A DNA stretch of 64,000 bases from the human T2T-CHM13v2.0 reference genome, Homo sapiens. The position numbers were made by a program, and so were the translations under genes. Where the stretch lies: the NCBI RefSeq assembly GCF_009914755.1, contig NC_060927.1; one strand, written 5' to 3'. Below are positions 1 through 64,000 of this stretch, one piece after another (the stretch's first letter is position 1; every line of letters starts with the position of its first letter). The notes below the pieces were generated by a model. The model was given only the letters and a program-made list of their open reading frames with translations, had not been told where the DNA came from and made no database searches.

Positions 1-5
1 AATTA

Positions 6-479
<474 letters not shown>

Positions 480-639
480 TCATGAAATATCTTTTTTCTT
501 TGAGAAATGCAGCCCCTGGCTCCAATCAGCTAATTTTCAAACCTTTGATCCATTGATCCATTGGGCAGTCTGGGCTTGCTTGGTTCTTGGTTCAGTGACA
601 GACAGCAGAGGGTGAGAGAAATGGCACAGGGCTGAGAGC

Positions 640-715
640 CATGAAGTCACTGGGTGAGTCCCTTCCCCTTGCCAGGCCTCAGTTTCCCAGTCTGTAAAAT
701 AAGGGGGTTGGAAGG
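640..715 (+). mobile_element. MIR fragment
   Basis: GCCTCAGTTTCCCAGTCTGTAAAATAAGGGG matches the MIR core. Confidence 0.7.
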
Positions 716-752
716 GCTGACTCTAGGGCTGACTCTGACCTTTTCTCTCCAG

Positions 753-990
753 GCATAGGTGAACGGTGTGACCACACCAGGCCAGGGAAGAAACACGTGC
801 CCAGCCTGCCATCTGCCCTCCTGTCTTGGAGCCAGGTCTTTCCACCAGCTTCCTTCATCTTTTAACACTTGGTGAAAAGGAATGACACGTCAGTCAAAGC
901 CCCTGGCCGGTGCTCATGGAGCATCTGGCAGGAGGAAGCCCCTTCCTGGCTGGCCTCCCATTCATCAGTCAGCGCCGCAGGCTGGGCCAG
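753..990 (+). ncRNA. candidate non-coding internal exon (lncRNA or 5'UTR)
   Basis: CTGAC branch-like motif + TTTTCTCTCCAG acceptor (AG 751-752) and CAG|GTAAGG donor at 990/991; all three frames from the acceptor hit stops. Confidence 0.4.
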
Positions 991-2109
991 GTAAGGTTTC
1001 AGTGGCTGCTGATGGCGGCTGCCCGGCAAGGGTTCTGGCCAAGTCCGCCCCCTCGTTCCTTTCTAACTGGGCTTTGGGAAGTTTTCAGGACTTCCCAACT
1101 CGGCAGCATGCCCACTGCCACAGTCCCCACCCACCCTGCAACATGAGGAAGGCACAGAAGCCCAAGCCAGGCAGAGCAGTGCTCCCTGCATCACCCACAG
1201 GCAGCCCGGGGAGCGCGGGCCTCCCGAGAGCCAGCCCAGGCCTGGATGGCCCACTGGGGAGGGCAAGGAGGGGAAGAGGGGAAGGGAGGCTGTGCCAAGG
1301 GCTGTGCCTGTGTTTCAGGGACAGCTGTGGAACCTGAGCTGGGAGGCAGCTGTGAAAGGCAAGAAACAAGGAAAGGGGACAGAAGTCACCCGGTCGGTGA
1401 GCCAGCTCGGAGGCAGGCAGAGAAAGCAAGAGAAGGGGCCTCTCCTGCCGTCATCCTAACCTCCCAGGTCCTCCCCAAAGGCTCCCAGCCCTTCCCCAGA
1501 CACTCCCCAGTCTCCTCCCTGTCCCCACCACCATCCCTCTGGCCCTGATTTACAGCTGGGCAGTCACGGGACAGATTCTGGTTAAGCCTCAGAAACATAC
1601 ACCCAGCAAGGGGTTTGGATTTTCTCCTTCCTACCCTCCCTCGAGACTCTTCCGTGGAGGAGGAAGAGAAGCAGATCCAGCCTGGAGAAGCCAGGCCCCG
1701 AGGCCCTCTGGCACCCTGACTCCAGCACCCTGGTCTAACATGCAGTAGGAGAAATGAGGTCTGGAAGGGTGAACAGGCAGCCGGCCCCCCATGAGGCCTT
1801 GACCTCAGGCCCCGGCTGGGTTGGCAACAGCTCTTCTTGGCTCAGACAGGCTCCCTTGGAAACAAACCTCTGTTACTCACTTCTTTCCTCTAGTTGGCTG
1901 ACAAGGGAGCCGAAGCTGTTGGCTCAAATCTTTTTTTTTCTTTTTAACCTCTCCTCCATTTTTTTTTCTGCTGCTAAAAAATTTGTTTTGCAAGATATAG
2001 TATAAGGCTCTTTTACTTCTTGAAGTTTCTTTAAGAAAATAATGGTGCTTACAAGAAAATTGTGATGACTCCCGGCGTTTGCACAGGACTCTGCTGTGTG
2101 TAAAATGCT

Positions 2110-2250
2110 TTCCTGGGTCTTTGCAACAGCCCCAAGCTGCAGACAAGGCAGATCGTTATCCTGTGAAATCTCAGGGGGACTCTGAGGCTCAGAGAGGAGA
2201 AGAAGCTTCCCAGGTCACACCGCTGGCAGGATGAGGACCCAGGGACCTAG
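2110..2250 (-). mobile_element. MIR fragment
   Basis: CTGAGGCTCAGAGAGG...CCCAGGTCACAC is the antisense MIR core. Confidence 0.6.
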
Positions 2251-2509
2251 ATTCTGCCAAAGAAGACCTTGAGCAAGTTTCTATATGGCCCCTCTTGGCC
2301 CCAGCAGCACAGCAGGGAAGAAAGGCCATCCTCCCACAGCCAATCCCCCTTTATCCCCTGGGCAACCTCAGAGAAGGGGAAATCGGTGGCACATGGATGT
2401 AACTAGAGTTGAGGAACACTAGGGAATGAACTCCTTCTTAGGCCCCACAGGGACAAAAATGGATCCCCTTGTCCCCGCCAACAGGGAAGCGGAATGCCTG
2501 GGGCTACAC

Positions 2510-3023
<514 letters not shown>

Positions 3024-6000
3024 CTGGGTTGCCACTCCCTGAAACCACCTGGCCCACCGTGCACAGTCTCCCCTGTGGAGGGAGAAGGCACAGACCACAG
3101 AGTGAACGTAGGCAGACAGCTCCACGTGGCCTTGAGCAAATCTCGTCCTGGACCCTCAGATAGACTCATGCCCAACACGGGGCTGGGCTCATCGCTTGAG
3201 CTCGAGGGTCCTTCTGATGTTTGGCCATCCTTTAAGTCTAACAATCCTGGGCCAAATAGTAATAAAACATTCTATTCAGCTCCAAAAACCCTTCTTTGAT
3301 TCCTTTCCATGCCCCGCACACAGAGCTGGAAGTCAGAGCGAACATAAGCCACACTTCGTTCTTGTCCTCACCGGGCTCCTAACAAAAGGTGGATGGACCT
3401 TGAGAATGACATATGCGCTTCTTCTGACCTCCCATTGCTGTCGGTGAAAATGGGTCATGGAAAGATGGGGAGGTCACAGCCATGACAGCTCAGAGGGCTA
3501 GATGCGGGGACTCACCAACCTCCTCTCTCTAGGAAGGGGCAGGGGATCCACGATCCCCACTCTCCTGCCTAGTCTAGAAGCCCCTCATAGAGAGGGGCAT
3601 AATTAACAGAAGGAGTTCCCTCCCAGCCGCCCGTCTACACTGGGGCATGGGCTTCAACATACAGGACTGTTCTAGGGGCTGGGCTGGGTGTTACACAGAC
3701 AGTCACACCTCTAAGGCCAAAAGGGAGGTGACAGATGTGAGGAACCCACATGTTGAAGCAGAAGGACCCTCTGGGTAACCTCAATTTCATGCTTGTTCCC
3801 AGAGTACCTACTCTGTGCCATTCCTTGTGGCAGGGCCAGGAGAGAAAGACTTCAGAAGTGGAAGTCCCAGCCTTCGAGGGGCTCCCAGGCCACTGGGACA
3901 GGTGGACTGTCTCTGGTACAAGGAGAAGTCAAGGGGGCAAGAGCAGGGGAGACAAGGTGCCATTGGGCATGGTGGGGAGCAATCGATTCTGCTTGGGGGA
4001 CCAGGGAAGGCCACATGGAGATGTCACTGAGAGGGACTTAGAGGGTGGAGGGACTCTGACAAATGGAGTTGGAAGGAGAAAGGCAGGGACAGTTCTACAG
4101 AAAGAGCAACAGAAAGTGCATTCCAAAACCCAGCTCAGCCACACTGCAGCCCTGGGCTCACTCAGCTTCTCTGAAGCTATTTCCCCATCTTCAGAATGGA
4201 GAAAATAATTCTCTAATCCTGGGAAATACCTTCCTGTGCACGCTCCCCTCACGCCTGCCTTCAAGGACTGCACTCTCTATCTTCTCAGCTACTCTTCCCC
4301 CAAACATACCCTTTGGGAAACTAGAAATTTACAGAAGAGATATAAAACATAGAACACAAATGGTGGGACAACCCTTACTGTCAATCAATCAGTATATCCG
4401 GACATTTTACCAATAGGGAAACTGAGGCCTAGAGATATTGCTTGACCTGCCCAGGGTCAGGGACCAGAAGGACTAGAAGCTTCTTTTCTATTGCAGCCCT
4501 AACCACGTTTGTGAGGGTAACACCTTTGGATCATCTTTCTTTTGAGGGGAAAAGGTCAGCCTTTGCTGTCCACTCCATACCCTGGCTCCTCTCTCCCATT
4601 CACGGCAACTTTTTGCATCCACCCTGTTCCACTGGCCATTGCTGTCATGTGTCTGGGTCAGGATTTATGGGCTCAGTCCCCAGCTATGGAAGTAGGTATC
4701 AAATGAATGGAATAGCTCCTGCCCCTGAACCAAAGGCCCCAGAATCTGAGGAGGCTTCAGCCTGTCTCACTCATGGGGCCCGAGGGCAGATGTGAAGGAG
4801 ATGAGGGTCTCAGTTCCTCTGCCCAAGGCAGCCTCCTCCCTGGGGTGCCTGTGTGGAGGACTGACAGGTTAGGGTTTGCCAAGGGAGCCAAGGAATCTCG
4901 GTGACTGGCAGGAGAGGACATGGGCCCATGACAAGGTGCATCAAGGACAGGTCATCCTGGGCTGTGAACAACAATTGCTCTCTTGACTAACATCCCTTAA
5001 GACCCAAAATTTGAGTGGTAGAAGTCACCAGATGACACCCAGAAGGGCATTTCCAGGCTGAGGCTGTGTCTGCCCGTCATGCAGGGAAGAACAGCTGTCA
5101 GGGTTGGGGGCTGCAGCCTGTGTCTCTCTGTGGCTTTGCTTAGACTCCTATTACATCTTCCACTGTGCATGCACCCCTGGATTCTCTAAGGGTTGGGGCT
5201 GTTGCTCAGGGGGCAGGCAGTTAGGGGAACTGCTTTGGGGAGAATGTAGGCATCCCAGGCCTCAAAGCAAAGCTACAAAGCCAGGAGCTAGCTGCAGCTT
5301 GGCTGTTACCACCTCGCTCGGAGGGCACTGGGAGTGGGAGCGTGAGCGCGCACAGAGGTCAGCAGACATGCCTGCAGCCCGTGGCACTCTAAGCCCCTCC
5401 AACCTGCCTCTCTATGTTGGATTGACTGATGCTTCAACCTTGTTGGTTTTCCCAGGACTCTGGGACTGGAGCCGTGTTTTGGCCTCCGCTCACAAGGGGA
5501 TTGGGTCATGCCACAACACTGTAGGTCCAGCCACCCTGGGAGGAGAGGAGGTCATGTCCAGGGGGGGATCTTGGTGGCACTGAGGGACCTCCATCTGCAG
5601 CAAATAACACAAAGCCTCAGACTGGAAAGGACTTCCCGGGCCATCTATCCGGAACTCTTCATCCTATGGAACCACCCTATGGACCACTCTGAGGTCCAGG
5701 ATGGGGTCCTGCCCCCGACGACCGAGGAGTGAGGGATAGTTTGGAAACCCCGGGTGAGTCAGGAAGGGTTTCCTCTATTTGGGAGGAAACACTGACTTGG
5801 AAGCCCTGGGGAACTGGCCCCCACGATAGGGTGGGCAGATGCAAGAGAGGACTCTGCGAGGCCCACCCACCAGGCGCCTCCTCCAAAGCCCACCCATGGT
5901 ATGGACCACCCCCCAACACCCGTGTGATCCATCCTACATGCACAGTACACATAAAACCAACTCTTAGAGGCCAATTGGAAATTCTTAGCCCTCATTTTGG

Positions 6001-6304
6001 CCAATAATTGCCAGTGCCTCCCTCAGAAACCATTCCCTGGGCTTCCAGGGAAGCTGAGCAGACCAATGAGAATGACGTCCTGGCTTTTTCTGACCTGCTG
6101 TTGCCGTAGGTGAAAAGAGGTCATGGGAAGAGAAGGAGGCAGGTGGCCAGGAGAAAATGGAGGTGAAGGCAAGGTCAGTCCTTCTGAGGGCTTAGGCTCA
6201 GAGAATCGAGGTTGCTCTTGACAGTCTCTCCAAGATTTTCTAAAACACCAGGCCAATCAAGACGTTTTTCAAAGCTCCAAGTCGTAAACAAGGGGCAACA
6301 GCAG

Positions 6305-6465
6305 AGCCGTCATTCTCCCATTGTAGTGGGTACCAGCATTACCCGGGGAGGTTGTAAAAATGCAGATTCCCAGCCCCTTCTCCAGATTCAGAAGGACTGG
6401 GTAAGGGCCCGGCACCCGCATTCTAACAAGCCCTCTGCTTCTGTGATTCAGGCAGGGTGGGAGAG
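6305..6465. mobile_element. MER5A (hAT-Charlie) fragment
   Basis: GGAGGTTGTAAAAATGCAGATTCCCAGCCCC...CATTCTAACAAGCCC. Confidence 0.65.
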
Positions 6466-7369
6466 ACCAGAGGAAGATACGCTAAGAACCAGGGTGGCCT
6501 GAGTCACCAGGGAAGTTAAATTGTCACAAGCAGTGACATCTCGGGCCCCGCATCAACAACGAGGCTGTGCAGCCTCCAGGGCTCAGAGGAGCACAGGAGT
6601 GTGTGCCTACTGCCTCTGCAGCATGAGGATCCGGGGACAAGCCCAACATGGAGCTGAGGGAGTGTCAAGATGCTACGCCTGAGCATGCAGCTGTGCTCCA
6701 ACGAGTGAGCCAGGCGAGAAGGCTTGGGTGGGAGAGGAGCTGGGGCAGAGCCAAGGGATCAGAGAAGCAGGAATGGACAGCAGCACAGGATGGAGTGAAC
6801 AGGAGGGTGGTCTGGGAGAGCCAGACACAGTGGGCTCTGAGCTCCCAGCCGCACAGGGCCTGCCTGGGGCACAACAGAACACTTGCTGAGGGAGGAAGGC
6901 AAACACTACGGAGTCTGCACAGGCCATTACAGCTGTGCAAAGAACACTCACAAAGAGAGCTTGGAGAGATGTAAATAGCTACATTTCGTGATCATCGGGT
7001 TCCTTTTTTCCATAAACTTTGCCTAAGTTCATAATAAAAAAAATAAACACGGGCAAATTACACTTACTTCACCCAGTCATTTCTGGGTGGTAAGTTCTGT
7101 ATTAAATTCAGAATTCATACGCGTGGGTTGAACTTCCCATATCAGCCAAAAAGCGAGCCCTGGGGAGAAGGGCAGATGTGGAGGTTGTTATACTCTCAAA
7201 CAGCCCCTTAAATGGCCCTCTGTCCCCACCAATTCTCTGTCATCACTGCGTCCCCTGCTATGTCCATCCCGCTCATACCAGAAAAATCTGCGCTCACAAG
7301 CAGGCAGAGGTTTGCCAAATTCAATTCTTCTGGTTTATTTGTGGGAAATGGGAGTGAGAGGAAGTCTGA

Positions 7370-7495
7370 TGTAGTGGAAAGAGCACTAGACAAGAAGTCA
7401 AAATATTTGAGTTAATTTCAAGCACTCACTTGTCCTTTGTGAAATTGGGAAGTGACTTTCCCCAGCAGGCCCTCGCTTCTCCCAACTGCATAGTA
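7370..7495 (+). mobile_element. MIR 5' portion
   Basis: GTAGTGGAAAGAGCACTAGAC tRNA-derived head. Confidence 0.65.
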
Positions 7496-7504
7496 CAGGA
7501 GGGC

Positions 7505-8126
7505 ATGAGTGATCTGTTGCTGCATCACGATGGCCCCCAAATGCGGCAGCTTAAAGCGACAAACATCTACCATCTCACAGTTTCTTGGGGTTAGGAATCT
7601 GGGAGTGGCTGAGTTGGGTGGTTCTGGCACAAGATCTCTTATGAGGCTGCAGTCAAGATGTGCTCTGGGGCCACAGTCAGCCCGAGGTTACAGTGGGGGA
7701 AGATCAGCTTCCAGGATCACACGCATGGCTGTTGGCAGACTCAGAAGATCCATTTCCAAGCTCCTGCATGTGGTTGTTGGCAGGCCTCAGTTTCTTATGA
7801 CAGAGGCCTCCCCCTAGGTTGCCTCATGACATGGAAACTGGCTTTCCCCAGAGCAAGTGATGAAAGAGACAGAGACAGAGACAGAGACAGAGACAGAGAC
7901 AGAGACAGATGGAGAACCCAAGACAGAAGCTACTGCCTTTCCATAATCTAATTTCGGAATTATCCAAGTGACTATTTCCAAGTGACATCCATCATTTCTG
8001 CCATATTCTAGTCTCTAGTGGACTAGTCACCAACTCCAGTCCACACTCAAGAAGAGGATAATTAAGCTCCGCCTCTTGAGGGGTGTAGTGTCAATGAATT
8101 TGTAGACACATCTTCAGAGCCACCAC
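7505..8126 (-). mobile_element. MLT1F-like MaLR solo LTR containing (GAGACA)n
   Basis: CTCACAGTTTC..GGAATCTGGG..GCTGAG..GGTTCTGGC MLT1 motifs; ends AGCCACCACA; (GAGACA)n at ~7866-7908. Confidence 0.8.
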
Positions 8127-8699
8127 AAGGAGTTTGATCCAGTGACTCTCAAGGTTCCAGGTCTGTGGTTATGACGCCCCGATCCCTGGTACATTAGGCA
8201 TGGTGAAGAGAAAAGGACCAGAGGTGTCTGCTGCACTTCGTCTAGGTGGGCTGTGTTCTCCTCTCAGTAGAGGGGGCCTGGAGATGAGGGATGGAGATTG
8301 AGGAGGTGTGCTTCTCAGATGGATGCACACATCTGGAGGGCTGCCATTCTCCCCAATGATCCCCAAGCCTTAGAGTGACTGCCGAAAGGGTTCTATAAGC
8401 ACATGGCTGGGGCCTCTGACTTGAGTGCCTCCTGCTGCAGCAAGGAACAAGGTTCCACCCGCTCAGTGGATCTGGGGTCTGGCGGCTGGACATGGAACCC
8501 TTCCCAGGGACAAGCCAACCAGAGATGTTCCCAGGCTCCGTCTTTATTCCAAAGGAATAGGGAGGACCAATGCCAGGGCATTAGGGGATGAACCAGGAAG
8601 GGTGTAAGCCCAATCCTCTCCTACTGACCAAGGAAAGAAGGGAACAGAAAATCACTTAACATCAGGTTCTCCTAAGAGGTCTTGCAGTGCGAGGTAAAT

Positions 8700-8905
8700 C
8701 ACCTAAGCTTGGTGTTGGGTACATCTGGGTTTCAGTACGGGCTCTGTCACTACTACCTATGTCCCAGCCACTCTAGGCTTGTTTCCTTACCTACAAAATG
8801 TGCATAATGAGAGATTTCATATCATAGAGCTGGGAAAATTAGAGAATCCATTTAAGACCCTTAGAGTAGTGACTAGCACATAATTAGCACTCAATATTAT
8901 TATTG
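8700..8905 (+). mobile_element. MIR
   Basis: GTTTCCTTACCTACAAAATG...AGCACATAATTAGCACTCAATATTATT. Confidence 0.65.
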
Positions 8906-9466
8906 TTAAGTTTGCAAAAGATATCAGAGTTCATTCAGCTCCACTGCACACCTTGCATAGGAATTCCCTCCAACTGATGATGATAGAGGATGCTTGGGCC
9001 ACTGCTTTGAGGACCTGGGATCTCACTACCTGCCCTGGCAGCCTAGGACCACAGGGCCAGCCCACAGATGGGCAGCTCACACTGGACCCAGAGCCATAAT
9101 CAGCCTTTCTACGGCTGCCTCCTCCACTTCTCTTCCTTTTGTAACCCAATAGCAAACAATAGTTTTGAATTTAAAGTAGCCCTGTAACACAGGAAAGGAA
9201 AAATAAAAGTGCACCCTCCTATTTTAGCTTAGGTGAAATCTGCTTGGCAATCCCCCAAACGTTTGACTCAGCCTCACTTGCATCTTGTTTCATTTTAAAG
9301 CCAAGTTATAACTGACACATGCGATCGAAAGCCCGGTATGTTACAGGGATGGGGAAGGAGGATGCCTGCCCATAAGACTAAGTACGACCATTCAGACTGG
9401 GAGTAAGCAGATGCGTGTGCTGTCGAGTATATTGGCCGGAGAGGTGTATCTATAACTGGAAGGACA

Positions 9467-9690
9467 CGTGTGTGTGTGTGTGTGTGTGTGTATACAGGAG
9501 GGTGAGTGGTGTGGACTGTTATGTGCGTGTGTGGATAAGTAGGGGGAGTGTATGCCTGGGCGTAGATGTGTGATGCGCGTGTGTGGATAAGTTGGGGGAG
9601 TGTGTGATGCGCGTGTGTGGATAAGTTGGGGGAGTGTATGCCTGGGTGTAGGTGTGTGGGTGTATGTTGGGTGTGTGTAAGTATGTGGGT
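9467..9690. repeat. (TG)n microsatellite followed by a short minisatellite
   Basis: TG run 9467-9490; three copies of GCGTGTGTGGATAAGT(A/T)GGGGGAGTGT. Confidence 0.85.
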
Positions 9691-11404
9691 ATGGGTGAGG
9701 GCTATCCTGGTGCTCCCTGGCCAGGGCACAGTGATCCCCAACTGCAGAACAGCCACTAATTTGGGAGTGCATTTCTTTTTATACCAACTTCCCCACTCTT
9801 TTCAGGAAGCTGCATTTGTTGGCCAGGATTTGAGATTTCTTTCACTGAGGCCTCCGGAGAGACATTCCAACGGTGAACACAGAGCACAAACTCAAGAAAT
9901 AAAACCACATGTACTGCCTCAAAGGCAACAAGGCAGGAGGGTGTAAAAAACCCCAGGGGGAGATACAAAGGCTCAAAGTTCTGCAACCCACACCCCTTGG
10001 AAAGAGAGTAGGGTCAGCTCCTCTCCCACCCCAAACTCCCAGTTTGAATTTTTTAAAAAAACAGCCTTATAAGCAAACATCTGCCACTCTCCGGCTTCTG
10101 AATGAAAGGTGAAGATCAGAAAAAGGAATCTTTGTGTTTTCATTAGGTATTTTAGCAAATGCAATGAGGACATTCAGATTTGATTTCCCTGTTTTGTACA
10201 CACACATAAGTCGGTGCTAAGAGGATTACTTTTCCTGGAGCTGCGTCCTTCCTAAAGGCCCCCGTCAAAAGAGACCCTTGTTCAACAGTGTTTTCTCTGA
10301 TTCCTCTGGCTTTTCTTCCTTGCCTCAATGTGCACACATCTAGCTTGCTCCTAAATCCACCCACCTCACAGACTTTGGGATAACGATGGTCCCGGCACTC
10401 CATTCTCCTCCTGCCCGGGTTCCTTAATAAAGCTGGAGATGAACATTAGCGCTTGGTTCAGCAGCATCCGAAAGGGAAACGGTGGCCTCCTCGAGCCCTC
10501 GATGCCCCATAGAAAAATGTAGCCTTTTTGCCTCTGCTCCGATGAATGGCTTTTCGAGGGTTTTCATTAGGACCGGGTCTGCTGGTGCAGAAAGCCTCAC
10601 AGATGTTGACATTTTTTCATCCCTGGGTTAAGATGTCTTCCATAAGCTTTTATTCCTCATTTGTTACTTCTTTATTATCCGGGAGGTTTTGCCTCCTCCC
10701 TCTTCTCCTTTCTCTGAAGAGAGCAGCGGTAGCTGAGCCCGTCATTATCTCGGCCCTTTTCTCCTGCCTCCAGAGGCAGCCCGGGACTCGGGTCCCATTG
10801 TGGCAAACAGCAGGTAGCTGAGGCAGGCCGGGTCACTCCCCAGACCCTTTTGTGCGGCCGTCCCCTCCTCCCTGCAGCTTGGTTCTGGGGATGTAAAAGG
10901 TCAGGAGCAGCCAAGCTTCCATACCTGAGCTTTTGTCTGGGGCTGGAGGCAAATGATTTTAGAAGCAATTTCTTGGAAAGCAGCCTGGAGACTCCCGTCT
11001 CCCTCGTTAAAATGCACAGCTGTACTCCCAGCCCACTCCTTGGGGCTGGGGGTGAGGGGACAGGGGGATTAGCTCAGATCATCTGGATCCAAAAATGCCC
11101 TGAGAAAAAAACTTTCTACCCAGAGGATGGTTGAGACAATTCAAATAGAAGCCTAGAGCCCTGAGATGCTAAGCAGTGTTTTGTGATAAACAGAGTGTGG
11201 TGTTCTGTCACTTTTGACTCTTCTTTGTTTTTAGTCGTAGCAGCCTGCAGCCTCCCTGCAACCTCTCTTTCCTTACCTGTCAAATGGAAACGATCCACCC
11301 TCCCTACCTGCCTCACACAGTTTACTAGTTATTCTGTGGATCCAAGGAGGTGATATAGAAACTGTTTTGCAAGCCATAAGATTCCATACGGCATTCACCA
11401 TTTT

Positions 11405-11420
11405 TGCCCTCTGCTGGCGG
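11405..11420 (-). promoter_or_regulatory. CTCF motif
   Basis: minus strand CCGCCAGCAGAGGGCA matches the CTCF core CCASYAGRKGGCR. Confidence 0.6.
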
Positions 11421-11679
11421 TATGGACCCTGACTTGAATATAAGCCATCCCATAATGCAGTTAATTTTTCTGAAAATTATAGAGCAGAGATACAGGCAGA
11501 TTTAAGGGCCTTAGGGCATGTGGTTCCAAGCCCTGCCCAAGCTTATGCTTTGCAGGTGAGGAAGGTCTCGGGGCAAGACAGGCTTTCATGGTGGTAAATT
11601 CCTTGAGGTTTGATGTAGCTCCCCTTAGAAGGCAGCTATGGGAAGCCACCTGCAGAAAGCTGGTGTGCAGATTTATGTA

Positions 11680-12110
11680 GGGAAAGATAAAAAGGGCCCA
11701 GGGGTGCTCACCAGCCACCAGCTTAATATAAGCCTTTGCAACCTGGCTGCCGGAAGAGCCAATGGGAGCTTAAGCTGCCTACCGGAAAGAAGGGGGTCCC
11801 CCAGGCTCCACCCAGGGTGCTGAGACCTTTCTGGACATCACATCTGGAGAGAACTGTGCAGGTACAGAATTCTGCTCAAGGGAAAGAGACTAGGATCATG
11901 AGAGGACTAGAAATCTCACTCTTACAAACACTGGCTGGGGAAGCTGAGGCTGCTTCCCCTATTTGAGAGTTCAGGGATATTCGTAGGGAAGGGGAATCGG
12001 GCTCATTCTGTGTAGCCCTAGGGACAGACACTGGGACTGCAGAGTGGAAGCTGAAATGAAAGTGTTTTGAGCACATGAGAGGAAAATATTTCAAATGCCC
12101 AGAATTTAAG
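11680..12110 (+). mobile_element. L3/CR1 LINE fragment
   Basis: resembles CR1 ORF2 3' region (ACATCTGGAGAGAACTGTGCAG, ACTAGGATCATGAGAGGACTAGAAA). Confidence 0.55.
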
Positions 12111-12278
12111 AGAGAGTGAACAATCTATCACTAAGGGTAATCTAGCAAAGTGGGATACTGGGGAGAAGATTCATCATCCCTGAGCATTCATTTAGGGCTT
12201 ACTCTGTGTCAGGCCCAACATGTCCTTTCTAATCATGAAATCACTCCATTCTTTGATTTATTAAGAAATATAACATTC

Positions 12279-12460
12279 CTTTTAAACAACCAGGTCTCAC
12301 AACTCACTATCACGATGGCAACACCAACGGGGATGGTGCCAAACCATTAATGAGAAGCCAGCCCCATGATCCAAACACCTCCTACCAGGCCCCACCTGCA
12401 GCACTGGGGATTACATTTCAACATGAGACTTGGGCAGGGAAATAGATCCAAACCGTATCA
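12279..12460 (-). mobile_element. MST (MaLR) LTR fragment
   Basis: CCCCATGATCCAAACACCTCCTACCAGGCCCCACC...ATCCAAACCGTATCA; homologous to the LTRs at 41409 and 43411. Confidence 0.85.
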
Positions 12461-12461
12461 A

Positions 12462-14508
12462 CAAACATAGGCAAATCACATCTATTTTAATATACTAGCA
12501 ATGAATACATGGACAACAAATATAAAATATAATGTATAATCAAGAAAATGAAATATTCAGGTGTTAATATAACATATAATCAAGAAAATGAAATATTTAG
12601 GTGTAAATATAACTAAAGATGTCCAGCACTTATGTGTTGAAAACATCAAAATGCTAATGAAAGAAATCAAAGAAAAATCTAAGTAAATGGTTGACATATG
12701 ATAGTCATGGATAGGAAGAGTCAAAATAGTAATGATGTCAAATTTCCCCAAACTGATATACAGGTGCAACACAATTCCAATCAAAATCTCAGCAAGATTT
12801 CTGTAGATGTAGACAACAAGCTTATTCTAAATGTATATGAAAAAGCAAAGGGAGTTGAATAAGTAAAACAGTTTGGGGAAAATAATTTGGGAAAAGTCAT
12901 ATTACCTGATTTTAAGACTGATTAGATAGCATCAGTAACCAAGTCAGCATGAGGAATAGATACAAAGATCAATGAAACAGAATAGAGAACCCAGAAATGG
13001 GTCCTAGATATTCTAGGTATGAGCCCCACACAAGTAGGGCCAACTCATTTTTGACAAAGGTGCAAAAGCAATTCAATGGAGAAGGGATAGCCTTTTTAAG
13101 AAACAGTACTGGAGCAAATAGATATTCTTGGGCAAATAAGAAGAAAGAAAAAGAAAGGAACCTCAACCCCAAAATCATACCTGTTACAAAAATTAATTAA
13201 AAATGGACCATAGATTTAAATGTAAAACATAAAACTATAAAACTTTCAGAAGATAACATAAGGACAAATCTTCAGGACCTGTGGTTTAGTGAAGAGTTCA
13301 TAGACCAAAAGCAAAAAAAAAAAAAAGACAGAAAAAAACTTTTAAGTGATAAATTGGACTTTATCAACACTACAAACTTTTGCTCTATAAAAGCCCCTCT
13401 TAAGAGGAAGAAAAGACAAGTTATACACTGGGAGAAAATATTTGCAAACAGCATATCTGAAAAAGGACTCATATCATATCTAGAATATATAAAGAATTCT
13501 TAAAACTGAAGAGTAAAAAAATCAAATAATTTAAGTAGACAAGTGGTAAAAGATATATGAAGAAAAATTTTAATGAAGAGTATATAAAAATAAAAAATAA
13601 GCAGATGAAAAGATGTTAAACATCACTAACCAATAAAGAAATGCAAATAAAGACCGCAATTAGATATCACCACATATCTATTAGATCAAGTAAAATTTCA
13701 AAATAGCCACAATACCAAATCATGGCCAGGATGTGGGGAAACTGGATTTCTTATACATTGCTGTTGGTAATGTAAAATGATTCAGTCACTCTGGAAAACA
13801 GCTTGAAAGTTTCTTTTAAAATTACCATACCTCACAGCAATTGCACTTCTAGGTATTTATCCCAGAGAAATGAAAATGTATGTCAACATTAAAACCTATA
13901 CGTAATTGTGCTAAGCCACTTCATTTTTATTATCCCCAACAGGAAACAACCAAAATGTTCTCCAATAGGTGAATGGTGAAATAAACGGTGGAACATGTAT
14001 ACTACAGAAAACTGCTCGGCAATGAAAAGGAATGAATTATTGATACATGCAATAGTTTGAACTGATCTCAAAGTCATTATGTTAAATGAGAAAAAAAAAA
14101 GCCAAGTTCAAAAGGTGACATACTGTATGATTCCACTTATATAACACTCTTGAAATGACAAAATTATAGTGTTGGAAAACAGGTTAGTGGTTGCCAGAGG
14201 TTAGGGATGGTTGGAGAGACGGGGATAGGCGTGACTATAAAGAGGCAGCACAAGAAAGATTTTTATGGTGATGAAATAATTCTGCATATTGACTGTGAGG
14301 TGCTTACAAATATACACATATGATAAGATGACATAGAACTATACACACACATTGTACCAGTGTCAAATTCATAGTTTTAATATTATACTATAACCATCTA
14401 AAATGTAACCACGGGGGGAAACTGAGTGAAGAGCACATGGATCCTCTTTGTACTACCTTTGTAACTTCCTGTGAACTTATAATTATTTCAAAATAAAAAG
14501 TTTAATTA
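12462..14508 (+). mobile_element. old L1M (L1MD/L1ME-type) ORF2 3' end + 3'UTR
   Basis: A-rich L1 ORF2 motifs (TCATGGATAGGAAGAGTCAA, TTTTGACAAAGGTGCAAAAGCAATTCAATGG); 3'UTR ending AAAATAAAAAGTTT; many stops. Confidence 0.9.
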
Positions 14509-16230
<1,722 letters not shown>

Positions 16231-16671
16231 TACATCAGAGCAGTTTTTCAGATTTTTTAATGGGCTGGGACTCAAGGCAAAAGCAAAAATGGAATTGATT
16301 TAAATAAATAAAAATAAAAGATTTCATCTTTTCTTCCCCTCTCACAATCCCCTCAGGTCACTCTCTGACACACAAAGGAATGGCAAAAATGCAATCCAAC
16401 ATTGAATCATAAATTACTAGACACCAGCAGCTGTGCTAGGTGCTGGGACACCAAGAGGGATCATACCTGGTTTCTGCCCTTGAGAAGCTCACAACGTAAA
16501 CAGGGATAGAGGTGGGTGCACAGTGAATGCTCATACAAATCAGACTGCAGCGCGGCAAAGCACAAGACAGTGCTTCACTCGGCTGGGGGGATAGTCAGTA
16601 CTGACTGTGTTAGGAGTTTGAAGACTGTGGCCTCACAGAGGAGGTGACAATGAGTAGAACCTTGATGAGAC

Positions 16672-16972
16672 TTTTTTTTTCTTTTGAGAGACAGGGTTTC
16701 GCTCTGTCACCCAGGCTGTGGCAGGAGTGCAGTGGCACAATCATAGCTCACTGCAGCCTCAAACTCCTGGCTTAAGTGATCCTCCCACCTTAGCCTCCCT
16801 AGTAGCTAGGACTACAGGTGCACTGCCACACCTGGCTAAGTTTTTTAATTTTTGTAGAGATGGGATCTTGCTGTGTTGCTCGGGCTGGTCTCAAACTCCT
16901 GGGCTCAAGCAATCCTTCCACCTTGGCCTCTCAAAGTGCTGGGATTGCAGGAATGAGTCACTGTGCCCAGCC
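16672..16972 (-). mobile_element. AluJ
   Basis: antisense Alu with J-type CTCAAACTCCTGGGCTCAAGCAATCC. Confidence 0.9.
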
Positions 16973-17999
16973 AGGATAAGATAAATTAAATAAGCAGAGA
17001 AGGTGGAGAGATGTGGCAGAGGAAACGGCAGAGGGAACATCCCAGCAGTGCCCCCTGTGACATTTGGGGGAGTCATGGGTATTTTGATGGGGCAGGTGCT
17101 TAGGAGCAAACTAATGGGAAAAGAAGCAACGCAGAGCATTTGGTCCCTGGTTTAGCTGTTTGCTGTCTGATGTTCTCTGTGTTTGGGCATCAGCGTCCAA
17201 GCCCTGCTTATGCCCACTGGGCCAGTCTCTCAGGAGAGCAACAGGGTACCCTATACCTATTCATTCAGAGCCAGCAGCCAGGTGATTACTCAGCATAAAG
17301 AAACTTCTTTTGAGCCACATCATCCATGACATTGGATCCAAACTGCCAAGTCCACAAGGCTGCAAAATTTCCCCAATGTATTCATTTGGGTTCCAGTTAA
17401 ATGGACAATAATGATCCTTTAGGAGTGTGTGGTGAAGTGTGAACACATCCAGCACCTTCTGCTTTACAAAACACTTTCTCACCTGTTGACCAGATGACTC
17501 TACCCATGCTCCCACCAGTTAGGGAGGCAGAGAAAATGTACCCCATTTGATAGATGAGGAAACAGGCTAGAGTTGCCAACTAGGTTCAAGGTCGATGTCC
17601 CCTGTCATAGTGGCTGAAGGACATAAACAGTGTGAAGGTCAGGGGCGGGAGAAGAAGTGATTTATTGACCAGGTCTCCATCCAGCCTTTTTGGGATATGA
17701 CTCTTTCAGCAGAATGTCAAAAAGTCTAATTTTCTGTGGACTCCAGAAAAGTTGATTTTGATCAGATCAACAAGCCACCTCAGAGTGTTGAACTCATACC
17801 CTCTGGCTTTTTCTGCTAATGACTATGAAATTCACATTCAGTGATGAACCTCTTCTCAGGATGGAATGCTTTTATAGTAATGCCAATTAATAACTTTCTT
17901 CTTCTCCTAGCCCTCTTTGTGATGTTGAATCACAGGGCATAGATGCTGGCAGGGCTTTAGAGGCACTAGTAATGTGGTTTTTAAATTTTTTTCATTGAC

Positions 18000-18180
18000 T
18001 GATCAGCATCTTTCATCTCCTTGGTTCATAACCTGTGAAGTAGGCAACAGCCTGGATCATTATCCCCATCTTATACGCGAAATAACCAAGAAAAAAAGCG
18101 GCTAAGCCACTTACCCAAGTTGTAGAGCTAGGTCTAGAACATGTCTTATGACTCCCAAACAATGCTCAATCTACTACATC
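18000..18180 (-). mobile_element. MIR
   Basis: ATTATCCCCATCTTATAC...CCACTTACCCAAG. Confidence 0.6.
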
Positions 18181-19379
18181 AAACTTCCTTTCTCTTCCAC
18201 CCTGCAGATTAGATGCAAATTACGACATGCTTGAGCTTCACCGAGAAGGAAACCAGCTCAGAGAGGAGTAGAGGTCTGGCCTTCATGGCAGTGTGGGAGA
18301 GCTCCTTGACTCTTACCCTCCCTCCAGAGAGAGAAACAGTTTCCCTTCAAACCATCATGAGGATTGTTGCACGCCAGCTCTGTCTTAACTTAAATATGAC
18401 TCCAGGTCAATATCAAAAGGAAGGTGACAGTGTCCACCTACCCATTCCCCAGTAGCTGGCCACATTGTGCCGTCCTAGCCACAGCTGAGCCTGCTCCAGG
18501 CCATTCTCTTGAAACACATACTAGCATCCTCCCCCGAGCCCAGCTTCCACTGACAGGCAGGTTCTGAATCCAGCAGGCTGCTGCCTGAAGCAGCTCCCAG
18601 CAGGAGCTAGATGGAGGCCGGCAAGGTTACAGGTGCTTTTCATCCAGCCTCACAGGAGAGCACCAACTTCCTGCTGCTAGAAATTTGTCTGCAAATTTTT
18701 GTCTTCATTCAAATCGATGGATAGAAGCCGGGAGACACTGGGGTGATATGATAACTTGATTAAGCCCCAGAACAGATGACACGGTAGCTTAAAGGCCATG
18801 TGCTCTCCTCCTTAACCTCTCCCAGGGAGACCGCAGGCTTTGCTAGTAATTGGCCCATTGTCCTTCCACTGCGATTCCTGCACAAGCCGGGAATCGCCTG
18901 GCTAGGGGCTCCTCTCTGGGGCAGCCTTAAATACTCTCAGACCAGTCAGGCCTAGGGAACTGTAAAAAATACCTGTGCAATGGAACATACCAGAGTCACA
19001 TTCTGAGAAGCTAAAAATGACCCTTACTGAAAACAATGACCTAGGATATTCTCCCATCCTCAAGCACAACTGTAAATTGCAACACACACAGGGATGAAAG
19101 CCCAAGACTGTTAAAAGGTGTTCAAACTTTTAGAATATTCCGTTCTTTTGGGGGAAAATCCCCCTGACCTTTCATTTTTGTCGAGGTTGGTGTCTCCTGC
19201 TGGATTACCCATTATTGAGAATGTTTTTGATCAACCACTTCCAGATACTCTGGCATTCACTGGTGTGAGCCCGTCTTGGGTGAGCTAAGGTGGATACCTG
19301 TGTATATCATTGCCTCTGGAAAAGAGATAGGTGGGTTCCAAGCCAGAAAGAAGAGTGCTAAATAGAAGATATAAGTAGA

Positions 19380-20010
19380 GCTGGGCGTGGGGTCGTGAAC
19401 AGTGGCTCAGGCCTGTAATCTCAGCACTTTGGGAGGCTGAGGCGGGCAGATCACCTGAGGTCAGGAGTTGGAGACTGGCCTGGCCAACATGCCAAAACCT
19501 CGTCTCTACTTTAAAAAAAAAAAAAAGGGCCGGGCACAGTGGCTCATGCCTGTAATCCCAGCACTTTGGGAGGCCAAGGCGGGCGGATCCCGAGGTCAGG
19601 AGGTCGAGACCATCCTGGCTAACATGGTGAAACCTCGTCTCTACTAAAAATACAAAAAAAAAAAAAATTAGCCAGGCGTGGTGGCGGGCGCCTGTAGTGC
19701 CAGCTACTCGGGAGGCTGAGGCAGGAGAATGGCGTGAACCCGGGAGACGGAGCTTGCAGTGAGCGCGGCACTGCACTCCATTCAGCCTGGTCGACAGAGC
19801 GGGACTCCGTTTCAAAAAAAAAAAAAAAAAAGTAGCCGGGTGTGGTGGCGGACGCCTGTAATCCCAGCTACTTGGGAGGTTGAGGCAGGAGAATCGCTTG
19901 CACCTGGGAGGCGTAGGCTTAGGAAAGAGGAGGCTTCAGTGAGCCGAGACCGCATCACTGCACTCCAGCCTGGGCGACAAAGCGAGACTCCATCTAAAAA
20001 AAAAAAAAAA
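19380..20010 (+). mobile_element. AluS host split by a nested AluY
   Basis: left arm 19380-19526, right arm 19832-20010; TSD AAGAT(A/G)TAAGTAGA at 19366-19379 and 20009-20022. Confidence 0.9.
19528..19831 (+). mobile_element. AluY nested in the A-linker of an AluS
   Basis: Y diagnostics ACCATCCTGGCTAAC, GAATGGCGTGAACCCGGG, GCTTGCAGTGAGC. Confidence 0.9.
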
Positions 20011-20519
20011 GATGTAAGTAGATATTTGCTGTGATGATAGTTTTGCATTCTATTTTAAAATCTTCTGTCAGTCTTTGTTCAGTGATAGACTTAAGACATT
20101 TAAGAGCTGAGAGGGAGCGGAACACGAATCCCCTCAACCCATTTTTTTTTAGGAATATATGAGAGGAATAAAATTCGCTACTGTCTGCTCAAAGTTTGAG
20201 TTGGACCCTTGCTGGGGAATGTGAAAAACAAAGCTGTTGGTGACGCTTTGAAAATCAGCAAGGTGTACTATTAAAGGTTAAATAAATGCTATTTTAAATT
20301 CTCATTCATTATGATTTATTGCTCAAGTCTCCCTATGAGAAAGAGGGCTACAGTATGCCAACATCACCCCTTTCTGTCTTTGTCATGGGAATGGAATGTC
20401 TTTTGAACTGCTAAAGTAGATAATTCCATGCCTGGAAGAAAAACGAAGGCAGGGGGAGGGGAGAGTAGAAGGAAAAAAGATCCTCTCATTTCCTAATAAC
20501 TGCAAAGGCCAGGAATGTG

Positions 20520-21330
20520 CCACAGCGGCATTCAGGAAAATTCGGCGATGCGTGCCACCGTTGGGTGCGCGCCCCGTCCCTCTAGTGCCAGGTGGGGGAC
20601 TGGGAAGCCGCCTCTGCCATCTGCCAAGGACCCACGCGGCCTGAGTGATTTACCCATTCCCGGCAATGGCGAGATTTCTTTCTAAAAAAAAAGAAAAAAG
20701 AAAGAAAAAAAAAATCTTTGTTGTTTCACCGTTGGCCTCTTGGCCTCGAAGGGCAGCGCGCGCCCCGCCTGCAGTCCCCCGGGCCGCGCGGCTGGAAAGG
20801 CCTCTCTGAAGGGGGCGTTCCGCTCTGCCCACTGCGACTCCGGCCATTGTCCTCATTCGCCCCGCACGGGGACTGAGGAGGGGGCTTTTTAAGTAGTTCC
20901 CCGGGAACAAAGGGGGCTCAGGCGCCGGGCTTCATTACGGGCTCGTTGGCCACACCAGCGGCCCCGCCTCTCGCCACAGCCTCGGCCACAACCAGCCCCA
21001 GCCAGTGGCTCAAGGCCGCCGCCGCCGCCAGCTTGCTGGCTCCTCCCGGCCCTCCCCCTCCTGCCCCCTCCGTCCCCTCCCCTCCAGCCCCGGGCCCCCG
21101 CTGCGCCCACGCCCCGCCGGACCGCTCCCGCCTGCCAGGTAAAAGCAGAGCGCCGGGATCCACCCGGCCCCGGGCCGCTCCAGACCTGCCCCACGCCCTG
21201 GCGTGTCCCTTTCCCGGTGGGGACCCTCTAGCGGCCTGAGTTTGAGAGAAGATCTAAGCTAAGCCGCCACAGCGAGGGACCACATTGAGAAGATCGGAGC
21301 CTGCCTGGCCGTTGTGAGCCTCCTCTCCTG
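20520..21330. promoter_or_regulatory. CpG island / candidate promoter
   Basis: dense CpG, GC boxes (CCCCGCC), (GCC)n, C-rich tract; donor-like CAG|GTAAAA at 21138/21139 (+) and TGG|GTAAAT near 20653 (-). Confidence 0.75.
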
Positions 21331-21351
21331 CGGCTGAACAGACCTAACTGA

Positions 21352-21800
<449 letters not shown>

Positions 21801-21911
21801 TAATGTATGAGACACGCTCCTTTCTAGTAGGTGCTGCTTAAATCATAATTAGTGTCATTGTCGCATGGAACCTACAGCATCCAACGTAAGAGGCTTTGAA
21901 AAGTGCTTCTG

Positions 21912-22218
21912 GGCCGGACAAGGTGGCTTCCCCCTGTAATCCCAGCAACTCTTGGGGCTGAAGTGGGAGGATTGCTTGAGGCCAGGAGTTCAAGCACAGT
22001 CTGGGAAACGTGGCAAGAGCTCATCTCTAAAAAATAAAATCAATTAGCCAGGCATGGTGATGCCCACCTGTAGTCTTAGCGACTCAGGGGGCTGAGACAC
22101 GAGAATTGCTTGAGCCCAGGAGTTTAAGCCTCCAGGGAGCTGTGATCACAGCACGGTACTCTAGCCTGGGCAACAAAAGAGACCCAGTCTCTTTTAAAAA
22201 TTTAAAAATAAAATAAGA
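21912..22218 (+). mobile_element. AluJ
   Basis: diverged dimer, GGATTGCTTGAGGCCAGGAGTT; TSD approximately TGAAA(A)GTGCT. Confidence 0.9.
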
Positions 22219-23107
22219 ATGAAAGTGCTCTGAAGTGATGAGGACCGCAATGGAGCGTCAACAGCAGGCTAGGAAATCATAGCACGTGCTCCTCCACTGA
22301 GAGAAACCTCCTCCGTGCGCCCCCTGCTCCTGCCTAAGCTCCTCTGCAGAAGGACCTTCAAAGCCTGGGGCAAGCTCCCCCGCAGGTGCTGCACAATGAT
22401 AAATCCTGATGCATAAGAGCCCCAGACAAGGCTAATGGGCCACGCGTGGGAAGCCAGGAGGTAATTGAATGGAGAGATTTCCCTGGGTGGCTGGGAGGGC
22501 TGCTCCACGCTGAACCATGCCAAGCTCCACTGCTCACAGAGGATCTGGCCAGCGCCCGCAGGAAGTGGGTGAAAGAACATTCACTGGTAGAAAAGAGTGC
22601 AGCCTCCCAGGGGAGCTTCCCATAGGGCCAAAGAGCTCGCACTCCAGCTCCTCGGTGGCACCCCGGATTAGTTGAAAGGCTGCCCTCATTGGTGCCCGCC
22701 CAGAGGACTCCTGATACATCAGATGAGGCCTGGGCAGGCAGGTGGGAAGCACAAACCCACAGGCAGCTGAGAACAGATACAAATCCTCTCCTCCATCCAA
22801 ACAGAAGACCATTTGTTCCTTCTCCGTTGGGGTGGGCACTGAGGAAGGCAGTTTGTTGCAGAGTGGAGCAGACAGCAAGCTGACTGCTGTCCCCAGATTG
22901 CCGCCCACACCTAACCAGGACTAGCCCTGGGAGCAAGGAGGGAAAATGTAGGACAGTGACCAACGGTGGCCCTGCGGATGGGTGAGCACACTCCTACTCC
23001 TTCACACAGCTCATACCAGGCACCAGATCCCAGTGATGCTGTGTCATCCACAGCACACCAGCGGTTACACCTGAGGTTCCCAAAGAAGTAATGGATTTGG
23101 CATTTTC

Positions 23108-23745
<638 letters not shown>

Positions 23746-24418
23746 GGATTTGGCATTTTCAAAGCACACTATCGTTTTCTTGCTGGATTGATGTCTGGCA
23801 AGCTTGCCTGATAACTGGCCTGGGTGTACTTCCTTCTTTGATTTGTATATATTTTAATCTTTTATTTACATGTCCTGCCTATTTTTTTCATAGTGACCGT
23901 GAATTAACTGGAACAGTTTTTTTAATTCTTAAAAAAAGAAACAGAACCCATTGAATAGTCTTAGAACTTAGATCTACCAGTGAGAGAAACTGCTAGTTGA
24001 GACTAAAATAGAGCTTTAAACTACCAAGAGATGTAGAGGCCCGGGGCGCTTGTGGGCAAGCACGTGTCAGCATGGGGAGGAAGAGGCACAGCCGCAGCCC
24101 AGGACCCATGCTGATGCCCTCACCACTTCCATCCTCTCAGATAAGATCATTTCACTCCTGAGAGAGGATCTTCCTTCTCCTAAAGCCTCCTAAACCTCAC
24201 GGCCCACACCCAGTCTCTCCGACGTGAAGGGACGCTGTCCTAGGGGCGCCGGGGAGCCCAGTGCAGTCTTCCTGAGGCAAATGTGCCGCACAAGGTTTTC
24301 CCCATCTGGGATCGGGGAGCAACTGAAGGCCTGGCTGCTGGAATGCTCCTGAAACACATTAGGTGAGCAGGCCTCAGGCAAGGCGGGATGAGGCCCAGGA
24401 CCGATGACGCAATCTTGG

Positions 24419-24436
24419 CCTCCGCTAGAGGGCTGG
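24419..24436 (+). promoter_or_regulatory. CTCF-like motif
   Basis: TCCGCTAGAGGGCTGG. Confidence 0.4.
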
Positions 24437-26099
24437 CTTGGGAAGGAGGTGGAAAGCTTCCATAATGAGATTCCCAGCCCGGCTCAGTCAAGCAGAGGCA
24501 GTGACTTTAGCCAAGGGCCTTGCTCTGGATGGAGCAGAATCCTACGGGCTGCTCTTGGAAGAACTGGTTTAATCTAGAGCAACACGGTCTCAAAATAAGG
24601 GTATTTGTGTACGGGAGGGATGCTTTGGGGGAGAGGAGAGAATATGTAAATATTTTTTGGTGGTGGTTTTAAAAGTCTGGGGAGAAATCTGCTAAATGAA
24701 AAACTTAACATACATTTAATATTCACGTGCATTGCATATAATAAAACAGTCCATTTTAAGTCTAAAGTTTTGTTTTTTAAAAACTCTGTGAAAGCTTCAA
24801 AATGAATTTTGTTCAACCTCCTCTCTTAACTCGACACTTAAATATTAACTGAACTGTTTCTGAACTCCGATTTTGAACTAGTTAAAAATCTTATTTCATT
24901 AGACATTTCTGAAGCCCATAAGATTTCTCCCCAGTGGGGTATGGCCCGCCTGCCCATTGCAGATGAACCAGTACGCTGGCATGTGAGCGGCCTCCACAGC
25001 TCATATGCGGCATGTATATAAAACCAGTGTTTAAGTCAACATCACTTTATTTTTTAAATGCTGGTTTTCAGTCTAATTCACAATTTTTTGGAAACTATAA
25101 TATACTTGATGCTTTTACAGGCTCTCAACATTGATAATACTTGAATCATTGTGGGTGACCTTGGGCTTCTGGAGCTTTAAGGAACAAAGTTAAGTGACAC
25201 ATCCCGTTACAGAAAAAGGTATATTCTGTATATCCTATATTCTATATAACTATGGACTAGTCACCCTCCTTATTCTGATTAGCATTCAAAAGCATCACCA
25301 CAATACCTCTCATACTCTTTTGACGCGGCATAGCACTGGATATATCTGTTCTGTTTCATTGTTGGACCTTTAGCAAACACTTACTGATTTCCTCCAACGT
25401 GCCACGTTCTGTGCTTTCTGTTCTTGAAGCCACATTCAGTAGAAGATACAAACATGGAACAAATAAAGATGGTATTATGTTGTTAAGTGTTAAATTAAAG
25501 AAATAAACAGAGAGCAAAAAGGAGGAAGGTACAAACTCTGCCCAGAAGAGGGAAGAGAAAGTAGGGAAGGCTTCCCTAAGGAGGAAGCATTGGGAATGGC
25601 TCCTTGCTTTTAGGGACCCTGTCTGGGACTGTAACCACAGCTTCCTGAATGGTCTCCAGCTCCCACACTTCAAGCAAGAGGATAAGTAAAGTTCTAACAG
25701 TGTGCTGGGGGACAGCCCTTACCACCACCACAGCCCGCCAGCCCACCCCCGCCAGGCCTGGAGCTCTTCAGCAGGAGTGGGGAATAGCCATTCTGATTAA
25801 AAGTGACAGCCAGACCTCTGCAAGATGTCAACAAGGACCCTCCAACAACTAGTAATAAAGGAACACATTCATTTACTAAGCACTGACATTTTGAAGGGTA
25901 AATTCTGGTGAACGACACCCACTCATCCCTCTGACTCCTACTCTTAGCTAATGACCCTGACAGTCAAGTTGCTTTTGTACCTGCTGTTCCTTCTGCCTAG
26001 AGCACCTTCCTCCTCTTTAAGGACAGGCAATATAGACACCAATTCATCCAGGAAGCCCTCCTGATAACCCCCAACTAAGGGAACGTCGACATCCTCCAC

Positions 26100-28210
<2,111 letters not shown>

Positions 28211-28264
28211 TAGGAAGCTGAGGCATCACCCGAGAAGAAGGCTCAGCGAGTCCGTGTAAGGCAA

Positions 28265-28392
28265 GCGGGACTGTAAGCTCCATGAGGACAGGAACCTTGT
28301 CTCTTGTTCGCCATCGCCCCGCTGTGTGAGCACAGTGCTAGGGATGTACTAGGTGTTCAAAAGGCATATATTGGATGATGAGCTAATGAATG
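28265..28392 (+). mobile_element. L2 3' end
   Basis: GACTGTAAGCTCCATGAGGACAGGAACCTTGTC. Confidence 0.75.
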
Positions 28393-28468
28393 GCAAAATG
28401 GGCAGATTATCACAGTACCTGAAACCACAGGACCTCACCCTAAATGGGCACAGGCCAGATGCCCAGTG

Positions 28469-28469
<1 letters not shown>

Positions 28470-28504
<35 letters not shown>

Positions 28505-28785
28505 AGATGTGGTCTCACTCTGTTGCTCAGCCTGGAGTGCAGTGGCGCAATCACCAACCACTGCAGCCTCGACTTCCTGGGCTCAGGCAATCCTCCCACC
28601 TCAGCTTCCTGAGCAGCTGGGACTACAGGTGTGCACCACCACACCCAGCTAATTTTTGTACTTTTTGTAGAGACAGGGCTTTGCCATGTTGCCCAGGCTG
28701 TTATCGAATTCCTGTGCTCAAGTGATCCACCCACCTCCACCTCCAAAAATGCTGGGATTACAGGCGTGAGCCACCATGCCTAGCC
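28470..28785 (-). mobile_element. AluJ
   Basis: antisense Alu, long T tract, TSD TGCCC(A/G)GTGCT. Confidence 0.9.
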
Positions 28786-31317
28786 TGCCCGGTGCTATTC
28801 TGATTCATACACTTATATTTATAGCCATCAAATCTCAGGGCTGCCTTGGGTCCCTGGGCGACCTCTGGCCAGTCTCTTTCCTGCTCTTGCCTCTCTCACC
28901 GAGCTTAGAAGAGGCTAGGCTTAGGGCTTCTTGTAAAATGACCAGCTTTCTCTAATTGAAGACCAGGGTACCCTATCACATTTGTATCTATTCTTTGCTC
29001 TTTTTCTCTTTCCTAGTGACCCTCATGTTGTCATATTTGTTGCCAAGCTCACTAAGGAGGGCACCACGGGACCAGGGTTGTCACCTCTAGGCAGAGGGGA
29101 AGCTTGAAAATGACAACACATGGCCCTAGGATGTTCATAGGCACCATCACAATTCAACTGCTTCCTCAAGGCCCAGGGAATATTTTTCTTTGCAAACTAC
29201 TAGTATTCTATCAGTATGACTAGTAGTTTAAATTGTTTGGAATCTTCTGGTCCAAGGCAGAGCTGTGGGGCTGTGGAGGCAAAGTCCTGCCTGAAATGGG
29301 ACCCCCTGCAGGGTGCCTGAAGTCTAAGGGTCTGGGTCCTCAGCCACGGATCACACAGCCTGGAGCCTGTGAGTGGGGAGCCCCTGCCACACTTCCCTCA
29401 GCCAGAATCCTAAACCCGCAGGAGTCCCGGGGCTCTGCGACACTCTCTAGCCCAACTCTCTTCAACACCAAACCCCTTATGCATCTGTCAGATGGTCCTT
29501 CAACTTCTGGGTGAAGTGCCGGTTTAAAAGTGAACTGCCAGAGAAGCAGTCGCTCCAGATGTCTTCAAAGGCCAGTGTCTGTAACCCCATCTGTTCTTAC
29601 CTCAAAGGCCAGGCTCCCATCCATCATGATGGGGAGAGGTGGGAAAGGGCTGGCTGGTCCTGTCAACTCCGATAAACAGGTGAAACACTGGCCAGGTGTT
29701 CCTGGAACTGGGATCTCCCCTTTTCTCTCCCATGCTGAGCTGCCTCTTGGAAACATTCGCAAGAGGGTGACAGTCTTCCCTCCAGATCCCTTCTTCGTCC
29801 CCAGGGCACCAGAATAGCAGCTGACAGCCCCAGCACAAGTCCTTGGATTCTTTGTCATGTTTAAGAGGAGGCTGGCGGGTGGAAGATGGGAGAGGAATCC
29901 AATTATTTAGTCAATAAACATGTATTGAGAAGCCAGTGTGTGCCCGGCACCCTTCAAGATGCTTGGGATATCTGAGTGAATGAAACCCACAGGATCTGCT
30001 GCCTGTGGGGCTTGCATTCTAGTGAGGGGAAAGGTCAGAGTTCAGGCAGAGTCTTCCTGACACAACGGGCTTCCCTTCCCCCAGGGCAAGAGGGATCCAG
30101 CCAGGCTCCTGCTGGGCCAGTGGATCAGTCCCCGATCCACTCCCAGAGCAAGCAGCCGCAGTCAGCAGAGACCCCACCCTCCAGATCTGCCAAGCACATC
30201 GGCTGACTCCAGCCCCCAGAGCCACAGAGCCACTCAGCAATCAAGGAGAGTAGCTCCCAGCCACGGTTGGTGGCAACCCCAGGGCCCGCTGTGGGGGATG
30301 CTGTGGGTCCACTCCCTGCCACCTGCTTCCTGCCTGTGTAGCCACAAGGGAAATACCACCTTCTGAGAAGGGGGAGCCTGTCACCCAGATAAGCAGGTTT
30401 TGTGGGCCGCTTCCACAGGAAAACATGCTTTCTAAGAAGCCAGTCTCCTTCCTCTCGTTGTTTTCCTGGCAAGCAGAAGCAGCGTGAACACCTGCAGATC
30501 GCAGCGAGATGAGGTGGATTAAAGTAAACTCTCCTTACTGTTAAAACGCCCAGCATCCCCTCAAATGCTGGGGGTGGCTTCCCAAATATAATCTTTTTAG
30601 AGAAAAAAAAATGCCCACATCTACCACTGTTTGCAAGCAATTCAGACAACTTAGGTGTGTCTTCTCCCTGTTGCGGGCAATGAAAAAGAGGCTGCTGACA
30701 TCTGTTTCCTTTAAGAAACTTGTAAAAAAATCCTCATGCAGATGCGCACGGTTGCTTGGCTATGAGCAAAGCAGCATGCCGTTCCTGACCATCCATGGGC
30801 CCCTCCTAACCTGAGCACTTGCTGGGGCCAGAAGACCCCTGCCCCAGGAGCTGGCAAGGGGGTACATGGTTCGAGGGTGGGTTTCTAGCTCCTAGGGTGG
30901 ACCTTTGACCCAACCAACTCCTAATCAGCAAAAGCCAAACGAGACAAAACCACTGTGGGGAAACTTCTCCCTTTTTAAGCCCCAGCTTGTATAAATTAAT
31001 TCTTTGTATACAACCATGAAAGGAGATCTGAGGTGAAACACAAGTCACCCCAATGGTGTAATGAACTTTCTGAAGCTTAAAAAAAGTCATCAAAACACGG
31101 AGGCAGTTGGGTGAGACATTTCCTCCAATGCAAAATCAGTTTCTACATCAATGATTCTCAGAATGGGGTAAGGTGGCAGGGGAGAGAGTATAATGAGTTT
31201 AGTGGCTTTTTCAAACTACCTGTGTGCCACTCCCATCCTCAATTCTAGAGATTCTGGCACACGCCCCAGGAAGCCTCTCCTGACCGAGAACTCCCGTCAT
31301 GGTGAGTTCTTCTTACT

Positions 31318-31490
31318 CAGTGGTTCTTAAAGATGAGCTTGCACCAGAAGCACCTGCAGGGCCCGGTAAAGCCCAAACCGCTTGTTCCCACCCCCAGTTT
31401 CTGATTCAGTAATCCTGGGGTGGGGTCCAGAATTTGCATTTCTAACAAGTTCCTAGGCGATGCTGTTGCTGGTACCAGGGACTGCACCAA
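31318..31490. mobile_element. MER5A
   Basis: CAGTGGTTCTTAAA...TTTCTGATTCAGTAA..GGGGTGGGGTCCAGAATTTGCATTTCTAACAAGTTCC. Confidence 0.85.
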
Positions 31491-34400
31491 AAATCCTCCA
31501 GGTGTTTTGAGGCAGAAGATAATTAAGAACAACTGGGTTGAAAAGAAATTATTTGCTGTGTATTGCAAAAGAACAAAATCAAACCTCTTTGTAGCACCTC
31601 TTGATGCTGATGGCATGGCGGTACACTGAAGTATTGTGGGGGAAATGGCTGAGACCCCAAGGCTAGAGATAAACACATGACCCAGATTGTAGCTCCATCC
31701 CCCCCACTTGCAGATCTCGGACAGGCCAGAGAGTCCCCGCTGTGAGATAAAGTTTGGGGTTGTCAGCTGCTCATTTAGCTAGAGCACCGATGAAAGGAGA
31801 ATAGGGCATGGATTCCATCTCCACATGGGTCAGGAAGCTTGTCCTGTCCTGTGGCTGTGGGCAGTGGCTTATCAGGGGTCGATCCTCAGGCCACTGAGCA
31901 GAAGAATGCAAGGGCAGCCACCCCTCACCAATGAGGCTACTCAGTGCCCACGCTCGACCCACCCCAGCTATGGCAGAAACTTTCCACCCAGAAGGAAAGG
32001 CCCCATTATTAGAATTCAGAAGGGACTTTGTGGCAACCAAACTTACAGCGTATATGCCAACGTCATGCCACACCCCAAAGGTCAGTGATGGTGCCAGTCA
32101 TGATCTAGAAAGAAACTGGGCCTGCGGTTCCAGGGAAGAAAACCCACAGTCTGGGAAAAGTAGAATTTGAGAATTAACTTTGATTTCCTATTAATTCTTA
32201 TCCCACATGGGATTACACTGTCTGGTAATTATAAGTGTGGGGTGGGGAAATCGATTCCTGTACTTCCTCCATAGAAGGGAACTTGTTTGTCAGAACTTCC
32301 AGGGCCTAGCACAGCCCTGGAACACACTAGGTCCTCAGTTAATGATAAATCTTTTACAGTCAGTGCCTCCCAGAGGGGAGAAAATACCATCAAAAGTCAG
32401 GACTTTGGGAGCCTGGGAACCTAGTGTTCATCTTAGAGAAGCTCAATGCCGTCTAGCACGGAATTCTGCAGCCGTGGAGCAAAGATTCCTTCCCCTAATT
32501 CTGTTGGCTTGCCTGGCTCTGCTCCTGAATATTTAATTGGAGTAATTAAGCCTATCACCAACAGGCTGTCAGTCCCAGCATTCAAAAACTCTCCTGTTGT
32601 TCTTCCAAAGAGTTAATGATCTTCAGGCCTTGAAAAGATCCTGCATTTTTGGCTGGTTATCAAAATCAACTAGAGAAGAGCTGATTTCAGGATGCTGACA
32701 GCCTTGCTCTCTTGCTCTGTGGTGGGGGCTGTGCTGGGCTAGGGGAAGAGGACTTGCATTCATACCCACAGACATTCCCACACACACACACATACGTGCA
32801 CATCAACACCAACACCAAAACTTAGGTGTTCACTGATTTCATGAGGCGATTCATTTTCTGCTGGGTGGGGTGGGGTAGTGGTGTGGTGCAGCGTTAATGA
32901 TTCCTGAGACATGTCCTGTCTTGTATGTTTATACCTCTGCAGTTAGCCTTTCTTCTTTTTTGCCCCCGATCCTACTCAAAGTACCCTTAAGTATGGAATG
33001 CATGATGAACAGGCCAGATGATTCTATCAGTTCTCTTGGAGTTTCCTATATTCTATTCTACCCCTCAAGATCACTTTCACTTCCCAGACTAGTCATTACG
33101 ATGCCCTAAATGCTGGTTAAGGGTCATGACAAAAAAAAAAAAAATCCAGCTGAAAACTACTTGGCCATTTTGCATAAAACTGGGGTCAACCCACTGGTCT
33201 GTTGTATCACTTGACAGGAGCCCCTTAGGAAATCTCTTTTAGAGCTCAAAAGCCAGGTGAATTTTATCTCTCCTAAGAAATCCACTTACTTTTCCCTGTT
33301 TTATTTTTGTCTTGGCTGCCAAGAGCCTCAGAGTTAAATTTAATAACAGTTTTAGGTTTTGTATATTTACTTCCCTCCTTCTTCCTGTGGTCCTGAAAAT
33401 AAGATAACTATTTTAATAATCTTACTGAATGTATTTTCTTTGTTGTAAGGCATGCAATTTTTTTTTCTTTTTTAGAAAACACAAGCTATCAATGATCTTA
33501 GTGTAAAATAAGTGCAGGATCCTGCACTCAGAGGGAAAGCCAATTGCATACAGAATGATGATTCCCTATAAACAAAAATTCCTGAATAAGATTAAGAGGG
33601 TCATAGTGGGCCACAAGCTGACAGTGCAACAGTAACCCTGTGCAGGGAAGCGGGTGGTCCCTAAGAGACCAGGCTTCTGAGTGTATGCTATCTTATTTCA
33701 GCCCTCCATGAAGCTTCGTGGTTTAGCTTTACAATGGCCCCTAGAGAAGATCTTACTAAGAGCTGTAGAAAAAGGTTGCGTTGTGCTTAACTGCAATCCT
33801 TTCACATGTGAGAGCAAGCTAACATACATCCGTTAGACACCTACTGTTTTCAGAATCCTGCCAGAGGAGCAGTAGGTCTTTTTCCTCAGTGGTTTTCTCC
33901 CACCCACAGTCACCAGTGTAGATAGAAGCCCTTGGAACCACGTTCCGCAGCAGCACAACAGGTGGGGCTTGGGAAGACAGTGCATCTCCTGCTAGCCAGG
34001 CTGCCCAGACCCTGGGGTGAGTGTCCAAGTAGGTCTTGGACTACCCTCTTCCCCCAGCTTTTAGAAAATTCTCACCCAATTGGACTGCTGTGAGGGGGAC
34101 CTGATCTGAACCCTCAAACTCCTGCTCTGCAAAGCCTAGATCAGACAGAGGCCCAGCCTCAAAAGCACCTCACTGTTCAGGCCACACAGGCAAGCTCCCG
34201 GAAGCTGGGCATGGAGCACTGCCACACGGTATGGTCCTAATTCTCCTGTCTCATCCTCCGCAGCCTTTGCTCCTGGAGCGGCTGTGTTGGGTGTTCTGGC
34301 ACCAGTGGCCACACGAGCCATGCTGGCCCCTTTCCCTGACATTTTTTAAATATAAATTTTTAAATGTGTCTTTGAGATGAAAGCAGGAATGCCAAAAGTA

Positions 34401-34940
34401 GGCCGACGCTTTCTTGTGTTCAATTACAGCCCTGGGGAGTACCCCACACAAGGAACTGCTCAGAGCTCCAGCCAAGATGAAATCTGCTTTTCCAATAAGC
34501 ACTTCAAATGGCAGGGGATGTTGTTGGCTGGCTTCAGCAACTGGGAGGCCAACAGTTAATAGGGCTGGGCACAGAGGCAGGGCTGCCCGCCATCAGGGGA
34601 AATCTGAAGCTGCCTTTCACAGCAGCTTTCACCGCAACTGAAGTTACAAGACACTTTTCTGGCTCCCCCAAGCCAGTGGCATGAACCCACCTTTGGACTT
34701 CATTGAAAAGAACTTCCAAGATTTAATCTTCCAAGATTAAAGATTTTGATATCCAATGTATGGAGAATTAATTACTCTCTATACAGTTTTTCTTCATTAT
34801 TTTCTCAGGCCAAATTCCTTTACAGTAAGTGTTAGGCATGTCCAAATTATTTTATTGGACTGGAATTTTGTTGGTTTGAATATAGGCCATGCCAGAAATG
34901 CTGATAAAATGAAATGAGGATACTGATGGTGGTGGTGAGG

Positions 34941-35160
34941 ATGGATGGATGGATGCGTGGATCGATGGATAGATGGATGGATGGATGCATGCATGGATGG
35001 ATGGATGGATGGATGCATGGATGGATGGATGCATGGATGGATGGATGGATGCATGCATGGAAGAATGGATGGATAGATGGATGGATGGATGGATGGATAG
35101 ATGGATGCATGGATGGATGCATGGATGGATGGATGGATGCATGGATAGATGGATGGATAC
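34941..35160. repeat. (TGGA)n/(GATG)n microsatellite
   Basis: GGAT tetramers interrupted by GCAT/AGAT. Confidence 0.95.
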
Positions 35161-35867
35161 ATAGATTGGCTGGTAGTAGAAGTAGTGGCAGTGTTATAAG
35201 CTAAGTAGGGAAAGGTCTAACAGCTCCATTTCCCAAACCTGGAAGCTGAAATTCCACAAAGCAAATGACTGGCCCAAGCTTACCACAGGTGAGCCTGACG
35301 TAGAACCCAAGCCTTCTAAGTTATGCACTCCTCAAGACACCAACTTGTACTTCAGTAATCTGTGTCACGCTGTGACTGCATATCCATGTCCTGCCCTGGC
35401 ACAGAGCTTTCCAGACTCAGTCACAGTCATAGGTGCATTTTGCCTGGTTTAGTTACTAAGTATTGGCCAATTATCAAGTCATGAAGGGAATCGTCACCAG
35501 GACTCGGGATTCCAGCTTCATTCTTGAATCCCTAAAGCCATTCCTGGATTTGAACACATATTTCCTGACCCGTTAGGTAGAAGAAGAAGCACCAGGGTAA
35601 ACAGCAGCGATTTCCAAATTGCGGTGTGGATAAAGGATTTGTTAAAATACGTATTCCTGGGCCTCATTTCCCTGCCAGGTTCTGAATGAGGAGGTCTGAA
35701 GCAGGTGCAGGAAATACAGGTTCAATAGCAAAACACTTAACCTCTTTGAAGTCTCAGTCCAAATGTCACCTGTGTAAGGTTTATCCTGACCACTCTATCT
35801 AAAATTGCAACACACATACAACCTCGTCACTCCCCAGCACCTCACCCTGCTCTCCTTTTCCCCCTAG

Positions 35868-36198
<331 letters not shown>

Positions 36199-37231
36199 TG
36201 ACTTATTGCTTATACTTGTTTGTTCTTGGCCTCCTTTGGCCAGGACCTGTCTTCCTCATTGCTGAATCCCATGAGCCTGGAGCCATGCCTAGGTCAGTAA
36301 CTCCCTGTTGAAAACAACAGAGACTGAAGGAAGAAGTAACTATAATTAATGCAGGTGGTTCGAGATGCACACTTGGAGAAACACTGCTCCAAGAGCATGA
36401 AGTTGGCACCAGCCTGACGGGGGTTGGGTCCCAGCTCTACCCACCTGCTGTGTGACTTCAGACAATTTCAGCCTCCTGCGCATCAGTTCTCTCTCATCTG
36501 TGAAATGGAGACAATCCTTCTATCTTAGGGCTGCAACACAAGGATCCAGTAATATAACCAGGCACAGAGCAGGACGCTGCAGCGATACTCCCTCCCTTAT
36601 CTTCTGGGTGGAATTTTGCAAGCAACGGTGTCTGAGCAGAAAATGAATCTGAAGCCTCCCAGGGGGGAGGGAGCACATTCTGTTTCTCATCAGGCGGAGA
36701 GGCGGGGAGGAAGAGTGAATGGAGGTCACCCATCGAGGGGAGTGTATAAGTCATCCCTGCCGGCTACCTCTGCAGCTCACAGGACACACGTTCACCTCCC
36801 TCCCTCCCTCCTTCCCTTCCCACCAGCAGAAATGAACAAGCAGTTTCTCTGAGTAAACAGATGATAAATCACTGGCTAGAATCAGTACTCCCGCCAAAGC
36901 AGCATCATTGGAGATCTCAGGCAGAGCAAGCGCACGTGCTTGGGGACTGCAATTTGGGTTTAGAGGCAGCCCTGCCAGGCCTGCACACTGCCGGGTGAGC
37001 ATTCCTCCCCAAACAGCCCAGCCCGCTTCCCCGGGGCTCTTGGAGTAAGTCCCGCAGACTCTTGCCAGCCCCACCTGGAAGGACTTAAGCTCCAGCGTGG
37101 GGGATGCGGGTGAGATGGGAACGAGGATTTCCTGACAGCGATCCTGGAATGGGTGACTGAGCTTATAGACTTTTTCTCTGAGTTTTATGAAGCAGATAGG
37201 ATTTGGAGGTAAAGAGACAAAATAAAAAATG

Positions 37232-37234
<3 letters not shown>

Positions 37235-37274
<40 letters not shown>
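37235..37274. repeat. (CA)n microsatellite
   Basis: about 20 perfect CA units. Confidence 0.95.
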
Positions 37275-37277
<3 letters not shown>

Positions 37278-38470
37278 GACAAACACATTATACACCCCAA
37301 AGAGAGGAAAAGAGAACAGCCCCTGCAGAGGGGGATCAGGGCATCTGTCCACATGGATGTCAGGACAGTGGCGGGGACACACAATCCAGAGTCCAGAGCC
37401 CACGTCCAAGCTCCAGCTCCACCACTCACTGTCCAGTGACCTTGGACCAGTCTCTCTCCCAGCCTCCTCTCGGGGTTTCTTCCTCTTGAAGCACGAGCAT
37501 GCATCCCTGATGCTCCCTGAGCTGATGTTTCATGGGTCTCTGATTTCCAGTTGGGCCCTGGCCAGGCGCATTGCGGAGGCAGTAGGGAAACTTGCCCAAA
37601 TGTGTGGCCACCCCAATCTTCTTGGCCAGCCCCCAGCCCCAGCTGAGATCCAATTCAAAGCTTGGACCTTTACTTTCAGAGTCTACGATGGAAGGAGCAG
37701 GATTCGTACTGACGTCCCACACCTTTTTCCTGGCTTTCTGTCCCCGGTGGAGGCTCTGTGCCTGGCAGGCTAAACGCCCTCTGAGCTCTTAGAGGCAGTT
37801 TCCACCCTCAGCCCCTGCCCCAGCTGTGACAGCCTCAGGGTCAGGCTGAGCCCTGGAACCGTATCTGCTCATCTGGATTCAAGGAGAGACTACTGTTCTT
37901 CAAAGTAACCCCACTCCCGGTGGAACCCAGCCGCCACTCCCACAGGGCTGTCCAAAGTATCCCACTAGAGACCCCAGCAGGAGCTTCTGAGGAATTAGCG
38001 TGGAAAGGGATCTGCCAGGGTCTGGTTGTGTGACCTTGAGCAAGTCCCTTACCCTCTCTGGGTCTCAATTTCCCCACCTGGCTGGGCTGGCTCTGTGCCA
38101 TCTGCCCAATGCCCTGTCTGGCCGCTGGCAGCCTCTCCCTCCCTGGGGCTGTAGGGAATGCTCCCCTCACTGGCCAGCCAGGGGTGGGGTTCAAATGGGG
38201 GAAGCCAGGAGCAACCCTTGCAGTCAGGGCTCCAGGCAGGAATCAGAAGAGAAGCCTCCGCCTCTTCTCCCCAGCAACATCTCTTCCCATCTTAGAATTA
38301 TGGGCTGGCAAAGCCAGGGAGGCTATCAGGCATCATCCAAACCATTATGTACATGGCCTTCCTCCAAATGAAATCTCACACAAATATCAGATTGGAGGTT
38401 TGGGAATGGGGATAAGGGGATGGGCAGAGATGAAATATGGCGTGGAACATTTATGATAAAGACAGCTCTG

Positions 38471-38767
38471 GGCCAGGCACGGGGTGGTTCACACCTGTAA
38501 TCCCAGCATTTTGGGAAGCCAAAGCAGGAGGATTGCTTGAGACCAGCCTGGGCTACACAGTGGGACTCCGTCTCTACAAAAAATAAAAAAAAATTAGCTG
38601 GGCGTGGTGGCGCATGCCTGTAATTCCAGCCTCTCAGGAGGCTGAGGTGGGACAATCGCTTGAGCCTGGGAGGTCAAGGATGCAGTGAGCTGCGGTCACG
38701 CCACTGCACTTCCAGCCTGGGTGACAGAGCAAGACCCTGTCTCAAAAAAAAAAAAAAAAAAAAAAAA
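38471..38767 (+). mobile_element. AluJ
   Basis: full Alu with small left-arm deletion; TSD AAAGACAG(C/T)TCTG. Confidence 0.9.
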
Positions 38768-39369
38768 GACAGTTCTGGCGTCCTGGTTGGGGAAACTCCT
38801 CCAGCCATGGAAGACCCTTCCAGCCAGCTGGGGCAGCTAGACAAGACAGCGTTGCTCTACTCGGCTGAGTTCTCCTCTCCAGAATCAACTCCCATCGCTG
38901 CTTAAAGGGAGTAATGTGGCTGTGGGGGACAGAACACTAGAGTTTCATCAGCAACCTCGTCACCCCCAACATACAAAACGCTCCTTACAAACGCAGTCCT
39001 ATCTGTGCTGCTAAAGAAGGCAATCCCCCCTTCACCATCCCATCTCTTCCACTTCTGTGCATGAGAACGCATAGGCAGGAAGTATCTGATCCACACGGCT
39101 CAGATGAGAGAAAAAGGAGGAGCAGGAACAGGAAAGGAACTGAGCAGAGGAGAGACCCAGAAAGGGAAAGGTGAGAGGTGGTTCTTGCGGCTGACTTGGC
39201 AAAGCCCCAGGCCTGTGGGATTTTCCGGGACCCTCCGTGTTCTGAAAAGGCAGGGGAGGGGCAGAGAACAGCCAGGGAAGATGGAAAAGGAAACTGGTGT
39301 CCTGCCGGGTGGAAATGGGGGAGAAACTCTCGCGTGAGTGTCATCAGAGCAGCATGAGCAAGGGCTCGG

Positions 39370-39770
39370 TCCCAGAGGTGAGCCCGGCGTTCTGCCTGGA
39401 GGGGGCGGGCAGCAGGGCTGGCCAGGGTGAAGCAACCTGTGCCGAGCGGCTGCAAAGGCCGCGTCTCCCCAGCACGGAGCACATCACTGACGTCAAGCGC
39501 GGCGAGGCCGCGGCCAGCATTAATTAGGTGCCGATGCACGGGGGCGGGCCGGCCTGGGCCAGAAGCCGCTCCCGGAGGCTCCGACCCCCGGGGCTTCGCG
39601 CCGCCTCCCAGCCCGGAGCTCCTCCAGCCGCTGGCGAGAGGAGGCTGAACCGCAGCCGGCCTCCCAGCGGTGCCACAGCGCGCCCTAGTGGCCGTCGTCC
39701 GGAAAGCGCCGTCAGAAGAATCGCAGGCTCGCAGCCTGGGAGCCCCGCAGCCCTCATCTTCTGTCCGCCC
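39370..39770. promoter_or_regulatory. CpG island with CRE, GC boxes and a CTCF motif
   Basis: TGACGTCA 39488-39495; GGGGCGGG at ~39401 and 39541; GGCCACTAGGGCGCGCTG on the minus strand 39676-39693. Confidence 0.7.
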
Positions 39771-40245
39771 TAAGGCTCATTGACTTCACATTAGAATCAC
39801 TTGGGGAGACTGTAAAAATCCCGATGCCCGGGAGGCACCTATTCCGATTACATTAGAACCCCGACAAGCGGGCCCCAGGCCCCAGTATTTTTAAAAACTC
39901 TCTCGGTGCTTCCTATGCACCGCCCAGTTTAGAAGCTGTTGTCTTAAAGCAGTGGTTCTCAGAATTGAGCTCATGGGAGTCGCCTGGAGGGCTTGTTACA
40001 TCACATATTGCTGGGCGCTACCCCAGAGTTTCTGACCCAATACTTCTGTAGCTTGGCCCTACTCGCTCTTACAAGGTTCCCAGGTGATGCCGATGCTGCC
40101 GCTCCGGGATCACACCTGGAGACCTAGTGCCAAACCCTCCTAATCAAGGCACCGACTCAGCCGGCACCGCGGGATCACCAGGGAGCTTGTTAGAAATGCA
40201 GGTTTAGAGACCCCGCCTCAGAACCATTGAGAGAGAATCTACATA
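39770..40245. mobile_element. cluster of MER5-family fragments
   Basis: repeated ATTAGAATCACTTGGGGAG / CAGTGGTTCTCAGA / GGAGCTTGTTAGAAATGCAG motifs. Confidence 0.7.
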
Positions 40246-40565
40246 TTTTATTTTGCTTTTTATTGACCCATAATTGTACGTATTTCTGGGGTACAATGTG
40301 ATGTTTTGATACATGTATGCATTGTGTAAAAATCAAATCAAGGTATTTAGCCTATCCATCATCTCATCTTTGCTAAAGAAATTGTAAATCTTTTCTACCT
40401 ACTTTGCAATGTACAATACGGTACTGTTAACCACAGTCACCTTGCTGTGCCATAGAACACAAGAACTTCCTCCTCGCTGCAACTTTGTACTTGTTGACCA
40501 ATCTTTCCCCATCCAACCCTGCTCCCAGCCTCTGGTAACCACTCTTCCACTCTCTCCTGCTAGAA
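40246..40565 (-). mobile_element. L1MA-type 3' end
   Basis: ATAATTGTACGTATTTCTGGGGTACAATGTGATGTTTTGATACATG..CCAGCCTCTGGTAACCAC. Confidence 0.85.
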
Positions 40566-41408
40566 TCTTCATTTTCTCTAGACGCAGGTGATTCACCCAA
40601 CATTAAGGTTTGAAAGTATTGCTCTAAACACCATTTGTGCAGGCCTTACACAATCAGGCTATGTTGACAGCTTGGAAGACCACTTCACATCCCCCACCCG
40701 GCCCCAAACCTGATCTCTGGATCAGAGAGCTGGATAGAATGTCCCAGATTATCTGATCCAATTCTTTTGCAGGACAGATGAGGGAAACTGAGGCCCAGAG
40801 AAGGGGATGAACTTGCCCAAGCTCCCTGGGTTCTAGGGTGGCCTGTCATCCTGGGTACCTCAAAGCTCATATGGTCATAAACAACCCCCTTCCTCCCCAG
40901 GAGGCAGCATGTGAGTTCTGCTCTTGATCCACCTATCAGGCGGCACGCACTCCAGGGGGGCTGTGGCGGCCCGGGCTCCATCCCGGCTGCTTGGGAGGGC
41001 ACTGAAGCAGTGAGCAGAGACACAGGACATCGCATCAGAGAACATGGTACAAGGAAACCTGTGCAAGATGTTTAGGTTTGAAAGCTAGGTGTCAGCCACT
41101 GGGCCTCCATGCTGAGATTCATACTCCCATCTTGTTCATGATTATTCTGAATTCTCAGGGAAAATAGACAGGTCAGAAGCCTATCTTAGGGACACCGAAG
41201 CAAATCTGTACACACTAAGCATTCTGTCCCAACAGTGGGCTGGATGGCCACCTTCAGCCGCAGCTTATGGTGGGTTTCTGTCTTTTCGTCCTGTTACTTG
41301 GCTGGAGTTGAATGGCCAATGAAGTTGGGCATGAGTATGTGGACCCCAAGTTGTGCTGCCCTCGTAGACAAGTTAAATGAGCTAATGGTAAGCGCTGTCT
41401 ATGGCCAT

Positions 41409-43829
41409 TGTGTTAGTATATTTGTGCATTGCTATAAGGAAATGCCTGAGGCTGGTAATTTATAAGGAAACAAGGTTTAATTGGCTCACAATTCTGCAGA
41501 CTGTTCAAGAAGCATGGCGTCAGCATCTGGTCCTGGTAAGAACCTTGGGAAGCTTCCACTCATGGTGAAAGGTGGAAGGCAAAAGGGGAGCAGGCACATC
41601 ACATGGCAAGAGTAGGAGCAAGGGGTTGGGGGAGGTCCCAGACTCTTTTAAACAACCAGATCTCACATGAACTAACTGACCAAGAACTCACTTATCACCA
41701 AGGGGTGTGCTTAACCATTCACGAGGGGCCTTCCCCCATGATCCACTCACCTCCTACCAGGCCCCACCCCCAAAATGGGAATCACCTTTCAACATGATAA
41801 TCGAAGGGGACAAATATCCAAACCACGTTATTCCCCGCCCAGGACCCAAATATCATGTCTTTTTCACATTTCAAAATACAATCATGCCTTTGCAATAGTC
41901 CCCCTAAGTCTTAACTTGTTCCAGAATTAATCCAAAAGTCCAAGTCTCATCTGAGACCCAAGGCATGTTCCTTCCACCTATATGCCTGTAAAATCAAAAC
42001 AAGTTATTTACTTCCAAGATACAATGGTGGCACAGGCATTGGGTAGATATTCCCATTCTAAAAGGGAGAAATTGACCCAAAGGAAGGGGCTACCAGACCC
42101 ACCCAAGTCTGAAACCCATTGGGGCAGTCATTAAACCTTAAAGCTCCAAAATGATCCTTGATCCCATGTCCTGCATCCTGGGTGCACTGGTTCAAGGGAT
42201 GGGCCCCCAAGGCCTTGAGCAGCACTGCCCCTGTGGCTTTTCTGGGTCTAGCCCTGTGGCTGCTCTCATGGGTTGGAGTTGAGTGCCTGTGGCTTTTCCA
42301 TGCTCAGTATGCAAGCTGTCAGTGGCTCTATCATTCTGGGGTCTGGAGGACATCAGCCACCTTCCCACAGCTCCACTAGGCAGTGTCCTGGTGGGGGGTC
42401 TGTGTGGGGGATCCAACCCCCATTTCCCCTCCACACTGCCCTAGTAGAGTTTCTCTGGTGGGGGCTCCACCCCTGCAGCAGGCTTCTGCCTGGGCAGCCA
42501 CCTTAGGCTTGCTGATTCATCCTCTGAAATTTAGGTGGAAGTTGCCAAGCCTCCTTCACACTTACATTCTGTGTGCCTGCAGGCTTAACACCAAGTGGAA
42601 ACTGCCAAGGCTTATGGCAGCTTGCGTTCTCCAAAGCAGCAACTGGAGCTGTACCTGGGCCTGGGGTCTTTTGAGCCAGCAGAGATGTGGCAAGCAGTGT
42701 CCTGAGGCTGAACTGGACAACAGTGCCCCATACCTGGCCCCTGAACCCATTCTTTCCTCCTAGGCCCCTGAGCATGAGATGGGAAGAGCTATCTCCAAGA
42801 CCTCTGAAATGCCTTTGAGAACTTTTCCCCATTGTATTGGATATTAGCATTTGGCTCCCTTTTAGTCATGCTAATGTCTCTAGCAAATGATTGCTACACT
42901 GGCTGCTTGGATTCCGCTCCTGAAAATGCTTCTTCTTTCCCTGCTGCATGGCTAGGCTACGAACTTTTATGCCCTGCTTCCTTTCATGTATAAGTTCCAA
43001 CTTTAAGTCATTTCTTTACACCCATATCTGATCGTAGGCTGTTAGAAGCAGCCACGTCACTTCTTGATACTTAGAAATTTCTTCTGCCAGCTGCCACCAA
43101 ATAAGTTCAACCTTCCACAAACCCCTAGGACATGAACACAATCCATCCAGGCTCTTTGCTAGGGAATAACACAGGTGATCTTTGCTTCAGCTCCCAATAA
43201 CTTTCTCATTTCCATCTGAGACTTTGTCAGCTTGGACTTCACTGTCCATATCTCTATCAGCATTTTTGTCACAACCATAGATGTTCCAGACGTTCCCTCA
43301 TCTTCCTGTCTTCTTCTGAGCTCTCCAGTCTCTTCCACCCTCTGCCCGTTACTCAGTTCCACATCTTTAGGTATTTTTATGGCAATACTCTATTCACTAT
43401 ACCAATTTTCTGTGTTAGTCCGTTTGTGCATTGCTATTAAAAATGCCTGAGACTGGGAAATTTATAAAGAAAAGAGGTTTAATTGGGTCACAATTCTGCA
43501 GGCTGTAAAAGAAGCATGGTGCCAGCATCTGGTTCTGCTAAAGACCTCAGGAAGCTTCCACTCATGGTGGAAGAAGAAAGGGGAGCAGGCACATCACATG
43601 GTGAGAGTGGGAGCAAGAGAGAGAGAAAGGGGAGGTCCCAGATGCTTAAACAACGAGATCTCACATGAACTAACTGAGCAAGAACTCATATCACCAAGAG
43701 GATGGTGCTAACCTACTCTTAAGGGATCTTCCCCCATGATCCACTCACCTCCCAGCAGGCCCCACTTCCAACACTGGGAATCACATTGCAACATGAGATT
43801 TGGAGAGGACAAAAATCCAAGCCATATCA
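41409..43829 (-). mobile_element. full-length MSTB MaLR (LTR-int-LTR)
   Basis: LTRs 41409-41830 and 43411-43829, MST/THE1-type internal region 41831-43410, 5-bp TSD GCCAT (41404-41408, 43830-43834). Confidence 0.9.
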
Positions 43830-45130
43830 GCCATTATTCATGCGGGCAGTCTGGGACACACAGAGACCCATAATAGCCTGTTGTGGGCACAGCATTTAGA
43901 GTCCAGATGGAGAAACTAGACAAACACATGAATAAGGGACAGAGAAATAGATATCACAAGACTGACGAGGTTTCAATGCCACGGAGGCAGTGATGACACT
44001 TGGAGCAGGCAGACACTGGAGAAATGCATGGCCATGGGTCAGGAAAACCAGAGCAGGCTTCCTGGAGGTGGTGTGGCTATCCCAGCCTAGATATGATGGA
44101 GCTTGGACATGAACCCTGGCCTGCCCGAATTTGGACCTCATACTCCTAACCACTCCTTTACCCTGTCCTCAAAGAGGGCAGGAGTGAGACCCGCCCCATG
44201 GCCCATCTGAGATCTGTAAACAGGATGTCTGGCTGGAAAAGAGGGTTCCCACGGAGACAGCCAAGGTTGAAAAGGTTGAAAAGGGCCAGGAGGGAGGGTG
44301 TTGAAGTTAAGGTTGATGAGCTCAGGCTTTATCCAGGATCCCGCAGAAAAGCCATCTGTGTTGTGATGCAGGAGTCAGACACTGATGGAAGTTTCAGGAA
44401 GACAGAATCTTTGTAGAGGCCAGCACATGGCTGGTGTGCAAAACCAGCCCTGGGGCCTGTGATGCAAGCAAGCATCATGAATGCTCTTTATATGGTTATA
44501 GCATTTTGCAGGGCTGGATTTTAACATTCTGAATTCATTTCCATTCATTCCCAAAAAGCTCTGGGAAATGACTAACTTTTAATTATTAAGTAAAAACGGG
44601 GTGCGTATTTGTTTTCCTGCTGTGGGTCTTGGTCTTTTACATTCTCTGCTACACCACTCTGTTATCAACTTTACAGAAAACAAAGAAACTGGAATTAAAC
44701 ATTAACCAGGATCATTGAGAATGTCACAGAAATGCACAGCCCTGGGGTTAGGACAGGGGAGGCCCCTCATTCTCTGGTTGGCTGTTCAAACAGAAAAGGA
44801 GCCTGGGAGCACGCCCCGTCTCCAAGGGACTGGGGTCGGGGGTGAGGTGATTTCAAGGTGCACTTTCCACTCCAGTCAACATTTCCTGAGTTCCTGTGTG
44901 AGGGCTGGCCTCGGTGCTAGGAATCTGGGTACACGAGGGCTGAGACAGGGTCCCAGTCCTGGAGACATTCACATCGCCTGTGAGAAGGGCCCTCACAGAG
45001 GCAGGGACAGACGGCCAAGGAAAGCAGAATGGGTAGTGATGTGTTTCATCCTAGAGGATGCAGCAATTGCTGTAGGTCTTAAAGAATCAAAAGAATCAAT
45101 AGACTTTTTACTAGTAAAAAAGAGAGGGCC

Positions 45131-45423
45131 AACTGGGCATGGTGGCTCACACCTGTAATCCCAGCACCTTGGGAGGCTGAGGTGGGCGGATCAATTGAGG
45201 TCAGGAGTTTGAAACCAGCTGGGCCAACATGGTGAAACCCCATCTCTACTAAAAATACAAAAATTAGTTGAGCATAGTGGTGGGCACCTGTAATCCCAGT
45301 TACTCAGAGGCTGAGGCAAGAGAATTGCTTGAACCTGGGATGCAGAGGTTGCAGGGAGCTGAGATCAAGCCACTGCACTCCAACCTGGGCAACAGAGGGA
45401 GACTTCATCTCAGAAAAAAAAAA
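45131..45423 (+). mobile_element. AluSx
   Basis: full dimer with A tail. Confidence 0.95.
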
Positions 45424-46049
45424 GAGGGGGAGGCAGTTCAGGCAGAGGGAACAGCATGAACGAGCAGGCAGAGGACCTGCTGCCATCCTCCTAGAAGGAA
45501 ATATATCACCAGGGGTCCAGCACAACAGGAAGCCCACTAGTATTGCAAACAGAGGGAATTTAATCCAGGGGACTGGCTGCATAGATATAGGTGGTACAAA
45601 AACTGACAAGGCAAAGCAGACAGCGAGCAGACCAGTGTGCAGGGTGTGTTTGGGAAGTGACTGGTAGCCTGGTAATGGGGTGTGGGGTGTACAGCGGGGG
45701 GAGGGGTGTGTAGAGGATGGCACAGGGCTGGAAGGCAGCTTGGGAGCAGAGTGGAAAGGCTGGTCCTACGGTGCATGCTTGATTTGCAAAGTTACAGAGC
45801 CTCGTCTAAAGCATGGCCTGGTGGGCTTGAGCAGCCGTGGGAGGGTGGGCTGCTGGGCTGGCCTTGGTGGGAGGCTGCTGGGGTTGACCAGGGCAGGACT
45901 CGCCCAAGGCTGCTGCCAGAGAGGAGAGGTGGGATGGGCTCAGAGACATTCCCAAGGCTCAGTCTTCTGGCTCAGTGACGAATTGAGTGGGGGGAGGGAC
46001 GTCAACAAGTCTGAACACTCTGACCCGGTGCCATCCTCCTAGAAGGAAG

Positions 46050-46525
46050 TGTATCAGCCAGGGGCCCGGCCCATCAGGAACCATGCTAGTATTTCCAACA
46101 GAGGGAGTTTAATCCAGGGGACTGGTTGCATCGGTGGTATAAAAACTGAGAAGGCAAACGAGATGGTGAGCAGCCCCGAGGTGAGCAATGGGAGGACGGC
46201 GCTGCACCATTTGGAGCAGGAGGGACAGAAAAGGGAAGCAGGTGGAGCCCGGAGGCCGGGAGCTGCCCACCAGGAAGAAGCCACAGCAGACCTGCGCAGT
46301 GGGAACTGGCGCCGGGGAGGCGCAAGCCCTGCTAGAGATGCTTCCTAGAGCAGGGACCCAGGGGAGGAAATGCCCCGGCGTCTCCCCTCCGCCCACCCTC
46401 TCCTCACCTGCTATTGGCCAAACCTACCTGGAGCAAGGGACCTGGGGAGCGTAACCCTGAGATACAAGCCAGCCCGAGAAGAATGGGCATGTGTGTGGGA
46501 GCAGCGGGCCGACAGGAGCACAGGA
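46050..46525. mobile_element. old ERVL-type LTR (LTR33/LTR16 group)
   Basis: TGTATCAGCCAGGG..CTAGTATTTCCAACAGAGGGAGTTTAAT..CTATTGGCCAAACCTACCTGG. Confidence 0.5.
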
Positions 46526-47126
46526 ACACCAGAGGAAGCAGCTGCGGAGAAGAGACCGTGCGTCCTGATCTGAAGATGGGAAGCGAGAGGTCCCTCCAGG
46601 AAGGAATGTCTAGTTTGCAGCAGCATAGAGAGTAGGATGGCTGGGGAGGTAGATGTGGCAGGCGTGACTGTAGCTCTCTGTCTCAGGTTTTCTCAACCCA
46701 GGCAAAAGCTGATTAATGCCTGAGTCACTCTGTCCGCGAGCTGAGCCTCCTGGGTGGGGCAGGGCAAGGTGGTATCGGGTGATTCGGGGATGTGCCAGGC
46801 CTCAGGGAGGGGAGAGAGGATAGTGTGCGGGAAACAGAGCTGGCCTGGAGAGGCTGTCACGCCCACAGCATCACCCCAGTTCTGACGGCAAAGCTGTGTG
46901 ACTTTGAGCAAGTGAATGATGCGCTCTGGGCTTCGATTTCCTCGTCATCACCAACCCCTGCCTCCAGCACAAGCTGCTCCACACCAGGCAACCGCCTGTA
47001 GTTGCCCAAACTCTGTGCTTCCTCAACACCCAGGCCTGCAGTAGACGCCACCCCCGACCTGGAATCTCCTTCCCCATTCCCACACGTCTTACTTTCTCCA
47101 GTCTTTCAGATTCAGTCCTAGCAGAC

Positions 47127-47431
<305 letters not shown>

Positions 47432-48419
47432 TCACAAAGACAAAAACGAAATCCCTTCAATGCCCATTTCCTGAATCAACTGCATCCCCCAGGAACTGCT
47501 TTGGGATTTTACTTATTATTTGGGATTATTTGTGCTCATTTCCCCTGTACCAAAAGTCAGAATCAAGTTAGCTGCGCTGTGTCTCTGTCACAAATGTCTG
47601 CTTGTATAAATAGGAGGGGGTACAAGCATGTGTCCACACACGCACACACGCCTCTCTCCGGATAAAGAGGTCTCGGGGTGAGGATTCTGGAACCCGTCCT
47701 TCCACACCTACTGCGTCTGGTCACTGTCTCCGAGGCTGACATTCCTCACGCCGAGGGATGGGCAGGCAGAAGGCTGCAGGCAGTGCGCCAGCCAGGTCAG
47801 CTTACAGCGAGCTGTCAACCCAGTCACTGACGCCTCAGCGAGGCCATAAATAACAGCGGTGAAGCTGCAGCAGGCCACCCGGGCCTCCCCCAAACCACTC
47901 CTCTGCCATCAATCTCGCCTGATGACTGCTTGGCGTTCAGGCTTCCGCGTGACCCGACCACGGCCCCAAGCGTTCTTTGGGGCGCAGTGTCCCTTCCCAG
48001 GCACGGAGTGGGTCAGCCAGGAGCACACTGCCTCGCAAGGTCCCCGTGTCCTGCCAATGTACTTTCTGGATGCTGGAGGCAGGCTGAAAAAGACTCCCAT
48101 CACTCAAAACCCCACCCCTCTCAAGACCGGCTCCAGAAAGCTGAGTTCCATCCCCGTTGTTGATCCGGTCATGGTGGACTCTGTACCAGAAACGATGCCA
48201 CACAGCAACTGCTGCCCTCCGCCATGCAGCAGCGACTCACCCTGTGCCCAGGCTGCTCTTGTGTTCTTTGCAATGTGAGTGGGCAAAAGCCGACATATAA
48301 GGCAGCTCTTCCGCTCAGACTCCTTTTGTCCCGCCCTCAGCGGCAGGGACCTTATGTCCACGCCCTTGGTTCTGAGGCTCCAACTCTCACCACCCTAAAA
48401 CATCCACCTAAAATCACAG

Positions 48420-49998
48420 ACCACCACACATACACCCACACACCACATACACACACACCACACACACCATACACCCACACACCCGACACACAGACCACAC
48501 ACACACCACATACACACTACACACACACACCATACACACACACACCCGACACACAGACCACACACACAACACATACACACACACACCACACACCACACAC
48601 CCACACACCCGACACACAGACCACACACACCACATACACACACACCACACACACCATACACACACACCAGACACATACACCCACACACCACATACACACA
48701 CACACCACACACACCACACACCCACACACCCGACACACAGACCACACACACACCACATACACACACACACCACACACACCATACACACACACCCAACACA
48801 CAGACCACACACACCACATACACACTACACACACACACCATACACACACACACCCGACACACAGACCACACACACAACACATACACACACACACCACACA
48901 CCACACACCCACACACCCGACACAGACCACACACACCACATACACACACACACCACACACACCATACACACACACACCCGACACACAGACCACACACACA
49001 ACACATACACACACACCACACACCCACACACCCGACACACAGACCACACACACGCCACATACACACACTACACACACACCATACACACACACCAGACATA
49101 CACCCACACACCACATACACACACACCACACACACCATACACCCACACACCCGACACACAGACCACACACACACCACATACACACTACACACACACCAGA
49201 CACACACACCAGACACATACACCCACACACCACATACACACACACCACACACACACACACCCGACACACAGACTACACACACACCACATACACACACTAC
49301 ACACACACCACATACACACACACTACACATACAAAACACACCCGCCACACACACCACATACGCACACACTACACACACCATACACACACACCACACACCA
49401 CATACGCACACACACCACACACCCCACATAGACACACATACCATACACACACACCAGACACATGCACACCACACACACCACACACCACATACACACACAC
49501 CACACACCACGTACACACACCACACACGCACACACACCACACACCCCACATAGACACACATACCATACACACACACCAGACACATGCACACCACACACAC
49601 CACACACCACATACACACACTACACACACACCATACACACACCAGACACACACACCATACACCACACACATCACACACTACACACACACCAAACACATAC
49701 ACACACCACATACATACCACACACACATGCACACTCGCACACCACACACACACCACACAGATACACACCACACATACCACACAACACACACACATACACC
49801 CCCACACACATACACCACCACACCACACACATATACACCACACAGACCACATGCACCACACACACCATACACACATCACACACACACACCACACATACAT
49901 ACACCACATACACTACACACACCACACGCACACTCACACACCACACCCCCCACATACTACACACACCACACATATTTACATGCACACACACACACACA
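48420..49998. repeat. degenerate CA-rich tandem array 1
   Basis: ~1.58 kb of CACAC/CACATA units with a recurrent CACCCGACACACAGACCACAC higher-order motif. Confidence 0.95.
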
Positions 49999-51049
49999 CT
50001 TCCTCACTCACAAGCTCTCTCCTGAACTCTTGGGATTTGATTTCTGTAAAATGCTCACATGTCCCCACTCTACCAGCTAATGAGATAATTCCGTGATCTC
50101 ATCAGCCTTCTAATAGGATTTTCATCACATCTCTCTGGATAAAAGCTATCTAAAGGCCCACCAAATGGTCCCTAGGCATTGCACTCTTTATCAGTACCCC
50201 CACTCCATCAAGTTAAGCTTCTGTGGCCACAGGGTGGCAGGAGGGAGGGGGTCTTCCAGAGTCAAACCCCCTTACATCTGGGGAACTGAACTCCAAAGAG
50301 GCAGTGACTTCTGAAGGTCACAGGGTCAGATGGGGGCCCATCCGTCCAGAGTACGGTGCGTCTGGGGAAGAAGTAACCAAATCCAGTCCTTCCCCGAGGG
50401 GACAGAGGGCACACACGGGGAAGCCACGCCCCAGTCCAGGGCCACACAGAGGGGGCCTGTGGTGGACCCTGGTGGTGCTCCTGCAAGCCCCCCACCGGAC
50501 CCCTTCCTGCGTCCGGCCCTTCCCCAGCCCCGGGGGGCTTCCATGGCTAACCCAGGCGCCTGCGACTTGCTTTGGGGCCCTGTCCTCAGGCCATTGCAGG
50601 GAAGTGGGGAGCAGCCTTTAGCCGTGGCGGACTGGGGAGGGGTCTAAAAGCCCAGCTCCCTTGCCTGAGTTGGGGCAAACTCTGAGAAATAATTTATACT
50701 CCAGAACTTTCCTGCGGGATCTAGCTAGGGCTTGTTCTTCCCGGGAAACTGTACCAGCGTGGCTTCCCCCAGCCCACCCGGGCTGCGCACTCCCGGCCTC
50801 CTTACTAGTTCCTCCTGGGATCATCTCCCTTCAATAAATCACCTGCGTCTGGGCCCTTAACGACTGCCTCCGGGGAGCCTGACCTAAGACACCAGGAAAC
50901 GTGTGTGGAACAAACCGAAGGGCTCTGAGGATAACATCAGCCAGGGAGAAGAGCAAGTGGAATGGAGCACGGAGCACATGGTTAAAGGAAAAGGTTCGGG
51001 CAGAGGAGGAGCCTCGCCCGAAGGAGGGATGGAGAAGACACTGCACTTA

Positions 51050-52598
51050 CACATCCACACACACAGCACACACCACACAACCACACACACAATCACACAT
51101 ACCGCACACACAACCACACACAATACACACCACACAACCACACACACCACACACAACCACAAACACCACACACCACACACAACACACACAACCACACACA
51201 CAACACAACACACAACCACACACAACATACAACACACACAACCACACACCACACAACCACACACTGCAACCACACACACAATACACACAACACACAGCAC
51301 ACACCACACACAACACACAGCACACACCACACAACCACACACAGTCACACATACCACACACACCACACAACCACACACACAATCACACATACCACACACA
51401 ACCACACACACAACACAGACACACAACCACACACACACCACACACCACACACAACCACACACCACACACAGCCACACACCACGCACAACCACACAACCAC
51501 ACACCACACACAACCACACACACAACACACACCACACACACAACCATACACAACCACACACAACACCATATAATCACACACACAATCACACATACCACGC
51601 ACCACACATAACACACACCACACGACCACACACCACACAACCACACACACCACACACAACCACACATACCACACAACCACACCACACACCACACACACAA
51701 CCACACAACCACACACCACACACCACACACAACCACACACACCACAACCACACACACAACACACACAACCACACACCACACAACCACACCCACCACAACC
51801 ACACACACCTACACACACCACACACAACCACACAACCCCACACACAACCACACACAACCACACAACCACACACCACACACCACACACAACCACACAACAC
51901 ACAAACACACAACACACAACCACACACAACACACACCACACACAACCACACACCACACACAACATACACAACCGCACACACAACACACAACCACACAACA
52001 CACAGCACACACAACCCCACACACACCACACAACCACACACCGCAACCACACACACAACACACACAACACAGCACACAGCACACAACCACACAGTCACAT
52101 ATACCACACACACAACACACACCACACAACCACACACCACACACACAATCACACATACCACACACACAACACACACAACCACACACACCACACACAACCA
52201 CACAACCACACACAACACAATCACACATACCACGCACAACCACACATAACACACCACACAACCACACACCACACATACCACACACAACCACACATACCAC
52301 ACAACCACACACCACACGCACCACACACAACCACACAACACACCACACACCACACACAACCACACACCACACAAACATACAACACACAACCACACACCAC
52401 ACACACAACCACACAACCAACCACACACCACACACACCCACACACACCAACACAACACACAACCACACACCACACACACAACCACACAACCACACACCAC
52501 ACACAACCACACACACAACCACACACACCACACACAGCTACACACACCACATACACTACACACACAACCACACACACCACACACACACAACCACACAA
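51050..52598. repeat. degenerate CA-rich tandem array 2
   Basis: ~1.55 kb of CACAC/CAACCACA units. Confidence 0.95.
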
Positions 52599-52959
52599 CG
52601 GTGTGGCTGAAGCCAGCAGAAATGAAAAGTCCTCTGGTACCTCCCCTTCAAACAGCTCACACTCATGCGGGTCACTGTGGCACGGCGCCCTCACACGCGC
52701 ATCCGCAGAGCGCACCTGTCCCAGCGTGGCCAAGACCGCCTCTTTCACCCAGGGCCCTCTGTGGACGTTAGTCTGCTCTGAGTCACCCCTGGATAACTGA
52801 GGACTTGCCTGTCAAGTATGAAACATTTAGCACGTACAGTCCTTTGAGTGGAATTAGAGTGGAAGAGTGTAACTCAGCGTGTAAGAGTTGCCTGCTGCTG
52901 CTTTGAACAGAGGGTAATTGCAGCAGATGCCTTCAGCCCCTGCTCTTTTCAGCAGCCAC

Positions 52960-53312
52960 TGTACAGGGCGGTTCCACCCCATCTCCCACCTCCCGGCCCA
53001 GCTCTCTGATGTCTCTGCCCGGTGGCGTTCCCCGATGCCCCTTTGCCTGAGCGCCGAAGCGTGGGGAGTGGAAGCTGGCGGTGGGAGCCGGTGGAGGCAT
53101 GCGCGCCTCCTGTGCTTCAGGAAGGCAGCCCTGGAGACCTTCTGGATGCTTCCCAGGAAGGCCCCACAGCAGCCACCACAGCCAGCACGTTTTTCTCTAC
53201 CGGTTTTCCCCCTTCCGCATCTCATGGTCCTGCTCCCTGGGATCATCGCCCAATTAAACTGCATCCAAGCCCTCGCACCAAGCTCTGCTTTCACGGGAAT
53301 GCAAACTGAGAC
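52960..53312 (+). mobile_element. LTR16/LTR33-like ERVL LTR
   Basis: 3' end CCCAATTAAACTGCATCCAAGCCCTCGCACCAAGCTCTGCTTTCACGGGAATGCAAACTGAGACA. Confidence 0.6.
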
Positions 53313-54590
53313 AGTATTATACCTGATGTTACCTTTTCCAAGGTAGCTGGGGTCATCGTTATTTCCCTCAGCTCTTACCTGTGCTGGAGTAGCGTGCTGC
53401 CCTCGGAAGCTACCAGGTACCCTCCGTGAAATGGCCCAGCTGTTCTTTGGGAGTTCGTGTCTGATTTTGCCATTTTTCTATCACTTTCTTAGTTGTTAGC
53501 AAGTCTTCCTCCAGCAGGACCGTTACCTTCCTCCAACTGATCATTTTTGTCTTTAATCTGCTAGCGCCTTGAAATCACGTGACCAAACGTGATAGCCCCT
53601 GTCTGTTGTGAAGGTGAACAGATTCTGAAAGGAGGAATGTTCCTTGGAGCGGATGCATGAGCTTTCATTTCGGGCACTGGAAATTCATTTTGGCTGCTGA
53701 GGAGGTATTTTTATTTCCCTGGCTTAGAGCTCTATTGAGGACAGTGTAGAGGCTGGATAGTCAAACATCGTATTGAGTTCGTTCTTATATTTTAATTTAG
53801 CTATGGGATGTGTTTGTGGGTGAATGCAGTGAGTCTAATAGTACTTACCGCAAATGCCCTAGGGCCGTGGCTTGACATTTATTAGCATATGCCGATTTCC
53901 AACTTTTAGATCCAGTTTTTAAGACTCCAGAAGACTTCACAAGTGTGCCAGCTGCTCAGATGTGAAAACAATATCACACACCAAAAAAAATGGCGGCTTA
54001 CATATGTCAGAGCAAAACTAAAATCAGTCCAGGGGTTGAATGCAAATCCCCCCCATTCAGCCCCCAAGTCTCACCCAGATGTCCCCTCTCCTCTCTGGAG
54101 AAGTTGCACGTCCCCTCTTGAGGGCAGGAGGAGGTACGTGTCCGTTTCGTCCTGGGAGGACTCCCTGGGATTCCTTGTGTAGGAAGAGTTCTGTGCTGGG
54201 GCTTGCTCCCTCCCCTGCAACTTTCCTGATCTCTGGGGCTCAGGGGCAGCCTCTGGTGCCTGGCTGATGGGCACAGCTGGCGAAGGCCACAGAGCAGCTG
54301 AGTGCTGGGGACAGGTGCAAGAGCAAACTCCAGCAGGTGTGTTGACTGTAATGACAGGGTCACTGATGCTGTCTCCCAAGTGTTTTCTGTGCTGCTGACA
54401 ACTGGGGCAGGCGAAAGCACATGGGAATTTGTTGTTGGAAAGGTTACACGGGAGGGAGGGAGGGTGTGACTGTGGGCACCTCCCCGGGACGTGCAGTGAG
54501 TGGGCGTTTCTTTCTTGGATGGGCTCAGCGTGCATGGTGGCTGTGGGCTCCTTTTTGGAGAGGAACTCGAAGTCCAGGCAAAGAGAGGTT

Positions 54591-54731
54591 TACAGGCCTA
54601 TGATGGGGTTACATCCTGATCAACTCATTGTTAGTCCAAAATATAAGTCAAAAATGCATTTAATACCCCAGTAAATCTATCATAAAGTCAGAAAATTGTA
54701 AGTTGAAGTCTCAAGGGCTGGATCATCTGTA
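54591..54731. mobile_element. MER47/Tigger5-type TcMar MITE
   Basis: TATGATGGGGTTACATCCTGAT...AAATGCATTTAATACCCC...ATCATCTGTA, bounded by TA. Confidence 0.7.
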
Positions 54732-54959
54732 TTTCACTGGAACCGTGGCAAGAAGACCCCACAGACTGGCATTCTGGACACGGTTGCAGGTGAGAGGAGG
54801 GCTGCAGCTTGAGGGTCATGGTGGCCTGAAAGGACCTGGGGATGTGAAACGCTGTCATCGAGGGCTGGCGCGCACACAGGAGGTTGATGGGGGTGTGGCT
54901 GCAGGCTGAGTGTTGTTGGCTGCAGAGAGGTTGGGGGGTTGAGAGCGTGGTCATGGAGC

Positions 54960-56200
54960 TCAGTGGCTACAATGACACTCAATGCTCCTGAGGGTGGCGA
55001 AGCCTCAGCAGGGCTGGCTGAAAGCAAAGCAGGGCCGTTCAGTCATTTTCAGCTGTTGCACAGAGTGGCAGTGAGATGCTGACAACTTCACCCACGTGGG
55101 AATCCTCTGAGGCCACCTGAGAAGGAATCTCACAGATGAGAGCTTGGCTGGGGATGCAAAAGGCCCTGAGACAAGCTTACCACGTTGGTGGCTCCAGGGA
55201 GAGATTCCAAAAAGTTTGCAAAAGAAGAAAATGCATCATCCTTTAAAGAGGCGACGTAACTGACCTCCACGCTGAAATATGTGAGTTTCCCAAATTCATG
55301 ATTCTCCAAGGAAGAACTGAAACCTGGGTATGAAAACTACTCAGCCTCTTGGGGGAGGGGTGTCTGGCAGAAGCTTGGAGCTGCTCCAGCTGGGCCCTGC
55401 TCCCAGAAGAGCAGGCTTGCAGAACAGGCCTGGGCATGGCCCAGCTCATTTGAACTGAGTTTCCCCTGTGTGCCATTGACTGGCCCAAAGAAGACATAAG
55501 AGGGAAGCTTCCCAGGGAGACTGATTTCCAATTTTATCATTTCCAATTCAAGCCATTTCTGGGAAAAGTTCCCATTGTCCTGAATGCTCAGTTCAACCAG
55601 GTGCACTAGGTTGTCCAGAATCCTGAGGGGTAGTATCTAATTCTGGTCTCTTTCAGCCAAGTGTACCAGGGTCGGCTAGCACCCTTGTCCCTTGGGCAGG
55701 AAAGAAATGTCAGTATTGCTTAGGAAGTTTCACCAACTCTCAAGGTTATCAAATGGTCTCTTCTTTTGATTCACCTGTCATTCTGAAGACTGGATTTTCA
55801 TTTCCACAGCTGGCAAGGTGGTGTCTGAGCACCTTGGTAGCCCATGTCATAAAGTGAGATCTCCAGAGACCCCCGAGCACACCAGGCCTTCCAGATTAGT
55901 AGTACATCTGCTTCAAAGGGCTTAGCCAGAGCCTCCACAGGCCACTTTTTCAACCTTGCAGGAGTATTAATGCTCCCCATCCGATCACAGGAATGTCCAC
56001 GACCAGGAAATGGCTCTCTGAAGGCTGCCTCCATAGTCTCTGGAATTTCCATGACAGCCAGTGTGGCAAAGAAATCTTGCAAAGGCTGTTGCTGGAATAA
56101 TCCATCCCACAGGACTGGAATCAAAGGACACAGCCAGGCCAGCCACAGAGTTCCAAGAAAAAAATAAAAAGCTCCCCGGATACAGTGACGGATGAAAACT
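54960..56200 (-). pseudogene. decayed leucine-rich-repeat gene, CPN2/LRRC15/GP5-like
   Basis: manual minus-strand translation gives consecutive ~24-aa typical LRRs across frameshifts and stops: RLKKWPVEAL (55956), TNLEGLVCSG (55900), PFDNLE/LVKL/LSNTDISFLPKG (55756-55688), ILPLRILDNLVHLVELSIQDN (55636-55574), LPGKLPSYVF..LSSNELGH, RLSSFHTQVSVLPWRIMNLG (55347), KLTYFSVEVSYVASLKDDAFSSFANF..TNVVSLSQGLLHPQP (55288-55145), then a Cys-containing LRRCT-like HCHSVQQLK..PCF..GFATLRSIECHC. Confidence 0.8.
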
Positions 56201-56930
56201 GCCAGGAAAAAGGCTCAAGGAAAAAGGCTTCCCAGCTACCGTGGGACCTCAGCCCCGGATCCCCAGCTCTGGAAGGAAGCACATCCTTCACGATGGCCCG
56301 CAATCACAGCTTCCACGGCACGGAGATCGTGGAAGTGAAGGCTCTGCGTTGTGTGAGCAACTACTTGTTAGAAGTGGCTCCTGGCAATGTTTAGACTGGG
56401 GACGGGAGGACTGCCTGAGCATGATGAAGACTGCTTCCACTTCTGAAGGGCTGTCTGGGGACTGGGTGTCCACCTGCCCAGAGCCAGCGGGAATGTTACA
56501 GGGAGGCCAGCCCAGGGAAGGCTGGGCTGCACAGACAGGGAGTCAGTTTATCATCACTGAGCAAACCAGTGGGCAAGGAGAATGCAGAGAAGGTTCTTGA
56601 GGGGCCAGGCTGGACAGCTGCAGTCTGCGCTGAGTGGCGGCCAAGGGGTTCCGCTGCCCCCAGAGTGCTGAGAGTTTGGGCTCTGGCTGGGCCCCACCCT
56701 GGGGAGGTGCCCACCATCCTCCAGGCCAAGTGAGGGGGTGGGTGCCTGCTGGAGAGGCGGCACACCTCAGACGGCTGGAGCAGGAGGTGGGGCATCCACA
56801 CGTCCACCCAGGCTTTCAGCCCCTAGTTACTCAGTGAAGATTTTGAGGCCTGGAGAGAGGGGGCGTGGCTTGTTCACAGACACAGGTCGCAAGTGAGGCA
56901 GAGCGGGTGCCACAAATCAGGCTTCCTAAC

Positions 56931-57387
56931 TGTGATGTTCAATTTTAGGTGTCAACCTGAGTGAGCCACAGGGTACCCTGATGACACACACCGTTCCCAG
57001 GTGTGTCTCTGAGGGCGTTTCCCGATGACATTGACATTTGGAAAGGTGGACTCAGCACAGCAGATCCGCTCCCCAGCCAGGGCAGGCACCACCCAATCCA
57101 CTGAGGGCCTGAGTGAACAAAAAGGCAGAGGAAGGAGTAACTGCCCCGCGTCTTCCTGCCTCACTGCTGGAGCGGGGACATCTCATCTCCTGCCTTTGCA
57201 CCGGGATTTATATCATCAGATCCCCTGGTTCTTAGGTCTTGGGACTTGGATGGAATTACACCACCGCCTTCCCTGGGTCTCCAGCTTGCAGAACCTGAGA
57301 TCTCTCAGCCTCTGCAATTGCATGAGCCAATTCCTATCTATCTATCATCTCTTGTTGGTTCTTTTTGGCTGGAGAACAGACTAATAC
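56931..57387 (+). mobile_element. MLT2 (HERV-L) solo LTR
   Basis: TGTGATGTTCAATTTTAGGTGTCAAC...CCACCCAATCCACTGAGGGCCTG...GACTAATACA. Confidence 0.9.
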
Positions 57388-57979
57388 ACGAATCTGTCCT
57401 TTCCCTCCAAATGCAGCTGGAATCTCTGCTCCCCTTTACAAAGCTTCTCTGCGAAAGGATCTCTCACGCCATGGTGGGAAGGGGAGCCTCAGACCCATAG
57501 CCTCCACCCCGGGAGGAAAACAGGGCCAGGACACACCAGCAGGCCTCCTTTGATGAAGACCATGTGGTTTTGCTCCTTCTGTTACTTTGACCTCTGAACC
57601 GCACCCCCACAGACCTAATGATTTCCTGGTAAATCATTTGTAACACCCGCTTTAGTCTCCTGAAAAAAAACTTCACAGATAATATCGTCAAACCTCGCAG
57701 AGAATTTAAAAATAAAACCTTCTATCTGTAATATTAATTAGAAGTCAAAGGTAACTTATAATAAAAGAATTCGTTTCCATGTGGAATGTTTGGCCAAGAT
57801 CTCACTAACAGACTGGAAGTCACTGTCACTCACTCACGATGAGTAAAGGATGAATTTGTGTCCGTGTTTGACATTTTGCAATCAGGGCTAAGCATTGCCT
57901 CGGGATAAAGATTCCCAAAGTGCTGAACAACTCTTGATAAAATCCCAAAGAAAACAAAGCACAGTCTTCCCAGGATGCA

Positions 57980-58640
57980 CGTTGCCAGGTGCGGTCCTGA
58001 ACCGCGCGTCCACGTGGCAGCAGCGCGCAGCAGGAGGCTCCCAGCTGAGATCCTCGAGGACGGGGTTCGTACCACATCGGCATCTGGAGGTCGCAGGGGA
58101 CGCTTGGAAGCCGTGGAGGGCGCGGGACGAGTCACTGTGCAGGACCGCGGCAGCGCGGGGACAATCTGGAGCGCCCCGAACGCTTCGCCGCCCCACCGGG
58201 TGGCGGGTGGACTCGCCTCCGCCCGGCGGCTCCTCGGTGCATGGGCCCCAAGCGGACCTGGCGCTTTTTCAGGCGTGCAGGAGACAGAAGCCGTGACGGC
58301 TCCGCACGCACGCCCGCATGCACTCCGGCAAGTATCCCCCGGGTCACCGTGTCAATGTGCCCGTATCCCTTCTAGGGGACCCGGTTCTGACTTTCCAAGA
58401 ATAAAGTACCGCGCCGCGCCCGCGGGCGGAGCTGGGAGAACCCCTCCCTGGCCCTCCACGTCTGCGCGGGGCGCGTTCTTCCGTGCGACCACAAGGGGGC
58501 GCTCCGAGACCAGGCTCGGGACCTCTGCAGGCGCAGACTTAAAATGCTTGCAGATGCGCGCGTGGTGGAAGCAGGCTGAGAGGGCCAGAAAGCATTCGTC
58601 CTTGGACTCGCATCGCGCTAGACAGTCTAATCTTTGACGG
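57980..58640. promoter_or_regulatory. CpG island with a strong CTCF motif
   Basis: dense CpG; GACCACAAGGGGGCGCTC at ~58487-58504 (+); CCACCGGGTGGCGG at 58193-58206; E-box CACGTG at ~58011. Confidence 0.75.
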
Positions 58641-59158
58641 CACCGTCCAGTTTTCCAATATCCACTGTTAGCACTGAACAATTGTGTCAATTGCATTTCC
58701 AATCCTCCTAAACAATGCAATTTTGATATATAAACAGCAGTTTTTACGTTCTTCCAGAAACAGATCAACGGGAACAGGTAAAACAATTGGCCGGTGCTTG
58801 CCTACCCCGTCCGCACCCACACCCACAGTTCTCTCTAGAATAATACTAACAAAAATAATAATGCAAGATAACGATTTTGGAGAACGTACCATGTGTCATT
58901 GTTGTGGGTACTTTATATGGATGCACTTATTTTATCTTCACCAATAACACTATGAGGTGGGTGCTATGTGATAAAACTATGGTGAGGACACTGAGCCACA
59001 GACAGCTTAGTAATTTGCCGAGGGCTGCATGACTGGCAAGTAGCAGGACATCACTAAAGAAGGTACAACATTCAAAGCTTCCTGGAAGAGCGTCCTGCCT
59101 GCTGGAAGGAGGAGCTTTGGAATGTCTTAGCCATCCTTTACTATAAGAAAGCGAGGCA

Positions 59159-59866
<708 letters not shown>

Positions 59867-60552
59867 TCAACAAGAAAGAAAAAAAATCCATGAAATATTT
59901 TTATACATGATGTTTGTCACTTGTTTCATTCATGAATTCATCCAGAGCAGACACCAGGTGGGTCTGAGGAGGCCAGCATTGCCCAGTGCAAATTACACTG
60001 AACCTAGCCCTGGACAGTGCCCGAGACAAAATTCTGCCTAAATGTTCAACCCTGGCCATGCGTTAGAATCGCTGGGGGAGATTTAAACAAAATGATATCT
60101 GGGTAACCCCAGTGTTAGGGAGGCAGGAGCCTAGAAGAGACAGAGTAAGATCGTCTGAAAATCAACTCCATCCCAAAGCTAGCAAGGCATATTCCTTGCC
60201 AATCATGACCCATGGTCCTAAGATGTTTACAGCTCAGGAAGCAGCTTGGGAATGGCTTGCAAGAACAAACCCCTACAACAACAGAGAGTCCAGGTGTCCC
60301 AGTACCCGCGCTGCGCCCAGGAGAAACTGAGATAAAACGAAGCCTCGGGAAGGGAAACCCCAGACGCTCGACTTTGTGACACAAAGGCCCCAGAGGGGAG
60401 GGTGGCTTTGCCTGCTCAGCACACATCATGGCTGCTGCTAAGGAGAAGGAAAAGGTTTGAGGTGTAGGGGCAGCCTGGGCCAGCTGAGTGGCAGCTTCAT
60501 TCTCCCAGCAGCTGAGTGCAAGCTGCCCACTCACTAGAGCTGTTCTCCCTTG

Positions 60553-61281
<729 letters not shown>

Positions 61282-61922
61282 TAGCCCCCGGCTGAGCCAC
61301 TGCACAACCTGCTACCTGGTTTCCAGCTGTATTGTGGACTGGCCTGGGAGAAAGGCTCGGGCAGGGAGGGAGGAGGGAACCAGATGTACAGCAGGCCCCC
61401 AGGAGCTCCTGGCCACCGGGACAAATCAGCCACATGGGATGAAAACACAAGGCAGAAAGAGGCCAGCGCAGGCCAGTGCCGGGGAGTTCAGAGGAGGCGA
61501 AGCGGCAGGAAGCACCGGCCACGGGAAAGGCTGCATTGGATCTTGGGCCTTAAGGAGGGCTCCAAGTAGAGCAGGAAACTTGTGAAGAAGAGCCTGAGCT
61601 AAGGAATGGGGAAGGGCAAGGGCGAGGGGTCAGGGCTGTAGAGGGGCGACGAGGAGGAAGAGATAAGGCTGGAAGCCCAGATGAGCTGATTCTGCAGGGC
61701 CCTGGGGCAGAGTGAGGAGGGTGCATGTTGATGAAGGAGGCCCCAGGCAGTTATTGAAGGTCTTGCAGAAGAGGGACATGCTTCTGCCAGCGCTTCAGGC
61801 AGCTGGCCCAGCGAAATCTTATGAGAGCAAGAGGCAGGGAACAGTGAGAGCTGTTGCCTGGTTTGAGATGAGAGCCTAGAGGGCAAGGGATGCCAAGGGA
61901 AGAGAATCAAAAAGTTTCAGCA

Positions 61923-62303
<381 letters not shown>

Positions 62304-62635
62304 CTACACTGATAGGCCTGCAAAAATTACAAAGACATCATGCCAAGTGTGGGTCAGGGTGAGGGCATCGGGGAACCTCCAGGTGCCACTGGCATAGCCC
62401 CCTGAGAACAAGCCAGCAGGTCTAAGTCTAAGGAAGGGTTTGGTGGGGGAGTCAAGCGGGTGGTGTTGGGAGATGTGAGAGGGGGAGCCTGGGCTGAGTC
62501 TCGGGTTTCTCTCCTGGGTGGCTGAAAGACAGTGAGGCCAGGAACCAAGGGCGGGGGCAGGTATGGGGGAAGGAAGGTGTGACATGCCCGCATTAGACTA
62601 GGAAACACAATGTCTTCCTCATTTCCTGTGGGGCA

Positions 62636-62773
62636 TTTTATTTCTTATTTATTTTTTAGAGACGGGGTCTCACTATGTTGGCCAGGCTAGCCTTGAACTC
62701 CTGGCCTCTAGTGATCCTCCCACCCCAGCCTCCTGAGTAGCTGGGACTATAGGCGTACACCACTGAGCTTGGC
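62636..62773 (-). mobile_element. FLAM/AluJ monomer
   Basis: single antisense Alu arm. Confidence 0.85.
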
Positions 62774-63389
62774 TTGTGGGGCTACTTAAAAAAAAGAAAA
62801 AAGAAAAAAGAAACAGGCTTCCTGAGGCTCAAATCAATTACATTCTAAGGTGATGGAAGCTGATTCACAGATTCACCAAAGCAACAGACACCCAAATTCA
62901 TTTGGTTTAAGAATAACCTTGCCCAGACCCTTCCGAGATTGGGGATCTTGGCCTTGGGCTGCTGGCTCCAGCCTGGATGTGTTGCCACTCTCTGGGAAAA
63001 CGACCCCATGTCTAGCACATAGCAGGAGCTTCGGAAATCCCCATCGCCTGAATGCCTGTCTGAGCCACAGACACGTCCTGTCCGCTGGCAGGGATAAAGG
63101 GATAGGAAAATCCAGCAGACATTTCTCTCAATTAAATTTCCCCCTCAAAACATAACCCTGCATTAAATTACAACATCAGAATTTCTCTCTGCCAAATGAT
63201 GTTGGGGAAAGAGCATGGCCAACAGCCAGCTCAGGCCAAGGAGAGATCAGTGAAGAAGCAGCTCCCAGTGTGCCCTGCTCCCCGGGGCACCTCGTGCCCC
63301 GTCTCCTGGTGATGTGTCTGGTCTGGCCCAGCAGTAACGTTTTCCATGGGTTCTGGACTAGAACTCAGCACACGCGGCTCCCACACCTC

Positions 63390-63715
63390 TTTTCTTTCTT
63401 TCTTTCTTTCTTTTTTTTTTTTTTTGAGACAGAGTTTCGCTCTTGTTGCCCAGGCTGGAGTGTAATGGTGTGATCTCAGCTCACCACAACCTCTACCTCC
63501 CAGGTCCCGGGACAAGCAGTTCTCCTGCCTCAGCCTCCTGAGTAGCTGGGATTACAGGCACGTGCCACCACACCCAGCTAATTTTTTTTTGTATTTTTAG
63601 TAGAAACGGGGTTTCACCGTGTTGGCTAGGCTGGTCTCAAACTCCTGACCTCGTGATCTGCCCGCCTCAGCCTCCCAAAGTGCTAGGATTACAGGCGTGA
63701 GCCACCGCACCCGGC
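63390..63715 (-). mobile_element. AluS
   Basis: antisense Alu, TSD CCCACACCTCTTTTCTT. Confidence 0.95.
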
Positions 63716-63938
63716 ACCCACACCTCTTTTCTTCACATTCTTCAGCCTTTGGCAAATCACAGCTCCTCTGTGGGCCCCAGTTTCCTCCTCTGTGTAAGAA
63801 GGAGATTGCCTCTCAATGCTGGCTGAACCCTTCAGTCGCTTGGGGAGGCTTTTAAAAACCGGTAGTAACAAAAATCAAAACGCCGCTGCCTGGGCCCCGT
63901 TTTCTGAGATCCTGATTCAATTAGCCGGGTGTTGGTGG

Positions 63939-64000
63939 TGTGACCAGAAAAGGGTCTCAGTCCAGACCCCGAAAGAGGGTTCTCGGATCTCACGCGGGAA
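63939..64000 (-). mobile_element. MER41-type ERV1 LTR end (runs off the window)
   Basis: TGTGACCAGAAAAGGGTCTCAGTCCAGACCCCGAAAGAGGGTTCTCGGATCTC matches the reverse complement of the MER41 3' terminus as I recall it. Confidence 0.7.

What the first reader, a model, noticed from the sequence alone, without database searches (positions are those of the whole stretch)
54960..56200. Hidden fossil LRR gene: candidate lost fourth member of the CPN2/LRRC15/GP5 cluster
Seen in sequence: this repeat-free ~1.25-kb stretch encodes, on the minus strand and across many frameshifts and stops, a run of about ten or more typical-class LRRs with LxxLxLxxNxLxxLPxxxFxxL spacing. Examples are PFDNLE-LVKL-LSNTDISFLPKG, LPLRILDNLVHLVELSIQDN, FHTQVSVLPWRI-MNLG and KLTYFSVEVSYVASLKDDAFSSFAN, followed by a Cys-containing LRRCT-like segment. 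No single ORF in the track reveals it. Established: CPN2, LRRC15 and GP5 are tandem minus-strand LRR genes on 3q29, each with one large coding exon; GP5 contains LFTNLENLKLLDLSGNNLTHLPKG and CPN2 contains IFRDLEELVKLYLGSN. Inference: this is an ancient tandem paralog, far too diverged to be a recent copy, that was inactivated in the human lineage (unitary pseudogene) and may be intact in other mammals or amniotes.
Basis: partly seen in the sequence, partly recalled or inferred. Interest (0 to 1): 0.9.

Follow-up and report, generated by a model that had tools for sequence, protein, structure and literature searches.

The report
Eroded LRR gene relic beside CPN2
About 8.6 kb downstream of the human CPN2 gene, on the same strand, lies a short, badly broken remnant of leucine-rich-repeat coding sequence, probably the last trace of a lost relative of CPN2, LRRC15 and GP5; it is a small evolutionary curiosity with no sign of present function.

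Summary
Partly confirmed. The quoted peptides are in the minus-strand frames. Only a short core is statistically LRR-like. Window 55574-55753 (180 nt, about 2.5 repeats, 4 frameshifts, 1 stop in the path) scores 43.6 bits against a cyclic 24-residue profile built from 41 CPN2/LRRC15/GP5 repeats. The best score elsewhere in the window is 20.5, in 200 kb of control human DNA 27.0, and in 2000 simulated 10-kb sequences 29.3. P is about 4-8e-7 per window, with about 0.02-0.04 chance hits expected per genome. One further unit (55475-55546) has modest support. "Ten or more LRRs plus LRRCT" is therefore not supported.

Consensus positions are kept (22 of 23), while variable positions are as far from all three neighbours as the neighbours are from each other. 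This points to a separate lineage that was once under selection, not a dead copy. A flying-fox CPN2 gene model carries the orthologous stretch, with further frameshifts relative to human, so the relic most likely predates the human-bat split. No intact orthologue could be sought because no vertebrate genomes were available. Not found in the papers searched; modest interest.

The parts
55574..55753 (-). Core relic: about 2.5 typical 24-residue LRR units, read across frames 1-3-1-2-1. In-frame pieces include LSNTDISFLPKG, ELVKL, LKETRIR and LPLRILDNLVHLVELSIQDN. The path has 4 frameshifts, 1 stop, 1 two-column deletion and 1 inserted codon.
   Evidence: 43.6 bits against the cyclic LRR profile; next best in the window 20.5. 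Alignment. Leave-one-gene-out profiles give 39.5-43.6 bits and an independent human LRR profile gives 33.8. Null distributions. 22 of 23 key positions are kept, and the path scores 29-32 bits per 24 residues, like genuine units.
55475..55546 (-). Possible further LRR unit, in frame 1 and in exact register after an 18-nt gap (LEMIKLE... to ...YVFFGPVN).
   Evidence: The human unit scores -3.3 bits against a random mean of -35.9 (sd 9.9): P 7e-4 in a fixed phase, 0.017 over 24 phases. The orthologous unit in the bat model scores 5.7 bits: P 3e-5 and 7e-4. The phase was chosen after looking, so support is modest.
55331..55649 (-). Stretch orthologous to the last about 108 residues of the C-terminal extension of a Pteropus alecto 'carboxypeptidase N subunit 2' gene model (P0153).
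   Evidence: Frameshift-aware alignment: 56 of 101 residues identical, 71 bits, 5 frameshifts and a 3-codon gap between the species. P0153 scored 66.5 bits; the next best of the 184 proteins compared scored 31.0.
55340..55636 (-). Accidental 99-codon open frame. It begins inside the last core unit and runs on through non-LRR sequence.
   Evidence: No Pfam family. The only database relatives are two 89-residue, 96-98% identical ORFs from unnamed contigs. No longer relatives and no paralogue in the human genome.

Best explanation
Window 55475-55753 (minus strand) is a non-functional, heavily eroded remnant of LRR-coding sequence that belongs to the CPN2/LRRC15/GP5 tandem array.

The most likely history has three steps. 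A tandem duplicate in this array evolved for a long time as its own LRR protein. During that time the consensus positions were kept by selection and the variable positions diverged. The gene was then inactivated before the human-bat ancestor. Since then substitutions, small indels and probably larger deletions have erased everything except 2.5-3.5 repeats.

Shown: the LRR-likeness is beyond chance; the strand and position; the disabling lesions; the lack of caps; and orthology with sequence in a bat gene model.

Inferred: that the source was a complete fourth gene rather than part of one (I put about 60% on a complete gene); the timing; and that nothing here now encodes protein.
For: Statistics:
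- The core scores 43.6 bits. The best score elsewhere in the 64-kb window is 20.5 on either strand.
- The best of 40 control 10-kb strands of real human DNA is 27.0.
- The best of 2000 order-3 Markov 10-kb sequences is 29.3.
- A Gumbel fit to 103 real and reversed 10-kb strands gives P of about 4-8e-7 per window and about 0.02-0.04 expected per genome.
- The result holds under leave-one-gene-out and independent profiles, under harsher frameshift costs, and with no frameshifts at all (31.9 bits against a null maximum of 21.3).

Quality: the path scores 29-32 bits per 24 residues, against 28.8-31.2 for genuine units scored with a profile lacking their own gene. 22 of 23 key positions are kept.

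Distinct lineage: identity at variable positions to 31 in-phase paralogue windows is 0.119 on average and 0.26 at most. Between the paralogues it is 0.115 on average and 0.31 at most.

Plausibility of 'one patch only': in simulated neutral decay of the three full genes, a top hit of 35 bits or more with a second hit of 20 or less occurs in 43-57% of runs at 0.3 substitutions per site.

Position: same strand as CPN2, 8.6 kb beyond its 3' end (hub table).

Age: a bat gene model contains the orthologous sequence with additional frame-breaking differences.
Against: - No Pfam LRR family matched any of the 16 single ORFs at E up to 10.
- tblastn with the three paralogues gave at best E 0.16 in the region.
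- No LRRNT or LRRCT signal.
- The upstream flank is pure noise and the downstream flank only weakly enriched.
- Allowing long profile deletions does not extend the hit.
- In the simulations, hits of 33-52 bits usually span 300-500 nt, whereas this one spans 180 nt. At the low divergence that its near-intact consensus suggests, a full gene should leave 60-130 bits. Large parts must therefore have been deleted, or they never existed here.
- The profile, the aligner and the null models are my own and not a published tool.
- No intact orthologue was found or could be sought.
Confidence: 0.8

Rival explanations
1. Partial duplicate: only a few LRR units were ever copied here from a cluster gene, for example by unequal exchange. 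The fragment was dead on arrival and no complete fourth gene ever existed.
For: Only 2.5-3.5 units are detectable. There are no caps. The upstream flank is noise. The hit is more compact (180 nt) than the 300-500 nt typical of simulated decay of a whole gene.
Against: A dead copy decays equally at all positions. Here 22 of 23 consensus positions survive, while variable positions match no extant repeat run better than 0.26, the level seen between the paralogues. That asymmetry needs a long period under LRR-type selection after the split from CPN2, LRRC15 and GP5. A source that is itself a lost gene would again imply a fourth lineage.
Confidence: 0.2
2. Chance resemblance: unrelated intergenic DNA happens to translate into LRR-like strings once frameshifts are allowed.
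For: Standard tools see nothing. Four frameshifts in 180 nt give the aligner freedom. The in-frame piece alone (31.9 bits) would be expected about 3 times per genome, extrapolating.
Against: The same freedom was given to every null sequence. 0 of 103 real or reversed 10-kb strands and 0 of 2000 simulated ones exceeded 29.3 bits, against 43.6 observed. The expected genome-wide count is about 0.02-0.04 before requiring a position next to an LRR cluster on the same strand.
Confidence: 0.08
3. Old retrocopy, or a transposed piece of an unrelated LRR gene, that landed here by accident.
For: An LRR profile built from 47 units of eight unrelated human LRR genes also picks out the core (33.8 bits), so assignment to this subfamily is not proven.
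Against: The cluster-specific profiles score about 6-10 bits higher. Landing within 9 kb of an LRR cluster on the same strand is improbable a priori. No human gene matches the piece. Poly-A and target-site hallmarks were not examined and would be erased at this age.
Confidence: 0.03

Closest known systems
Human CPN2, LRRC15 and GP5 (tandem extracellular LRR genes at 3q29; described as a sub-cluster arrayed in tandem in PMC2235866, passages read)
   Same: Typical 24-residue LRR consensus with the LP and F positions. Same strand and immediate neighbourhood. Profiles from these genes score the relic best.
   Different: The relic has no open frame and no LRRNT, LRRCT, signal peptide or C-terminal domain, and only 2.5-3.5 recognisable units against 13-15. 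It is not a copy of any of their repeat runs.
Unitary (unprocessed, orphaned) pseudogenes of mammals, as catalogued for example in PMC2864566 (only term look-ups made)
   Same: A disabled coding remnant at the ancestral locus with no intact copy in the genome.
   Different: It is far more eroded than catalogued cases, which are found by protein homology to an intact orthologue. No orthologue is known here, and the defining test (intact gene at the syntenic site elsewhere) could not be run.
P0210, 'LRRCT domain-containing protein' of Athene cunicularia (UniRef name given by the database)
   Same: It belongs to the same subfamily. Its three best matches in the whole human genome are CPN2 (165 bits, 40% identity), LRRC15 (129 bits) and GP5 (103 bits); the next match scores 98 bits at 30%. 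It sits outside the three clades in the tree. An AU test rejects grouping it with sauropsid CPN2 (p 0.002), so a fourth lineage may exist in birds.
   Different: No link to the relic is shown: the relic scores only 21 bits against it, rank 115 of 184. The model is partial and its genomic position is unknown. The AU test does not reject its being sister to the whole CPN2 clade (p 0.38). Both groups were named after the tree had been seen.

Membership tests
Typical-class leucine-rich repeat (LxxLxLxxNxLxxLPxxxFxxL, 24 residues) | Consensus residues at the right spacing over consecutive units | tested here: met
   2.5 units in strict register after frameshift correction, with 22 of 23 key positions kept, 43.6 bits. 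A further unit has modest support.
Typical-class leucine-rich repeat (LxxLxLxxNxLxxLPxxxFxxL, 24 residues) | Match to Pfam LRR models (LRR_8 and relatives) | tested here: not met
   0 LRR families for 16 minus-strand ORFs at E up to 10. The test cannot cross frameshifts, so it is weak for a broken gene.
CPN2/LRRC15/GP5-type extracellular LRR gene (complete) | Array of about 13-15 LRRs | tested here: not met
   Only 2.5-3.5 units are detectable. The flanks rank 22-528 of 897 null segments.
CPN2/LRRC15/GP5-type extracellular LRR gene (complete) | Cysteine-containing LRRNT and LRRCT caps | tested here: not met
   Best scores in the region are 15.9-17.0 bits (LRRCT) and 16.3 bits (LRRNT). These lie within the null, whose means are 16.4-19.5 per 10 kb. 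The profiles were built from only three sequences.
CPN2/LRRC15/GP5-type extracellular LRR gene (complete) | One large open coding exon | tested here: not met
   All three minus-strand frames are full of stops. The longest ORF touching the core is 99 codons.
Tandem paralogue of the 3q29 LRR array | Adjacent to the array and on the same strand | tested here: met
   The relic is on the minus strand at 55.5-55.75 kb. CPN2 is on the minus strand from 64329 (hub table). Its LRR_8 matches fall at C3:197040121-197040684, minus strand.
Tandem paralogue of the 3q29 LRR array | Closer to this subfamily than to other LRR families | tested here: inconclusive
   Cluster profiles score 39.5-43.6 bits against 33.8 for a profile from eight unrelated human LRR genes. 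No single paralogue is preferred: 20-23 of 57 residues identical to many windows.
Unitary pseudogene | Intact orthologue at the syntenic position in another species | not testable with these tools
   No vertebrate genomes are held. The protein searches returned no orthologue.
Unitary pseudogene | Disabling mutations and no intact copy in the same genome | tested here: met
   4 frameshifts and 1 stop in the 180-nt path. The sequence has one copy in the genome and no paralogue match.

The most novel reading that the evidence does not exclude
The relic is the last recognisable trace in placental mammals of a fourth, anciently separate member of the CPN2/LRRC15/GP5 subfamily that once lay between CPN2 and HES1. 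That gene was lost before the boreoeutherian ancestor and still survives intact in some sauropsids. The unplaced owl protein P0210 is a candidate orthologue.
Probability: 0.25. Interest if true: 0.55.

Novelty: new member of a known kind. Interest (0 to 1): 0.35.

Why it matters
If this is real, the 3q29 LRR array (CPN2, LRRC15, GP5) once had at least one more member. The gene history of a cluster involved in inflammation, platelet biology and tumour stroma would then be incomplete as currently drawn. The case also shows that single-exon repeat genes can leave statistically detectable fossils that are invisible to ORF-, Pfam- and BLAST-based annotation.

In practice it is a small addition to pseudogene annotation. 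No function is implied. Its main value would be as a dated gene-loss event, once outgroup genomes have been checked.

Tried and rejected
Sixteen ORFs were sent instead and gave no LRR hit.
- tblastn of CPN2, LRRC15 and GP5 against the window returned 600 HSPs at E up to 100. None in the region was better than E 0.16, and the top hits elsewhere fall in low-complexity tails.
- Searches of the human genome with the 1401-nt interval and with the 99-residue ORF returned only the region itself.
- Looser frameshift costs (3 bits) and cheap chaining (J of 8 or less) made the aligner run on without limit on all DNA, so those settings were discarded.
- Affine profile deletions did not extend the hit.
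- Downstream 12-14-bit segments are not in a consistent repeat phase.
- LRRNT and LRRCT scans were negative.
- The search of 1.84 billion representative proteins with the three-paralogue profile listed 150 of 232,992 hits. These were almost all giant multi-LRR proteins and were not useful for finding a fourth clade.
- The word-indexed search listed 120 of 480 hits. Vertebrate sampling was patchy.
- The literature gave no mention of a fourth member or a pseudogene here: search listings; term look-ups in PMC2235866, PMC10195156 and PMC2864566. Supplements were not opened.
- No structure or complex prediction was attempted, because the sequence is not a protein.

Full report
**What is in the sequence.**
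The minus strand of 54700-56500 has no long open frame. All three frames are interrupted by many stops.
- PFDNLE, LSNTDISFLPKG, LPLRILDNLVHLVELSIQDN and KLTYFSVEVSYVASLKDDAFSSFAN in one frame;
- LVKL in a second frame;
- FHTQVSVLPWRIMNLG in the third.

The interval has one copy in the human assembly by DNA search. It has no tandem repeats and no Rfam family. Its CpG observed/expected ratio is 0.08-0.26, as in ordinary methylated non-coding DNA.

**Standard tools see nothing.**
Pfam found no LRR family in any of 16 minus-strand ORFs at E up to 10. I fetched the coding exons of CPN2, LRRC15 and GP5 from the same assembly. tblastn of the three proteins against the window gave at best E 0.16 in the region (GP5 residues 150-221 against 55633-55436), no better than hits elsewhere. 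The 99-codon ORF 55340-55636 has no paralogue in the human genome.

**A frameshift-aware test.**
The three neighbours contain 41 LRR units with an exact 24-residue period. I built a cyclic 24-column profile from them, with the window's own six-frame amino-acid composition as background. I aligned it to DNA by a local Viterbi that allows frameshifts (5 bits), small gaps (5 bits) and stops (4 bits).

| Sequence scanned | Best score (bits) |
|---|---|
| Minus strand 55574-55753 | 43.6 |
| Rest of the window, both strands | 20.5 |
| 40 control strands of 10 kb from 20 other human loci | 27.0 |
| 2000 order-3 Markov sequences of 10 kb | 29.3 |

A Gumbel fit to 103 real and reversed 10-kb strands (location 17.0, scale 1.5-1.6) gives P of about 3-6e-8 per 10-kb strand. 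That is about 4-8e-7 per window and about 0.02-0.04 expected hits in the whole genome.

The result is robust:
- Leave-one-gene-out profiles give 39.5-43.6 bits.
- A profile from 47 units of eight unrelated human LRR genes gives 33.8 bits, against a null maximum of 25.5.
- Frameshift costs of 6 and 7 bits give 39.6 and 33.6 bits.
- With frameshifts, gaps and stops forbidden, the single in-frame stretch 55574-55633 still ranks first of 104 strands, with 31.9 bits against a null maximum of 21.3.

**Anatomy of the core.**
The path has 51 plain codon steps, 4 frameshift steps, 1 two-column deletion and 1 inserted codon that is a stop. The two excursions out of the main frame each sum to 3 nt. Along the path the residues score 29-32 bits per 24 positions. 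Genuine units score the same when the profile lacks their own gene (means 28.8-31.2). 22 of 23 key consensus positions are kept, against 94% in genuine units.

**Extent.**
With the core removed, I compared each flank with 897 null segments of the same length.
- The downstream flank 55004-55573 ranks 286, 78, 38 and 22 of 897 under four models, which is weak enrichment at best.
- The upstream flank 55754-56323 ranks 434-528 of 897, which is noise.

The five 12-14-bit downstream segments are not in a consistent repeat phase. Allowing long profile deletions does not extend the hit.

One more unit, 55475-55546, lies in the same frame and in exact register after an 18-nt gap. It scores -3.3 bits against a random mean of -35.9, giving P 7e-4, or 0.017 over all phases. 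Its bat counterpart scores 5.7 bits, giving P 3e-5 and 7e-4.

Profiles of the LRRNT and LRRCT caps give 12-17 bits anywhere in 54500-56700. This is inside the null, so the "Cys-containing LRRCT-like segment" is not supported.

**Is one patch compatible with a whole lost gene?**
I decayed the three real coding sequences in silico with substitutions plus indels at 6-20% of the substitution rate.
- At about 0.3 substitutions per site the usual outcome is a single hit of about 36-43 bits with the second-best at noise. A top hit of 35 bits or more with a second of 20 or less occurs in 43-57% of runs.
- At 0.2 substitutions per site the hit is 78-136 bits. At 0.5 or more nothing remains.
- Simulated hits of 33-52 bits are usually 300-500 nt long, not 180 nt. 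The near-intact consensus of the core also suggests less substitution than is needed to erase the rest.

Larger deletions, or a fragmentary origin, therefore remain possible.

**Not a dead copy of a neighbour.**
Laid in register on 31 in-phase windows of the three paralogues, the relic shares 0.61 of key positions but only 0.119 of variable positions (maximum 0.26). Between the paralogues the values are 0.72 and 0.115 (maximum 0.31) over 311 window pairs. Neutral decay of a copy would hit both classes of position alike. The asymmetry indicates that the source diverged from CPN2, LRRC15 and GP5 while still under LRR-type selection. This is the main argument for a separate, once-functional lineage, and it is an inference.

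**An unexpected cross-species handle.**
I compared 184 database proteins with the region. One stood out at 66.5 bits, with the next at 31.0. It is P0153, named by its source "carboxypeptidase N subunit 2 [Pteropus alecto]". It has 761 residues where CPN2 normally has about 545.

Its C-terminal extension aligns to window 55331-55649 (56 of 101 residues identical, 5 frameshifts and a 3-codon gap between the species). An earlier part aligns to 58253-58426 (26 of 57 identical). The bat model thus splices CPN2 onto the orthologues of these two stretches.

This probably reflects a read-through or over-extended prediction, which I could not check. It does show that the sequence exists in a bat. It also shows that human and bat differ by frame-breaking indels, including a loss in the bat inside the last core unit. 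The stretch is therefore not conserved as coding sequence. The relic most likely predates the human-bat ancestor (roughly 90-100 million years, a figure I recall rather than computed). "Inactivated in the human lineage" is too narrow.

**Is there a fourth lineage elsewhere?**
A tree of 26 family members recovers CPN2, LRRC15 and GP5 clades, each reaching fish (supports 94/98, 94/94, 94/97). One owl protein, P0210, is left unplaced.
- Its three best matches in the whole human genome are exactly the three cluster genes, at 40-42% identity. The next match has 30% identity.
- An AU test rejects grouping it with turtle, lizard and snake CPN2 (p 0.002).
- The test does not reject its being sister to the whole CPN2 clade (p 0.38).
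- Both groups were named after the tree had been seen, the model is partial, and its locus is unknown.
- The relic shows no special affinity to it (21 bits, rank 115 of 184).

It is a lead, not evidence.

**Literature.**
PMC2235866 (passages read) describes Cpn2, Gp5 and Lrrc15 as a sub-cluster arrayed in tandem and mentions no fourth member or pseudogene. Searches combining the gene names with pseudogene, synteny, paralog, LINC00887 and unitary pseudogene found nothing relevant (listings). Term look-ups in PMC10195156 and PMC2864566 were empty for this locus. Supplements were not opened and might list it. RefSeq, according to the hub table, annotates nothing here.

**Verdict.**
This is a genuine but very small LRR fossil (about 180-280 nt). 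Whether it marks a complete lost fourth gene is plausible but unproven.

Noticed in passing
window 58000-58750: CpG-island-like patch: GC 0.66-0.72 at 58000-58499 (0.49 at 58500-58749), CpG observed/expected 0.94-1.02 throughout. It lies 2.3-3 kb upstream of the relic on the minus strand. Its part 58253-58426 is orthologous to an internal piece of the bat CPN2 model's extension (26 of 57 residues). It may be an unannotated promoter or exon, and it may be one of the RefSeq enhancers the hub table did not list.
   Followed up: partly
P0153 (database protein) against window 55331-55649 and 58253-58426: The Pteropus alecto 'carboxypeptidase N subunit 2' model is about 216 residues longer than other CPN2 proteins. 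It continues into sequence orthologous to human intergenic DNA. This is either a real 3'-extended or spliced transcript in bats or an annotation artefact. A Suricata CPN2 entry (P0110, 743 residues) also has a long unrelated tail.
   Followed up: partly
P0210 (database protein): The owl LRR protein has CPN2, LRRC15 and GP5 as its best human matches at only 40-42% identity, and it falls outside all three clades. It may be a fourth subfamily lineage in birds with no intact human orthologue.
   Followed up: partly
window 52000-52499: Extreme strand asymmetry (GC skew -0.94, AT skew +0.91), meaning a C- and A-rich low-complexity repeat. The surrounding 48-52 kb attracts spurious tblastn hits from the Cys/Lys-rich tail of LRRC15.
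   Followed up: no
L029 (G000:C15:60000001-60010000), + strand: Highest LRR-profile score among the control DNA (27.0 bits). I did not check whether it lies in a gene.
   Followed up: no
P0040 and P0064 (database proteins): Fused gene models from unnamed non-mammalian vertebrates join an LRRC15-like protein to a CPN2-like protein (P0040, with transposon-like sequence between) and a GP5-clade protein to an LRRC15-clade protein (P0064). This is consistent with the same gene order and orientation as in human.
   Followed up: partly
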